A stretch of DNA of 64,000 bases from an uncultured euryarchaeote (GTDB lineage: Archaea; Thermoplasmatota; Poseidoniia; Poseidoniales; Poseidoniaceae), in NCBI GenBank assembly GCA_937899865.1, contig CALBRH010000044.1:1-64000 (forward strand), written 5' to 3'. The position numbers and the translations under genes are program-made. This document shows positions 1 through 64,000 of this stretch, one piece after another; positions within the stretch are counted from its first letter, which is position 1, and each line of letters starts with the position of its first letter. The notes under the pieces were generated by a model. It was not told where the DNA came from. It did not search any database and worked only from the letters and a program-made list of their open reading frames with translations.

Positions 1-2
1 CA

Positions 3-2264
3 CTAGGTGCAGAAGTCGATGCATGGGGCTGTTCTGATGAGCAAAATAACGGTGGCTCAGGCAACGGTGGAGATGATGATACTGACGGTGATGGTATTCC
101 CGACTCAAGTGATGCTTGTCCTAATGAGGCATCAAATACCCAAAATGACGCTGATAATGACGGTTGTCCAGACGATGATGGCAGTGGAAACGGCGGTGGC
201 GATGGTGGCGATAGTGATGCAGACGGTGATGGTGTAATCGATGATGATGACACTTGTCCAGATACTCCTTTTGGAGAGTCTGTAGATTTCTTTGGTTGCA
301 GCGATAGCCAGAATGGCGGCGGAGATGGCTCAGGAAATGGCGGCGATAATGGCGATAATGGCGACGGTGACGGTTCTGGCGATGGAGGCTTTGGAGGCAT
401 AGATCTCGGTTGTATCCCAACAGGTACAGATATGAATCAAAAAACCGTGATTAGCTCTGATTTGATATACAATAATGGCATGAATCACTTCAATTTCCCA
501 ATTACTGAGGGCAAAGTATGGAGTGAATCCGCAGTAGGTCAAGGAAAAATAAGTCTCTCAGTAGAGTTGGGTGACTGTGAATTATTTTCTGAGGAATTGG
601 ATGGCTCGGGTGCCCTTCCACTAAACTACCGGCACATAGGTCAAGAATCGTTTACTGTTGACCAAACAACAGTATCTGCCAATGGAATTCAAGTATTTGC
701 TGGTAGAGAAGGTAACAATGATTGGGCTACTCCTGATTTCACTATATTGCCGAGTGTACCAGATAATGTCGCAAGAATGGGCTTACCATTCGCAGCTTGG
801 ATTAATGTTGTTGGATTCAATGAATTTGATTCCACGGTGAATATTTCAGGTTCGGTTAACTCAGCTAATGCAGGAATGCTTAGTGCTAATCAGATGTTGA
901 ATATCGACGAGTTAGGTGCAGTAGTTGTCGATACCATGAACCTTTCAAGTGGTGAATATGAACTTACGATTACAGGAACTAATAATGGCATGGACCGCTC
1001 TGTGACAGTTCCTTTCACAGTTGATAATGACCCTGATTTTGAGATTTTAACATTAGACCCTTGGATTGTTCTACCAGGTGGTGTAGAATGGGTCGTACCG
1101 ACTCCGATTTTCATAGAACCAGTCAATGGTTTTGGTGCTGATGTAACTGTTGGAGTAACAGTGCCAAACGGAGTTACTGCAGAATTGGACTTTGCTAGAG
1201 GTTCTGCTCCATTTATGGCAGTACTAACTTTGACAGTTCCAGCCAATCTTTCAGGCGGAGATTATACTGTAGTTGTAACAGGAACTTCTGGCGATACAGT
1301 TCGTTCAGATGAACTAACATTCAGTATCACTACGCTACCTGAATTTTCACTCGATATAGAAAATCGAGAGCAGTTGATTACCAACGGGGAAATGTCAATT
1401 TCAGGAGTGATAAATGCGCACAATGGTCTTGATTTGTCATTAGGTGGTGTACTTGATGTGATTGTGGAGCCATATAATGAGGCACTACTTGAAAGTGCAG
1501 TAATATCTTGGGGTACAATCGATAGTAATGGAGATTTACCATTTACTGTTACATTCTCAGTCGATGATAATACTCCAAGAAATGAATACACAGTCCAATT
1601 AAATGTTGTCAGTCTTGACGGTGGAATCGCTCACGCAGCATCAGTTGCTTTCGTTACCGAGTCCTCTACTCTTGATGGTACTGCAGAGGCAGCCAGTCAA
1701 TCTTCAGTAGCTACAGGAGATACAGCTCAGCATGATGGAACTGACACTTCAGCACAGAACATACCAGATGGCGAGGGTGATGAAGTGACGGACAGTAATG
1801 ATGGAGATAGTTCGGATTCAGATTCCAAATCATCTAACACTGGACTGATTGTCGGTGGAACAATTGGAGTGCTGCTAATTGCCGCGGTAGTTGGAGTTGT
1901 TGTTCTACGAGGTCGAGGAAGTAATCCAAATGGCAAAGATTTCTCGCAGCAAGCATGGGGTAGTCAAGCCGCAATGATGCCTAATCAAACAGGATATCAA
2001 CAACCTTCAGTTCCAGCAATGCAGCAACAATACGCTCAGCCACAACAAATGATTCAACAACCGGCGCAACCTGTACAACCTGTTGTTCAACAACCGCCCG
2101 CACCACAACCTGCAACACCAATCCAGCCAACTACTGTTGCTGATTACACAGGATTACCACCGGGTGGGCATTACGATCAATCAACAGGTCAAACCATCTA
2201 CGTCCAAGCAGATGGCATTAGATGGCAAATGAATGCAGATGGTAGTTTCAATCGATTGAATTGA
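3..2264 (+). CDS. Membrane-anchored surface protein, 5'-truncated: Gly/Asp-rich TSP3-like repeats, Ig-like beta domains, single C-terminal TM, Pro/Gln-rich cytoplasmic tail
   Basis: The frame of ORF 432..2264 is open back to the window edge (LGAEVDAWGC...DTDGDGIPDSSDACP...DADGDGVIDDDDTCP). TM GLIVGGTIGVLLIAAVVGVVVL is followed by a QQP-rich tail. Confidence 0.85.
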   Translation, partial: LGAEVDAWGCSDEQNNGGSGNGGDDDTDGDGIPDSSDACPNEASNTQNDADNDGCPDDDGSGNGGGDGGDSDADGDGVIDDDDTCPDTPFGESVDFFGCSDSQNGGGDGSGNGGDNGDNGDGDGSGDGGFGGIDLGCIPTGTDMNQKTVISSDLIYNNGMNHFNFPITEGKVWSESAVGQGKISLSVELGDCELFSEELDGSGALPLNYRHIGQESFTVDQTTVSANGIQVFAGREGNNDWATPDFTILPSVPDNVARMGLPFAAWINVVGFNEFDSTVNISGSVNSANAGMLSANQMLNIDELGAVVVDTMNLSSGEYELTITGTNNGMDRSVTVPFTVDNDPDFEILTLDPWIVLPGGVEWVVPTPIFIEPVNGFGADVTVGVTVPNGVTAELDFARGSAPFMAVLTLTVPANLSGGDYTVVVTGTSGDTVRSDELTFSITTLPEFSLDIENREQLITNGEMSISGVINAHNGLDLSLGGVLDVIVEPYNEALLESAVISWGTIDSNGDLPFTVTFSVDDNTPRNEYTVQLNVVSLDGGIAHAASVAFVTESSTLDGTAEAASQSSVATGDTAQHDGTDTSAQNIPDGEGDEVTDSNDGDSSDSDSKSSNTGLIVGGTIGVLLIAAVVGVVVLRGRGSNPNGKDFSQQAWGSQAAMMPNQTGYQQPSVPAMQQQYAQPQQMIQQPAQPVQPVVQQPPAPQPATPIQPTTVADYTGLPPGGHYDQSTGQTIYVQADGIRWQMNADGSFNRLN

Positions 2265-2345
2265 TATCGACAATCACTCACTATTGTCTTTCAAGTACAA
2301 TAGATTTCAAGAGCAATCGATATTCAGCCATGTTTAGGGGTCCTT

Positions 2346-3461
2346 ATGGCAACTATCAAGGAGCAAATCGAATTGATTCGCGCTGAGATAGATAAGACTC
2401 AGAAAAACAAGGCAACAAATGCCCATATTGGCAAATTAAAAGCCAAAATTGCCCAATTAAAAATTAAAGAAGAAAAAGCTGCGGCTCACTCAAAAGCCAG
2501 CGGTGGCGGCAAAGGATTTGAAGTTAAGAAATCAGGTGATGCAACTGTTGCATTGGTAGGTTTCCCTTCTGTAGGTAAATCAACCTTAATTTCCAAAGTT
2601 ACTGATGCCCATTCTGAAACCGGTGGATATGCATTTACCACCCTTACTTGTATTCCAGGAGTAATGGAACATCGTGGTGCTAAAATTCAGATTTTAGATT
2701 TGCCAGGTCTAATCAAAGGAGCCTCAGAAGGCAAGGGTAGAGGTCGAGAAATTCTTAATGTAATTCGTAGTGCAGATATGACATTATTTATCGTTGACCC
2801 ATTCCAAGATGCGCACTTCAATGTACTTCACAAAGAGTTGCATAATGCAGGTTTAAGATTGAATGAAACAAAACCTCCAGTATTTATCAAAAGGGTCGAT
2901 AAAGGCGGTATAGATGTTCGTACAACCGTTGAACAGACACATTTGAGCGATAGTGACATTGGCGATATCATTCGTTCTTTTGGTTATACATCTGCGGTTG
3001 TAACTCTGCGTGAAAATGCTACTGCTGAGCAAATTGTTGATTGTTTAGCTGGTAATCGGGTTTATGAAAAAGCAGTTATTGCAATTAATAAAATCGATAT
3101 TGCAACAGAGAAAGAGATAGTTAAGGCGACCAAAGCATTGCCAAGTGAGTGGCCAGTGATGCGTATATCAGCTTTCAAAGACATTGGTCTTGAGGAGCTA
3201 AAAGATTTCATTTACGACAATCTGGGATTCATGCGAGTTTTTCTAAAACCTCAAGGCCAAGAAGCGGATTTAGACGAGCCATTAATCGTTAAAGACGATT
3301 CGACTGTTGAAAATATCTGCAATAAATTGCATCGTGATTTTGTCAGAAAGTTTCGTTTTGCTAGAGTCAAAGGACCTAGTGCTAAATTTGACTGGCAGCG
3401 TGTTGGCTTAGATCATCGATTGTTAGATGGCGATTTATTGACTATTGTTGTCAAACGCTAA
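2346..3461 (+). CDS. drg: DRG/OBG-family GTPase with TGS domain
   Basis: G1 GFPSVGKST, G2 YAFTTLT, G3 DLPG, G4 NKID, C-terminal TGS (QRVGLDHRLLDGD). Confidence 0.95.
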   Translation: MATIKEQIELIRAEIDKTQKNKATNAHIGKLKAKIAQLKIKEEKAAAHSKASGGGKGFEVKKSGDATVALVGFPSVGKSTLISKVTDAHSETGGYAFTTLTCIPGVMEHRGAKIQILDLPGLIKGASEGKGRGREILNVIRSADMTLFIVDPFQDAHFNVLHKELHNAGLRLNETKPPVFIKRVDKGGIDVRTTVEQTHLSDSDIGDIIRSFGYTSAVVTLRENATAEQIVDCLAGNRVYEKAVIAINKIDIATEKEIVKATKALPSEWPVMRISAFKDIGLEELKDFIYDNLGFMRVFLKPQGQEADLDEPLIVKDDSTVENICNKLHRDFVRKFRFARVKGPSAKFDWQRVGLDHRLLDGDLLTIVVKR

Positions 3462-3775
3462 TCCCAAATTCCCATATCCATTTTTGCATCTTCAGAAGCG
3501 TGGATTTTAGGATCCCATCTTGGAGACCAAACTAAATTGACATGAACCGATTCAATTCCATCGGTATTCAATGCAGCACGATGAGTAGCAGCCATTATTT
3601 CCGCTGCTGCAGGACAACCAGGGCTAGTCAAAGTCATGTCGATTTCTGCATGAGTTTGGCCGTCTTTTTCTTCAATTCTAACATCATAAACTAATCCCAA
3701 TTCAACAATGGAAATTTCCAACTCTGGGTCCTCTACCTCGTCAAGATGTTGTATTACTGCAGATTTGTCAGTCAT
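3458..3775 (-). CDS. sufT: DUF59/MIP18 Fe-S assembly protein (SufT/PaaD-like)
   Basis: V.DPEL..SIVELGLVY, MTLTSPGCP, V.LVWSPRW; last gene of the suf operon. Confidence 0.92.
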   Translation of the reverse strand: MTDKSAVIQHLDEVEDPELEISIVELGLVYDVRIEEKDGQTHAEIDMTLTSPGCPAAAEIMAATHRAALNTDGIESVHVNLVWSPRWDPKIHASEDAKMDMGIWD

Positions 3776-3783
3776 TGAACCAC

Positions 3784-4194
3784 CTATGCATGATGTCTTA
3801 TTTCATTCATTACCTTGTCAAACATATTCCTAAAACCATTTGATCGACTTGGGGATAAAGAGTTGAGTATACCCATTTCAGCAGCAAATTCAGGACTTAG
3901 TGTCAAGACACTTTCTACCTCAATGCCATGAATTGCCATGGTAAGAATTCCCATCAAACCTTGAACTAATTTTGAATCAGCACCAGAATAAAAATGAACA
4001 TTTGAATCAATAATTTCGACTTTCACATGTGCTTCAGATTGGCAACCATGTACTCTAGTTGAATCAGTCCATTGTTCAATAGGTAGTAAATTTACTTCAT
4101 CAGCCAAATCAAAAACCATTTCCAGGCGTTCCATTTTGTCATCGATTTCTTTGAATTCTTCGATGAGCTCAACTAATTCAGTAGAATAAGTCAT
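3784..4194 (-). CDS. sufE: SufE sulfur-acceptor protein
   Basis: RVHGCQS motif, DSKLVQGL, LSPSRSNG; overlaps the sufS stop. Confidence 0.92.
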   Translation of the reverse strand: MTYSTELVELIEEFKEIDDKMERLEMVFDLADEVNLLPIEQWTDSTRVHGCQSEAHVKVEIIDSNVHFYSGADSKLVQGLMGILTMAIHGIEVESVLTLSPEFAAEMGILNSLSPSRSNGFRNMFDKVMNEIRHHA

Positions 4195-5378
4195 GCAAAT
4201 CGCTCCAGAATTTCTTTTAGATAATCTACAAAGGATACAACTTCTTCATGAGTATTGTAGAAATATAGTGATACCCTTACTGTACCAGTAATTTCTAAGC
4301 GATCTAGTAATGGTTGTGCACAATGATGTCCAGTTCTTACTGCGAATCCTCTGGCATCTAACAAATGGGCTAAATCTTCACTATTCATTGTTGGATGAAG
4401 AAATGAAACTACTGCAGCATCATTATCATCATGTCGTCCATAAACGGTCATACCCATTTCCCTAAGTTGAACCGCTAACCATCGAGCAGAATGTAAAATT
4501 CGTTTATGTTCAGATTTAATGTCAATTGAATTTAGCCATTTTATGGCTTCTGACCAACCGATAGCTTCTGCAATCCGTGGTGTTCCTGCTTCAAATTTTT
4601 GTTCATTTTTCTGATATGTTGAGCCATGAATTGAGACGGTCTCTATCATGTCACCGCCGCCCATAAATGGTTGCATTTCAGCAAAAGCATCCTCGGATAC
4701 CAGTAATGACCCAATGCCGGTTGGTCCACACATTTTGTGTGCAGAAAAAGCCATGAAATCGGCTCCTAATTGTTGGAAATCAATCTCTTGATGTGGTGCG
4801 CTTTGAGCAGCATCAAGCAGAACTCTTGCGCCTTTTTTCTTAGCAATTTCAATAATTTTTTCGACGGGATTACAAACACCAAGAACGTTTGAAATGTGGA
4901 CTACACAGACTAATTTTGCACCTTCAATTGCATCTTCAAACAAATCCATATCCAGTGTGAGGTCTTTCTGTACTGGGACATATCTTAGTTCAATATTCAT
5001 TTCTTTGGCTAGCATTTGCCATGGAACAATATCTGAATGATGTTCCATTTCTGTCAAAATTATCGCATCACCATCTGAAAGGTTTGCTCTTCCCCATGCA
5101 TGAGCAACCAAGTTGATTGCTTCAGTTGTTCCACTTGTTATGATCGCCTTACTAGCATTAAAACGTGACTTTAATTCTCTACGGCATGATTCATATCCCT
5201 CTGTTGCCTCACCAGCAAGAGTGTGGACAGCACGGTGAACATTTGCATTTGAATTTGAATAGTAATCATTCATTGCATCTATGACTGAATTAGGTTTTTG
5301 AGTCGTTGCAGCATTATCAAAGTATACCAACGGATAGCCATTGATTTCACGCTGCAAAATAGGGAAATCATCACGCAT
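4191..5378 (-). CDS. sufS: Cysteine desulfurase SufS (group II)
   Basis: YFDNAATTQKP, DAAQS, SAHKMCGPTGIG (PLP Lys), RTGHHCAQPL. Confidence 0.97.
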   Translation of the reverse strand: MRDDFPILQREINGYPLVYFDNAATTQKPNSVIDAMNDYYSNSNANVHRAVHTLAGEATEGYESCRRELKSRFNASKAIITSGTTEAINLVAHAWGRANLSDGDAIILTEMEHHSDIVPWQMLAKEMNIELRYVPVQKDLTLDMDLFEDAIEGAKLVCVVHISNVLGVCNPVEKIIEIAKKKGARVLLDAAQSAPHQEIDFQQLGADFMAFSAHKMCGPTGIGSLLVSEDAFAEMQPFMGGGDMIETVSIHGSTYQKNEQKFEAGTPRIAEAIGWSEAIKWLNSIDIKSEHKRILHSARWLAVQLREMGMTVYGRHDDNDAAVVSFLHPTMNSEDLAHLLDARGFAVRTGHHCAQPLLDRLEITGTVRVSLYFYNTHEEVVSFVDYLKEILERFA

Positions 5379-5388
5379 AATCTCATCC

Positions 5389-6417
5389 TCACTCGTCTAT
5401 ATTAGTGGATATAGCATCAATCAAAAATGCCTTTGTATGTTCATTTTTTATTTTTGCAAAACTACTGATTAAGAAACCTTCAACAATTTCTGTTTGAGCA
5501 TCATCTTTGCTAAATCCTCTAGCCATCATATAGTGTATTTGTTCGGGGTCTACCGATGAACTCGCTGCTCCATGAGCTGCACTTACATCATCAGAAAGTA
5601 CCTCGAGTTCAGGTATTGCTTCTGCTCTAGCTTTCTCAGATAATAGTAGATTTTTGAATACTTGGCCAGCATCGGATTGATCACAATTTTCTTCGATAAC
5701 AAGTAGGCCAGTACCGATCGCATGACCTTTATCTGAACATGCAGATTTGACACTCAATGATGAATTGCTATGACCGCTGAGGTGATGAATTTCTATGTGA
5801 TGGTCATCAATTCGACTATCTCTACAATTTACTGCTATATTTTGCATCAAGGTGGAATTGGTTCCTTTCAAGTAGGTTCGAATATCACTCTTGATTCTAC
5901 TACCTCCCATGGATAATTCACCATATTCTAGGGTTGAATCACGGGCAATATCCCAATCTTCACAGCGTAGCATTGTGGTGTTTTCGCTCAAATCATTGAC
6001 TATGGCAAATGACAAATTAACATTGCCATGTAAATTTCCTGTGATTGAAATTCCAAACCAGTTTGACTCACCTGACAAGCGAACACGAATACTTCCAGAG
6101 TTTTTTACTTCGAAATGGAAGTGGCAAGAATTCATTTCACCTTCACTGATTACTTGTATTTCTGAATTTGCATTTGAGTCATCTATTGTAATGTTGTGAA
6201 TCTTACTATTTGATTCTAGTAAAAATGTTCTTGAAATATCGGTTTTTGAGATTTCAGTAATGTTTGTTTTAGCATCAACTAATTCCCCATTTAGCAATAC
6301 GTTGGCAGAATTAATTTCCGGCATTGCATCTACTTGTGTTGGATGAACTTTACTCCATGGAGTATATCTCCAAAGGTGCTCAGACCTACTTGGAATTGGT
6401 AATTCTAGGTAACTCAT
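5389..6417 (-). CDS. sufD: SufD Fe-S cluster assembly protein
   Basis: E.WRYT N-terminus, NLLLS..A.A.AIPELE, AAHGA, YMMARG; lies between sufB and sufS. Confidence 0.9.
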
Positions 6418-7820
6418 CCAATGGCACCTTCCATCTCAAGTTCGAGTAATTTGTTTAGTTCAACTGCATATTCCATTGGTAGTTCTCTGGTAAATGGTTC
6501 GAAGAATCCATTGACAATAAGCCCCATGGCTTCTTCTTCACTAAATCCTCGACTCATGAGGTAGAATAATTGGTCTCCTGAAATTTTTGAAACACTGGCT
6601 TCATGTTCCAAGTCAGCAGAGGAGTTGCTTACTTCCATAGTTGGATAGGTGTCAGAGCGTGAATCAGCATCGAGCATTAAAGCATCACATACTACCTTTG
6701 AACGACATCCGTGGGCTTTAGGATTAACTTTCAAAAGTCCACGATATGAGGATCTACCACCGTTCTTTGAAATTGATTTTGATAGAATGTTAGAGGTGGT
6801 ATTTGATGCTAAATGGTGAACCTTAGCACCAGCATCTTGGTGCTGTCCTTCGCCAGCATAAGCGACAGATATTATTTCTGCATGAGCGCCTTCTCCCTTG
6901 AGTATTACCGCTGGATACTTCATAGTCAATTTTGAGCCAATGTTACCATCAACCCATTCGACAACTGCATTCTTATGGGCAATACCTCGCTTAGTTACCA
7001 AGTTATACACATTAGCAGACCAGTTCTGCACAGTTGAGTAGCGTATCTTAGCACCATCCATAGCAATTAATTCAACAACAGCAGAATGTAGGGAGTCAGT
7101 AGAATAAGTTGGAGCAGTACAACCTTCAACATAGTGTATGCTACTACCTTCATCTGCAATAATCAGGGTTCTTTCGAATTGTCCCATGTTTTTGGCATTG
7201 ATTCTAAAGTATGCTTGAACCGGCATTTCAACATGAACACCTTTTGGAACATAGATAAATGACCCACCACTCCACACTGCGGTATTCAACGCAGAGAATT
7301 TATTATCAGCATATGGCACAACAGTGCAAAAGTATTTCTTGACCAATTCAGGATATTCTTTCAGCCCAGAATCCATATCAAGGAAAATCACACCTTGCTC
7401 TTCGAGATCTTCTCTAATCGAATGATAGACTGCTTCTGACTCATATTGAGCGGTAACTCCACCTAACCACTTTTGCTCAGCTTCAGGAATTCCAAGTCGA
7501 TCAAAAGTATTCTTAATGTCATCAGGAACATCATCCCAGTTCTTTTCGGTTTGTTCAGATGAACGCAAAAAGTATGTTACATTATCAAAGTCAATCGAAT
7601 CAAGCATACTGCAGTTTCCCCAATTAGGCATTGGCCTGTCCATGAAGTGATGGTAGGCTTTAACCCTAATTTCAGTCATCCATTCCGGTTCATTTTTGAG
7701 TTCAGAAATATCTCTAACTACTTGCTCAGTCAAGCCTTTATCAAATCTAATAGTAGCATTTTCCGGATCGTGAAATCCATACTTGTAATCTCCTACTGCA
7801 TTGTTTGCATCTTCACTCAT
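6414..7820 (-). CDS. sufB: SufB Fe-S cluster assembly protein
   Basis: [53 protein letters not shown] at 7820 is preferred to the track start at 7838. Confidence 0.98.
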
Positions 7821-7822
7821 AA

Positions 7823-8560
7823 TTATGCCTCCAACCAATCATAGCCTCTTGCCTCTAATTCCAAGGCAAGTTCTGGTCCACCAGATTTGACAAATTTACC
7901 ATCAATCATTGCATGAACAAAGTCAGGCTTAACAAGATCAAGAAGTCTTTGATAGTGGGTAATCAGTAATACGCCAATATTTTGTGCAGTTTCATTAATT
8001 CCCTTAGCAACAAGTCTCAATGCATCGATATCTAATCCGGAATCAGTTTCATCTAAGAGTGCAAGACGAGGCTTTAACAACATCATTTGTAACATTTCCA
8101 AGCGCTTTTTCTCGCCACCACTAAAACCATCATTTACATATCTTGATAGGAAACTGCGATCCATTTCTAATTTCTCCATCGCATTGTTTAATTCTTTACG
8201 AAATTCTCTTGCTTTGATATTTTCATCTCTAACATTATTGACGGATTTCTTCAAGAAATTGCCAACTTGAACTCCAGGTATTGATGGAGGATATTGGAAG
8301 GAAAGAAACATACCTGCTCTGGCTCGCTCAAACACATCATAATCTTCGATTGCTTTACCGAGGTAAAATATTTCACCACTGGTAATTTCATACGCAGGGT
8401 GCCCCATTAAAACGTGAGCAAGAGTAGATTTTCCTGAGCCATTACGACCCATAATGGCATGAATTTCACCAGTTTTGATTGCAAGATTGATTCCCTTGAT
8501 AATCTCTTTACCGTCGACAGACACATGGAGTTCGCGTATGTCAAGTATCAAGTCAGACAT
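7823..8560 (-). CDS. sufC: SufC ABC-type ATPase
   Basis: [43 protein letters not shown]. Confidence 0.98.
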
Positions 8561-8630
8561 TGTCCCACCAATTTATTCCATATGATTCTCCTTTATGAAT
8601 GAGTGTAAAAAATTGCGGCGCAGTATTGCG

Positions 8631-8650
8631 TTTTTAGGTTGGCCTAAAAA
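8631..8650. promoter_or_regulatory. Perfect 8-4-8 inverted repeat in the divergent sufC/nfuA promoter region (candidate operator)
   Basis: TTTTTAGG-ttgg-CCTAAAAA. Confidence 0.4.
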
Positions 8651-8688
8651 TAGCAAAAAGTCAAAAACCACAACGATTTACCAACATC

Positions 8689-9150
8689 ATGACTGATGAT
8701 GACCTCGTTGCAAAGTATGCAGCAGAGGCGAAGAAATCAATTGAAGAAGAGGCGCAAAAGCGCGTTGAGGAAGTCATTGATCCAATTTACGAGGCAAAAC
8801 TCAGAGCGAATTCACTTTTTGTTATGTTGGATTCAGAGGATTTGGTGCCAGCACTATTGGCTAGGCTAGGCAGCGTTAGAGCAGCTCTTGATGGCCATGG
8901 CGGTGGAATAAAAGTAGATTCATACCAAAGTTTGTCAAATGAGGGTAGTCAATCTCTCGATTTTGTTTTGGATTTAACAGGGGCTTGTCTTTCTTGCGGT
9001 GCGGCTCCTGGAACCCTTGATGGGATTAAGGCTGATTTGGAATCAGATAAGGAAATCAGTAACGTAAGATTTTCAAGTAATTTGCTAGACACCTTTGATG
9101 AATTAGGCAGAGAATTTATTTTAGCTCACGGAAATGTTGAGTTTGTTTAA
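8689..9150 (+). CDS. NifU C-terminal-like (NfuA-type) Fe-S carrier
   Basis: VRAALDGHGGGIKV...LTGACLSCG (CxxC); divergent from the suf operon. Confidence 0.85.
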   Translation: MTDDDLVAKYAAEAKKSIEEEAQKRVEEVIDPIYEAKLRANSLFVMLDSEDLVPALLARLGSVRAALDGHGGGIKVDSYQSLSNEGSQSLDFVLDLTGACLSCGAAPGTLDGIKADLESDKEISNVRFSSNLLDTFDELGREFILAHGNVEFV

Positions 9151-9210
9151 TATCCTCGTAGATATTTTCCGATGGGATGATTTCAAATCACAATTGGTTT
9201 AGCAACGCAC

Positions 9211-11481
9211 ATGCCTGTGTGGTCCGACCAACCTAGACCAGACCCTGAGGCTTGTCGCGAAAGCGATGAGGGGTTGTTCGAAGTTACAGTTCGTGATGGT
9301 CGAGCAAGATTGGGTAAGTTATACACCAAACATGGTGTACTGGAAACTCCGGCGTTATTACCAGTAATCAATCCAAATATTCGCACTATAGAGCCTAGAG
9401 AGATGTGGGATAGATATGGCATTGGTGCACTAATTACCAATTCATATATCATTTGGAAGCATGATAAATTAAAGGAAATCGCTACGACAAATGGTGTTCA
9501 CGAATTACTAAATTATCCTGGGGTAATTATGACCGATTCTGGAACTTTTCAATCATATGTTTATGGCGATGTAGAAGTGGGAGTAGAGGAAATTGTTGAG
9601 TTTCAACGCTCGATTGGTGTTGATATTGCAACAATGTTAGATGTATTTTCCAGACCTGATATGAAACATTCAGAAGTTTCTGCAGCGGTTGAAGAAACAT
9701 TAGAACGTTCACAGTTATCTGTAGATACGGCCCAAGATACAATGTTGAATGGACCTATTCAGGGTGGCTTATTTCCTGATTTGAGGAAGAAATCTGCTAT
9801 GGAGATGAGTAAGTTTGATTTTTCGATACATCCAATAGGCGGAATTGTTCCAATTATGGAACAACAACGGTATCGAGAATACGCTAAAATAATGCTATCC
9901 ACATTGCCATTTCTACCTTCAAATCGTCCAGTTCATATGTTTGGTTGCGGCCACCCAATGCTATTTCCAATGTCAATTGCCTTAGGAGCCGATTTATTTG
10001 ATTCAGCAGCTTATGCATTATTTGCTCGTGATGGCAGGATTCTTACTCCTTGGGGTACTGAAAAACTGGAAGGATTGATTGAATGGCCAATAATTATGCC
10101 ATGTATTAGTTCACACACTCCAGAAGAAGTAAGGAAGATGGACAAAGATGACAGAATGAAATTGCTGTCTAAATATAATCTTGAAATCACTCTTGCCGAA
10201 TTATCTAGATGTCGCCAGGCGGTTAGAGATGGAGATATCTGGCGACTAGTTGAACAGAGAAGTCATCAACACCCTGCATTAAGGGATGCTTTTTTGTGGT
10301 TGACTACAAACCCAGCAACAGCAAAATATATCAAATTAAATCATGATGATATTCCACTAGATGAAATTACCTCGTCTCAAGATTTTTCCAACCAAGGTGG
10401 ATGGGAAAGCGGTTGGAACTGGATCTTAGATGCACAGTTGACTCCTCGAAAAGGTGGCGAGCAATGGGCAGGTTCTGATACATTCAGCAGACCTCATATT
10501 ACTGCGGCAAGAAATCTGTTGTTTGATCGTTGGCATCCAAGAAAATCAACTGAAATTGGTTCTGATTCAGTATTGATTTTTTACGGCCAATCTGGGCCAT
10601 GGCGTGACAGATGTGATGCTGTTGTCGCAAAAATTTTGCAATATGTGCCAGGTTTGGAAATAATGATAAATACGCCAATCGGTTTAGTTCCATATAGTTT
10701 AGAAGACTTGAATCCTTTCTGTCATATTGAGGGTCCAGATTGGCTATGGAAAAACAAATTGGATATGGCGAAAATTGCTCAAGAACTAGATAATTTTGGT
10801 CTTGCTGGCAAGGCAATAATTCCTGTGGATTTGCGTAAGGATAATTTTGAGACATTAGTATTTGAAAAAATGAACAAGTTTGAATCATCTGTGAAAGCAG
10901 AGTTAGTTGATGGCCAAATTAAAATTTTAGACGAAGAATTGTTCAAACAAGGACATTTAAAATTAAATCGCCTTAAGGCTGCAGACAAGTTTTCTGTATT
11001 GTTCAACATAAATCACGAGGTCGCTCAAGAAATGTCACATTCGATGCAATTTGTGGTTAACAAATACGGGCGAATCAAGAATGTATTGTCTTCAAGTGGT
11101 CAACATCTGGCAAGTTTTAGGCTCGGTGATGGAGGATTATCACTAAATAATTCGGGTGCAATTGAATTGTTTGCTAGAAGAAGAAAGCAATTGCCCAAGA
11201 CATTTTCTCAAACATCAATCGCTCCTTATGCAGGTGAAGGTTTGGCTGTTGTGGTAGTTGATGATGACGCTGAGCCATTTATTCGAAAAGGTCGCAATGT
11301 CTTCCATGGATTTGTTTTAGCATGTGATCCATGGTTAAGGCCAGGAGAAGCTTGCTTGATTTGTGATAAAGCAGGGAATTTGCTTGGTCACGGAGTCTCT
11401 GTCTCAACTGTTGAAGATTTAGCATCGATGAAAAAAGGTGTGGCAATCAAAACACGCGATGGGATAAAGGAAGATGCTTAA
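9211..11481 (+). CDS. tgtA: Archaeosine tRNA-guanine(15) transglycosylase with C-terminal PUA domain
   Basis: ARLGKL.TKHGVLETPALLPVINP, MTDSGTFQ, HMFGCGHP, DLFDSAAY, PUA (AEPFIRKGRNVFHGFV...RPGE). Confidence 0.95.
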   Translation: MPVWSDQPRPDPEACRESDEGLFEVTVRDGRARLGKLYTKHGVLETPALLPVINPNIRTIEPREMWDRYGIGALITNSYIIWKHDKLKEIATTNGVHELLNYPGVIMTDSGTFQSYVYGDVEVGVEEIVEFQRSIGVDIATMLDVFSRPDMKHSEVSAAVEETLERSQLSVDTAQDTMLNGPIQGGLFPDLRKKSAMEMSKFDFSIHPIGGIVPIMEQQRYREYAKIMLSTLPFLPSNRPVHMFGCGHPMLFPMSIALGADLFDSAAYALFARDGRILTPWGTEKLEGLIEWPIIMPCISSHTPEEVRKMDKDDRMKLLSKYNLEITLAELSRCRQAVRDGDIWRLVEQRSHQHPALRDAFLWLTTNPATAKYIKLNHDDIPLDEITSSQDFSNQGGWESGWNWILDAQLTPRKGGEQWAGSDTFSRPHITAARNLLFDRWHPRKSTEIGSDSVLIFYGQSGPWRDRCDAVVAKILQYVPGLEIMINTPIGLVPYSLEDLNPFCHIEGPDWLWKNKLDMAKIAQELDNFGLAGKAIIPVDLRKDNFETLVFEKMNKFESSVKAELVDGQIKILDEELFKQGHLKLNRLKAADKFSVLFNINHEVAQEMSHSMQFVVNKYGRIKNVLSSSGQHLASFRLGDGGLSLNNSGAIELFARRRKQLPKTFSQTSIAPYAGEGLAVVVVDDDAEPFIRKGRNVFHGFVLACDPWLRPGEACLICDKAGNLLGHGVSVSTVEDLASMKKGVAIKTRDGIKEDA

Positions 11482-11541
11482 GCAGTTCAATTGAGCGTAG
11501 CATTCAAAGGTTGCCTGTTATCTCCTTTGTTTGGGTAAACC

Positions 11542-12552
11542 ATGTCAGGTAATGAGTATATCATCGAAACGACTGATTTATCCAAGTCTTATGGCCCACA
11601 TATGGCCCTAGAAAAATTGAATCTTAAAGTCAATAAAGGGGCAACAGGATTGCTTGGGCCTAATGGTGCAGGGAAATCCACCTTTCTCAAAACAATTCTC
11701 GGTTTGATCCAAGCGACTTCTGGTGATGGCACCGTACTTGGCCACGATATACGTACTGAAGGAGCAGCAATTCGTTCAAGAATTGGCTACATGCCTGAAT
11801 ATGATGCATTAAACCCTGATATGGAAGCCATCTACCAAGTGAAATATTCAGGTGAATTATTAGGTATGAATCCAGTTATTGCTATGGCAAGAGCCCATGA
11901 AGTACTGCAGTATGTGGGGCTTGGTGAACAAAGATATCGTAATATTGGCAGTTTTTCTACCGGAATGAAACAGGCTACTAAACTGGCATGCAGTATTATT
12001 CATGACCCTGAGTTGATTATTGCAGATGAGCCATCAAATGGTTTAGATTCAACTGCTCGAGAATTCATGATTTCAACCTTGCAAAACATGGTAAATAATG
12101 GCAACCGTTCTGTTATGATGGCATCACATCTAATGGATGATGTTGAGAGAGTATGTGACCATATGGTACTTTTGCATAAAGGAAAATTAGCCGCTCAAGG
12201 TAAAATAGAGGATTTGAAGGACATTGACCGGGAGATTGAAATTCATGTATGGGGTAATGCTTCCAAGTTAGAAGAAAAAATGACCTCAATCGGCTTAGAA
12301 GTTAGGCGAGAGGGTAGAATAATGCGTATTCTTCATGAAGACGAAGATACTACTTCGAAAATTTTGTCATGTGCTGCAGAAGTTGGTTCACAAATTCGTA
12401 GAATGCATGAATATGAAGCATCTCTTGAGGATTTATTCATAGTGATTATGGAAAATTTAGGCTATGAAGTCAAAACCAGTCAAGACCTTCTACGTAGTCC
12501 AGTTCAAGCAAGGCAAGTAGATGCACCAAGTCATATGGGGGGAGGCTCATGA
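11542..12552 (+). CDS. ABC transporter ATP-binding protein (ABC-2/DrrA-like)
   Basis: GPNGAGKST, FSTGMKQ, IADEPSNGLD, ASHLM. Confidence 0.95.
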   Translation: MSGNEYIIETTDLSKSYGPHMALEKLNLKVNKGATGLLGPNGAGKSTFLKTILGLIQATSGDGTVLGHDIRTEGAAIRSRIGYMPEYDALNPDMEAIYQVKYSGELLGMNPVIAMARAHEVLQYVGLGEQRYRNIGSFSTGMKQATKLACSIIHDPELIIADEPSNGLDSTAREFMISTLQNMVNNGNRSVMMASHLMDDVERVCDHMVLLHKGKLAAQGKIEDLKDIDREIEIHVWGNASKLEEKMTSIGLEVRREGRIMRILHEDEDTTSKILSCAAEVGSQIRRMHEYEASLEDLFIVIMENLGYEVKTSQDLLRSPVQARQVDAPSHMGGGS

Positions 12553-13595
12553 GTGATCAGGAAGTTGATTTGGAATCCTCAACAGATGATTTGAGTTATT
12601 CTGAGAATGCTCCAGTTACAGGTCAAGGGCGTATGGATGCCGCATGGGGTTCAAGGGATGGAGATGAATCAGCAACAGCCCAAGTAAGTAGTAATAACGC
12701 TTCAGTTGGTTATGTTTTTGAGCAAATTTACAAGCCTTGGAATGGAACATTGAATCCACGTTGGATGAGGAATTGGGCCATCCTTAGACACCATGTGTTG
12801 GGGATTTTCCGTAAAGGGCATCGTCCATGGGGGCTACCGACTAAATTATTCATTGTACTCGTATTCATTGCATCTCTTGCTGATGTTGGACTGACTTTAC
12901 TTTCTGCCTTAATTGGCAGTCCTGAATTACACACTATGTGGGGTGTAAATCGAGACAATCTATACGGTCATGTCCTCGGATTTTTCCCACGTAACATGTT
13001 GTATTATCCTATTCTTGCCGCGTTGTTGGTAGGAGGAATAATTTCAGAGGACAGATATCATGGGACATCGGCACTTTATTTTTCAAGACCGATCAGTAGA
13101 TTTGACTATGTAGGAATGAAGTATATCTCCGTGGCAATGATTCAAGCATTTGTTGTATTGCTGACTTTGATGATATACTACTTCGTTGAAATTATTGCAA
13201 TGGGACGTGGTTGGGCTTGGATTATTGACACCTTCCCATTGTTCTTAGCAGCCTTTATTGGCGGTATTTTGTTGATTATCACATACACAAGTATTGGTCT
13301 TGGATTGTCGAGTGTTTCTAAGGGGAAGTTCTTCCCTGGAATTGGTTTGGTGGCAATTGTATTAGGTAGCAAAACATTAGCGGTATTAGTATCAAATTTG
13401 TTCGAGCGAGACATTATGTATTTGCTCTCACCTTACGATTGTTTGGCTCATGTCGGTCAAGCTTTAGTTGGCACACAAACTACCTATGACCAATATTCGT
13501 GGACATGGTCATTTGCCTCATTAGTATTAATGAATGCATTTTTCCTCTACATATTATCATCAAGAGTAGCTTCAATGGAGGTGACAAGAGAATGA
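12549..13595 (+). CDS. ABC-2-type permease
   Basis: About 6 TM helices, GIISEDRYHGTSALYFSRPISR motif; 4-bp overlaps with both neighbours. Confidence 0.88.
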   Translation: MSDQEVDLESSTDDLSYSENAPVTGQGRMDAAWGSRDGDESATAQVSSNNASVGYVFEQIYKPWNGTLNPRWMRNWAILRHHVLGIFRKGHRPWGLPTKLFIVLVFIASLADVGLTLLSALIGSPELHTMWGVNRDNLYGHVLGFFPRNMLYYPILAALLVGGIISEDRYHGTSALYFSRPISRFDYVGMKYISVAMIQAFVVLLTLMIYYFVEIIAMGRGWAWIIDTFPLFLAAFIGGILLIITYTSIGLGLSSVSKGKFFPGIGLVAIVLGSKTLAVLVSNLFERDIMYLLSPYDCLAHVGQALVGTQTTYDQYSWTWSFASLVLMNAFFLYILSSRVASMEVTRE

Positions 13596-14584
13596 TGCCG
13601 GATTTTCACCAAGAAGGAAAAGCCGAGACAACAGAGTGGCAACCTGAGCAACAAGCACCGGTTATTTTGCTAGAAAATGTCAGCAAAACATACGGTAAAA
13701 TACACGCATTGAGCGGTATTACCCTCGCCTTAAGCGGTGGAGTTACCGGTATTCTTGGTTTGAATGGAGCAGGAAAATCAACCCTGTTCAAAATTCTAAT
13801 GGGTAAATTGAAACCCAGTTCAGGACAAGTGAGATTGTTTGGTACTAACCCTTGGAAAAACCCTGCTCCATATTCAAGAGTGGGTTTTGTGCCAGAAGGC
13901 GAGAAAATGTATGATTGGATGACTGCTCATGATTTTATTTCCACATTTGCTAGATTAAATGGATTAACTCGTGATGAAGCTAAACTTGAGGCTGATAGAG
14001 TATTAGATTTCGTTGGGCTTTTAGATGTTGCACACAAGCAAATAGGTCGTTTCTCAAAGGGTATGCGTCAGCGGACTAAGATTGCCCATGCATTGGTTAA
14101 TAACCCAGATTTGATTATTTTAGATGAGCCACTTCAAGGGTGTGATCCTTTGGCTAGAACTACAATAATGAATGTCATAAGAGAATTAGGTCGAATGGGT
14201 AGAACAGTTATTGTTAGCAGTCATATTTTGACAGAAATTGAACGTATTACCGAACAGATAGTCATTTTGCATCATGGAAGGTTACTTGCATTAGGAAATC
14301 TACACGCGATAAGAGAAAAAATGGATAACATTCCTCATAGAATCGATATTGGTTGTGAATCGCCCAAAGGTTTGGCGAAAAGTGTAATTGATATTGATTC
14401 AGTACACGGCATCATATTCCAACATCCAGAAAAATTAACTGTTCAGACACGAAATTTAGGAGACTTCCATAGTAATCTGCCAAAAACAATTATCGATAGT
14501 GGTCAAAAAGTCAATTCAATTGACAATCCAGATGATGATTTGGCATCAATTCTTGGCTATTTAACTGGTGGAGGTGGATACTGA
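13592..14584 (+). CDS. ABC transporter ATP-binding protein
   Basis: GLNGAGKST, FSKGMRQR, LDEPLQGCD, SSHIL. Start placed at the ATGA overlap at 13592. Confidence 0.95.
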   Translation: MMPDFHQEGKAETTEWQPEQQAPVILLENVSKTYGKIHALSGITLALSGGVTGILGLNGAGKSTLFKILMGKLKPSSGQVRLFGTNPWKNPAPYSRVGFVPEGEKMYDWMTAHDFISTFARLNGLTRDEAKLEADRVLDFVGLLDVAHKQIGRFSKGMRQRTKIAHALVNNPDLIILDEPLQGCDPLARTTIMNVIRELGRMGRTVIVSSHILTEIERITEQIVILHHGRLLALGNLHAIREKMDNIPHRIDIGCESPKGLAKSVIDIDSVHGIIFQHPEKLTVQTRNLGDFHSNLPKTIIDSGQKVNSIDNPDDDLASILGYLTGGGGY

Positions 14585-15909
14585 TGGCTGACAAGACCAA
14601 CACAATTTTTCGTGCTTTAGACCGTAAGGCATCAGCAATTACAGAATTTACCATGCGACAATATCGTACAAAGATTTCAACTTGGGTTGTATTGATTACT
14701 GGGTTAGTAGTAATCAGCTTGCTAATGTTGTTCTATGTTGATGCAATGCAACGAGATTTCGAAGCGATTGATAATGATGGAGATTCAGTAGATTCAGATG
14801 GTGATTTGTATCCCGATGGCCAAGAAAGAGCCCTTGGAACTAGTCCATTTAATGAGCTTGACCATCCTGGAAATTTTGTTCCACCAATTCCTCCTGACGA
14901 CCCTGAAAAATGGATAAATGAGGATGACTTTGATTGGGATGAATCGCCGACTGGGACTCGGTCAGTTAGTGTTGGGTATGACGATGATGGAGATTGTCGA
15001 GCAGAAGATAGAACCCAATCACAAAAAGATACCAATGACAACGGAATTGAGTGTGACATTGAATTATCACTCTCACTAACTGGGAACTTTAGATATGATG
15101 CAGATAACTATGTTGATGAAGATCCAGATGATGAAGCATATGCTAAGGAAGCATTACATCGAGCATCTATATTGGGTATTGGGAAACTTGGTTTTGTGTT
15201 CATAATTAGCATTTTTATCCCCTTATTCATGGCTACCGGATTGATTAGAGATGAAATGACATCTGGAACTATGCATTATATTCTTACCAAACCAATTGCA
15301 AGAACTGAAGTTTTCTTTTACCGAATAATCGGTTATCTTGGAATAATTTGGCCATATCTAATTATTTTGACCTTAATTTCAGCCATTGTAACAGGTTTTG
15401 CAGGTCCAGGGGATTCATTATTCCGATTTTCTGAATTTGGTATTTGGTTAGCAATTTTGTTTGCTGCAATGATGGCGACATTAGTCTATGGTATGCTATT
15501 TTGTTTCTTAGGCGTAATGTGGCGTTATGGGATAATTTTAGCGATTCCATTTGCTGCATGGGAGCTAGGTATGGCCTTACTCTCAATGGGTGTTCCAGAA
15601 TCACCGATTTTGCGATTTTCAGTTATTGGGTGGGCATTGATAATCGTAGATTCTGCAAGCATGATTGTGTGGCCAGACATGGCACTTCTAATCAATTCTG
15701 GATTCTCTGTTGAAGGTGGCGATTCATTTGGTTTTGAGCGTGAGGAGTTAATCGGTTCAGAACCACTTCAATATTTCTTTGCAACACCTGGATTAGGTGA
15801 TATGAGTCCATTTTTATCGATGATTATTGCAACTGTAGTTTTACTTATTCAAGCCACTGCATTATTATTCCTTGGTGGTGCAATATTCAAAGGGAAGGAA
15901 ATTGAATGA
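14584..15909 (+). CDS. ABC-2-type permease with large Asp-rich (DxDxDG) loop after TM1
   Basis: GLIRDEMTSGTMHYILTKPIAR motif; loop DNDGDSVDSDGDLYPDG...YDDDGDC...DTNDNGIEC. Confidence 0.88.
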   Translation: MADKTNTIFRALDRKASAITEFTMRQYRTKISTWVVLITGLVVISLLMLFYVDAMQRDFEAIDNDGDSVDSDGDLYPDGQERALGTSPFNELDHPGNFVPPIPPDDPEKWINEDDFDWDESPTGTRSVSVGYDDDGDCRAEDRTQSQKDTNDNGIECDIELSLSLTGNFRYDADNYVDEDPDDEAYAKEALHRASILGIGKLGFVFIISIFIPLFMATGLIRDEMTSGTMHYILTKPIARTEVFFYRIIGYLGIIWPYLIILTLISAIVTGFAGPGDSLFRFSEFGIWLAILFAAMMATLVYGMLFCFLGVMWRYGIILAIPFAAWELGMALLSMGVPESPILRFSVIGWALIIVDSASMIVWPDMALLINSGFSVEGGDSFGFEREELIGSEPLQYFFATPGLGDMSPFLSMIIATVVLLIQATALLFLGGAIFKGKEIE

Positions 15910-17111
15910 TTGAATCCATGGATAAATTCGCTGGAGATTTATCCAGAATGTGGAAGTTGCAAGAGCGACCACCGTTGCACCATTTGACTTGGGATTGGTG
16001 GTGGTGGCTATTGATGCTAGATGATGATCAAGGTAATCCAAGCGGTAAACAATTGATGGTTTTGTGGTCAACCAAAGATAATCCTAAAGTCATGGTCAGT
16101 GGGACTGAGTGGACTCCTAAAGGTAGACCAGGATTCGATGAAAACGGGGGCATTTCACTTGATGGGATGGTATGTGCTTGGTGGTTTGATGGCAAAAGGA
16201 TGTATGAACCATATATCAAGAAAAAATGTCGTATGATAGTTGTCGATGATCAACACCCATCTTGGCCAAAGAAATCATCAAATTCAGGTGAAGGAGGCGG
16301 CGCAGTTGTTCCATTAACCGATGAAGATATGTCAATGGGACTAAAGAGTGATTTGAGTGAATTTTGGCTAAATTTACACACTAATGAATTTCCTCAAGAT
16401 GCTAATGTTCCAAAGAAAATGGAATTCAAATTGACACCATGGAATAATGCTATGTCAACCGCAAGACATGCTACAGCAACCTATGCTATGGATATGGGCT
16501 ATGATATTTTGCGGCTTCATGGTTGTAAGGTGTCAGGGGTTCTCGATGATGAAGCGATTAAAGGCACTGCATACTTTCAGAAAGTCTGCGTTCAAGCTCC
16601 TTCTGTGCCTTGGTATTGGGGCATGTTACACCTTAGCGATGGCTCTTACATAGACTGGTTTCTGCCTCATTTGAGCATGACTATAACTTCAAGAGATAAT
16701 CAACCATGGAAGAAACGTGATTTAGGTCATATGAGTTTGTCTCAGGGTGGTCTATTTCATGATGTTATTTCTGGTGAAAGTATTCCTTTCAAGAATGTTA
16801 GAGTTGAAAAATACGCTAGCGATTCTGTTGAAGGAGAGCATGGAGCTACTCCGGGCAGTAATCTACCAGGATTCAAAATTGAAATGTGGACAGAAACGAT
16901 TCGAATAAATATCGATGTTGAAGCAATTGATAGAGCACACTGGGCTTTTGAACAACCAACAATTGGTGGTCTAGTATCTAATTTCACATATAACGAATAC
17001 CCGCTTCGAGTAAAATCATTATCAATAAATGATGGCAAGGGAACTCGTAATCTTAGCGATTATGATTGGGCTAGAGGTAATGCTGAACATTCATGGGGTA
17101 TTTTACATTGA
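15906..17111 (+). CDS. Conserved hypothetical; probable AttH/CrtC/tocopherol-cyclase-like double beta-barrel protein
   Basis: TWDWWWW near the N-terminus and GTAYFQKV...PWYWGMLHLSDG in the second half, matching the layout of that fold. Fold call is inference. Confidence 0.5.
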   Translation: MIESMDKFAGDLSRMWKLQERPPLHHLTWDWWWWLLMLDDDQGNPSGKQLMVLWSTKDNPKVMVSGTEWTPKGRPGFDENGGISLDGMVCAWWFDGKRMYEPYIKKKCRMIVVDDQHPSWPKKSSNSGEGGGAVVPLTDEDMSMGLKSDLSEFWLNLHTNEFPQDANVPKKMEFKLTPWNNAMSTARHATATYAMDMGYDILRLHGCKVSGVLDDEAIKGTAYFQKVCVQAPSVPWYWGMLHLSDGSYIDWFLPHLSMTITSRDNQPWKKRDLGHMSLSQGGLFHDVISGESIPFKNVRVEKYASDSVEGEHGATPGSNLPGFKIEMWTETIRINIDVEAIDRAHWAFEQPTIGGLVSNFTYNEYPLRVKSLSINDGKGTRNLSDYDWARGNAEHSWGILH

Positions 17112-17176
17112 ATCCTAACGCTTGAGGGCAACATTCATTTGGGATAAGGCACTAAAGATATAATAGAGGGACTATC

Positions 17177-18190
17177 ATGACCGACGAAGAAACTACTCAA
17201 GATGTGAAAGCAAGCGAGGAATTGGAGTCTAAGAATGCTGAAAACTTAGCAAATAAATTCCGCTTGATTGCAGGTGAAGAAATTCACATGACAAAGAAGC
17301 CAAGTATTTTTGCATTTGTTGGAATGTATGGCTTAGGTATTCTTGTTTTAGGGCTACATTTTATGTTTGGAAGAGCCGATACTCTTGGAGAAGATTCCGA
17401 AGGAATTATGGCGCTAATTTACGCATTTATCGACTTAACAACCAGTGACACAATGTCATTCAGTTTCATACTGGTTATGTTATTCGTAACTTGGATGAAC
17501 CGATTGCTAAACACTTCAACTTCTGGAAAGTGGGTTACAATTTGGTTATTATTAGTATCATTTACACCACTGATTATTCAAATTGATGATTTCATTTTCT
17601 TTATTACTGACCTATTCGGTGAAGGAAAAGGCGATTTCATCGGTATTGACTACAACTTTTACCTGTTTGGTATAGCTTATACAGGCTTGTTTTTTGCACT
17701 TACTATTTACTACCAAAACAGTTTCCATTACGCAATTACATCAGATGCAGTGATCTTCGAACACAGTTTCTTACTATCGAGATCTCATCGCAGAATTCTA
17801 TTCGATAGAATCTCTGAAGTAATAGTTGAGCGAACTCCAGTTGGTACAGTTTTCGGATATGCTACTGTTTCAATCCTAACCGATTCGGGTGTAGGTATAG
17901 TCGATGAAACAATGGGTGCTGCTGGAGCAGTGAACATGCCTGGTACTGCTGAAAATTCTGATGATACAGCAGCAGAAAAGGCAAAGAAATCATTCCTTCG
18001 TTCATTTGTTGGGATTTTGACATATCAAAGAACAATTCGAACTGTTAGGCCAGACCCTAAGCACTGTTTCTATTCGGTAAGAAATTGGGATAAGTGCAAA
18101 ATGTTGCTTAATGAGATGCATAAAAAGCATAGCCAATCTAACTTACTAAGCGACTTAAAAGATTCTATTTCATCAAACAATGACGCTTGA
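17177..18190 (+). CDS. Membrane protein with bacterial PH (bPH_2-like) domain
   Basis: About 4 TMs, then YAITSDAVIFEHSFL...RILFDRISEVIVERTPVGTVFGYATVSI. Confidence 0.75.
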   Translation: MTDEETTQDVKASEELESKNAENLANKFRLIAGEEIHMTKKPSIFAFVGMYGLGILVLGLHFMFGRADTLGEDSEGIMALIYAFIDLTTSDTMSFSFILVMLFVTWMNRLLNTSTSGKWVTIWLLLVSFTPLIIQIDDFIFFITDLFGEGKGDFIGIDYNFYLFGIAYTGLFFALTIYYQNSFHYAITSDAVIFEHSFLLSRSHRRILFDRISEVIVERTPVGTVFGYATVSILTDSGVGIVDETMGAAGAVNMPGTAENSDDTAAEKAKKSFLRSFVGILTYQRTIRTVRPDPKHCFYSVRNWDKCKMLLNEMHKKHSQSNLLSDLKDSISSNNDA

Positions 18191-18248
18191 ACAAAGCGAG
18201 TCATTCAATAACCCAAACCTCTCCGCCACAAATACTGGAGTCATGAAT

Positions 18249-18764
18249 ATGAGTGAAGAGATTCTACAACCCGCAATTGAAAAATTTTCAGAAGGTGACC
18301 TTGAAGGTGCAGTCCAAATGCTTGATGAAATGTGTAAGTCAAACAAAGATGTTGCCGCAGTACATCACACATATGCAGAATTTGCTAATATGCTGAATGT
18401 AGAGGCCCAAGATGATATTATCCCTGGTGGTAAAATTATGATGGCATACAAGAAAGCCATGAATCTTGATGAAGAAAACGATGAATACATTGTAGACTTT
18501 GCAGATTTCGCATTAGAATGCCGAAGAATTCCACAGGCCATTAAAGAATACGAAAGATATGCTCGTAGACTTGAGTTAGCTGACATTCCAATCGATGATA
18601 GACTTTACATGGCTGCAAGAAATCTAGTAGATGCAATAGAAGTGGTCGATCCAACAAAGTCTAATCCACAAGTTATGCCTTGGTTAAAATCTGCAATTAA
18701 GTGGTCAGTTGGCGGGCTTGGATACTCCCCGGAAGAAGCGTCTTCTTTACTACTTGAGGAATAA
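18249..18764 (+). CDS. TPR-like helical protein
   Basis: Repeated helical pairs (AYKKAMNLDEEN; QAIKEYERY). Start uncertain (18243 or 18249). Confidence 0.6.
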   Translation: MSEEILQPAIEKFSEGDLEGAVQMLDEMCKSNKDVAAVHHTYAEFANMLNVEAQDDIIPGGKIMMAYKKAMNLDEENDEYIVDFADFALECRRIPQAIKEYERYARRLELADIPIDDRLYMAARNLVDAIEVVDPTKSNPQVMPWLKSAIKWSVGGLGYSPEEASSLLLEE

Positions 18765-18769
18765 GTGGT

Positions 18770-19687
18770 ATGATGTCTGAGCGAGTTCGCCTCGCCTTTA
18801 CAATTGGTTATATTGGCAAACATTTTCATGGAAGCCAAATACAACCAGATGTGAAAACTGTTCAAGGTGAGTTAATTCGTGTTTTTCGACAATTGAAGTG
18901 GTTAGAAAATAATGATTCAGGGCACAACTTGGTGTTGTCGAGTCGTACTGATGCTGGTGTTAATGTTAGAAGGAATGGCGGAGTAGTGACTATTGAGAAG
19001 ACATTATGGGATTCATTGAATCGAAGAAAAATGGTTAGGGCAGTTGATGATCGATTACCAGATGACATCGTATTTCTTGACGTCAAAGAAGTTGATGATG
19101 ACTGGAATCCAAGAATGGCATCGCATAGAGTTTATCGATACCGTCTTGAAGGGATACAAGGTTGGAAATATTCTGAAGAAAAATTTCAGAACTGGTTAGA
19201 TTTGTTTGTTGGTACTTACGACGCTAGAAACTTTGCAAGATTAGAGGAGGGGAAAAATCCGATTCGTAAGATCTTTTCTTGCACGCCATGGATTGTGAAC
19301 GGTAGAGTTGTAGGTTTTGAGATAGTTGGTGAGGCATTTTTGTGGAATCAAGTTAGAAGAACTGCAATGGCGCTATATGGCCTCTCAACAGGAGAACTTA
19401 GCGAACAGCAGATCATTGATGCTATACAACAACCAGAGTCTGCAGTTGATTTTGGTGTCGCTCCACCTGAGTGGCTAATTTTGTGGGATGTAATTTGGCC
19501 TGATTTTGAACATCAAACATCTGATGAAACCGAGTTTTCTTTTACTCCGCCGCCAGAAGATGAGTATCTTGAAAGGACTATGATGAATCGTTGGCAAATT
19601 GGTTCAAAATTAGAAATGGAGTGCATGTTGTTTCATGAATGGTCTAGAATAGGTAAATTGCCCTATATTCCACACGCTTCAAATTAA
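18770..19687 (+). CDS. truA: tRNA pseudouridine(38-40) synthase
   Basis: IGYIGKHFHGSQIQPDVKTVQGEL, SSRTDAGV, GEAFLWNQVRR. Confidence 0.93.
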   Translation: MMSERVRLAFTIGYIGKHFHGSQIQPDVKTVQGELIRVFRQLKWLENNDSGHNLVLSSRTDAGVNVRRNGGVVTIEKTLWDSLNRRKMVRAVDDRLPDDIVFLDVKEVDDDWNPRMASHRVYRYRLEGIQGWKYSEEKFQNWLDLFVGTYDARNFARLEEGKNPIRKIFSCTPWIVNGRVVGFEIVGEAFLWNQVRRTAMALYGLSTGELSEQQIIDAIQQPESAVDFGVAPPEWLILWDVIWPDFEHQTSDETEFSFTPPPEDEYLERTMMNRWQIGSKLEMECMLFHEWSRIGKLPYIPHASN

Positions 19688-20146
19688 TTCTATTGAAACT
19701 TCGTCGCCATCTTTTATGGAAAAATGTTCGCGTAAGAATTTTGCTGAAATTATTTCAGCCACATCATAATGTCTTGTTAAATCAGGAATAAGTACAGCGC
19801 AATCGACACTGTCGTCATTGGAGTGGAACTTTGCCTTGAATGCTGTTGCTCCGCCGAATGATACCCCATCTCTAAGAAATCCTCGAATTCTATTGGCTTC
19901 AATGTTATCAATGTCTAAAGATTTAGCTGCTTCGATTAAATCTGTTGATGCATCTAAAGTATCGATGCCAGATTTTAATCTTAAGGCAATATAACTTCGT
20001 AGATTTTCATCTGATACTTTCAGGTTTAGAGTTCCTGGCCAAACAGAAGAGCCCATCAAAGATTGAAACTGCTCTTGGTAATGCTTTTGAGCCATGAATA
20101 TATGTGCTCTTCCAAGTCCACTACTGACCTTGCCAGTGATGCGCAT
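19679..20146 (-). CDS. ribK: CTP-dependent riboflavin kinase (archaeal, no HTH)
   Basis: GKVSSGLGRA..F, WPGTLNL, PDLTRH..VAEIIS...LRE.F..KDGD.V. Confidence 0.9.
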   Translation of the reverse strand: MRITGKVSSGLGRAHIFMAQKHYQEQFQSLMGSSVWPGTLNLKVSDENLRSYIALRLKSGIDTLDASTDLIEAAKSLDIDNIEANRIRGFLRDGVSFGGATAFKAKFHSNDDSVDCAVLIPDLTRHYDVAEIISAKFLREHFSIKDGDEVSIELI

Positions 20147-20243
20147 AGCAGTGCTAAAAACTACTCCTTTTTGACCTTCATGCTTGTAAAATAATACAAA
20201 AACCCTTCAAGTGTCAGCAGTTGGCAAACAGTAGGTGGAATAA

Positions 20244-21425
20244 ATGCCAGGTGATATGAGTTGGATGAAAGAGCGATATGTTGAGTTGTCTAATCAATCA
20301 TTACTTTGGGAACCACCTACTCTCGAAAGTCCAAATCAACCTAGGTGTAATATGGATGGTAAACCAACAATCATGTTATCAGCAAACAACTATCTGAATT
20401 TGACTACTCATCCAAAAGTGATGAATGCGATGATTGAAGCGACCAAAAAATATGGTGCAGGTAGTGGTAGTGTAAGAGCCATTGCTGGCACAATGGATAT
20501 TCATTTGGCAGCCGAAAAAAAAGTTGCAGAGTTCAAGAAAGTTGAGGCTGCGCTAATTTATTCTGCTGGATATACCGTGAATGTTGGCTTGATTCCAACC
20601 TTGGTTACAGGGAAAGATGATGTCATTATTAGTGATGAATTAAACCATGGATCTATTATTGATGGTGTAAGATTAACTAAAGCCAATCGAGCAGTATATG
20701 CCCATAATGATATGGGTGAATTAGAGGCAGTCCTTGCTGCAAATAAAGATGCAAAACGCAAACTAATCATAACTGATGGAGTATTTTCTATGGATGGCGA
20801 CATTGCTCCATTAGATGAAATCGATAAACTTGCAAAAGAGCACGGTGCTATGGTATATGTTGATGATTGTCATGGTGAGGGCGTTCTTGGTGAAACAGGT
20901 GCAGGAATTGTTGACCATTTTGGCCTTCAAGGCAGCATCGATTTTGAAACAGGTTCATTTTCCAAAGCACTCGGTGTTCAAGGAGGCATTCTTGCAGGCA
21001 CAGAAATGACAAGAACTCATGCTCTTAATCATTCAAGGTCATGGTTGCTATCAGGTTCTCAACCTCCAGGTGTTGCCGCAGCACAGAAAGCTGCAGTTGA
21101 AGTACTGATGGAAGAGCCTCAACACCATCAAAAGTTATGGCAAAATACTGATTATTTTAGAAGTGAGTTACAATCTATGGGCTTTGATACTGGAGTTTCT
21201 ACAACTCCAATTATACCAGTTATGTGCGGAGAATCTAGTGTTGCCAAAGATTTCACTGTAGAATTATCTAAGGAAGGTGTTATGGCAGGGGCAATAGTTT
21301 TTCCAATGGTGGCTAGAGATAAAGCTCGAATTAGAACCCAAATGTCATCTGGATTAAGTCGTGATGATTTAGATGAAGTATTGAGGATTTTTGAACGAGT
21401 TGGACCTAAACTTGGATTAGTTTGA
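20244..21425 (+). CDS. kbl: Alpha-oxoamine synthase (glycine C-acetyltransferase Kbl / BioF family)
   Basis: SANNYLNL, SDELNHGSIIDG, TDGVFSMDGD, DDCHGEG, SFSKALG, ARIRTQMS. Kbl is favoured over BioF but not proven. Confidence 0.85.
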   Translation: MPGDMSWMKERYVELSNQSLLWEPPTLESPNQPRCNMDGKPTIMLSANNYLNLTTHPKVMNAMIEATKKYGAGSGSVRAIAGTMDIHLAAEKKVAEFKKVEAALIYSAGYTVNVGLIPTLVTGKDDVIISDELNHGSIIDGVRLTKANRAVYAHNDMGELEAVLAANKDAKRKLIITDGVFSMDGDIAPLDEIDKLAKEHGAMVYVDDCHGEGVLGETGAGIVDHFGLQGSIDFETGSFSKALGVQGGILAGTEMTRTHALNHSRSWLLSGSQPPGVAAAQKAAVEVLMEEPQHHQKLWQNTDYFRSELQSMGFDTGVSTTPIIPVMCGESSVAKDFTVELSKEGVMAGAIVFPMVARDKARIRTQMSSGLSRDDLDEVLRIFERVGPKLGLV

Positions 21426-22043
21426 TTACTCTTCAGAGGTTTCAAAATCATCAACAACAGATTCTATTTCAATATCGATGTTATTTGGTTCAGCATAGAT
21501 TTTACTTTCTTCATCTATTTTTTCAATGCCATCAAATGGATTTTTACCATCGTCAATCATGCACAGTAAGCGCCATCTTGGAGCCCAAGAGAGATGAACA
21601 TAAAGAGGCCCAGGTAATAGAATCAAAGTCCAAGACAAGAATGGATAAATTGCTATGATATCTGTCCGATTAATTGAAAGTAAGGCAAGACCAATAAATG
21701 GCATAGGATATAGTATAGTTCTAGGTGGAGAAACTGGTATTCGGCCAGATATTGCAGTGATTAACGTCGAGCAAAGTCCTAAGAAAAAGCAAGCGGCCAT
21801 AAGCAATGCACAATGCAATGCCCAATCACTAAGCCAACCAGAATGATCGTCTACAGCAAAGCGATATGGTAAGATAAGTGCTAGAGAGATTAGTAGTCCG
21901 TAAAATCCACCAATATTTGATGGGTGTGATAACCATAATGGTAGTCTTGCAAATTGCTTAGATAAAGAGGTGCCAAGTAGTGTTTCTTGTTGGTTTTCAG
22001 ACAGAGAACCAATCATTAAATCCCAAGAATTAGAATTTGACAC
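21426..22043 (-). CDS. Hypothetical membrane protein (about 4 TM)
   Basis: ORF with hydrophobic helices and an acidic tail; no recognisable motif. Confidence 0.7.
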   Translation of the reverse strand: MSNSNSWDLMIGSLSENQQETLLGTSLSKQFARLPLWLSHPSNIGGFYGLLISLALILPYRFAVDDHSGWLSDWALHCALLMAACFFLGLCSTLITAISGRIPVSPPRTILYPMPFIGLALLSINRTDIIAIYPFLSWTLILLPGPLYVHLSWAPRWRLLCMIDDGKNPFDGIEKIDEESKIYAEPNNIDIEIESVVDDFETSEE

Positions 22044-22099
22044 AAAACGTCGTGCAGATGCATGGTTATTGAATTAGCAGGGTATATTGAGGTATTAAG

Positions 22100-22729
22100 T
22101 CAATCTTTATTGATTAATTTCGCCAACGGTCCTTCAGCAGTTAACTCCTCTTCATCAAGCCATTTACGCTCAAGTAAACCATAATCCAAATTCTCTCTTT
22201 CTCTAGCGTCTTCAATAGGGTCTTCAACACCGTTAACTCCATCTCGTAGACTTAAAGCCTGATTTATGATTATTATTTGTTTCATTATTCGTGGTTTTTT
22301 GTTTGAGTGGCTGTAATGACCTATCACTTTGTAATCCTCGAAATCTTCAACTAGATTATATCCTCCAATCAATTCATCTTTGATAATTCTGATTCTATGC
22401 TTTCCTAATTCTTGCCATTCATCGTTGGATAATTTGACATGAACAGTTGCTTTACCAATTGGCTCTTCTTCAACGAATGGATGGTTCATATTTACTGCCA
22501 GTGGTATTTTTACAAGGGCCATAGTTTCATAGCCAAACAAAGCGAAAATAATTACTGATAATGCTAAACAAATCAGTGATATAAGAATACTAAATCCTGC
22601 AAATAGTGTTAGAATTAATCCAATTATAGTTGTAGCCGAAGAGACTGCAATGATAATTTGTAATTGGCGCTTGTAAGGTAGGCATAAATCCAATTTATCA
22701 AAAGTAATCAATCCTTTAGGAACTGCCAT
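22100..22729 (-). CDS. Hypothetical membrane protein (2 N-terminal TM)
   Basis: ORF; two hydrophobic helices followed by a soluble domain. Confidence 0.7.
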   Translation of the reverse strand: MAVPKGLITFDKLDLCLPYKRQLQIIIAVSSATTIIGLILTLFAGFSILISLICLALSVIIFALFGYETMALVKIPLAVNMNHPFVEEEPIGKATVHVKLSNDEWQELGKHRIRIIKDELIGGYNLVEDFEDYKVIGHYSHSNKKPRIMKQIIIINQALSLRDGVNGVEDPIEDARERENLDYGLLERKWLDEEELTAEGPLAKLINKD

Positions 22730-22781
22730 CTATCCGACTCAATACCAAAATGGAATTAAGACTTTTTAATGCATGTTGGAA

Positions 22782-22796
22782 ATCAATCATATTGAT
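22782..22796. promoter_or_regulatory. Palindrome ATCAA-N5-TTGAT upstream of the DUF835 operon
   Basis: ATCAAtcataTTGAT in the divergent intergenic region; the same motif recurs at 27306..27320. Confidence 0.4.
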
Positions 22797-22868
22797 ACAA
22801 AACGCCTCATTAAGCATAATTTCTTCCGCATCTTTGAAGAACACAAAGACAAGGCTGACAATTAAGGG

Positions 22869-24830
22869 GTGATATTTTTGGTAGAATTGCCACAAGGCGT
22901 AGTAATTGAAGTACGACGCGGTGGACATGATGCCTTAGCAAAATTGTCAGGCGATATGACTCGTCTAGGCATTTCAGGATATATCAGAATAGAACGACGA
23001 CCAAAGGAACTAATTCCAAGGGTAAGTCAAGTAGTAATCCATGATAGTCAACCTAAATTAGCAATTCATGAATCTGATGTAGTAATCGGTGGACTTGAGG
23101 CTTTATTGGAGATAGAGCGAGATTCTACTGCCCTTGATGCATTGATTTCATTGGTAGAACTCCAAGACGATGATCTCATTCGCATAATCAACCTTTATCC
23201 AGACTTTACACTTACAACAGAGGCTCAGAAATCAGAGCAAAACAAAGATGATTGGTGGAATTATGTTCAATTAAGTTCCAGTAGTTGGAGGAGAGAAGCG
23301 CGTTTACCCGAGCAAGAAGTAATAGTTGAAGCACCCGAATATATTCGCCAATTAACCAAAGCTAAATTACAGAAATTTGATTTGGGCGAAAAGCATCTAA
23401 ATTATGGAGATACATTGCTAAATGATGGTGAAGATGCAGAGAAAGTTCTCAATTTAGCCGGAATTTTAGCATCTCATGGAAGGCCATTATTGGTATTTTC
23501 ACGTCATGATGTGAGAGGCTTATCAGTTAGTTATGATATCCCAATTGCTTCATGTTTGAAAATGACTTCAACTATTTCGGAAAATGCAGTTTTACCTAAT
23601 TCAGATGATATTCAAGACAAAATTAGTAATTTTTTATGGGCGAACAAGCAAGCAGTAGTAGTTTTTTCTGACCTGGAATATCTTTTATCAATCAACGATT
23701 TTAGTTCTGTAATCAATATGTTTAGAAGCATAATTGACCAAGTTCGCGTAGGCGACCATTTGCTACTTGTGCATTGTAATTTAGAGGTAATGAATGATAG
23801 ACAAAGACATATGTTTGTTAGAGAATTCGAGACAATAAGTACTGCGTATCTTGAAAATTTAATTTTAGATGGAGAGTCATTGTTAGACCATCCAATTTGT
23901 ATAGAGTTATCAGAAGAAGAATTGTCTTGGATTGAGCAACAAATAAAATTTTCAAATAACGATCAAGTTGATGGTACAGATTATGAAGTAATATCAGGGG
24001 GCGCCAGTAGTATTGCTGATGAAGATATTTCGGAAGCAAAAGATAAGTTGAATCAATTGGTTGATGAGTGGCAGGCTCCAGCAATTGACTCGCCACAACC
24101 TATTCAATCCCAAACTAGCGATTCAAAAAGCAATGAATTGTTGACAAATATTGTCGAAAAAGCATTTTCTGCGGCAATTGAGGTAGTCGAAGAAGAGGTT
24201 CAAACAAGTGATGAACTTATTGTTCAGTCTGTCGAACAGACCAAACTGGAAAAGCCGGTAAAGAAAGTTGTTCAAAAGGTTAAATCTCCAAGAATTGCCT
24301 TGCGAGTAAAACGTGCTAAGAGGCCTAAAGCAACTAAATCAAATGCATTTACCGCTTCTGAAGCTACGGCTGCGGCAATAAATAGAAAAGTCGAATTGCC
24401 AGATATTAATCATGTCACAAAAATCAAATCTCATCGTCAAGCAATCGATACAGATCTAAGCCAAAGGTCAGTGAAGATGGATGATGCTCTAAAAAATATG
24501 CTAACTAGTAGCCGTCGCAAAAAGTCTAGAGAAATTTCTCAAGCACTGAATCAAAATGCGCAAAAAGCTGCTAATCAAATGCCTACGATTAAGTCGAAAA
24601 ATAATCTACAACTCTCACCTAAGGTTTCCTCTAAATCTGTGGTACATTCCTCAAGTGATATTGCTTCAAGTGACACTTCGAAACGTCGCTCAAGGGAATC
24701 TGCTTCAAGAACTCAAAATAAGGTTGACATTGATAAAAATTATCAAAAGTGGTCGACACAGTATCTAGGTAATAAGAAATTGGATGAAGATATTTCGGCA
24801 AGCCAATTTATTGTGGAGGAAGAACAATGA
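22869..24830 (+). CDS. DUF835-domain protein (inactivated KaiC/RecA-like) with DUF2226-like N-terminus and basic disordered C-terminus
   Basis: LLVFSRH, VVVFSDLEYLLSINDF.SV..MF..I.DQV......LLV (DUF835 pattern); N-terminal GYIRIE...AL..IE; Lys/Ser-rich tail. Confidence 0.65.
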   Translation: MIFLVELPQGVVIEVRRGGHDALAKLSGDMTRLGISGYIRIERRPKELIPRVSQVVIHDSQPKLAIHESDVVIGGLEALLEIERDSTALDALISLVELQDDDLIRIINLYPDFTLTTEAQKSEQNKDDWWNYVQLSSSSWRREARLPEQEVIVEAPEYIRQLTKAKLQKFDLGEKHLNYGDTLLNDGEDAEKVLNLAGILASHGRPLLVFSRHDVRGLSVSYDIPIASCLKMTSTISENAVLPNSDDIQDKISNFLWANKQAVVVFSDLEYLLSINDFSSVINMFRSIIDQVRVGDHLLLVHCNLEVMNDRQRHMFVREFETISTAYLENLILDGESLLDHPICIELSEEELSWIEQQIKFSNNDQVDGTDYEVISGGASSIADEDISEAKDKLNQLVDEWQAPAIDSPQPIQSQTSDSKSNELLTNIVEKAFSAAIEVVEEEVQTSDELIVQSVEQTKLEKPVKKVVQKVKSPRIALRVKRAKRPKATKSNAFTASEATAAAINRKVELPDINHVTKIKSHRQAIDTDLSQRSVKMDDALKNMLTSSRRKKSREISQALNQNAQKAANQMPTIKSKNNLQLSPKVSSKSVVHSSSDIASSDTSKRRSRESASRTQNKVDIDKNYQKWSTQYLGNKKLDEDISASQFIVEEEQ

Positions 24831-26842
24831 ATCCACGTAGAAATCGACTTTTAAGCGCGATAAAAAGCGCTCAAAACCATGTTCAATCTTCCAACATTTC
24901 GCAATTGGATGATGATGTAGATTCCAATAAAAGTAGTAAAATCCCTAAATCAAAACTTGCTCGTTTGTCTGGGAAATCGGTTATGCCACAAAAAAGGAAA
25001 TCATTACTGTCACGTGTTGGAGTAAACAATAGGCCAACATTTGATTTAATTGCAGATGGTGTTTTAGGCGCTAATTCAGATGATTACCAGCCAAAAATCA
25101 AATTAAACAAGGGTAATGATGACATTTCAAGTTTGGTCGCAGAGCGAATCAAGAACCTTCGTGAACGAACCCTAAGTAAAATTTCTAGTGACGCTCATTT
25201 TGCTGAAAGTTCATTTTTTGGCTTCGAAACAGATGGCACCCCAATATGGAGTAGTGTGGTTAGAGGTGCAAGAGATATTGACTCCAAAATTCATCACCAA
25301 AATGATGATTCCTCGACAATAATACATCATCATTCAACCCATTTGCCAGTAATGATTGATTGGCCTAAAGAACTACAATTTTCATCTCACAATACTTTCA
25401 AAAATTGGTCTACAGTTTCAGAAAATAAACGTGCTACTCAACTTGCTGAACAAGTAGTTGATTTTACACATCAATCATTGAATCCTCTGATAATTATTGG
25501 CGAATCGGGAACTGGTAAATCACATCTCTTGAATGCAATTGGTCAAGCAGTAATGGTTCGAAATGACAAGAGCATATTTTTTATTCGTGGAGATGAATTA
25601 CCTCAAGTATTGTCTCAACATAATAGTTGGACAGATGTTTTTTCGAACGCATCAATGTTGTTGATAGATGATATAGATGCATCATTAAACGATGACAAAA
25701 TTAGCAATTCTCTAGGCAATATGCTTGATACTGCATTAAACATGAATGTTCATGTCGTGGTATCTTCAAATAGCTTGCCTGATGAGTGGCCAGCATCTAA
25801 CCTATGGGATTTGTTAAGAACAGGTGTTAAGACAATTCTAAATCGTGTTGGTGCAGGAAGTCTAATGCTATATGCGCGTCATTTAGCAATGCAAAAGAAT
25901 CTCATCTTGACTGACGAGCAATTAGCATTGATAGTAACCGATGGAGAGGTTGGTTGGAGAAGTACCAAGAATGGTCTTGATAAAGTGGAATCAGCAGCAA
26001 ATAATGGAATTAAATTAATTGATTCTGTTGATATATACAAGGTCATGAATGATATTCAAACAGATGAAGAAGAAAGTACAACTGAGATGCAAAGTGAAAG
26101 TGTTGAAGATATTGCAACTCGATTGATAAATTCAGTAGTTGATGTTGTCTATAGCGACCAACAATTAGGAGGTATAGAACTCAATACTGAACTTCCTGAG
26201 TTGTCTGAAGATTACCAACCACCTGAATTTGACATAGATTCATTTAATTCTTCAGAGAAGGATTTTGTTCAAAATCATATCAATTCAACTTTGCAAGATT
26301 TGACTCCCGAAGCACCTTCTGTAATTGATGTAGATGATCGTGATAAACACCTTGTGGCAAAAATGACTCGGATTATTGAGCGTGACCATTCAATTGCTGC
26401 AGATATTCTGACTGATTTGGATATGGGGATTGATAGTAAGTTTGCAAATTCAGATGATATGATTACGGCAGAAACAGATCAGTTGATGAACTTGAAATCT
26501 AAATTACTGAATCTTGCAGAAAGGACTTCAGATGCTTCAATAGAAGGCTTGATTGGAATTGCCGATGAATTAAGAGCATTGGAGCATGAATTGGTAGCAA
26601 TTGATTCTGAGCGGGATGAATTGCCCGAGTTTGTTGAAGATGAAATTGAAGATGGATTAGAAAGTTATATTCCACAAAACGAATGGAATATTGATGGTTC
26701 ACAAGTGTCGGTAAATGAATTAATAGATGATGAATCAATGATTACCCCGATTGAAGGTGTTTTAGAACCTCATCCGGAAGGTGTCTTGCAAACCTCAACC
26801 ATTACTCCAGTTGAAAATGTTCTAAGTGGGGAAGAAGAATGA
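24827..26842 (+). CDS. DnaA/Hda-like AAA+ ATPase-domain protein with basic N-terminal and acidic C-terminal extensions
   Basis: NTFKNW...NPLIIIGESGTGKSHLLNAIG...LLIDDID...VVVSSN..P, collinear with DnaA domain III. No DnaA domain IV recognisable. Confidence 0.8.
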   Translation: MNPRRNRLLSAIKSAQNHVQSSNISQLDDDVDSNKSSKIPKSKLARLSGKSVMPQKRKSLLSRVGVNNRPTFDLIADGVLGANSDDYQPKIKLNKGNDDISSLVAERIKNLRERTLSKISSDAHFAESSFFGFETDGTPIWSSVVRGARDIDSKIHHQNDDSSTIIHHHSTHLPVMIDWPKELQFSSHNTFKNWSTVSENKRATQLAEQVVDFTHQSLNPLIIIGESGTGKSHLLNAIGQAVMVRNDKSIFFIRGDELPQVLSQHNSWTDVFSNASMLLIDDIDASLNDDKISNSLGNMLDTALNMNVHVVVSSNSLPDEWPASNLWDLLRTGVKTILNRVGAGSLMLYARHLAMQKNLILTDEQLALIVTDGEVGWRSTKNGLDKVESAANNGIKLIDSVDIYKVMNDIQTDEEESTTEMQSESVEDIATRLINSVVDVVYSDQQLGGIELNTELPELSEDYQPPEFDIDSFNSSEKDFVQNHINSTLQDLTPEAPSVIDVDDRDKHLVAKMTRIIERDHSIAADILTDLDMGIDSKFANSDDMITAETDQLMNLKSKLLNLAERTSDASIEGLIGIADELRALEHELVAIDSERDELPEFVEDEIEDGLESYIPQNEWNIDGSQVSVNELIDDESMITPIEGVLEPHPEGVLQTSTITPVENVLSGEEE

Positions 26843-27294
26843 GACATCCATGGTGGATGAGTGGCGTCAAATTTGCTTGTCAAACCAATTGTGGCAAATG
26901 CTGTGATGAGCCTGGAGGAATTGTATATTTGTCTACTCACGATGCCAAAAGAATTTCATCAAGTATGGATTTGACTGTCGAAGATTGGCTTGAAAGAGAT
27001 TGTCAACGCACTTTGGATGGCAGATATATTTTGAAAAGCCGAGAATCTGATGGAATATGCATATATTTGAATGATGAAAAGACGTGTAATATTTATCACA
27101 ACCGTCCCCAACAATGTGCTGCATATCCATGGTGGGGCGAGAATCTTGCTACTGAACGCTCTTGGCAGCAAACAAAACAGGAATGCCCAGGATTAACTGC
27201 GGAAGACGCTATAATTATCGATGGCAATACGATAAAAATTCATGTTCTTGCTGACAGACAGTCAACAAAAGGATTTAGAAAGTGGCCAAACTAA
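26839..27294 (+). CDS. YkgJ-family CxxxCxxCC Fe-S/Zn cluster protein
   Basis: FACQTNCGKCC...C.YL....CNIYHNRPQQCAAYPWW...CPG. Confidence 0.9.
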   Translation: MRHPWWMSGVKFACQTNCGKCCDEPGGIVYLSTHDAKRISSSMDLTVEDWLERDCQRTLDGRYILKSRESDGICIYLNDEKTCNIYHNRPQQCAAYPWWGENLATERSWQQTKQECPGLTAEDAIIIDGNTIKIHVLADRQSTKGFRKWPN

Positions 27295-27303
27295 TGACTT
27301 ATC

Positions 27304-27322
27304 TAATCAAATTGTTTGATTA
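27304..27322. promoter_or_regulatory. Perfect 8-3-8 inverted repeat (contains ATCAA-N5-TTGAT) upstream of the citrate synthase TATA-like box
   Basis: TAATCAAA-ttg-TTTGATTA, followed by TTTATA at about 27337. Confidence 0.4.
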
Positions 27323-27367
27323 ATAAATAGGCCGCATTTATACCATAGTTATAACTCGGGTGTTTAG

Positions 27368-28543
27368 GTGGGGTTCATGACCAATGAAAAAGTGCTTTGT
27401 GAAGTCACTGAAAATCATTTGAATACAGGTCTAAGAGGAATTCCTGTTGGAACTTGTAGAACCTCCTTTGTCACTCCAAGTGAAGGAGTTCATTACTGTG
27501 GATATCCAATTAGAGAATTAGTAGATTTCTCACCTGAGGATATAATTTATTTGTTATTCAATAAAGAACTTCCAAATCTTGAGCAATCTGCTCAATTTAA
27601 GGCTGATTTGTCATCAAGAGCAACCTTGCCAAATGGAGTGGAAGAAGTCCTCAAAACCCTGCCAAAGACTGGACATCCAATGGATTGGTTATCGATTGGA
27701 ATTCACGCACTTGGGATGTGTGATACAACAGAAAACTGGCTGGATGATGCCCTTAATCTAGTAGCAAGAATGCCTAGATTGATGGGTTTGATTTTCCGTT
27801 ATAGAGAAGGAAGAACATCAGACATACCAGTTGATGATGTTAGCAAATCATTAGTTGAAAGATTTGTTGAAACTTTAGATTTGGCTAATGTAGACAAAGC
27901 AAAAATGTCAAAAGTTGTCTCAACATATCTTGTTCTTCATATGGATCACGGTGGAGGTAATCTTTCCACATTTACTGGTAAATCAATTGCCTCAGGTAAA
28001 GCAACCGTTTATTCGGCAATTGCTGGGGCAATGAATGCACTTTCGGGACCTCTACATGGCAGAGCCAATCAATCATGTTTGGAGTTTGTCTTGAAAGTTG
28101 GTTCTAGTGATGAAGCTGAAGTTGAAAGATTTGTTCGAAATGAATTGTCAGAAGGACGTCCAGTGTTTGGCTTTGGCCACGCAGTATTAAGTGTCGAAGA
28201 CCCAAGAGCAACAGCACAATTTGAGTTGGGCGAAAAGATATGTCCTGAAGATGAGAATTTTAAAATCATCAAGACACTTAGAAAAGTTGCGCCTCGAGTT
28301 TTGTCTGAAAACAAGAAAATTAGGAATCCTAATGCAAACGTAGACATTGCTAGCGGCGCTTTGTTACATCATGTTGGACTTAAAGATCCGACTTATTATA
28401 CAACCTTTTTCGGGTGGGCGAGAGTTGCTGGAATTGGTGCACAAATTGTTGATGAAAGAGTAAACATGCGTTCAGGAAAAGGAGTTCCAATTTATCGTCC
28501 AAAATATTTCCCTGAAGGCCAGCAGTTAAGGCATATTGAGTGA
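27368..28543 (+). CDS. gltA: Citrate (or 2-methylcitrate) synthase
   Basis: GLRGIP, LHMDHGGGNLSTF, GPLHGRAN, FGFGHAV, NANVD, RPKY. Confidence 0.93.
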   Translation: MGFMTNEKVLCEVTENHLNTGLRGIPVGTCRTSFVTPSEGVHYCGYPIRELVDFSPEDIIYLLFNKELPNLEQSAQFKADLSSRATLPNGVEEVLKTLPKTGHPMDWLSIGIHALGMCDTTENWLDDALNLVARMPRLMGLIFRYREGRTSDIPVDDVSKSLVERFVETLDLANVDKAKMSKVVSTYLVLHMDHGGGNLSTFTGKSIASGKATVYSAIAGAMNALSGPLHGRANQSCLEFVLKVGSSDEAEVERFVRNELSEGRPVFGFGHAVLSVEDPRATAQFELGEKICPEDENFKIIKTLRKVAPRVLSENKKIRNPNANVDIASGALLHHVGLKDPTYYTTFFGWARVAGIGAQIVDERVNMRSGKGVPIYRPKYFPEGQQLRHIE

Positions 28544-29692
28544 TTACATTACAGGTCTTTGAGTCTTTCCTGAACCTCTATGTCCGATTAATCTAACCGC
28601 TTGCCATGGAGGCGAATTTTCTGAGTTAAATTCTGTTTTGGCACTATCATTTTTCCAATTCCATTTGTCTTGCCACATTTTTGTGAGTTCTAATTTTCGT
28701 TGTTTATCACACTCAGACCACTTAGGAACTTCTTTTTCTAAATCGCTTAAAATTTCTTTATGACTCTCAAATGATGCATTGTTCAATTTTTCTAATTGAA
28801 TTTGATCCAATGGTTGTGTAGCAGGAAATCTCCATCTTGGTTTACCATCGTTATACCAAGTAAAATTCGGATCTAAATTATCAGTTAGCCCGGTTATTCC
28901 TGAACTTAGCAAACGGAATTCATAATTCTCTTTGGCAGGCCAAACATAAACTGGCATTCCAGTACGACATTTTTGAAAATAGTTCAAGCGTCTACCACTT
29001 AGCCCTACACTTTTACCAATTAGTAGACGATTATAGAATGGTTGAAAATATTCGATTGCACAAGGAACCATAGATGCGCCTCTTGTTTTATGTTTGTTAA
29101 TCAGTTTTCCAAATGGTGTGACAAGGTATTGTGGGTAAGCCATCATTCGTTTGAAGCGCCTTGAACCAATTCTTGGAACAACGGGAAGTAATTCAGCCCA
29201 ATTGTATTGACAATTTGATATTTTTACTGACTTATGCATTTTGTTATGAAATGCATAAAACACAACATTTGATTTAGGTATTTCAAACTCATCAATTAAC
29301 TTAGATGCTGAAGAAATCATTTCAGACAAAGTTTGAGTTAATTTAGCACCATCAAAATAGCCCCCGCCTTTGGGGGATTTGGGATGCGGTCGCTTTAGTT
29401 CCAAGCAAACCATTTTGCCTTCGTCATGCCAATTTTTCAGAATATCCTTATGTTCCAACATTTGACGAAATGAACAAAACCCAAAATCATGTAACTCATC
29501 TAGTTCCCATGATTCAACATACGGATTGCGATTGTCTAGTAATTGCTTGTTTACTGAAACTTTGGCATCATGATGAATAATCAATTCATTATCTGCAGTA
29601 AATCGCAAATCCAATTCTATTCCATCAGAATTAGATATGCCGTGGGCTAAACTTATCAAGGAATTTTCTGGTGGTTGCTGCCAGTCTGCCAC
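28544..29692 (-). CDS. Glycerophosphodiester phosphodiesterase (GDPD) family, circularly permuted
   Basis: PENS...DGIELDLRFTADNELIIHHD, LELKRP, VYVWP, GITGLTDN in canonical order; LIGHRG lies at the extreme C-terminus. Confidence 0.85.
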   Translation of the reverse strand: MADWQQPPENSLISLAHGISNSDGIELDLRFTADNELIIHHDAKVSVNKQLLDNRNPYVESWELDELHDFGFCSFRQMLEHKDILKNWHDEGKMVCLELKRPHPKSPKGGGYFDGAKLTQTLSEMISSASKLIDEFEIPKSNVVFYAFHNKMHKSVKISNCQYNWAELLPVVPRIGSRRFKRMMAYPQYLVTPFGKLINKHKTRGASMVPCAIEYFQPFYNRLLIGKSVGLSGRRLNYFQKCRTGMPVYVWPAKENYEFRLLSSGITGLTDNLDPNFTWYNDGKPRWRFPATQPLDQIQLEKLNNASFESHKEILSDLEKEVPKWSECDKQRKLELTKMWQDKWNWKNDSAKTEFNSENSPPWQAVRLIGHRGSGKTQRPVM

Positions 29693-29815
29693 AATTGTCG
29701 GTAGAGTAAATCATTGAAAACATGATGTGTCGCTTGATTGAAAATTCTTAGTAAAACGATTATTATTTGCTTATGTGGTGAAAAAGGATATATTAGCAAA
29801 GGTATCGAGCGGGTT

Positions 29816-31249
29816 ATGAGTCCATACACAATCATGATGATACTGGTTGTGTTATTTACTCCAGTTGTATGCTGGCTTTTTTCACTTTCACAAAAAGAAC
29901 ACAGGGTTCCATTGTCACAATGGGCTAAGGAATTTCACGAAAAGAGATATTATCTCCATGCAATGGGTTATTTGATTATTATTAAGTGGAAGCAAATTAC
30001 TGACTTACTTAATGAACCAATTAAATCAGAAGTTGGTCATTGGACTGATTTAATTTATGCTATTGAAGGAGAATTTACCAAACACATTCAAGACTTCTTT
30101 CTAAATGATACCTTGACTGCTGTACTTAATTTCCATTATTTGTTCATTTACTTGTTTCTAATATATGTTACAACAGTATATTTTGCCTATACTGGTGATA
30201 GAGATATGACTGATAAAGTAGCATTAAATTACTTACTAATTTATGCTTTAGCAGTTCCATACTATCTATTCTTTAATGTTGAAGTAACGTCTTCGTGGAT
30301 ACCTGGAATGGAGGCACTATTGTATCATGATGGCGCATATACAGTGTTCTATGCAACACATGATCCACTTGATAATGCTGTGCCTTCATTACATGTTGCA
30401 ATTCCATTTGGAATATTAATGTTGAATTACCTACATGTCAAAGAAAATGGTGGCAAGATGAAAGATTGGCGTCATTATCATTATTTCATGTTCGTTTTAA
30501 TTAATACAATATTATTCATGTTTTCAATTTTGTACCTTGGTATACACTGGTTTGTTGACATACCTTTAGGTTTGATAATTGGTGGTTTTGGAGCTTTATT
30601 TATTCACCATCTACAGCCTAGATTGCGAAATGATCATGGTTCATTTTTCAAAGGACTTGACAAATTTAAGATTAGAAAGCATGCCATTGTTGAGGGAATA
30701 ATTGCCCTTGTAATGTTCACGCTTATTCTTATGGCAGTAAATGTCCAAGTTGAAAATTCAGATGATAGAGTATCTTTTAGATTAGGTCCTGAGGATTCAA
30801 CCTATGAAATAATTCAAGAATTAAAGTATGGTGAGACAGTTGACTCAACCATAAAGAATTTGGATTCTAATTTAGTGCTTGAGATAGTTTACATTCCGGT
30901 TGAAGAAAGTGCTAAAACTATGGAAAACGGCTCAATTGATTGGTCTTATATGGTAAGTGTTGGAGACCATTATGTTATACAACCGGGCGAACAAATAGAG
31001 ATTACAACTGATAGTTATTTGATATACAATTTGATAGTTATGCATAATCCAAGTACTAATTCTGGTGATGTGCTTGAGGTAAGTATCGTTAATGATTATC
31101 ATGATGACAAAATGTTTAGAGCGATTATTTTATCAATTCCATCTTTATGGATGACTGCATTTGTATTGTATAGATTACAGCGATTGAGAGCAAATAAGCT
31201 CTCAATTCTTGATTCCTCACCATCACATTTGTGGTTCGAAGAAGAATAG
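29816..31249 (+). CDS. Aur1/Ipt1-like PAP2 (PAP2_3) membrane phosphotransferase with extra C-terminal soluble domain and TM
   Basis: NAVPSLHVA and SILYLGIHWFVDIPLG motifs, multiple TMs. Start placed at ATG 29816. Confidence 0.8.
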   Translation: MSPYTIMMILVVLFTPVVCWLFSLSQKEHRVPLSQWAKEFHEKRYYLHAMGYLIIIKWKQITDLLNEPIKSEVGHWTDLIYAIEGEFTKHIQDFFLNDTLTAVLNFHYLFIYLFLIYVTTVYFAYTGDRDMTDKVALNYLLIYALAVPYYLFFNVEVTSSWIPGMEALLYHDGAYTVFYATHDPLDNAVPSLHVAIPFGILMLNYLHVKENGGKMKDWRHYHYFMFVLINTILFMFSILYLGIHWFVDIPLGLIIGGFGALFIHHLQPRLRNDHGSFFKGLDKFKIRKHAIVEGIIALVMFTLILMAVNVQVENSDDRVSFRLGPEDSTYEIIQELKYGETVDSTIKNLDSNLVLEIVYIPVEESAKTMENGSIDWSYMVSVGDHYVIQPGEQIEITTDSYLIYNLIVMHNPSTNSGDVLEVSIVNDYHDDKMFRAIILSIPSLWMTAFVLYRLQRLRANKLSILDSSPSHLWFEEE

Positions 31250-31283
31250 TGTCAATTATCACTAACCTACTACTGGGGGTATC

Positions 31284-32084
31284 ATGTCTGAGGATAGGAG
31301 CCTGCAAGATTCTGTTCAGAATCTGATTGATTCTCCTGGCGGACAAATAATCAATGATAGCGCTCAATTTTTGAGAAATAAAGCCAAATTGTTGTCATTT
31401 TTATTCATTATTAGTGTAGTAGCAGCATTCTCAATGACTAAATCGTTAGTATCATGGTTGATAGATGATACTCGCTTGCCTGAAGATGTCAACATTATAG
31501 TGACTTCACCAATCGAATTCATTCTACTTCAGTTTCAAATTGCGGTTAGTTTTGGATTAGTCGTTATCACAGTATATTTGATACTTGAGCTAGTTCGCAA
31601 GGGTTCTAAAAACGCAGCAATTAGAGAGAGATTAGCAGAATTGGAATTAAAGCCACCAAGGTTTAGTTTGGTATTTGTCACTACTGTTATGGCAATAGTT
31701 ACTCTAGGTATTGCTGGTTTAGTTTATTCTTGGAATTTTTTAACACCAATGATATTGCAATATCTAACTGATGATGCACAAAATGCTGGTTTAACTACTG
31801 AATGGCGATTATCAGGATATGTTGGCTTTATTGTCAATCTTGCATTAGCATGTATTGTTGGTTTCCAAGCACCAGTAGTTACCATTCTAACGTTGCGTTT
31901 TGGCATTGCCACACGGCAACAGATTATGCAGTATCGCAAGCACATTTGGTTTACCGCATTTGTCTTAGGAGCATTCTTATCTCCTCCAGATCCATTATCG
32001 CTATTTTTAGTTGCAATGCCGGTGGTTATTCTGTTTGAGTTGGCAATAATAATTGACAGGTTAACCAATATTTCAAACGCATAG
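31284..32084 (+). CDS. tatC: Twin-arginine translocase TatC (divergent N-half)
   Basis: TSPIEF, FQAPVVTIL, YRKH...AFVLGAFLSPPDPLSLFLVAMPVVILFEL. Confidence 0.85.
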   Translation: MSEDRSLQDSVQNLIDSPGGQIINDSAQFLRNKAKLLSFLFIISVVAAFSMTKSLVSWLIDDTRLPEDVNIIVTSPIEFILLQFQIAVSFGLVVITVYLILELVRKGSKNAAIRERLAELELKPPRFSLVFVTTVMAIVTLGIAGLVYSWNFLTPMILQYLTDDAQNAGLTTEWRLSGYVGFIVNLALACIVGFQAPVVTILTLRFGIATRQQIMQYRKHIWFTAFVLGAFLSPPDPLSLFLVAMPVVILFELAIIIDRLTNISNA

Positions 32085-32939
32085 TTGATTGATTGGAGTT
32101 GCCATATTTCCGGGACTTTGTCCGTAAGTTTGGCCATGGAAATCGGAGCCACAACTAACTTTCAATTTTAGTTCCCTGCAAACATTCCATAATTCAAATC
32201 TATACTCGTCATTGTGGCTGCGATGAAATGCTTCAATCGAATCAATACCAATTTCTCGACAAAATTCACCTAACTCAAGTGGTGGTATGCCATAATACAA
32301 TGGATGAGCAAGCGATGTCACTCCATTGCATAGTTTTACCATTTTGACAGCCTCATCAATACTTGGTTTAGGTTGCGCAACATGAGCAGGCAGTCCATCT
32401 CCAATCCATTTCTCAAAAGCCTCAGTTTTTGTTTCAACATATCCTTGCTCAACCATTGCTTCTGCAAGATGAGGTCGTCCAATTGAACCTCCAGCCTTTT
32501 TTGCTACTTCTTTAAAATCGATAGGCATGTTAAGTTCGTTAAGTTTAGCAATCATTTTTTTCATTCGAGGAATTCTATTGTTCTGTAATGGTTTGAGCCA
32601 TTGTGCAAACAGTTTGGCTTTCTCACTTCCATGAAGTAGGTTGGGAAAGTAGGCTAACAAGTGCCATGATTTTGAGGCTCTTTCTCGACCATGACGGGCA
32701 AGCTCCTCCGCATTAGGTTCAATGCCTCTTTCACAGGTAATTTCAACACCTGGTATGAAAGTAATTCCTAACTGTTTTGCATGTAATTCAGCACTTGGCC
32801 AGCCAGCAATAGTGTCATGATCGGTTAACGACCAAAATTTAACATCATTATTCTTCATCAACTGTGCAACAAATTCAACACTGTGCTCACCATCACTATT
32901 TGTTGAGTGACTATGCAGGTCGTAATGCTGTGTCCACAC
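32073..32939 (-). CDS. PHP-domain phosphoesterase (YciV/TrpH-like)
   Basis: DLHSHSTNSDG, LTDHDT, GVEIT, GRPHLA, LAHP, GSDFHG. Confidence 0.93.
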   Translation of the reverse strand: MWTQHYDLHSHSTNSDGEHSVEFVAQLMKNNDVKFWSLTDHDTIAGWPSAELHAKQLGITFIPGVEITCERGIEPNAEELARHGRERASKSWHLLAYFPNLLHGSEKAKLFAQWLKPLQNNRIPRMKKMIAKLNELNMPIDFKEVAKKAGGSIGRPHLAEAMVEQGYVETKTEAFEKWIGDGLPAHVAQPKPSIDEAVKMVKLCNGVTSLAHPLYYGIPPLELGEFCREIGIDSIEAFHRSHNDEYRFELWNVCRELKLKVSCGSDFHGQTYGQSPGNMATPINQLCV

Positions 32940-32976
32940 AATTTATGCCAACTTGTTGACCCTAATGAACTTATGA

Positions 32977-33699
32977 TTAGAATAAATCATCAAGGTCAGG
33001 TAAATCAGGTGTTTCAATAAAATCCTGCTGTTTTTCAGGGGTGATTGCATTTTTATCATCAGGAGTTTCATCTTCAAACAAATCAGTCAAATCTGGCAGA
33101 GAGGGGCTAGTATCCAGTTCAGGTAATGCTGGCATTTCTGCAATGTTTGGTTTATCAGTGACTTGATTTGATGGCAAAGGAACATTACTTTTACTTCCCA
33201 AATCAGACTGATTATTTATTGGAGTTGATGATTGTAACACGTCATCAGATTCTTTGTGTGGAGGAGGCAATTGTTCGGCTATTTGTTGAGCAGCTTGGCC
33301 AAATTCACCTGTACTAAGGGCTCCAATTGCATTGCTTACCTCTAATTCATCAATTTCCTTATTGGCACCAATAATTGAATCAATGATGTTTTTTGTATGG
33401 CTACTTTGAGGTTGTACTACTGAAGAAACATCAGTTCCAGATTTTGTTGGTATGCTTTCAAGTGCTGCAAATTGCTCTTCCAAAGATAAATTATCTGTTA
33501 ACTCTACTACTGTTCTTTCCTTAGAAGCAAAATAAGCCATGATGAATAGAGCAACTGCAGTTGATAGTCCAAGATACTCCTCTAAAGAAAGACCAGCAGA
33601 ATCTAGTAAATCTAGTTTCAAGTTAACCGCTGAAGCAACTACTGCAAGCGAACCTAAGATTTTACCAGCACTTGCCAGCCTTGGCGCTCGTTGCTCCAT
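32977..33699 (-). CDS. Hypothetical membrane-anchored protein with Pro/acidic disordered tail
   Basis: Two N-terminal TMs; tail with repeated LP(D/E)L motifs. Start placed at MEQRAP (33699). Confidence 0.7.
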   Translation of the reverse strand: MEQRAPRLASAGKILGSLAVVASAVNLKLDLLDSAGLSLEEYLGLSTAVALFIMAYFASKERTVVELTDNLSLEEQFAALESIPTKSGTDVSSVVQPQSSHTKNIIDSIIGANKEIDELEVSNAIGALSTGEFGQAAQQIAEQLPPPHKESDDVLQSSTPINNQSDLGSKSNVPLPSNQVTDKPNIAEMPALPELDTSPSLPDLTDLFEDETPDDKNAITPEKQQDFIETPDLPDLDDLF

Positions 33700-33737
33700 A
33701 ATTTGACACTGAAGAGAATAAGATAAGAGGCTTACCA

Positions 33738-34610
33738 TCAAATGGTTTTTTCTGCAGCAGAGACAGTATTTTCCATCAGCATTGCTACTGTCATAGGACC
33801 AACTCCACCTGGTACAGGGGTTATCCAGGATGCTACTTCATTAGCTGATTTTTCTACATCCCCCACTAAGATATAACCTCGAGGTGAGTTGATATCATCA
33901 ACACGATTTATACCTACATCAACAACTACAGCGCCGTCTTTTATCCAAGATTTCTTAACCATATTTGGTCTACCTACTGCTGCAACTACAATATCTGCTT
34001 GGCGGCATTGTTGTTCCATATTTTCAGTTCTTGAATGAGCTACAGTAACTGTCGCATCAGCACCACGTGAAGCCAACAAAATCGCTTGAGGCATTCCAAC
34101 ATTACGTGATCTACCAATTACCAAAGCTGTTTTTCCTTTGGTTTGAATACCAGCCCAATCTAACATACGCATAACTCCATTAGGCGTACATGGGATTAAG
34201 CAATCCTCTCGAGATTGTACCAATCGACCAAGATTAACTGGATGAAATCCGTCAACATCCTTTGATGGGTCAATCAAATCTGTCAACGCTTCCTCATCCA
34301 TATGTATTGGGAGTGGAGATTGAATTAAAATTCCATGAATAGTGCTATCATTATTTAGTTCAGCAATTATAGTTCGTAATTCATCTTCACTTGTTAACCC
34401 CCCTAATTCAATGTGGGTACTTTTGATTCCAAGTCTTTGACATGCACGAACTTTTGCTCCAACATAAACATGACTTGCAGGGTCATCCCCAACGATAACA
34501 ACTGCTAAATGTGGCACAATTCCAGTATCTAAGCACTTTTCAATACGTCCTTTCAATGCTTCCTCTACTGCTGCAGCACATGCTTTACCATCGAGTACTG
34601 AAGCCACCAT
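33738..34610 (-). CDS. folD: Bifunctional methylene-THF dehydrogenase/cyclohydrolase
   Basis: LAVVIVGDDPASHVYV, KDVDGFHP, PCTP.G, GRSRNVG.P, ITPVPGGVGPMTVAML. Confidence 0.98.
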   Translation of the reverse strand: MVASVLDGKACAAAVEEALKGRIEKCLDTGIVPHLAVVIVGDDPASHVYVGAKVRACQRLGIKSTHIELGGLTSEDELRTIIAELNNDSTIHGILIQSPLPIHMDEEALTDLIDPSKDVDGFHPVNLGRLVQSREDCLIPCTPNGVMRMLDWAGIQTKGKTALVIGRSRNVGMPQAILLASRGADATVTVAHSRTENMEQQCRQADIVVAAVGRPNMVKKSWIKDGAVVVDVGINRVDDINSPRGYILVGDVEKSANEVASWITPVPGGVGPMTVAMLMENTVSAAEKTI

Positions 34611-34631
34611 AACCTGCCCACAAGACTTTGT

Positions 34632-35102
34632 CTATTGATTATTTTGTTGATTTATTTTTCCTCCACCAACTTCATTTTCATTTCCTGTAACAGTAGCAAA
34701 AAGCCGCTCATCATCACTAAAGGATTTGAATTCTAGAGAATTTCCAGAAGGGTCATCGATAAACAGTGTTGCTTGTTCACCAATTTTTCCAGGATATCTT
34801 ATGTGTGGTTTAATACGAAATTGAACATTTAATTGTTCTAAATGGTTCTTAAATTCGTGCCATTGCCTCCATTCCATTACCAAACCAAAATGAAATGGTG
34901 GGACTTGTTTACCATCAATTTTACCACCATCGGTATAATCAGGCATACTTGAGACAAGATGTGCTACAATTTGGTGACCATGAAAATTAAAATTAATTGA
35001 GGTTGGAGTCCTTCTACCTATCTTACAATCAAGAATATTAACATAAAATTGCTCAGTAATTTCGAGATCAATGACTGGAAACGCCAAATGAAATGGTCGC
35101 AT
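34632..35102 (-). CDS. VOC/glyoxalase-family protein
   Basis: MRPFHLAFPV, FHGHQIVAH, HFGLVM, GEQATLFIDDPSGNSLEFKSF. True start 35102; the track's N-terminal extension is tRNA sequence. Confidence 0.9.
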   Translation of the reverse strand: MRPFHLAFPVIDLEITEQFYVNILDCKIGRRTPTSINFNFHGHQIVAHLVSSMPDYTDGGKIDGKQVPPFHFGLVMEWRQWHEFKNHLEQLNVQFRIKPHIRYPGKIGEQATLFIDDPSGNSLEFKSFSDDERLFATVTGNENEVGGGKINQQNNQ

Positions 35103-35137
35103 GTGACTAATTAAAGCAATGCAGTTAACTGTTTTTG

Positions 35138-35213
35138 TGGAGCCAACGGAGGGACTCGAACCCCCGACCGTCGGATTACAAATCCGAAGCACTACCAGCT
35201 ATGCTACGTTGGC
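35138..35213 (-). tRNA. tRNA-Thr(UGU), 76 nt, CCA encoded, U73
   Basis: GCCAACG/CGTTGGC acceptor stem, anticodon stem TCGGA/TCCGA with loop TTTGTAA, TTCGAGT T-loop, 3' T-CCA. Confidence 0.97.
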
Positions 35214-35306
35214 GCAGACACAGCGAAACAGCAATCATTCATCAATCAAACGGATGATTTATCATAATCTATTGCAAAATATGATGGGCAAATCAAAGAA
35301 CATGAT

Positions 35307-36596
35307 ATGTTTGGAATGTCTATGGCCGAAGACATAGCGAACAGTTTTCTAAACGATTTCGCTAGAACAAAACAGGGTAATGATACGATATTTTCCTGTT
35401 GGGCTCGCTATCAAGAAGCGGTAGCACAAGGTAATGATGCAGTAAATGGTACAATTGGAGCATTGTTAGAAAATGATGGTAGTTTAGCAATAAATCAAAC
35501 AGTTGATGAATTCGTACGCAACTCGCCACCGATAGAAATTGCTGCTTATGCTCCATTGAAAGGCTTACCAGAATTTCTTGACTTTGCAGTTACTCTTACC
35601 TTAGGGGATGCTCGTGAGGAATTAGAAAGTATAGGTGTATGCCATACTGCAACAGCGTCCCCAGGAGGCTCTGGAGCATTATACTTGGCTGCAGCAAATT
35701 ATGCTGACAGAGGTAGTAAGGTACTGTTGAGAAATAGGCATTGGGGTCCATATGATGGATTTTTGGCAGGATGTGGCCTTGGAATTGCTACATATCCTCT
35801 ATTGAATGAATCATCCGGACTTGACCTTGAATCACTAAAATCAAGTCTTGATGAACTTGCAAAATCACAAGGCAAGGTTATGTCGTGGCTTAATGATCCT
35901 GCTCACAATCCTACAGGACTTTCACTTTCTAGTCAAGAGAGAATGTCTGTTTTGCATGCCTTTTCCAACGCAGCAATGGCTAATGAAGAGGTAGGTTTTA
36001 CTTTGTTAATCGATGCTGCTTACCATATGTACGCAAAGGAGCCACATGGTTGGGCAGAAACAATCACCGACGCTCTACACGATGGGTTAGAATGGCCAGC
36101 AAATCTATTGATTACATTTGCAATTTCTATTTCTAAATCTCATACTGTGTATGGCTTAAGAGCCGGAGCGTTGGTAACAATACATCCTGACCAATCAGTA
36201 GTTGATCGAATCACGACTGTAATGGGAGTTACTGGACGGCAAACCTGGTCTGCAAGTTCTAGATTGGCACAGTATTCAGTCGCTAAGATTCATTCTAACA
36301 GTGAATCTGGTGCTGCATGGTCAGATGAGAAAAACCGTTTAACACAACTTCTGAAGGAACGCAGAGAATTGTTTATTGAATCTTGTAAAAAATTTAACGT
36401 TCCGATTAATCCTACTCACGATGGATTTTTTGCATGGCTTGAACATGAGGATCCTCATTCGATTGTGGAATCTTGTGCTTCAGACCAAGTTTACCTAGTG
36501 CCGCTTAATGGCGGAGTTAGAATTGGCCTTTGTGCAATTCCCTTAGGTCAGATTGAAAGGGTAGCAAAATCACTGGGTAAAGCATTAGGCGAGTGA
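35307..36596 (+). CDS. Class I/II PLP aminotransferase (aspartate aminotransferase-like)
   Basis: NGTIG, SPGGSGAL, PAHNPTG, DAAY, SISKSHTVYGLRAG. Confidence 0.88.
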   Translation: MFGMSMAEDIANSFLNDFARTKQGNDTIFSCWARYQEAVAQGNDAVNGTIGALLENDGSLAINQTVDEFVRNSPPIEIAAYAPLKGLPEFLDFAVTLTLGDAREELESIGVCHTATASPGGSGALYLAAANYADRGSKVLLRNRHWGPYDGFLAGCGLGIATYPLLNESSGLDLESLKSSLDELAKSQGKVMSWLNDPAHNPTGLSLSSQERMSVLHAFSNAAMANEEVGFTLLIDAAYHMYAKEPHGWAETITDALHDGLEWPANLLITFAISISKSHTVYGLRAGALVTIHPDQSVVDRITTVMGVTGRQTWSASSRLAQYSVAKIHSNSESGAAWSDEKNRLTQLLKERRELFIESCKKFNVPINPTHDGFFAWLEHEDPHSIVESCASDQVYLVPLNGGVRIGLCAIPLGQIERVAKSLGKALGE

Positions 36597-36602
36597 TTTT
36601 GT

Positions 36603-36983
36603 ATGGCTCGTAATCCAAGAGAAAATTTGATTCTTGGTGGATTTATTTGTATTGCATTTGGAGCTTTTTTTACAGTTGCTGAAGTCTATACTCTTGCATC
36701 AACAGTTGGAGTACTTGGAATAGCGCTTTTTGTTATTGGAATGAGTCTTAAGAGCAATATTGGGCTTTCAAAAGAAGCGGTTAGAAACTGGCGTCCTGCA
36801 GAGGGCAAACTTCCCGATGCTGGTAGAGTAATGTATCGAGTGGATGTTACAATCGATGAACCGATTGAGTCAACAATTGTTTGCGGTCCATGTGGAGAAA
36901 TTACTGTACATAAGGGGCCTAAACCAGATAGTTTTACCTGTCCAGAATGCAATATTGAATTGTGGAATGCCGAAGAAGAATAG
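36603..36983 (+). CDS. Small membrane protein with C-terminal zinc ribbon
   Basis: Two TMs; CGPC...CPEC. Confidence 0.75.
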   Translation: MARNPRENLILGGFICIAFGAFFTVAEVYTLASTVGVLGIALFVIGMSLKSNIGLSKEAVRNWRPAEGKLPDAGRVMYRVDVTIDEPIESTIVCGPCGEITVHKGPKPDSFTCPECNIELWNAEEE

Positions 36984-37039
36984 AATCGCCATCTCTTGAT
37001 AATAATCAACATAGATTTCATAGGAGAATCATTCCTCGT

Positions 37040-38530
37040 ATGTTCATGGTGGCCGAGAATCTTGTCAATACTGAGCGCAGAATGCTCAAGGCAATGTTGG
37101 TGGATTCTGGCAAAAATTGGACTTTAGATGAAATTCTAGATAGTTGTAATTGGCAAGACCAAGCAGTTGCTGTTGGAGCAGGGCAAGGTCTTGCAAACAA
37201 GGGTTTTGCTGATGTACATGAAGTTGTAAGCACCGAAGTTAGACTCGCTTCTCAAGGGGAATCTGCAATGAACGAAGGGCTACTGGAGGCGAGGTTATGG
37301 CAATGGTTCAAATCTGCTGACGAAGCAACAATGGCCAGTATGCAGCAATCATTTGAGAAACATGAAGCAGGACCAGGAATTGGCTTGCTAAAAAAATTAG
37401 GCATTACGATGGAAACAGGAATATTCACTTGTGCAGATGAAGCAATGGTAGAAGAAACAATTTCAGCACGACAGAAGTTTCTTTCAGACCTTCCAAGCAA
37501 GGTAAGTGATTTAGATCAACAATTACTTGAACAATTCAAAAGTCGACGCAATTTTATTGAATTGGTCGACAGTACTTCCAGAACTTGGACTTTGACTAAA
37601 TCAGGTTCACAAGTTAAGGTAGGTGATTTAGTTGAAACCACAATGGTTAATGAAATAACTCCGGAGTTATTGCAAAGTGATTCATGGAAAGATGTAGAGT
37701 TTAGATCATTCGATGTAACTCTCGAATCTGCTACGCCTAGGACAGGACGTAGTCATCCAATGCAGTCATTGATTGAAAGAATCCGTCACATATTCCTTGA
37801 AATGGGATTTTCAGAATTGGTTGAAGATTATGTTCAAACTGCAGGCTGGAATATGGATGCATTATTTATTCCTCAAGACCACCCTGCTAGGGAAATGCAG
37901 GATACATTTTACCTCGACAATCCAAATTCGATGCCATTACCTGACCATATAATGGAGACATGGTCAGATATTCATCGCACTGGTGGCGAAACAGGTTCAA
38001 CAGGATGGGGCGGTGAGTTCTCTAAAGAAACCTCACAAAAGGGGCTTCTAAGAACTCATACAACTGTGAATACGATTCAATATCTCGCTGACAATCCTAA
38101 GAAAGCTTGCCGTATGTTTACCGTAGACAGAGTGTTTAGAAAAGAGGCAATTGACCGAACTCATCTACCTGAATTTCATCAAATTGAAGGAATCATTATG
38201 GAAGAGGGTGCTAATTTACAAATGCTAGTTACAACGCTCAAAACCTTCTATGAAAAGATGGGATATCCAGAAGTTAGGGTTAGACCAGCATATTTCCCGT
38301 ATACCGAACCAAGTCTCGAAATCGAGGTAAAGTGGCGTGGCAAGTGGTTGGAGTTAGGTGGCGCAGGAATTTTCCGCCCTGAAGTGACCGAACCGTTAGG
38401 AATTGAACATCCAGTTTTGGCTTGGGGCATGGGTCTTGAGCGTTTGGCAATGTTAGTTCTTGGACTTGATGATATTAGACAATTGTATATTTCAGATTTG
38501 GAATGGTTAAGAAATCAACCTTTGATTTGA
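37040..38530 (+). CDS. pheS: Phenylalanine-tRNA ligase alpha subunit (archaeal long form)
   Basis: GRSHP, WNMDALFIPQDHPAREMQDTFY, LRTHTT, DRTHLPEFHQIEG, RPAYFPYTEPS, WGMGLERLAM. Confidence 0.98.
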   Translation: MFMVAENLVNTERRMLKAMLVDSGKNWTLDEILDSCNWQDQAVAVGAGQGLANKGFADVHEVVSTEVRLASQGESAMNEGLLEARLWQWFKSADEATMASMQQSFEKHEAGPGIGLLKKLGITMETGIFTCADEAMVEETISARQKFLSDLPSKVSDLDQQLLEQFKSRRNFIELVDSTSRTWTLTKSGSQVKVGDLVETTMVNEITPELLQSDSWKDVEFRSFDVTLESATPRTGRSHPMQSLIERIRHIFLEMGFSELVEDYVQTAGWNMDALFIPQDHPAREMQDTFYLDNPNSMPLPDHIMETWSDIHRTGGETGSTGWGGEFSKETSQKGLLRTHTTVNTIQYLADNPKKACRMFTVDRVFRKEAIDRTHLPEFHQIEGIIMEEGANLQMLVTTLKTFYEKMGYPEVRVRPAYFPYTEPSLEIEVKWRGKWLELGGAGIFRPEVTEPLGIEHPVLAWGMGLERLAMLVLGLDDIRQLYISDLEWLRNQPLI

Positions 38531-38541
38531 GACGAATTGCG

Positions 38542-38557
38542 GATTATTTGAATAATC
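38542..38557. promoter_or_regulatory. 7-2-7 inverted repeat just upstream of the redoxin-CcdA gene
   Basis: GATTATT-tg-AATAATC, about 20 bp before the ATG and upstream of a GGAG SD-like site. Confidence 0.3.
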
Positions 38558-38576
38558 ACCGACTGTAGGAGATATT

Positions 38577-40043
38577 ATGGGGCTAACTGACACTATGGAT
38601 TTGGGTGTTTTCACACGCTCCGAAACATGGAAAGCATTTGCTATTGCTGCAATCATGTTTGTAGCAATATCATTTGCGGCCTTGTCTATGTTTGACAGCA
38701 TGGATGATATTTTCCAGTCAGATGCAGACCCTGAACCTATTCCTAACATGGTTTTTGAATCTTTAAATCGAACAGGAGTGGAATCTGAAATAGTGAATGA
38801 AACAGGCTGGTTTAACACAAATGATCTACGTGGTTCTATCGTAATTTTTGATATGATGGCCCATGATTGTAGTAATTGTCATGCAGTGCAATATCATTTG
38901 GAAGATAAAATGAATGAATGGCAAAGTTTAGCAAATCAGTCAAATAAATCATTACACATTATCGCCTATGGTAGTTGGTATGGTGAGGATTTAGATTATC
39001 TAAATGAATCTGATAGCAAGTATACAGTTCCACTTTATCCTACTGGAATGGGTTATGAAAAAGCGGCAATACTTGAAGATGGAGATATAGCAGACCCAGT
39101 TCGATTATTCACTACCGCTGGTACAGGACAAATCCCTGTTGTAATGGTTATTGATGAAGAGGGTTACATCATTGAGCGACAAGCTACAGGTTCACCAACT
39201 GATAAGTGGAATTCATTTGATTCTGTTGTCGAATTAGCAATTACCACTCCAGTAAATGCAACTGAAGATTTGCGTATTGCTTGGGAAGAACCTTCGACGT
39301 CTTATCTTGCAGTATTTGCTTTGGGTATGATTCTCTCGATCTTAGTTTATTTCTCACCGTGTGCTTTCCCAGTCTTACCTGGTTTCATCTCATACTATTT
39401 GTCACTTGGAGCGCGTGAAGACGAATTGATTGCTGATGGTAAGTTGAAGAGTAAAATGCCAAGTCCAATTGTTATTGGTTCTTTATCTGGTTTTGGAATG
39501 TGGACATTTTTCTTGTTCATTGGAATTATTGCAATTGTCATGGGTGAAGCATTTCAAAAATCAGGTCTTGTCCATTATATTGCGGTATTTATTGCAATAT
39601 TATTGATTATTCTTGGTTCAATGATGTTACTTGGAATCACCTCACATGTTATGGGATTTGTCCAAAAATTTGTTGATAAATATAGTACTACTGAAGATGA
39701 CGAAGTATTCACACCACGTCGAAATATGTATCTTTATGGAATTGGCTATGCCGCTGCTTCAATCGATTGCACAGCAGCAGCAGTCTTGCCATTTGTACTA
39801 TATTTGGGAACTTTAGGAGGGAGCGCAATTACTCTTGGTATTGGAGGGTTAATGCTTGGTCTGCTAATCCTAATGATTGCCGTTACAGTATTGGTAGGCT
39901 TGGGCCGTCAAGTAATGATTAATTTCCTCAGAAGAGCGACTGGTATGATTAAGATGGTCGGGTCATGGATGATGATTATGGCAGGAATAAGTTTGACATT
40001 ATATCTTACCAACAGAGATGCTGTAAGTGCGGTCTTTGGTTAA
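38577..40043 (+). CDS. Thioredoxin-like (redoxin) domain fused N-terminally to a CcdA/DsbD-beta transmembrane domain
   Basis: N-terminal TM, DMMAHDCSNC (CxxC), then FSPCAFPVLPGFISYYL and SIDCTA (the two CcdA cysteines). Confidence 0.85.
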   Translation: MGLTDTMDLGVFTRSETWKAFAIAAIMFVAISFAALSMFDSMDDIFQSDADPEPIPNMVFESLNRTGVESEIVNETGWFNTNDLRGSIVIFDMMAHDCSNCHAVQYHLEDKMNEWQSLANQSNKSLHIIAYGSWYGEDLDYLNESDSKYTVPLYPTGMGYEKAAILEDGDIADPVRLFTTAGTGQIPVVMVIDEEGYIIERQATGSPTDKWNSFDSVVELAITTPVNATEDLRIAWEEPSTSYLAVFALGMILSILVYFSPCAFPVLPGFISYYLSLGAREDELIADGKLKSKMPSPIVIGSLSGFGMWTFFLFIGIIAIVMGEAFQKSGLVHYIAVFIAILLIILGSMMLLGITSHVMGFVQKFVDKYSTTEDDEVFTPRRNMYLYGIGYAAASIDCTAAAVLPFVLYLGTLGGSAITLGIGGLMLGLLILMIAVTVLVGLGRQVMINFLRRATGMIKMVGSWMMIMAGISLTLYLTNRDAVSAVFG

Positions 40044-40784
40044 TCAAAGTGATTCAAAACTGGCAATAGATTCTTCGCTATGGCATTCATCTAATAATGG
40101 TAATATCCAAAATTTCCATGCCACTAATCCTACAATTATTCCTGTCAATGCATCCCAAACAAAATGCTGTTTAGTAGTCATAACAGAAATAGTCAACATT
40201 ATCCAAGCAAACCATAGTATTCTAAAATACCATTTAGTATTTTCATTTTTGTACCATCTACTAACTACTAAGACTGCAAGTAGGCTTTGCACTATGTGAA
40301 GTGAAGGCCAAGCATTCCATTCGGTGTCAACAGCATGTAGGTGATCATACCAGGGTTGCCAAACGCCAAGTTCAGATTCAAAGACGCTTTTACGAATGTC
40401 TACCTCCACTGGTAGGATTATGAAAATGATAAAAACCATCCAAGTTAGAATCAATAAGGTTTGGTGAAAAATGATATTTTCACGCTGAGTCTTTTCATTT
40501 TTCATGCCTAGTAATGCTGCCATTGGGTAGCAAAAGTACAGAGTAGAGTACGGAACAATCATCCATGGAATGACGGGAATCCAACTATCTAATCCAGTAG
40601 CAGGATCAAAAGCTTGCCAATCACGCCAGTAAGAAAACTGATTTGTCAGTAAATAACCTAAACCAGCTCCAAAAATTATCGCTAAAATCAGAGCAATTGG
40701 TAGTCGGTACCCAGAAATTGAGGACTTATTTTGCCAATGGCTACTCCATATTCGCCATGGCTTAGAGCCCCACTTGAGAGACAT
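40044..40784 (-). CDS. PAP2/Aur1-like membrane phosphoesterase
   Basis: NAWPSLHI and SVMTTKQHFVWD motifs, about 6 TM. Confidence 0.85.
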   Translation of the reverse strand: MSLKWGSKPWRIWSSHWQNKSSISGYRLPIALILAIIFGAGLGYLLTNQFSYWRDWQAFDPATGLDSWIPVIPWMIVPYSTLYFCYPMAALLGMKNEKTQRENIIFHQTLLILTWMVFIIFIILPVEVDIRKSVFESELGVWQPWYDHLHAVDTEWNAWPSLHIVQSLLAVLVVSRWYKNENTKWYFRILWFAWIMLTISVMTTKQHFVWDALTGIIVGLVAWKFWILPLLDECHSEESIASFESL

Positions 40785-40825
40785 GATTATGCTAAATTAG
40801 GATGATTAATTAACAATCTGCCGAT

Positions 40826-42031
40826 TTACAGAGTTATTCCACAATGAGGGCATGCATTCCAACCTACCATAACTGGCTTTGAACAACTGTTGCATAAGTA
40901 CTCCTCTGTTTTTTCAACATCTCCTCCAGAACCATCAACTGCCTTTTGAGCAGTTTGTTGACGGAGGAATTCTTGCATAACTTCTGGAGTTAGTGCATCA
41001 TTTTGGGCAGCCATTTCCATCATTCTAACTTGTAAGTCATTCTGTTTATCCATACGCTGGTTTTGGTGGTCCATTTGTTGTTGAATACGTTGTTGTTTTT
41101 TAGCCTGTACCTGTTCGAATAACGCCATAGCTTGTTCGGTTTTGTGCGAAGATTCTTTCATTCTAAGGTTTAGTTGACCTTCATCACGCTTCAATTCAGC
41201 TTCCCACTGAGCTTCTTGCTTACGCAGTTCTTTCAACTCGCTCTGTAGTTCTACGGACACTTTTCCTGCGGCTTCAGCCTTGGCGACATTTACCTCGCAC
41301 TCGATTCTTCGAAGTGTTGCGGCTTCTCTAATGGCAATTCTTTCCATCAATGCTTCAGCATGAGCACCTTCAGTATTGGTTGCAGCTGCGAGTTGTGATT
41401 GTAACTCAGATATCTTCTCATTGTCGGTTTGATTTGATGTAATAAATGCCTTTAGCATAGTAAATCCTAATGTCGATAGAGTTGCTCTAAGTTCAACTTC
41501 TGCGCGCATTTCAAACTTTTCTTGGAAAGCAGAACTTCGCAACATAGAATCATTTTCACATTCCGCTAATGATGGGTTAATTACTCGCATCATCAATTCA
41601 TTATGTAATACTTCAGCAAGCCTTTTTCTATCTAACATTGGTGCACTATTGGCAAACATATTGAGTAATTTAGGGATGTCTTCAGTACGTAGTTGAACTC
41701 GAATATTGGCAAAACCTGTTACTACACTGCCATTTGGTAGATTCCCAGAAAACGGTATTGAAATATCTGCTGGGCCAGTCATTGCAAATAACAATCGTCG
41801 ATCTTTTGCAGTAATACCCATCATGTCGCCAATAAATCTGTTAAATCCGCCAGCAACATTGCCAACAACTTTCTCAGTTAGAATATCACCTATTCTTCCA
41901 TCAACAATAAATACACATGCTTCATTTGGTTTGAGCACAACTTCTTGTGCTTTCCATGTGTTCAAATTATTTGCATCAATTAGCTTTGCTAAAATGTTAG
42001 GATTATCTCTCCATCTAAATCTATTACTCAT
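40826..42031 (-). CDS. SPFH (band-7-like) domain protein with coiled coil and C-terminal zinc ribbon
   Basis: VVLKPNEACVFIVDGR; Glu/Gln/Ala-rich coiled coil; CNSC...CPHC. Confidence 0.7.
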   Translation of the reverse strand: MSNRFRWRDNPNILAKLIDANNLNTWKAQEVVLKPNEACVFIVDGRIGDILTEKVVGNVAGGFNRFIGDMMGITAKDRRLLFAMTGPADISIPFSGNLPNGSVVTGFANIRVQLRTEDIPKLLNMFANSAPMLDRKRLAEVLHNELMMRVINPSLAECENDSMLRSSAFQEKFEMRAEVELRATLSTLGFTMLKAFITSNQTDNEKISELQSQLAAATNTEGAHAEALMERIAIREAATLRRIECEVNVAKAEAAGKVSVELQSELKELRKQEAQWEAELKRDEGQLNLRMKESSHKTEQAMALFEQVQAKKQQRIQQQMDHQNQRMDKQNDLQVRMMEMAAQNDALTPEVMQEFLRQQTAQKAVDGSGGDVEKTEEYLCNSCSKPVMVGWNACPHCGITL

Positions 42032-42039
42032 TTTTACAC

Positions 42040-42585
42040 CTACTTTGTTTTCTGCCTAAGACCACCTAGAATTTTATTTCTTGAATTGAAAAATCCTTGG
42101 CAACTTGTTACCATTTGCTGACATTGTTGAATCAAATTCAAAACTTCTTCTTCACCTTTACTGGTATTGAATGCATGTTCCGCACTATTTGCAATATTGA
42201 TTGCTTTGGTTACCATTTCGATTACATCGTGGTCGTGCTTGATTAAACTCTTCAAATCTGAAACCTTTACTGAGCGAGAACCAGAGAAAAATGCATGATT
42301 CATTCCAGAAACTGACTTGTCTACGTCTTCAATCAGAGAATCAATTTCACTATTTGCTAATTTAGCAATTCGAGCAATTTCCATTTTATCTCTCTTGAAA
42401 GCAATGTCTTGTATGTTTGAAAGATGGTTACGAGCTCTTGTTCCAGCACGTTTAATTTCGTCACGAATTAATTTGTCTGCCTCTCTACGCTTACCTTTTG
42501 TATATCCTTCATAACTAGATAGTACAAATTGTATTCCTCTTACGTAAGGTAATACTTCAATGGGTACAGCAGGCATCTCACTCAT
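42040..42585 (-). CDS. Conserved alpha-helical hypothetical protein, partner of the SPFH gene
   Basis: YEGY...RREADKLIRD...SGMNHAFFS...LIKHD. Start 42585 or 42576, overlapping the thiQ stop. Confidence 0.75.
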   Translation of the reverse strand: MSEMPAVPIEVLPYVRGIQFVLSSYEGYTKGKRREADKLIRDEIKRAGTRARNHLSNIQDIAFKRDKMEIARIAKLANSEIDSLIEDVDKSVSGMNHAFFSGSRSVKVSDLKSLIKHDHDVIEMVTKAINIANSAEHAFNTSKGEEEVLNLIQQCQQMVTSCQGFFNSRNKILGGLRQKTK

Positions 42586-43249
42586 GTATACTTTGTACAC
42601 GCTCGTTATTATTGCTTGCGTTATTTGGCGTACAAATTTCATCCCAATTCAAAATTCTATCTGAAATGATTGATGCTTCTTCAATATCATGTGAAACGTG
42701 TATTGCTGCCACACCTTTTGCCTTCAGTATTTCTTTGACATCATTTGCTAATTTTCTTCGTGAATCTAAATCAAGAGATGAGAATGGTTCATCCAATAAC
42801 AATAACATGGGTTCTGCTAACAATGCTCTTGCTAATACAACTCTTTGCGCTTCTCCTCCTGATAAAGTGGTGACTTTCCGTTCTGCATAGCCTGATAAAT
42901 TAACTAATTCAAGAGAACTTTCAATGGTTGTTATTTTCTCTTGCTTTGACAACTTCTTATTTACTCCAAGGAGAATATTTTTTCCAACATTCAAATGGGG
43001 GTAAAGTACCGGCTTTTGGAAAATGAATCCAATATTATCAGTACTTTTTTCATCGAATATGATCTCACCATCATGTGTGCTTTCAAGACCAGAAATCATA
43101 CGCAATAGAGTGGTTTTTCCACATCCGCTTGAGCCAAATATTGACACAATTTCTCCCTTTGAAATTGATAATTCTAAGTTAGAAAAGATTGTCTTATCTC
43201 CAAAAACCTTCTTTCCAATTTCAATCTTCACAATAACTTCATCATTCAT
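42578..43249 (-). CDS. thiQ: Thiamine/Fe-type ABC transporter ATP-binding protein
   Basis: GSSGCGKTT, FQKPVLYPHLNV, LSGGEAQRV, LLDEPFSSLD. Gene name assigned from context. Confidence 0.85.
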   Translation of the reverse strand: MNDEVIVKIEIGKKVFGDKTIFSNLELSISKGEIVSIFGSSGCGKTTLLRMISGLESTHDGEIIFDEKSTDNIGFIFQKPVLYPHLNVGKNILLGVNKKLSKQEKITTIESSLELVNLSGYAERKVTTLSGGEAQRVVLARALLAEPMLLLLDEPFSSLDLDSRRKLANDVKEILKAKGVAAIHVSHDIEEASIISDRILNWDEICTPNNASNNNERVQSIHE

Positions 43250-44955
43250 CAAAAACCACTTCCTTCCTCACTATGGCGAAATCTTTCAGCAATCAAAAAC
43301 AGGATAAATGTCAGTACCATTAGGGTAGTTGCTGCTGCCATAGCCATTGGTTGAATCAATGGGTCAAACTTAGGTTGCCCCATTAGTTGGTCAACCAATA
43401 CCGATAAACTATCCCATGAACCAGACCTAATCAATATCCATGAGGCTCCAAACTCACCGAGTGAAAATGCCATAGTTAAAGCAGCAGAAACTACTATTGG
43501 AGCCCTAAGCAATGCGATTCTAGCATGCCACCATGCTTTAATTGGTGAAAGTCCGAGTAGTTGCGCTTGTTCATGATACTCTGGTTCTAGAGACCGTATA
43601 GCAGGCAATAAAATTCTAATCACAAACGGAGTTGTAATGATTATATGAGGTATAGCAGGGATGAGAATCCAAGAAAACAATGAAGGTGCCCATTTTAGTA
43701 AACCAATTAGAATTCCAAGTCCGATCATTACAGCAGATAATGCAAGAGGAACCATTGTTAAGAATTCAACTATCTTTGCAATATTGTGATTATTTTCTTT
43801 CTCCAAACGTGCAATACAGGATGAAATGATGTAGCCAACAGGGAGCGCAACTGCAAGTGTGATTAGACAGTATATTAGCGAATTGTAAAGGGCATCAGGT
43901 ATTGCAGTTGACGAATAATTTCCTTGCCATGCTTCTTGCCATGCGATAGTTGAAAAATAATATCCCTGGTCAGTAGCATCTCTAATTCTTAGCGATGAAA
44001 TTCCAACAAGCAACAATGGTAGTAAAGCATAGATTACTGCAGAAGTTATCGTTATCTTTGCCATATTAGAGGGGTTAGGTTTGCTAACTGCAAGAGAATT
44101 TTCAGTAATTATTGAATGCATAATGGAGTGTTTCTTCTGTATTCTGGCAGTAATAATAATCGCTAATGAAAGAATGATTAGTTGAACGATTGAAGTGGCA
44201 AGGACAATCTCACTTGTATCAATTCTGTAGCCATAAATCCCTGCAGAACCTCCCGATTTTGCCATCAAGGTTTCAAGATTATCTTGATTAGGAGTTAGCC
44301 ACTTGATTAGGGCAAATGAACTAAATGAGAATATGAAACATAAGCATGCAGCACACATAGCAGCAGGCCATAGGATTGGCAGCCACAAATTTTTGAAACG
44401 TCTAAATGCTGTTTTACCAGCTGGTAAAAACCTCATTTGCTCTTCCCATGAATTATTCATCGTCGACAAGGTTGGTTCGATAAATCGCATTACAAGGGAG
44501 AGATTAAACCAGACATGAGCAGCAATTAAAGCAATAAAATGACCAGGATTAATCCAGCCAGTATGATGTGCAATATCGCCAATAATGCCAGTTTCCAATC
44601 GTAAATCAATACCAATTGTGTCTAATATTCCACCTGGATCAATCAGCATCAAAAAGCCCATTGCCACTACAATTGAAGGTGTGACAAAAGGTACTGATAG
44701 TAAGGCTCTAATGACTCTAATGTTTTTCCAACGATATTTACCCAAATACCATGCTACTGGTAAGCCAATTAGTAACGTGAAGACAGTTGAGATGGTTGCT
44801 TCTAAGAGCGTAAATTTCAACGCTCGTAGTGTATCGTCATCAGAAAAGAAGTTGCTCAATGCTTGAACAATAGTCAAATCAGTAACTGAGGTTAGCCGAT
44901 GAATTGCATAAATTAGTGGAACGATTGTCAGTAAACAAAAACCAATTATCGTCAT
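43249..44955 (-). CDS. thiP: Thiamine ABC transporter permease (two-repeat)
   Basis: About 12 TM, PFVTPSIVVAMGF, AHVWFN, EQAQLLG EAA-like loop, FAFSLGEFGA-type motif. Confidence 0.88.
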   Translation of the reverse strand: MTIIGFCLLTIVPLIYAIHRLTSVTDLTIVQALSNFFSDDDTLRALKFTLLEATISTVFTLLIGLPVAWYLGKYRWKNIRVIRALLSVPFVTPSIVVAMGFLMLIDPGGILDTIGIDLRLETGIIGDIAHHTGWINPGHFIALIAAHVWFNLSLVMRFIEPTLSTMNNSWEEQMRFLPAGKTAFRRFKNLWLPILWPAAMCAACLCFIFSFSSFALIKWLTPNQDNLETLMAKSGGSAGIYGYRIDTSEIVLATSIVQLIILSLAIIITARIQKKHSIMHSIITENSLAVSKPNPSNMAKITITSAVIYALLPLLLVGISSLRIRDATDQGYYFSTIAWQEAWQGNYSSTAIPDALYNSLIYCLITLAVALPVGYIISSCIARLEKENNHNIAKIVEFLTMVPLALSAVMIGLGILIGLLKWAPSLFSWILIPAIPHIIITTPFVIRILLPAIRSLEPEYHEQAQLLGLSPIKAWWHARIALLRAPIVVSAALTMAFSLGEFGASWILIRSGSWDSLSVLVDQLMGQPKFDPLIQPMAMAAATTLMVLTFILFLIAERFRHSEEGSGF

Positions 44956-44983
44956 CCATTGAATAGGAATGACCCACTTAGGG

Positions 44984-45002
44984 TGCTGATTTTTACTCAG
45001 CA
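44984..45002 (-). other. Short hairpin between thiB and thiP (possible mRNA stability or partial termination element)
   Basis: TGCTGA-tttttac-TCAGCA within a GGTG...CACC flank. Confidence 0.25.
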
Positions 45003-45011
45003 GAAATCACC

Positions 45012-46112
45012 TCAATCTGTTGCAGTTTGCCAATCATCTAACCATGACGACATTTCCTGGTTTATTCTAGAAATTTCGATATCACTATTTTCCTCAGGAA
45101 TATCTGAATGATATCTGTAGCCATCAGTTTCTGGTAATGATTGATTGTTCAAAACAGAATACATTAGGTTATTTTCTGGCATGTTAGAGTTAACCTCCGG
45201 GCTCAATAAGTAATCAATAAATGCTTCAGCAGCATCAATATCGTTAGCACCGTTAATTATGCCAGTATACTCTATTTGTTGGAATGTAGTTTTTGGAATT
45301 GTGATAGATGTGGAATGAGTATAATTTCCAGCATAGAATGCTTCAACACCTGGTGATTGACAGTATGATACCGTTAAGTGAGCATCCCCGATATAACCAC
45401 TTGTGTATTCTCCATAGCCTCCAGTGTAATGAGTTTCATAAGATTCAGTCCAGCCTGAAGTAAATATTGCATCATTTTCTTTGATGGCTTTCCACCAGTC
45501 AAAAGCATCAGTTTCTACATCATCATCATTTTCAAAATAATCGATAGTAGCTACAAGGAAAGCTCGTCCAGGAGAGGATGTGATCGGTGAGGGGAATGTC
45601 ATTTTTCCACGCCATTCTTCCAAGGTTAAATCCCAAAGCGAAGTAGGGATTGAGATATTTTCTCCATCAACAAATCTCTCATCATAATTTAGGCAGACAG
45701 GACCCATATCAAATGGAATGGCAAATGGTCCACTGTAAGATTCCAAGGCTTGTGGTGAAATATTGTTGTAATTCGGATTAGTTTTGAATGAAGTTTCAGT
45801 AAGTAGATTATTTTCCAGCGCAGTTTGCAGATAGGTATTGTCAAGTCCAATCATTAAATCTGCTTGTGGACTATCTTTAGTCAGCATCATTTTGTCTAGG
45901 ATTCCTCCAGAATCATCTTCCTTGATGAAATTTACACAATATCCAGTTGTTTCAGTAAACTCATCCACCATCTGTTCGCTAAGTGCTAAAATGTCGTATG
46001 TTAGTACGTCTAAAGTACCCTTTTCACATTCACCATTATCATCATTTTGTAAACAACCAGTGAGGCCAAAGCAAGTAACAATTAGGGTGCAAAAGAGGAC
46101 CCTAAACTGCAT
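45012..46112 (-). CDS. thiB: Thiamine ABC transporter substrate-binding lipoprotein
   Basis: Lipobox-like LTGC; TYD, ADLMIGLDN, PFDMG..CLNYD, TSSPGRAFL, WTESY, VSY..SP. Confidence 0.9.
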   Translation of the reverse strand: MQFRVLFCTLIVTCFGLTGCLQNDDNGECEKGTLDVLTYDILALSEQMVDEFTETTGYCVNFIKEDDSGGILDKMMLTKDSPQADLMIGLDNTYLQTALENNLLTETSFKTNPNYNNISPQALESYSGPFAIPFDMGPVCLNYDERFVDGENISIPTSLWDLTLEEWRGKMTFPSPITSSPGRAFLVATIDYFENDDDVETDAFDWWKAIKENDAIFTSGWTESYETHYTGGYGEYTSGYIGDAHLTVSYCQSPGVEAFYAGNYTHSTSITIPKTTFQQIEYTGIINGANDIDAAEAFIDYLLSPEVNSNMPENNLMYSVLNNQSLPETDGYRYHSDIPEENSDIEISRINQEMSSWLDDWQTATD

Positions 46113-46974
46113 TAATTACATCCCCTATATGGCCAGCAATCAAGTGAGTTCGATCTATTAGTTCAAGTGGGTTATGAGCTAAAATATACAAACTTGGTTC
46201 CCATCCATAACCGCCCTCATCCAAAATAATGTCCAGTTTGGAATAAGAGCCTACTAATTTTCCTTTCTTGCATGTTGCAAAAGAATATCCTAATTGATCA
46301 CAAATCTCCTTTATTCTTTCAATATCCACTTTATCATCATCAATAACTGGCTTCAAATTAATAATCGAAGTTTTTGCCTCATTCATTGTGTGTGCTTGTA
46401 TCAATATTGAAGCAAGATGTTTCGAAACACCAAAGGCCGGAGTTTCATGATGGCGAAGTTTGCCGTTTACTATCGCAATACGGCCAGGAAATGCTGCGAC
46501 CTCCTCACTACTTCTCGCACCTTTGATGCAAGAAGCAATATTCATACCTACTGCTGGTAAAATATGCTGTATTCGTTTAACATCTAATCTTCCTATCGCC
46601 CATTCCAGCCTTCTTAGTAGCGCCCTTTCCAATTGACTACTATCCAAATCAAGCCCGGTAAGAGTTTTATCAAATCGAAGAGTTTGTTGGCCAGAAAATT
46701 GTAATTCAACAATCAATCGCTGCCTTAGCACGTTAGCTTCGGGGCCAATTGATGATAATGCTTGGGAAAGTTCACTCGCCCAAGAGTCAACCATTGCCTC
46801 ATCTGCTGAAGCAGTAAGGCCGATAGTAGGTTTCTGGATGTGGCGGGATATTGTGCTTTGAGTGGAACCAAGAACTGCCGCAATTTCTGTTTGAGACCAT
46901 CCTTTGCCACGTAAATCCTTAGCAACATGTTGGTGCAATCTGTCAAGCCACTTTCCGCCTACTTCTCCTAGCAT
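46102..46974 (-). CDS. thiR: ThiR-type regulator (HTH + ThiN/thiamine-phosphate-binding domain)
   Basis: GWSQTEIAAVLGSTQSTISRH HTH; PAVGMNIA, AAFPGRI, FGVSKHLA, EGGYGWEP. Overlaps the thiB start. Confidence 0.85.
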   Translation of the reverse strand: MLGEVGGKWLDRLHQHVAKDLRGKGWSQTEIAAVLGSTQSTISRHIQKPTIGLTASADEAMVDSWASELSQALSSIGPEANVLRQRLIVELQFSGQQTLRFDKTLTGLDLDSSQLERALLRRLEWAIGRLDVKRIQHILPAVGMNIASCIKGARSSEEVAAFPGRIAIVNGKLRHHETPAFGVSKHLASILIQAHTMNEAKTSIINLKPVIDDDKVDIERIKEICDQLGYSFATCKKGKLVGSYSKLDIILDEGGYGWEPSLYILAHNPLELIDRTHLIAGHIGDVINAV

Positions 46975-47297
46975 TAACTGGTTGTCTTATCATCTTATTA
47001 TTCAACATTACTCATCAATTATGCATATTGCATTGAATTTATTGCCACATTTAGCCGGTGAAATACTTATTTTCACTGGAAATAAATTATTTGATAGCTA
47101 ATAATTACTAAATCTCTTAAAATTCCGCAGATCTTCTAAATTACTCTAAATATTGACATTTAAAATTGTTAAATGACTTTCAATACGGTGAATGCATATT
47201 GGGTAATAATCTAATTATTATGGGTAAGAATGTGATTTGTCAGTTTTAAGTGTATTTTCAACCGCATATTTCAAGGGATTAGCGCGCAGGGTATGGT
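46975..47297. promoter_or_regulatory. AT-rich divergent control region (thiR operon / decarboxylase-gcv) with several inverted repeats
   Basis: CCGGTGAAA-N7-TTTCACTGG (47055..47079), CATTTAA-N5-TTAAATG (47157..47175), TAATAAT-N3-ATTATTA (47204..47220). Confidence 0.55.
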
Positions 47298-48725
47298 GTG
47301 ATGCGAGGTACAGAATTGACTCAGTTCCTCGACGGACTGATAGAAAGAATAGATTCATACATTCAATCTTCTGATGAACCTGACCAAAAAACAGTAGATT
47401 TCCTAAACGCAGAATCAAGGCGCAAAGTTACTGATTTATCATTGCCTTTAGAAGGAAATGGCTCTCAATCAATTTTAGACGACATAGATAGTTTTCTTAG
47501 ACAATGCGTCAAAACAAATCGTCCAGAATTTATGAATCCTCTATGGGGTGGCTTGAATATTGCTGGTTTTGCAGGAGAAGTCATTTCAGCACTTACCAAT
47601 CAATCGATGTATACTTATGAGCTGTCACCCATTGCTACACTTATTGAAAAAGCGATAATTGAGAGGATGATGGAAATTGTAGGTTATGGGGATGGTTTTG
47701 GCACTCTTACAACCGGAGGTTCGAATGGCAATATGCTTGGTATGTTGTGTGCCCGACAATCGATCAATCCATTGTCATCCTTAGATGGATTTGATGGCTC
47801 AAAACATGTTGCATTTGTTTCTGCAGAGGCTCACTACTCTACTTTAATGTCGGCTAATGTAATTGGTATTGGGCATCAAAATTTGGTTAAAGTTTCATGT
47901 GATTCACGTGGTAGAATGAAGCCACAATCACTTTTGGAAGAGATCAACCGTGTAATTGGATCTGATAGAATTCCATTTTGTATTATTGCAACTTCAGGCA
48001 CTACTGTTCGTGGTTCATTTGATCCTATAAGAGAACTAGCAACCATTGCCCATGACAACAATATTTGGCTCCATGTTGATGCTGCTTGGGGTGGTAGTTG
48101 TTTGTTTTCAAAACGTCATCGCTATTTGATGGATGGTATAGAATTAGCTGATAGTGTCTGTTGGGATGCTCATAAAATGATGGGTCTTCCATTGATTTGT
48201 AGTGTTTTTTTGACAAAGCACAAGAGCATTTTACGTGCAGTATGTGCACATGGTGATGCTGCACATTATTTGTTCCATGAGGATAGTAAGGATGTCGATT
48301 TAGGCCGCTATTCGCTACAGTGTGGACGTAGAAACGATTCACTGAAACTTTGGATTGCTTGGCGAGAAATTGGCGACGCAGGATGGGCAAGAATGGTTGA
48401 GAAATACTGTGAATTATCCGATTATCTTGAAAATTTAGTCATTGAAAATGAACATCTATCTATGATGTCTGAAAGAAAATGGTCTAATATTTGCTTCAGA
48501 TTTGAAGCGGATGGATATGATTTGAATGAATTGAATACTGAAATTAGAAATCGTATGATGCGTGAAGGTATTCATTTGGTAAGTCGTTCTAATATCGGAG
48601 ATGACATAGTTATTAGAGCAGTAGTAGCTAATCCTTTGATTGATGAAGAAGTACTACGTTCTTTAATCGCGTCTGTAGAGAGGCATGGTAAAGAGATAAT
48701 CAATCAAATTCCTTCAGAGTTCTAG
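47298..48725 (+). CDS. Group II PLP-dependent decarboxylase (GAD/CSAD/aspartate decarboxylase-like)
   Basis: TGGSNGN, AHYS, GTTVRGSFDP, HVDAAWGG, DSVCWDAHKMMG, LQCGRRND.LKLW. Confidence 0.9.
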   Translation: MMRGTELTQFLDGLIERIDSYIQSSDEPDQKTVDFLNAESRRKVTDLSLPLEGNGSQSILDDIDSFLRQCVKTNRPEFMNPLWGGLNIAGFAGEVISALTNQSMYTYELSPIATLIEKAIIERMMEIVGYGDGFGTLTTGGSNGNMLGMLCARQSINPLSSLDGFDGSKHVAFVSAEAHYSTLMSANVIGIGHQNLVKVSCDSRGRMKPQSLLEEINRVIGSDRIPFCIIATSGTTVRGSFDPIRELATIAHDNNIWLHVDAAWGGSCLFSKRHRYLMDGIELADSVCWDAHKMMGLPLICSVFLTKHKSILRAVCAHGDAAHYLFHEDSKDVDLGRYSLQCGRRNDSLKLWIAWREIGDAGWARMVEKYCELSDYLENLVIENEHLSMMSERKWSNICFRFEADGYDLNELNTEIRNRMMREGIHLVSRSNIGDDIVIRAVVANPLIDEEVLRSLIASVERHGKEIINQIPSEF

Positions 48726-48764
48726 TTCCCAGTTGTTTAAGGAGCGCCGAGTTTTGGCAGAATT

Positions 48765-49877
48765 ATGTCGAGTGGTGAACTAGTTCGAACAGCGTTGTAT
48801 GAAGAGCATGTTGCATTAGACGCAAACATTGTTGATTTTCATGGCTTTGAATTACCAATTTGGTATTCAAATATTAAGGAAGAACACTTAGCAACAAGAT
48901 CAGGTGCTGGATTATTTGATGTTAGCCACATGGGTACATTTCGGTTTAGTGGCACTAATGTAAAGCAATGGCTTGAAAGTGTAGCAACTCAAAAAGTAAC
49001 AGGAATTACTGAAGGGCGTTGTGCATATACACACTTTCTTGATGATGATGGTTATATTATTGATGATATGATTTTTGCAGTTGTATCAGATGAAGAAATC
49101 CTTGGGGTTCCAAATGCTTCTATGATTGATGTCATGTGGGATTGGTTTAATCAAAGTTTACCTGAAGATGGCTCTGTTAAAATTGAGAACCTCTCTCCAA
49201 GCACTTCGATAGTTGCTCTTCAAGGCCCAAAGTCAAAAGAAATAGTAAGTCAAGTCCTTGGTCCTGATAATCATGTTGGCCGCTTTAAGTGGCAAACAAT
49301 TGGCGATAACAATTTGGATATTTCTGGTTGGATTCAAGGTACGGGATATACTGGAGAATCAGGTTATGAAATTTTTATTCCGAATAATGATGCTGCAAAA
49401 TTATGGCGTAATTTGATTTCTGCTGGAGCAACTCCTGTTGGTCTTGGTGCTAGGGATACTTTACGTCTTGAGAAAGGATATTTGTTAAGTGGAGTAGATT
49501 TTTGTTGGCCACAGCTTCCAGATTCAAGTGACTTTCTTGCTCGAGACTCTTGGGAGACTAATGTACCATTTGGCTTAGATTTGGAACATGACTTCATTGG
49601 CAAAACTAGAGTTATTTCGCACTTGGATACCGATGCAAGATGGTGGGGAGTGAAATATACCGAAAAAGGCCCATTACCGAGGCCTGGTAAAGAAGTTTCA
49701 GATGTTGATGGTAATATTATCGGTAGATTATCTTCTGGCGCTCCATCTCCAAGTTTAGGAAATCTTGGCATTGGCATAGGATATATTTCTGGAGTAATAG
49801 AAGGCGATGAGGTATTGGTTGTTGCAAGCCCTAGAAAATCTGTAAAAGCAATAATTGTAAGGCCGCCATTTGTCTAA
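48765..49877 (+). CDS. gcvT: Glycine cleavage system T protein (aminomethyltransferase)
   Basis: RTALYEEH, GLFDVSHMG, ALQGPKS, GYTGESGYE, GLGARDTLRLEKG. Confidence 0.96.
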   Translation: MSSGELVRTALYEEHVALDANIVDFHGFELPIWYSNIKEEHLATRSGAGLFDVSHMGTFRFSGTNVKQWLESVATQKVTGITEGRCAYTHFLDDDGYIIDDMIFAVVSDEEILGVPNASMIDVMWDWFNQSLPEDGSVKIENLSPSTSIVALQGPKSKEIVSQVLGPDNHVGRFKWQTIGDNNLDISGWIQGTGYTGESGYEIFIPNNDAAKLWRNLISAGATPVGLGARDTLRLEKGYLLSGVDFCWPQLPDSSDFLARDSWETNVPFGLDLEHDFIGKTRVISHLDTDARWWGVKYTEKGPLPRPGKEVSDVDGNIIGRLSSGAPSPSLGNLGIGIGYISGVIEGDEVLVVASPRKSVKAIIVRPPFV

Positions 49878-49966
49878 TTTTGAGCAAGTAAATTGTTCAA
49901 GTAAAAACATGAATATTATGGGCGTTACGCGCACGGGTTTAAATTAGCCGTAAGAGGAGAGTAAGC

Positions 49967-51343
49967 ATGGTCGACCAACTGCCCAATAGAGGACTAGAAT
50001 TAGAGATGCTGCAGGAGATGGGTTTTTCATCGATTGATGATTTATTTAGCGACCTTCCCGAACATGTAAGAATGAATGAACCCCTACCACTTCCACCACC
50101 ACAATCCGAGGAGGAAATTATTGCCGATGCTAAGAGATTGCTTGGTGCAAATCGTGCAATGGGCGATGTTGTTTCATTCATTGGTGCTGGAATATATCGA
50201 AATTATGTTCCTTCTTCAGTATTTCAACTCGTGACTAGAGGTGAATTCCTCACCTCATATACGCCTTATCAACCTGAGGTGAGTCAAGGTATGCTTCAAG
50301 CAATGTGGGAATTTCAAACTTTGATTTCTGAACTTGTAGGGCTACCAATTGCAAATTTATCACTCTATGATGGATCTACTGCTGCAGCAGAAGCATTGAC
50401 TTGTGCTGTCCGAGTTCACAACCGTAAAGCGACACAAAAAGATACGGTATATGTTTCTGAATTAGTGCCGCCAGACCGTATGTCTGTAATGTACAATTAC
50501 TGTCAAGGGGCTGGAATTACTCTTAAAATTTTGAAGCACAATGCTGATGGAACTTTGGATTTGGCAGCGGTTCAAGGTGCTGAAGGTTCATGTGGAGTCT
50601 ATGTTGAACAGCCAAACCCACTTGGGATTCTAGATGGTGGTTTGACACAAATCAAAGAAATAATTGGTCAAAATACTGCACTTGTAGTTGGTATACAACC
50701 AGTTTCACTTGGTCTTGTTGAAGCTCCAGGAAATTATGGGGCAGACATAGTTGTTGGTGAAGGACAACCATTGGGTAGCCCTCCTACTGGAGGTGGACCT
50801 ATCTATGGAATTTTTGCGTGTAGTACTCCCTATCTTAGATTAATGCCGGGTAGAATTGTTGGAAGGAGTATCGACGTTGATGGTAAAGAAGCATATTGTC
50901 TGACATTATCAACTCGAGAACAACACATTAGAAGACATAGAGCAACATCTAATATTTGCACTAATGAAACTTTAATCGCGCTCATGGGTGCAATGCATAT
51001 GTCACTTCTTGGTCCTGAAGGTCTAGAACACTTAGCGACAAGAAACATGGCTGCATGTGTTATTGCTAAGCAAAAGTTGTCCGAAATTTCTGGCATTTCA
51101 TTACCTCATATTGCTTCGTCACACTTCAATGAATTTGTTGTAGAGTTGCCTAAGAGTGCGGCAGATTGTTTGAACTATCTTGATAGTGTTGGGATAATTG
51201 GTGGTTTTGATCTTTCAAGATGGTATCCAAATCATAGTAATTGGCTATTGGTATCAGTAACAGACCAAACCAAAGCGGCAGAAATCGAATTGCTTGCTGC
51301 TCACATAGCGGTATGGTCAACACTTAAGGAGGCGGTAATGTGA
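49967..51343 (+). CDS. gcvPA: Glycine dehydrogenase subunit 1
   Basis: FIGAGIY, EFLTSYTPYQPEVSQGMLQ, LYDGSTAAAEA, TLSTREQHIRR.RATSNICTN. Confidence 0.97.
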   Translation: MVDQLPNRGLELEMLQEMGFSSIDDLFSDLPEHVRMNEPLPLPPPQSEEEIIADAKRLLGANRAMGDVVSFIGAGIYRNYVPSSVFQLVTRGEFLTSYTPYQPEVSQGMLQAMWEFQTLISELVGLPIANLSLYDGSTAAAEALTCAVRVHNRKATQKDTVYVSELVPPDRMSVMYNYCQGAGITLKILKHNADGTLDLAAVQGAEGSCGVYVEQPNPLGILDGGLTQIKEIIGQNTALVVGIQPVSLGLVEAPGNYGADIVVGEGQPLGSPPTGGGPIYGIFACSTPYLRLMPGRIVGRSIDVDGKEAYCLTLSTREQHIRRHRATSNICTNETLIALMGAMHMSLLGPEGLEHLATRNMAACVIAKQKLSEISGISLPHIASSHFNEFVVELPKSAADCLNYLDSVGIIGGFDLSRWYPNHSNWLLVSVTDQTKAAEIELLAAHIAVWSTLKEAVM

Positions 51344-52839
51344 GCCGTTTGTTTGATTTTGCTGGCGGCACAGGGATGGGTTATTCTCAGCCAGAACCAT
51401 TACTTCCTAAGACAAGTATTGCTTTGCCACCCTCGCTTTCAAGAAAAGAATTACCAAGATGGCCACGATTATCTGAACCAGAAATGGTTAGGCACTACAC
51501 TTGGCTTTCAAGGAGAAATTTTGGTATTGATACGGGATTCTATCCACTTGGTTCGTGTACTATGAAACACAATCCTAGAGTGAATGAAGTAATAGCTCAG
51601 TTGCCTGGTATTGCCGATATACACCCACACCAACCAGAACATCACCTACAAGGTCTGTTATCGATTTTCCATGAGATGCAACATATGCTTGCTGTTTGCT
51701 CCGGTATGGATGCGGTTACCCTTCAGCCAGTTGCTGGCGCTCAAGGGGAATTTACTGCAGTACGTTGTGTTCAAGAATACTTCCGTAGTAGAGGAGAGAC
51801 ACAGAGAACCAAGGTGATTGTTCCAGATTCAGCTCATGGTACTAATCCTGCAAGTGCGGCAATGGCAGGATACGATATTATTGAAATTCCGAGTTTAGCA
51901 AATGGCCGTATTGATCTGGATGCTTTGAAAGCAGTAATTGATGATACTGTTGCACTGATGATGATTACCAATCCGAACACTCTTGGATTATTTGAAACCG
52001 ATATTCCAGAGGCTGCTGAAATAGTTCATGCTGCTGGTGGACAAATGTACTATGATGGTGCTAACTTTAATGCAATCTTAGGTCGTACATCACCCGGTTT
52101 GATGGGCTTTGATGCAGTTCATTTTAATCTGCATAAGACCTTCAGTCAACCTCATGGAGGTGGTGGTCCAGGTTCAGGTCCTATAGGAGTAAAGTCTCAT
52201 TTGGCTGAGTTCTTACCAAGTCCGATTGTTAAGAAACGCCCGATTTCATCAGGGGAAGAGCAATTTGCAGTAGATGATATGTGGTATTCATGGTATGTTC
52301 CTCGTAACACAATAGGTAAGGTACAACAATGGCACGGTAATGCAGGCGCAGTAGTTAGATGCTGGGCATATTACCGAAGGTATGGATACGGCTTGAAAGA
52401 TATGTCCGAACATGCTGTTCTCAATGCTAATTATTTGCGCCATGCATTACACAGGGAAGCAGAATTAGCTGGTGTATCTCACATGTTTGTTGACGGAGCA
52501 GATGCCAAGGTAGCAAAGCACGAATTCACACTATCGCTACAACCGGCTAAGGAATCGGTTGGTGTCTCTGCAATGGATGTTGCAAAGGGATTACTTGACA
52601 TGGGTTACATGGCACCAACCGTCTACTTCCCATTAGTTGTTCCTGAGTGCATGATGTTTGAACCAACTGAAACTGAAAGTCGAGATACATTAGACAAGTT
52701 TGCCAAAGACTTTGTTAAAGTTTTACAAATCGATGCTGAGACTTTACACGAAGCACCAATTACTACACCAGTTCGTAGAGTAGATGAAGTATATGCTGCA
52801 CGAAATTTGTGCTTGAAACATCCGTTTGATGAAGAGTAG
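51340..52839 (+). CDS. gcvPB: Glycine dehydrogenase subunit 2
   Basis: YPLGSCTMKHNP, AGAQGE, SAHGTNPASA, HFNLHKTFSQPHGGGGPG, EPTETES. GTG start overlaps the gcvPA stop. Confidence 0.97.
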   Translation: MSRLFDFAGGTGMGYSQPEPLLPKTSIALPPSLSRKELPRWPRLSEPEMVRHYTWLSRRNFGIDTGFYPLGSCTMKHNPRVNEVIAQLPGIADIHPHQPEHHLQGLLSIFHEMQHMLAVCSGMDAVTLQPVAGAQGEFTAVRCVQEYFRSRGETQRTKVIVPDSAHGTNPASAAMAGYDIIEIPSLANGRIDLDALKAVIDDTVALMMITNPNTLGLFETDIPEAAEIVHAAGGQMYYDGANFNAILGRTSPGLMGFDAVHFNLHKTFSQPHGGGGPGSGPIGVKSHLAEFLPSPIVKKRPISSGEEQFAVDDMWYSWYVPRNTIGKVQQWHGNAGAVVRCWAYYRRYGYGLKDMSEHAVLNANYLRHALHREAELAGVSHMFVDGADAKVAKHEFTLSLQPAKESVGVSAMDVAKGLLDMGYMAPTVYFPLVVPECMMFEPTETESRDTLDKFAKDFVKVLQIDAETLHEAPITTPVRRVDEVYAARNLCLKHPFDEE

Positions 52840-53513
52840 TGATTTTTATGACTAGGGCGCGTGACAAGAGCCCAGATCATTTTGGATGGGAGAAAATCGA
52901 ATTAAAACCAAATCCCGGTTCAGTGCTTTTACCACTATCTTGGGGTTTGCTACCATTGGTATTAACCGTAATTGTTTATTTTACTGAAACAGGATTGCAA
53001 TTTATCAATTTCCTCGGTGCGGGTGCAGTAATTTTGATGTTAGTTGGTGGTATTGGTGCTGTCAGCGCTCGCCAAGGAATTTTTAATTCACAAAAAGTAG
53101 GGCTTGGCTTTTTCTTTAGTTGCCTCTCTCTCTTTTCATGGCTGATGGTTGCTAACAACAACTTTCAAGTTGAGTGGGGGATAATTTCTTCATACCTTGC
53201 TTTTGCAATGATTTATCGTTCTCTTGATTTTATTTTCAAGGATTCAAATTTAATCTTCCAATTAAGTTGGGATGCAAAGTCTCGATTACCACTTGATGCT
53301 ATGACGGGATGGGATGTTAGAAGCCGTAAATTCGCTCAAAATACTATGGCACTGAAGCGATATGACAAGGATAGTTTTGCTCAAATTTATGGCACAAGAA
53401 CAAAGCAAGGATTGGCAATTCGCCTTGACATATTTGGAATTCCAATGGGTGAACGCTTTGATTTTAGACAATTAGGTTTGGATTTGGAACAATTTGTCTA
53501 TGAAGAGGAATAG
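52839..53513 (+). CDS. Hypothetical membrane protein (about 4 TM)
   Basis: ORF abutting gcvPB; hydrophobic N-half. Confidence 0.7.
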   Translation: MIFMTRARDKSPDHFGWEKIELKPNPGSVLLPLSWGLLPLVLTVIVYFTETGLQFINFLGAGAVILMLVGGIGAVSARQGIFNSQKVGLGFFFSCLSLFSWLMVANNNFQVEWGIISSYLAFAMIYRSLDFIFKDSNLIFQLSWDAKSRLPLDAMTGWDVRSRKFAQNTMALKRYDKDSFAQIYGTRTKQGLAIRLDIFGIPMGERFDFRQLGLDLEQFVYEEE

Positions 53514-53548
53514 TCATCTTGAATAACCGACTGTTATGGCAGTACTTC

Positions 53549-54028
53549 ATGGAAGTAACTATACTGTTGGGGTCATCCTCAGATATGCCCGTTGCCGAAA
53601 AGTGCACTAAGATTTTGAAACAATTCGATGTAACCTATCAATTGCGTGTTGCAAGTGCCCATCGTTCACCTAAATTCGTTGAGCAAATCATCCATGATGC
53701 AGAAGAAGATGGATGTTTGGTTTTCATCGCTATGGCTGGTTTAGCAGCTGCTTTACCAGGTGCAGTAGCAGCACTGACTACCAAACCGGTAATCGGTGTA
53801 CCATGTGGTGGTAGAGTGCCATTTGATTCATTACTATCTATTGTTCAATTACCACCAGGTGTTCCTGCAGCAACTGTTGGTGTTGACCGTGGAGATAATG
53901 CTGGTTATTTGGCAGTTCAAATGCTTGCATTACAGAGTGAAAAGCATGCAGCAGCATTAAAGCAAAACAAACTCGATCAAATTGAGAGAGTTAAGTCCCA
54001 AGACCGTGAGGTTAACGGGGGCGCTTGA
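53549..54028 (+). CDS. purE: N5-CAIR mutase / AIR carboxylase catalytic subunit
   Basis: LGSSSD, VASAHRSP, AGLAAALPG, PVIGVP, SIVQLPPGVPAATV. Confidence 0.97.
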   Translation: MEVTILLGSSSDMPVAEKCTKILKQFDVTYQLRVASAHRSPKFVEQIIHDAEEDGCLVFIAMAGLAAALPGAVAALTTKPVIGVPCGGRVPFDSLLSIVQLPPGVPAATVGVDRGDNAGYLAVQMLALQSEKHAAALKQNKLDQIERVKSQDREVNGGA

Positions 54029-54029
54029 A

Positions 54030-54980
54030 ATGTTTGACGTCGATGAATTCGTTCAGGAATCCATCGAGTCATTACAAAACACAATTGATGATGTAGCAAT
54101 TATTGCCTGTTCAGGCGGTGTTGATTCAACCGTTGCCGCAGTTATAGCTAACCAAGCGGTTGGTGATTTACTCCATTGCGTCTATGTTGATACAGGTTTT
54201 ATGCGCAAGGGTGAGACCGAACAAATAGAAGCTTTACTGGCAGACCAAGGAATCAAGAATTTGGTTACAGTAAAGGCAGCAGACCGCTATTTTGAAGCAT
54301 TGAAAGGCGTAACTGAGCCAGAACAAAAGCGCAAAGTTATCGGAGAATTATTCATACGAATTTTCGAAGATGAGCAAAAGAAATGTGGTGCTAAGTATTT
54401 GGTTCAAGGTACTATTGCTCCAGATTGGATTGAATCTGGTGGTGGTGTTCGTGACACAATCAAGTCGCATCACAATGTTGGAGGACTTCCTGAAGACATG
54501 ACTTTAGAGGTAGTTGAGCCACTCCGAGAACTCTACAAAGATGAGGTTAGAGAATTAGCCCGTCACTTAGACATTAATGTTGCAGAACGTCAACCATTCC
54601 CTGGTCCTGGATTAGCGGTTAGAACTCTAGGTGAATTAACACCTGAGCGTGTAGCAGTGGTGCGAGAATCGTGTGCAATTGTTGAAGAAGAATTGGAAGC
54701 AGCAGCTGCTGAAGGTTTGATGGAATTACCTTGGCAATATTTCGCTGCTCTACTACCTGTTAGAAGCGTTGGAGTTCATGGTGATGTACGTGCTTATGGT
54801 GAAACAGTAGTAGTTCGTGCAGTGAAATCAATGGATGGGATGTCAGCAAGGTACTCTGAAATTCCGCATTCAGTACTGCAAAAAATAAGCACTCGAATAA
54901 CCAATACTGTCAAAGGTGCAGTTAATCGTGTAGTATACGATATTACTCACAAACCCCCTGGTACAATTGAGTGGGAATGA
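54030..54980 (+). CDS. guaAB: GMP synthase subunit B (ATP pyrophosphatase, no GATase domain)
   Basis: SGGVDS, DTGFMRKGE, PEQKRKVIG, LVQGTIAPDWIES, IKSHHNVGGLP, PFPGPGLA, KPPGTIEWE. Confidence 0.97.
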   Translation: MFDVDEFVQESIESLQNTIDDVAIIACSGGVDSTVAAVIANQAVGDLLHCVYVDTGFMRKGETEQIEALLADQGIKNLVTVKAADRYFEALKGVTEPEQKRKVIGELFIRIFEDEQKKCGAKYLVQGTIAPDWIESGGGVRDTIKSHHNVGGLPEDMTLEVVEPLRELYKDEVRELARHLDINVAERQPFPGPGLAVRTLGELTPERVAVVRESCAIVEEELEAAAAEGLMELPWQYFAALLPVRSVGVHGDVRAYGETVVVRAVKSMDGMSARYSEIPHSVLQKISTRITNTVKGAVNRVVYDITHKPPGTIEWE

Positions 54981-54982
54981 GT

Positions 54983-55059
54983 TAATTTTACTTTGCAGAT
55001 GTCAAAATTATCATGCTTTTTGTTAAATCAAAAAAGCAACATATCAAAAAGGGATATGT
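54983..55059. other. Three consecutive inverted repeats in the guaAB / surface-protein intergenic region
   Basis: TAATTTT..AAAATTA; TGCTTTTTG..CAAAAAAGCA; ACATATC..GATATGT. Confidence 0.3.
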
Positions 55060-55072
55060 GTCATTTCAAATT

Positions 55073-57658
55073 ATGCCAGCCAAACGTAAGAGTGTGTTAA
55101 TTTTAAGCATCTTACTTTTTTCATTAATTTCTAATGTACAAGCATCAAATGATTTTGATACTGTTCCACAGTTTGGAACTGGATTTGAGGAGGTTGTAAT
55201 TGCAGATAGTTCTGATGATTTATTTGACCCTAGAGATTTAGAATTTCATCCAGGTAGAGCCAATGAATTATGGATTGCAAACCGTGGCGATGATAGTATC
55301 ACTATTGTTCATAATACTGGGTTAGATGATCAATACTCTGAAAACCGCCAAGACTCTAATCACAATCATTTCCTCGAAGAAGTTAGTGCGATTGCATTTG
55401 GAGCATACCATCCTGAATTTGATTGGCAATGGGGTTCTGCTCAAGAAACTCAAAATACTTACTGTGGAGCTTTAGAAACTCCCAATCTATTCATGGGTCC
55501 AACACTTTGGCCATCCTCACTTGACCATTATGCAGTAGAAAATCAGAATAATGGAAATGGATTATTAGGTAGTCACATAGATATGAATCATCAATCCCCT
55601 GATGGGATGGGTATTGCTCATGATAATGGTAATGCTTATTGGTACTTTGATGGATATTATGGTGAATTGGTTTACTATGATTTTCAAGTTGACCACGATA
55701 CTGGACAAGACGATCATTCAGATGGTATTGTGCACCGATATTCAGATGTTAAATTAACTAGGGATGCTGGTATACCAGGGCATATGATTCTTGATAAGGA
55801 CTCTGGGATACTATACATCGCAGATACCGGTGCAAGTCGTGTTCTTTGGGTAAATACTGATTCTTCTGTCAATACGATAGACATAATGGATGATCCATCG
55901 AGAATGGAACCACTTGCAGAATACAAGCGAAAAACCGGAGTAGAATGGGGTGTAATTGATACCGGACTAAATCGTCCATCTGGTATTGCTCTAGAGGGAG
56001 GAATGCTATTTGTCTCAGAAAATGGCAATGGGCAAATTACAGCTTACGACCTTGCTGATGATGGCAAAAGTGCCACAATTGCAGATACGATTCAAACCAG
56101 TGCAGTTTTCATAATGGGATTGGAAATTGGTCCGGATGGGCACTTGTATTACGTTGACAATGGTCAAAATCAAGTTGTACGAATCGACCCATATTTCGAC
56201 AGTGATGCAGATGGCGTTTATGATGAAGATGATAACTGTCCTACAAATTATAATCCTGACCAAGCAAATTATGATGGTGATAATCTTGGTGATATATGTG
56301 ATGAAGATGACGATAATGATTTGATTCTAGACGAAAACGATGTTTGTCCTATGGGCGAAACTGGTTGGATTTCTCGCTCACTTACTGATTTTGATGGAGA
56401 CGGATGTCGTGATGAAAGTGAAGATTTAGACGATGATGATGATGCTATTTGTGACTCAGATGTTGTTGATTTAAGTTGCCAAATATCCTCTATGTCAAGT
56501 GATTTATGCCCAGCATCATCGATAGATTTCACCTCTAATCTACAAACGGATAATGACGCTGATGGATGTGAGGACACTACCGAAGATGATGATGATGACA
56601 ATGATGGTTATTCAGACGATGTTGATGATTGTCAATTTGAAATAGGTACTAGCTCAAACGGTCTAAAAGGGTGTATAGATACTGATTATGATGGTTATGC
56701 TGATAGTATCGATGTATTTCCATCTGATATTAGTCAGTGGTTAGATACTGATGGTGATGGTTATGGTGATGAGAAAAGTGGCACACAGGGTGATTTCTGT
56801 CCGACAATTTTTGGCACTTCTACAAGTGACCGATTAGGATGTATTGATAGTGATGGAGATAGCTGGTCGGACCCAGATGAATCTTGGACTGTAAATTTTG
56901 GAGGAGATGCTTTCCCTGATGAGCAATCACAACATTTCGATAGCGATGGCGATGGTTTTGGTAATAATCCAGATGGCTATCAACCTGATTCCTGTCCAAA
57001 CGTGTTTGGAACTTCCTTCGTAGATCGGTTCGGCTGTATAGATACTGATGGCGATGGATGGTCAGATGCCGTTGATGTATTCAATGATGATAATACTCAG
57101 TGGGCAGATTCTGATGGTGATGGTTATGGTGACGCTTTAGATGGTAATTTACCAGATTCTTGTCCTGAAATATTTGGCAACTCAACCATAGAACGTTATG
57201 GATGTCTTGATTCTGATGGTGATGGCTTAGATGATGAATTAGATGCTTTTCCATTTGATTCTACCGAGACAATCGATAGTGATGGCGATGGAGTAGGTGA
57301 CAATCTTGATGCTTATCCACTAGATTCTACTAAAACAGTGGTTGAATCAACAGATGATGAGTCAAGTGAAATAATCAATATTGCAATTATAGGTGGAACT
57401 ATTCTTGCCTTAATCATTGTAATCGGTTTGTATGCGAGAAGAAGAAAATCAAATATTGCTATACATCAAAAGAATCAAACCATTATGATGGAACCAATCT
57501 TTGGCCTAGAACCTGTAGTGATACAGCAGCAAAATGTAATCCCGCAAGCACAACCTCCAATGCCTCAATCACCACCTCTGCCACCAGAGGGATTGCCTCC
57601 TGGTTGGACCATGGAGCAATGGAATTGGTATGGTGAAGATTATTTACGCAACCAATGA
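55073..57658 (+). CDS. Secreted membrane-anchored protein: beta-propeller-like domain, long TSP3-like Ca-binding repeat stalk, TM, Pro-rich tail
   Basis: Signal peptide (MPAKRKSVLILSILLFSLISNVQA); PRDLEF/PSGIAL-type blade motifs; many DxDGDG/CP repeats; TM IAIIGGTILALIIVIGLYA. Confidence 0.88.
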   Translation: MPAKRKSVLILSILLFSLISNVQASNDFDTVPQFGTGFEEVVIADSSDDLFDPRDLEFHPGRANELWIANRGDDSITIVHNTGLDDQYSENRQDSNHNHFLEEVSAIAFGAYHPEFDWQWGSAQETQNTYCGALETPNLFMGPTLWPSSLDHYAVENQNNGNGLLGSHIDMNHQSPDGMGIAHDNGNAYWYFDGYYGELVYYDFQVDHDTGQDDHSDGIVHRYSDVKLTRDAGIPGHMILDKDSGILYIADTGASRVLWVNTDSSVNTIDIMDDPSRMEPLAEYKRKTGVEWGVIDTGLNRPSGIALEGGMLFVSENGNGQITAYDLADDGKSATIADTIQTSAVFIMGLEIGPDGHLYYVDNGQNQVVRIDPYFDSDADGVYDEDDNCPTNYNPDQANYDGDNLGDICDEDDDNDLILDENDVCPMGETGWISRSLTDFDGDGCRDESEDLDDDDDAICDSDVVDLSCQISSMSSDLCPASSIDFTSNLQTDNDADGCEDTTEDDDDDNDGYSDDVDDCQFEIGTSSNGLKGCIDTDYDGYADSIDVFPSDISQWLDTDGDGYGDEKSGTQGDFCPTIFGTSTSDRLGCIDSDGDSWSDPDESWTVNFGGDAFPDEQSQHFDSDGDGFGNNPDGYQPDSCPNVFGTSFVDRFGCIDTDGDGWSDAVDVFNDDNTQWADSDGDGYGDALDGNLPDSCPEIFGNSTIERYGCLDSDGDGLDDELDAFPFDSTETIDSDGDGVGDNLDAYPLDSTKTVVESTDDESSEIINIAIIGGTILALIIVIGLYARRRKSNIAIHQKNQTIMMEPIFGLEPVVIQQQNVIPQAQPPMPQSPPLPPEGLPPGWTMEQWNWYGEDYLRNQ

Positions 57659-57689
57659 TTAATCTACAACTTACTACTAAGCGTAACTA

Positions 57690-57965
57690 ATGGATTGCAA
57701 TATGCGTACAAGAGATTGCAATAAGCGTAGGAGATCTTGGAATTTTCTTATTCTTATTCAAGATGGTAGCATTGCAATGATTATGTCAGCACTTATCTCT
57801 CTATTATTCGGTGTTAATACAATATTGAATTTTATTTTAGTATTCGCTCTTTCTTTCATGACAGTAAGAATGTATCATAGAGTCATTGGTACCTTCTTTA
57901 CTGAATTAGTTAACAATGGATTCCTTAGAAAGTATTTGTTTGGCCAAAATAATGCTAAGCGTTAG
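57690..57965 (+). CDS. Possible small 2-TM membrane protein
   Basis: 91-aa ORF filling the gap up to tRNA-Asn, hydrophobic centre; no known motif; start uncertain. Confidence 0.35.
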   Translation: MDCNMRTRDCNKRRRSWNFLILIQDGSIAMIMSALISLLFGVNTILNFILVFALSFMTVRMYHRVIGTFFTELVNNGFLRKYLFGQNNAKR

Positions 57966-57977
57966 AGCATTGAAATT

Positions 57978-58053
57978 TGGCGCCGATTATGGGTTTCGAA
58001 CCCATGACCTTGGGATTAACAGTCCCACGCTCCACCAGCTAAGCTAAATCGGC
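57978..58053 (-). tRNA. tRNA-Asn(GUU), 76 nt, CCA encoded
   Basis: GCCGATT/AATCGGC acceptor stem, TGGGA-CTGTTAA-TCCCA anticodon arm, TTCGAAA T-loop, 3' G-CCA. Confidence 0.97.
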
Positions 58054-58101
58054 AAAGTTGGCGAACTACCTCTCCTTTATGAGCAATTCGGAAACCTTAC
58101 T

Positions 58102-59424
58102 TTACTCAATAATGGAAATTAGACGATTTTTATGCACAAATGGTTGTGCTGAGGTACTAAGTGAGTTAGTTAATTTATTCAAATCATCTTCAGTCAATGA
58201 CTCATTATGATGAAATTTCAACCATACATCTCCACTATTGATCTGATTTCCTCGCTCAAAACAAATCTCAAAACCTATTTCTGCAATAATCTCATCCTCA
58301 ATTGAAAATCTTCCAGCGCCATGCTTTCGAGCAATATCAGCGAGCATCATCGAATCAATTTCACAAATATACCCGGTATCTTGTGCTTTAATTTCAGTAA
58401 TGTGGGCACTTTGAGTCAAGACATCCTGTGGATTCTCACATAATTTTTGTGCAGTAATTTGGTCAACTCCTTGCTGGATACACATATGTTTGAATTTCTC
58501 AAGAGCCATGCCATTATCAATGACTTGAGAAATTATTTTTTCAGCTTGAACGTGTGATTCTGCCTTACCGGTTCTGGTCAAAAGTTCAGCACATTGTAGA
58601 ATTACAATGTCAAGAGTATCTTTCGAGCCTTTACCTTGCAGTACCATTACACTACCAAGAACTTCTAAACTATTACCAACATATTGTCCGATGGGATAAT
58701 CCATTTGAGTAATCTGAGCAACAGTATTGATTCCAAGACCTTTAGCAGCACCAACCATTGATTCGGCTAGGCCAGTGGCATCTTCCAACGTTTGCATGAA
58801 TGCTGCTTTACCACATTTGACATCAAGGACAAGAGTACCTAAGCCTTCAGCGGCTTTTTTAGAAATTATTGATGCTGTAATAAGCGGTATGCTGTCAATA
58901 GTATCGGTTACATCTCTTATCGCATATAGTAAACCATCAGCAGGAGCAATAGCATCATTTTGTGCGGCAATGCAACAACCTATTGCTTCAACTTGAGTCT
59001 TCATTTGTAGTGGATTTAGTGAGCAATTAAATCCTGGAATAGCCTCTAACTTGTCAATAGTTCCTCCAGTATGCCCTAATCCTCGGCCTGCAAGCATTGG
59101 GACCTTTAGGCCACATGCTGCTAAAATCGGTGCTAACATTAACGACATTTTGTCACCAACTCCACCTGTACTGTGTTTATCAACAACCAGTGCATTATCA
59201 CTCCAATCAATGACTGCGCCAGATAGCATCATACCTTTGGTAAGTTGTGTGGTTTCAGCTACAGAAATACCATTTGAATGGACTGCTTTCAACCATCTCT
59301 CTACTAACTTTATGTCTATACTTCGTTGTGCAACTGCCTGAATAAAATTATCCAATATGGCGCTATCCATTGGATTTGAAGACTGAACTTGTTGTATCAA
59401 CAATTCAACATCGTCAGACTTCAT
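58102..59424 (-). CDS. deoA: Thymidine / pyrimidine-nucleoside phosphorylase (bacterial type)
   Basis: DKHSTGGVGDK, GRGLGHTGGTIDKLE, YAIRDVT, ASIISKK, LDVKCG.AAFM. No archaeal AMP-phosphorylase N-terminal domain. Confidence 0.93.
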   Translation of the reverse strand: MKSDDVELLIQQVQSSNPMDSAILDNFIQAVAQRSIDIKLVERWLKAVHSNGISVAETTQLTKGMMLSGAVIDWSDNALVVDKHSTGGVGDKMSLMLAPILAACGLKVPMLAGRGLGHTGGTIDKLEAIPGFNCSLNPLQMKTQVEAIGCCIAAQNDAIAPADGLLYAIRDVTDTIDSIPLITASIISKKAAEGLGTLVLDVKCGKAAFMQTLEDATGLAESMVGAAKGLGINTVAQITQMDYPIGQYVGNSLEVLGSVMVLQGKGSKDTLDIVILQCAELLTRTGKAESHVQAEKIISQVIDNGMALEKFKHMCIQQGVDQITAQKLCENPQDVLTQSAHITEIKAQDTGYICEIDSMMLADIARKHGAGRFSIEDEIIAEIGFEICFERGNQINSGDVWLKFHHNESLTEDDLNKLTNSLSTSAQPFVHKNRLISIIE

Positions 59425-59433
59425 ACTATCAGC

Positions 59434-60384
59434 CTAATCTTCTGCTAACCCAATCTCAACTAATCTTTGATGGAGATAATCTCCAGCACTAATCGATTGA
59501 TAGTCTGCAGTACCACTAGTCATTGCAATGAATTCTGGTCTTGGGGTTAGGTCGATTGTATTTCTTGGATGGACAAACATTGGCATAGAGAATCTGCGTG
59601 CTGATTTTGATGCAGGATTCACTACACGATGAGTAGTTGATTTGAATAAGCCATTGGTTAGGTTTTGTATCATGTCGCCAGAATCAACAATGATGTAACG
59701 CTCATCACCTTCGACTTTTATCCATGTCCCATCATGGTCCATAACTTCCAAGCCATCGGCGGTTGCTGTAACAAGCAATGTGATGAAATTAATATCTTCG
59801 TGGGCTGCTGAGCGAACAGCACCTTCAGGTACATCATCGCCAAGTGGTGGATAATGGATGATTCTCATGATGGTATTACCATCATTGGTCATCTCAACCA
59901 ACCAGTCGCTATCTTTGCCTAAGTATATGCTACATGCAGATAACAAATCACTGGATAAAGTTTCCATCCTATTGTACAGATCATCAATAACTTGCCGAAA
60001 TTGTGGTACAGATTTGTCTGGCCAAACATTGGTAGGATATGAGGGGGTCTCCCCCTCCTTGTGAGTTCTTCCAGTTTGCCAAAATTCTTTCAAATCAGGA
60101 GCAGGGTTATCTTTGGCATGTTCAACTCCAAAAGCGGTATAACCTCTTTGATGAGCGATTTCACGATGAGCATAATTCATTTTTTCACTGGCATCGAGGC
60201 CAAAAAACTCGTCAGCTTTATCGTATGATTGTTGAATCAATTCAATTGGTATGCCATGATTTTTCAAGGCAAAAAAACCGATGTCTTTGAGTGAGTCACC
60301 AACTTCTTCGATGAATTTATGCTTACGTGTTTCATCACCTGAAACATAGTCTGCGAAATCAATCACTGGAATACTTCGACTCAT
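59434..60384 (-). CDS. IPNS-family Fe(II)/2-oxoglutarate-dependent oxygenase
   Basis: IPVID, GFFALKNHGI, RGY, DLKEF, RIIHYPP, HED (HxD), HRV, RFSMPMF. Start placed at MSRSIP (60384). Confidence 0.93.
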   Translation of the reverse strand: MSRSIPVIDFADYVSGDETRKHKFIEEVGDSLKDIGFFALKNHGIPIELIQQSYDKADEFFGLDASEKMNYAHREIAHQRGYTAFGVEHAKDNPAPDLKEFWQTGRTHKEGETPSYPTNVWPDKSVPQFRQVIDDLYNRMETLSSDLLSACSIYLGKDSDWLVEMTNDGNTIMRIIHYPPLGDDVPEGAVRSAAHEDINFITLLVTATADGLEVMDHDGTWIKVEGDERYIIVDSGDMIQNLTNGLFKSTTHRVVNPASKSARRFSMPMFVHPRNTIDLTPRPEFIAMTSGTADYQSISAGDYLHQRLVEIGLAED

Positions 60385-60455
60385 GTTATCAAGGCTTGCT
60401 ATGGCCAATAGCGTATCAAGTCTATGCTTAACTGGTAAGAAAAATGGCGTTTTTC

Positions 60456-61205
60456 TTAGTCACGAATTTTAGCCAGAAGTCTAACCATTTCGATGTAAAT
60501 CCAAATAATCGTTACAAGAACACCAAATGCGCCCCACCATTCAGCATTCTTAGGAGCGTTCCATTTTACTCCCGATTCGATGAATCCAAAATCAGAGATT
60601 AGGCTGAGTGCTGCAATACATAGGATAAATGCAGTTACTCCAATACCAATAGGTCCTGATGAGTGTAGGAATGGAATTTCAAATGGTGTAAAGAAGTAAA
60701 AGAAAATCGAAACCAAATATAACATCATAATTGAGAATACCATGCTACCAATCACTTTGTTAAAAGTTGGTGTAGGACGAATAATTCGTGACGAGTAGAT
60801 AAAAAGCATTCCTCCGGTGATAAATAGAGTTCCAAAGGCTGCTTGAATGATTATGCCGCTGTAAAATGCTTCAAAAATCAAAGATAGAGAGCCAACAAAC
60901 AAACCTTGCATGACTGCGTAAATAGTCATTAGAGCCGCAGGGTTTTCTGGTCTCATAATCATTAGAATTACTGCAACCACTATTCCTCCAAACAGCCCTC
61001 CCCAAGTCATGCCGTTAATTACCCCAGCATTTCCTGCCTCCAAAGCGTCAAGTGCAACGTAAGCAGCGATGAAAGCAACTACCGTAACAACACCCAAAAG
61101 GTAAGCTAACTTACCAATGGTTCCTTGTAGTGTCATTGTGTTTTGACCTTGAATATTTGACCAGAAATTTTGTGTCATTACCGGATTGCTTGTACTATAG
61201 CGCAT
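60456..61205 (-). CDS. Bax inhibitor-1/YccA-family membrane protein
   Basis: TMTLQGTIGK, YAVMQGLFVG, LISDF..IE.G....AP...EWWGAFG..VT..WIYIE..RLL. Start placed at 61205. Confidence 0.9.
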   Translation of the reverse strand: MRYSTSNPVMTQNFWSNIQGQNTMTLQGTIGKLAYLLGVVTVVAFIAAYVALDALEAGNAGVINGMTWGGLFGGIVVAVILMIMRPENPAALMTIYAVMQGLFVGSLSLIFEAFYSGIIIQAAFGTLFITGGMLFIYSSRIIRPTPTFNKVIGSMVFSIMMLYLVSIFFYFFTPFEIPFLHSSGPIGIGVTAFILCIAALSLISDFGFIESGVKWNAPKNAEWWGAFGVLVTIIWIYIEMVRLLAKIRD

Positions 61206-61251
61206 CGTTATCGTATGTGCTAAGACAAAGTCCTTTGTCAATCTTGCGATA

Positions 61252-64000
61252 TTATTGGTTATCTTGCAGTTGTTCTTGGTAGTATTCTTGCAGTTGCTCA
61301 ATTGTCCAACCATTGTCAAGATATCTTTGGATTACATCTTCACCCCAGCCAGGGAATTTTGCGAGATCAGCATCACTAATGCCACTGCTTGCTTCACTAG
61401 CCACTTCTCCACCACTGCCGTCTAGGACTGGCATAGACCACTCTTCAGTGTCAACTGCTTCTGAATTTTCCATCAACATCATTTCTTGTTCCTCAATACT
61501 AACCAAATCCTTTGCTTGACTCGCTTTGCTTTCTAATTGTTTTAGGATAAGGAATGCTCCAGCACAGAAGATTGCAGCAACGAGCATAACTATCAGCATA
61601 GAATTTGAGCCTGTATTATCTTTCTCGCCATCACTGGCATCAGCGTTGTCAGATAACTGTTCACTTGAACAACCATCCAAATCAGTCAGTCCACCCACTT
61701 CGGTATCAGGACACAAATCAAATTTGTTTAGAATACCATCTAAATCATCATCTGCATCTGGGTCTACAGTTTGATTATCGTCTGGCTCATCAGTATCTAT
61801 TACTGCAGATAAGTCACAACCATATTTGTCAGTATCTTTGATGCCATCTCCATCCGCATCTTCCAAGTTTAACGCATCAAATATTGCAACATTTTCCACA
61901 CTGGAATTAAGTGCTGTACTTTGAGCCCAAGCTATCTCTACTGAATCAATAGCACAATCACCGTCAGTATCAGCGAGAAGAGGATGACCGCCTTGCTTTT
62001 CTTCATCGGTATTATTCACGCCATCACCATCTGAATCATACATGTCTTCAGTCATTCCGTTTGGCATGATTCGCTTGGTACGGTTTAGGCCGTTTGCAAC
62101 TTCCCATTTATCCGTAAGAGAGTCTTGGTCAGTATCGGTAACATTGTCCAATCTATTCCAATCTACATGCCAAGCATCAAGATAATACTGAGTAATAGCG
62201 GCAGAGTGTATTATGACCCCCATTTCACGATTTCTATTCATTGCAGAACTACCCATATTGATTGAAGATACAAGTACGCTCTCACCATCTACAATTATTC
62301 CTTTATTGTGTAATTTTGAGACATCATCATCTTCACTCATTACGATTGCAGATGCATCTAATCCTTGGGAGCCATTCCATACTTCATTGAATAAATCTAC
62401 AACTTCTTGGTCATCATCGTCCAAATATGCTCCGTTAATTATTAGATGTACTCCAACTCCATTCATTGCCACATCATGAAGAGCAGTAATGATTGGATTT
62501 TCATCTCCCCAACCATATGCCCAGTCAACATCAAGTGTTTGTTGAGATAGTAAGACTTCACTATTTGCTGAACGAATAAAGTCAGTTATTTTGGTGACAC
62601 AATTCTCGGGACAAGTCAATAATTCACCAGAAACACTGGTTTGAATTGCGGCTTGTACTCCGCCACCTCCAATTGTATTCGGTGCGTAAAAATTGTATTG
62701 ATCATAATCACTTAATGACATCATTTCAGACCAATGAATATCTAAATTGAATTGTTGATCAACCATATGTGCAAGTTCTAAGTTGTCAATAATAATACTC
62801 CATTCTACATTGCCTCTAACTCCAGGGGCTGGTACAGAAGAAGACTTCCAATTGCCCGAAGACATCCAAACACTGCTTGAGTCTCGTACTGCAACTTTAC
62901 TGTGAAGATACAAGTATGGCTCATCACTTCCAGTATTGAACTCATAAACAGTAGCACCCGCTTGGATTAAGGTGTAAGCGAAATCATTTTTGTATTGCAA
63001 ATCTGTTTCAGACCAAATGTTACAGTTTATACATCCAGAATCAAGCATTAATTCTACACTAACTCCTCTTTGCAAAGCATCCAATAATGCTTGAACCAAG
63101 TATGCGTCTTGTAATTGATACAATTGAATTTTCAAACTTGTTTGGCTATCATCAATGAATTGTTTCAATTCAAGTAAGCCATTTTGCGGACCGATAATTG
63201 GTACTATAAGTGCCTCGGATTGAGCAAACTCAGATTGTAAGCACAAAGTACCCATGCTACCTGTTATCGACCAATGATGCTTCCAGTCATCTGCTGTATC
63301 AGTGTCAGGTAAGTATGAGCAACCATCACCTCTAACATAGACGAATTCATCATCAGAAACACTGGATGCTGGAATAGAAATTGCCTCACTGCTCCAACCA
63401 TCTTGGCTTGCAGGGCCACTGTCAAAGACAAATGTGTCTGACAAGACGCCATTAGGGTCTTTCAAGGAAATAGCAACTCCAGAATCAGGGATGTATAGGT
63501 TTGAACATCCAATATCATCGAAATTTAGGTAGGTTGTTGCTTCTCCAAGCAGCAGATTTGTGTCTTGAGTAATTATTTCAGCCATACCATCATTATCTGT
63601 AATATCTGAATCCTCAGCGAAAACAATTGTGCTTTGAGGACTGAAGAACATATTGTTGATAATAGTACATTCAACTAAAGTGCCATCATTGATATTGATG
63701 GTCCAACCGTTGAAGAACGCATCATTTTCTCCGATGTTTTTGATTTGAATGAATTCATTGTCATATGGTGAAACTCTTGTAATTATGATGTCTTGAGCAG
63801 TAGCAAAGTCGGTAGCTTGTATGTTGGCGGAACCCGGTGTTGGGTAAGCACCAGAAAACCAATTTACTCCATCTTCAGAAATCCATGACTCGCAAGTATT
63901 TGCTGTAATTCCTTCACCATGTACATTTGATGTTGTGACCATGACGCCATCTGGATTGTACATGTGAATCAAATCTATAGGCATAAGGAATGAGCGTGGT
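61252..64000 (-). CDS. Membrane-anchored phospholipase D-family protein with lamin-tail-like domains and Asp-rich repeats (5' end lies beyond the window)
   Basis: Two HKD motifs (LHSKVAVRD...SGNW; LHNKGIIVD...SSINMG); LTD-like IIITRVSPYDNEFIQIKNIG; DTDQDSL.D.WE repeats; C-terminal TM. The frame is open to the window edge. Confidence 0.9.
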   Translation of the reverse strand, partial: PRSFLMPIDLIHMYNPDGVMVTTSNVHGEGITANTCESWISEDGVNWFSGAYPTPGSANIQATDFATAQDIIITRVSPYDNEFIQIKNIGENDAFFNGWTININDGTLVECTIINNMFFSPQSTIVFAEDSDITDNDGMAEIITQDTNLLLGEATTYLNFDDIGCSNLYIPDSGVAISLKDPNGVLSDTFVFDSGPASQDGWSSEAISIPASSVSDDEFVYVRGDGCSYLPDTDTADDWKHHWSITGSMGTLCLQSEFAQSEALIVPIIGPQNGLLELKQFIDDSQTSLKIQLYQLQDAYLVQALLDALQRGVSVELMLDSGCINCNIWSETDLQYKNDFAYTLIQAGATVYEFNTGSDEPYLYLHSKVAVRDSSSVWMSSGNWKSSSVPAPGVRGNVEWSIIIDNLELAHMVDQQFNLDIHWSEMMSLSDYDQYNFYAPNTIGGGGVQAAIQTSVSGELLTCPENCVTKITDFIRSANSEVLLSQQTLDVDWAYGWGDENPIITALHDVAMNGVGVHLIINGAYLDDDDQEVVDLFNEVWNGSQGLDASAIVMSEDDDVSKLHNKGIIVDGESVLVSSINMGSSAMNRNREMGVIIHSAAITQYYLDAWHVDWNRLDNVTDTDQDSLTDKWEVANGLNRTKRIMPNGMTEDMYDSDGDGVNNTDEEKQGGHPLLADTDGDCAIDSVEIAWAQSTALNSSVENVAIFDALNLEDADGDGIKDTDKYGCDLSAVIDTDEPDDNQTVDPDADDDLDGILNKFDLCPDTEVGGLTDLDGCSSEQLSDNADASDGEKDNTGSNSMLIVMLVAAIFCAGAFLILKQLESKASQAKDLVSIEEQEMMLMENSEAVDTEEWSMPVLDGSGGEVASEASSGISDADLAKFPGWGEDVIQRYLDNGWTIEQLQEYYQEQLQDNQ

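Follow-up and report, generated by a model that had tools for sequence, protein, structure and literature searches.

A probable natural circular permutant of the GDPD TIM barrel in the archaeal order Poseidoniales

The window, a stretch of 64,000 nucleotides, carries on its minus strand an open reading frame (ORF) which the ORF list and its translation give as a protein of 382 aa with a GTG start (Table 1). The coding sequence was 99-100% covered by at least 120 homologues of 370-400 aa, and the N-termini of the homologues lined up with the GTG start in a 28-sequence alignment. The gene ends 0 nt from the stop of a convergent citrate synthase gene. The protein begins at PPENS, with the sequence MADWQQPPENSL followed by DGIELDLRF and LIIHHD, continues with LELK, VVFYAF, VYVWP, and GLTD in the canonical order of GDPDs, and terminates in VRLIGHRGSGKTQRPVM, i.e., AVRLIGHRGSGKTQRPVM. 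The initial annotation had described this start at PPENS, this order of strands, and an end at VRLIGHRG; the description was accurate in every detail checked. The protein is without a signal peptide and was, therefore, read as cytoplasmic.

A miscalled start, a frameshift, or a misjoin could have concealed a normal HRG segment at the N-terminus. The initial annotation had held that no such segment lies upstream, and this was borne out, as an in-frame TGA six codons before the GTG makes an N-terminal extension impossible, and HRG was not found in frame in the translated sequence upstream of the start. Additionally, no more than 45 nt separate the GTG from the divergent ORF, whose listed start is a TTG at 29738.

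Table 1. Features of the permuted GDPD gene and protein, with positions in the window.
Feature	Residues	Position	Strand	Basis or detail
CDS of the permuted GDPD		28544..29692	-	382 aa; GTG start 29690-29692; TAA stop 28544-28546
In-frame TGA		29711..29713	-	six codons 5' of the GTG; sequence and translation
Predicted GDPD barrel, canonical beta1-alpha1 loop/alpha1 to beta8	1-290	28823..29692	-	AF2 secondary structure; VIA-align Z 15-18
Predicted barrel strands within residues 1-290	24-31, 94-99, 143-147, 164-167, 209-212, 248-253, 267-270		-	AF2
GDPD insertion with a strand, inside residues 1-290	37-39 (strand)		-	AF2
PEN motif at the N-terminus	P8-E9-N10	29663..29671	-	Pfam alignment begins at profile position 9
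GIELDLRF, canonical beta2, with E26 and D28 as presumed metal ligands	24-31	29600..29623	-	
HHD, presumed second catalytic His of the GDPD mechanism	H40-H41-D42	29567..29575	-	conservation
ELK, presumed third metal ligand and phosphate-binding Lys	E98-L99-K100	29393..29401	-	conservation
Helical linker between beta8/alpha8 and the relocated beta1	291-365	28598..28822	-	AF2
Linker helices and disordered stretch	297-304, 311-321, 330-344; disordered 349-354		-	AF2; pLDDT below 50 in 349-354
VRLIGHRG, putative relocated beta1 with predicted catalytic H371 and R372	366-373	28574..28597	-	invariance; DSSP strand 368-371, block pLDDT 95
SGKTQRPVM, C-terminal tail, cut end of the former HRG-PEN loop	374-382	28547..28573	-	

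The protein was assigned to the GDPD family by profile. Residues 8-89 matched positions 9-70 of the 244 positions of the Pfam GDPD profile PF03009 (E 5.6e-9), with a score of 36.9 bits, above the curated cut-off of 23.6, and the genome search agreed. In canonical hits from other Thermoplasmatota, which we translated, position 1 of PF03009 is the H of HRG, and a hydrophobic strand such as VLVIGHRGASGYEPENTL precedes this motif. The match in the permuted GDPD, therefore, begins exactly at PEN, after the missing strand. A sequence search of the PDB with the protein resulted in GDPDs only, aligned from PEN onwards, and residues 24-31 were matched to the ELD motif of 7e0v and 2pz0. When C-terminal fragments of 31-83 aa were submitted alone, they gave no Pfam GDPD match and only chance hits (E 0.03-0.17), such fragments being too short to inform. 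The NCBIfam search provided weak partial hits only, among them lysophosphatidylglycerol phospholipase D with 19.6 bits against a cut-off of 450, and hence no clue to the substrate.

All residues of the GDPD catalytic set (H371, R372, E26, D28, E98, H41, and K100) are present and invariant or nearly so. The canonical linear topology, in which beta1 with HRG comes first and beta8 last, was not found: HRG occupies residues 371-373 of 382, and nothing precedes PEN. For this reason, the protein was filed as a permuted GDPD variant, not as a canonical member.

A word-indexed search resulted in 176 relatives, nearly all of 370-400 aa, and those with a source name were labelled Poseidoniales, Poseidonia, or Thermoplasmatota. 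We refer to these proteins as the long family. Across 28 homologues with 42-77% identity, I369, G370, H371, R372, G373, G375, K376, R379, and P380 are invariant, as are E9, N10, E26, D28, R30, H40, H41, D42, E98, and K100; the invariance of the C-terminal motif indicates that the C-terminal HRG is not due to chance. When 1.84 billion representatives were searched exhaustively with phmmer, only 155 hits were returned, with about 20 full-length clusters down to 28-30% identity. R367, H371, R372, G373, and G375 remained invariant down to 28% identity, and so did H41, whereas E98 and K100 were invariant at every depth, from the 42-77% set down to 28% and also in the alignment with the short Asgard family described below. 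In all full-length relatives (134 of 134), a distance of 4-17 residues separates HRG from the C-terminus, and none of the 134 has an HRG upstream of PEN. The segment absent from one terminus is thus found, conserved, at the other in 134 of 134 proteins, as in a circular permutant, and all of these relatives share the permutation.

Within the core clade the tail GKTxRP does not vary, whereas the most distant members differ there. As a separate observation, the Walker A pattern GxxxxGK[ST] can be read in GHRGSGKT (residues 370-377, 28559-28582 on the minus strand), for which a chance Pfam ORC-CDC6-like match with E 0.17 was obtained. We regard the Walker A reading as a coincidence, given that neither K nor T is conserved among distant members and that only five more residues follow.

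The distribution of the protein was examined in the order and in the phylum. With the permuted-GDPD profile, full-length matches were recovered from 198 of 201 sampled Poseidoniales genomes, with matches in each of the 24 genera and in three families. In the source genome (2.01 Mb, 91% complete), the permuted GDPD was the sole PF03009 hit, and no second match was found. A phylum-wide scan placed the start of the PF03009 hits within Poseidoniales at profile position 7-9, whereas in the other Thermoplasmatota orders and classes sampled the hits started at position 1 and nearly all extended to 240 or beyond. The exceptions outside Poseidoniales were a few hits spanning 1-97 to 1-132 and one short fragment (182-242). 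Judged by this profile coverage, the GDPDs elsewhere in the phylum are canonical.

Two further observations were made in the scan. One order-level genome contained an extra PF03009 hit (G011:C16:51868-52191; positions 3-114) in a 195-aa open frame; this genome may have a canonical or incomplete GDPD in addition to its permuted copy. All sampled genomes of one genus (g3) and several genomes of g21 and g23 gave two matches to the permuted-GDPD profile, with best E-values of about 1e-110 to 1e-117 in g3; these double matches suggest either a lineage-specific duplication or split alignments.

Since the gene is identical in kind across the order, the permutation is a fixed character of Poseidoniales (Marine Group II, MGII) and not an accident of assembly. 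A misjoin or a hidden HRG segment, raised above, would have to recur in 198 independent genomes of identical full-length architecture, several of them with closed or nearly closed contigs, and in the 134 of 134 database proteins that share it. No support for an annotation or assembly artefact was found in these data, and we consider it excluded, including the misassembly that the initial annotation had named as a possible objection.

A second, shorter family with the same permutation was recognized among the weak hits. P0253 (273 aa) and P0268 (280 aa) start with PN[ST]I close to the N-terminus and end in IIAHRGTG or IAIHRGCG. Seven clusters of relatives of P0268 were named Heimdallarchaeota or Kariarchaeaceae, and eight species-representative Heimdall-/Kariarchaeota genomes encode the short family full length (L048-L055), each with a C-terminal I(I/A)(A/I)HRG and with no HRG upstream. 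The short family (P0268, P0253, and P0311-P0316; L048-L055) thus shows an N-terminal PN[ST] and a C-terminal IIAHRGxG. It differs from the long family in its length of 270-286 aa, in the absence of the long helical linker, and in belonging to another phylum than the Poseidoniales family. The profile comparison of the two families by hhalign (E 3e-22 to 6e-22, about 170-190 columns aligned, and at E 3e-22 the first ~190) points clearly to their homology. In both, N, D, ExD, R, D, HD, ExK, and the C-terminal HRGxG are invariant, and in the joint alignment the linker of the long family is an insertion relative to the short family. Two details of the short Asgard proteins were also recorded: they carry Pro where the long family and the canonical GDPDs have the Glu of PEN, and L049 and L053 possess a helical-looking extension of about 20 aa after HRG.

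The structure of the permuted GDPD was modelled with AF2, run as a monomer on the 28-sequence alignment. The resulting model (pLDDT 90.6, pTM 0.90) is a confident GDPD barrel with seven strands in the N-terminal part and one confident strand at the C-terminus (368-371, pLDDT 95). Foldseek matched it to many GDPDs with probability 1.00 and E about 1e-7. In VIA-align, the comparison with solved GDPDs gave Z 15-18 and an rmsd of 2.5-3.1 A over 204-236 residues, against Z 8-9 for unrelated barrels. The protein is accordingly predicted by the model to adopt the GDPD-type TIM-barrel fold. Residues 5 to about 290 of the model align to solved GDPDs from just past beta1 of the solved chain, starting at residue 22 of 2pz0_B, 11 of 1o1z, and 17 of 2otd. 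Only two alignments with generic barrels, both weak, reached residue 382 (8e5h_A, Z 9.1; 3na8_A, Z 8.7).

The short-family model was of similar quality (pLDDT 90.4, pTM 0.90), again with 7+1 strands, the C-terminal strand at 267-270, and 16 residues separating beta8 from it; the C-terminal strands of the two models have pLDDT 93-95. Its comparison with GDPDs gave Z 17-20.6, here too with alignments that begin past beta1 of the solved chains. Additionally, the HisA/PriA barrels 5ac7_A, 5l9f_B, 4gj1, and 2y85_A aligned with Z 9.6-9.8 over 189-193 residues, and these chains align over their whole length to residues 17-19 to 280 of the short family, with the register rotated by one strand. In this rotated register, the C-terminal strand of the short family is the eighth barrel strand. 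Through their strand count, DSSP, and, for the short family, the rotated register, the models lend indirect support to a C-terminal strand that closes the barrel between GDPD beta8 and beta2, that is, at the beta1 position.

The AF2 monomer model does not tell docking in cis from docking in trans. The C-terminal HRG strand might complete the barrel of a neighbouring subunit by a domain swap, which would make the protein an obligate dimer or oligomer. The linker of about 75 residues and its disordered stretch at 349-354 would leave room for such an exchange, which a model that covers the monomer only does not address. However, a closed barrel is predicted for the short Asgard family as well, in which beta8 and the C-terminal strand are just 16 residues apart. 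This speaks for docking in cis, and the monomer reached a pTM of 0.90. We, therefore, regard the swap as improbable and closure of the barrel within one chain as the better reading.

The order of the parts was also reversed in silico. For the canonical reference, we prepared an alignment and an HMM of 26 Thermoplasmatota GDPDs, including the ten residues before HRG, and the C-terminal block of the permuted proteins (from eight residues before HRG to the end) was placed in front. Twenty controls with shuffled block columns accompanied the re-permutation of the long family. In native order, the long family scored 119.2 in hhalign over canonical columns 17-154; after re-permutation, the score was 134.2 over columns 5-154, and the 20 controls gave 119.6 +/- 1.2 with a maximum of 124.4, so the gain lies about 12 sd above the shuffled-column controls. 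The short family rose from 94.8 (canonical columns 19-190) in native order to 103.1 (columns 8-190) when re-permuted. In the re-permuted long family, avRlIGHRGSG fell on liIaHRGas and PENTL on PENTL, with an 11-column insertion between HRG and PEN that consists of the tail from K376 and the first N-terminal residues. Re-permutation restored collinearity with the canonical GDPD profile and scored better than the native order.

Single re-permuted sequences confronted with the 26-GDPD HMM in HMMER gained 0.6 bits on average and 5.4 at most, against -0.8 for shuffled controls. The HRG-PEN loop in the re-permuted order has about 15 residues, versus 5-6 in canonical enzymes, and the HMMER gain is small because this long insertion costs what the motif gains. 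We judged the profile-profile comparison to be the better test of re-permutation than single-sequence HMMER.

From these results, we consider it probable that the gene encodes a GDPD (PLC-like phosphodiesterase) TIM barrel that has undergone a natural circular permutation. The initial annotation had proposed such a permutation with the cut between HRG and PEN, and the proposal is supported by the conservation, the AF2 model, and the re-permutation score. The chain would begin in the loop after canonical beta1, at PEN, and continue through beta2 to beta8; it would then cross the helical linker of roughly 75 residues and close with VRLIGHRG, the beta1 of every other GDPD, which would complete the barrel between beta8 and beta2. 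With VRLIGHRG in the place of beta1, H371 and R372 would stand beside E26, D28, E98, H41, and K100, and with the catalytic residues together the enzyme should work as an ordinary metal-dependent GDPD. In this mechanism, the pair H41 and H371 would provide general base and acid catalysis, the phosphate would be held by R372 and K100, and E26, D28, and E98 would be the ligands of a divalent metal, with glycerol phosphate and an alcohol as the products. We take these roles of the seven residues from general knowledge of GDPDs, presuming analogy with the solved enzymes. We read the protein as most likely a metal-dependent phosphodiesterase that is active in the cytoplasm. The gene architecture, its conservation, the GDPD fold of the model, and the regained collinearity are observations, whereas the precise way in which the C-terminal strand docks, the activity of the enzyme, and its substrate are matters of inference.

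The circular permutant has to be weighed against a relic. In that case, a second GDPD domain would once have followed in tandem and been lost, the C-terminal HRGSG would be what is left of its beginning, without any part in the structure, and the protein would have a barrel of seven strands with impaired catalysis or would serve in binding. Tandem GDPD-GDPD proteins do exist (P0254, 542 aa; P0260, 561 aa), and the gene ends right at the stop of the citrate synthase gene. A relic would decay, however, and here R367, H371, R372, G373, and G375 hold down to 28% identity, while the C-terminal motif is invariant across two families at 18-22% identity even as the linker before it varies freely or is absent. 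Moreover, no N-terminal His-Arg pair has taken over as a replacement, and AF2 docks the C-terminal strand with pLDDT 93-95. A relic is, therefore, very hard to reconcile with the data, and we give it little credence.

The same tandem proteins make a route by duplication and truncation plausible for the permutant, as they have the duplicated architecture needed as a precursor. They show the canonical order and are not specifically related to the permuted GDPD (E about 5e-5, N-terminal part only), and no specific duplicated intermediate was found.

The permuted GDPD was compared with known systems. The canonical GDPDs (PF03009) include 2pz0 (T. tengcongensis GDPD), 1o1z (T. maritima TM1621), 3l12, 2otd (UgpQ-type), and the archaeal 4oec and 7e0v. 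The permuted protein resembles them in the modelled TIM-barrel fold, in the motifs HRG, PEN, ExD, HD, and ExK, and in the GDPD insertion after the ExD strand. It differs from them in having the putative beta1 with HRG after beta8 instead of before PEN, in the predicted position of its termini on the catalytic face, and in the added helical linker of about 75 residues. Its sequence is also very divergent from canonical GDPDs, with 155 phmmer relatives and Pfam coverage limited to positions 9-70. Naturally permuted (beta/alpha)8 barrels are represented by the GH70 glucansucrases with respect to GH13 and by transaldolase with respect to the class I aldolases. What these cases share with the permuted GDPD is a TIM barrel that is circularly permuted and keeps its catalytic machinery; GH70 and transaldolase belong to unrelated superfamilies, whereas the permuted GDPD is cut in a catalytic-face loop between two active-site motifs.

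The neighbourhood of the gene was compared among loci. The convergent citrate synthase, a housekeeping gene, lies beside the permuted GDPD in 10 of 10 loci. The divergent neighbour (29738-31249, plus strand) encodes a membrane protein of 503 aa that belongs to the PAP2 superfamily, with a Pfam PAP2 match at residues 205-295 (E 2.6e-8). As its homologues can be aligned only from residue 27 onwards, translation may in fact begin further downstream. The permuted GDPD is paired with the PAP2 protein in 4 of 4 loci, all of the window's family; in the other families, a different membrane protein is found at the PAP2 position, and ORFs of about 590-660 aa with the motif YDWAKSAFETS were recorded there for one other family. 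A general GDPD-PAP2 functional module was rejected, as the PAP2 pairing is limited to the window's family. Before the citrate synthase gene, the region 22869-27294 (plus strand) encodes a DUF835 protein (653 aa), a DnaA/AAA-type ATPase (671 aa), and a CxxCxxCC protein (151 aa), and this block is syntenic in the four loci of the window's family and largely so in two others.

For the lipid context, the source genome was searched for enzymes of the glycerol phosphate backbone. GGGP synthase (PcrB) and a GpsA-type NAD-dependent G3P dehydrogenase were found (C60:45195-45683; C63:8824-9294), whereas PF13685 (G1P dehydrogenase type) and PlsY gave no hit in this 91% complete genome. The presence of GGGP synthase and GpsA together with the missing PF13685 agrees with the published lipid puzzle of MGII archaea, which lack G1P dehydrogenase and whose membrane lipids are still unidentified (PMC6962369).

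The position of the cut may have consequences for the active site. Because the beta1-alpha1 loop in which the chain is opened belongs to the catalytic face, the active site would be flanked by residues 1-7 and by the tail (374-382). With the termini on this face and GKTxRP invariant in the core clade, the tail may, speculatively, contribute to substrate binding. The permutation could be functional and not neutral, in that the opened HRG-PEN loop would put free termini and the basic GKTxRP tail at the active-site rim and provide a novel specificity; we hold this to be rather unlikely. A speculative candidate for such a specificity is the head-group turnover of MGII membrane lipids, possibly G3P-based or chimeric. 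If this were true, the presence of the permuted enzyme in planktonic Heimdall-/Kariarchaeota would point to a lipid trait shared between marine archaea or to gene transfer between them. An effect of the permutation on substrate access, or on the G1P versus G3P stereochemistry of the substrate, as the initial annotation had suggested, is likewise a speculation.

To our knowledge, the GDPDs are a textbook TIM-barrel family with dozens of solved structures, all of one strand order. Full-text searches of the literature returned no description of a permuted GDPD. New here are the contrast with the canonical GDPDs elsewhere in the phylum and the compact permuted family of Heimdall-/Kariarchaeota, as well as the controlled re-permutation test and the rotated-register barrel alignments. 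The probable permutant is the sole GDPD fixed across a globally abundant archaeal order, with a second form in Asgard archaea. It would offer a clean new case for the evolution of TIM barrels by duplication and truncation and for the engineering of barrel permutations. As the Pfam profile covers about a quarter of the domain, many permuted GDPDs are labelled hypothetical. For MGII, the protein marks a putative enzyme of glycerophospholipid head-group metabolism.
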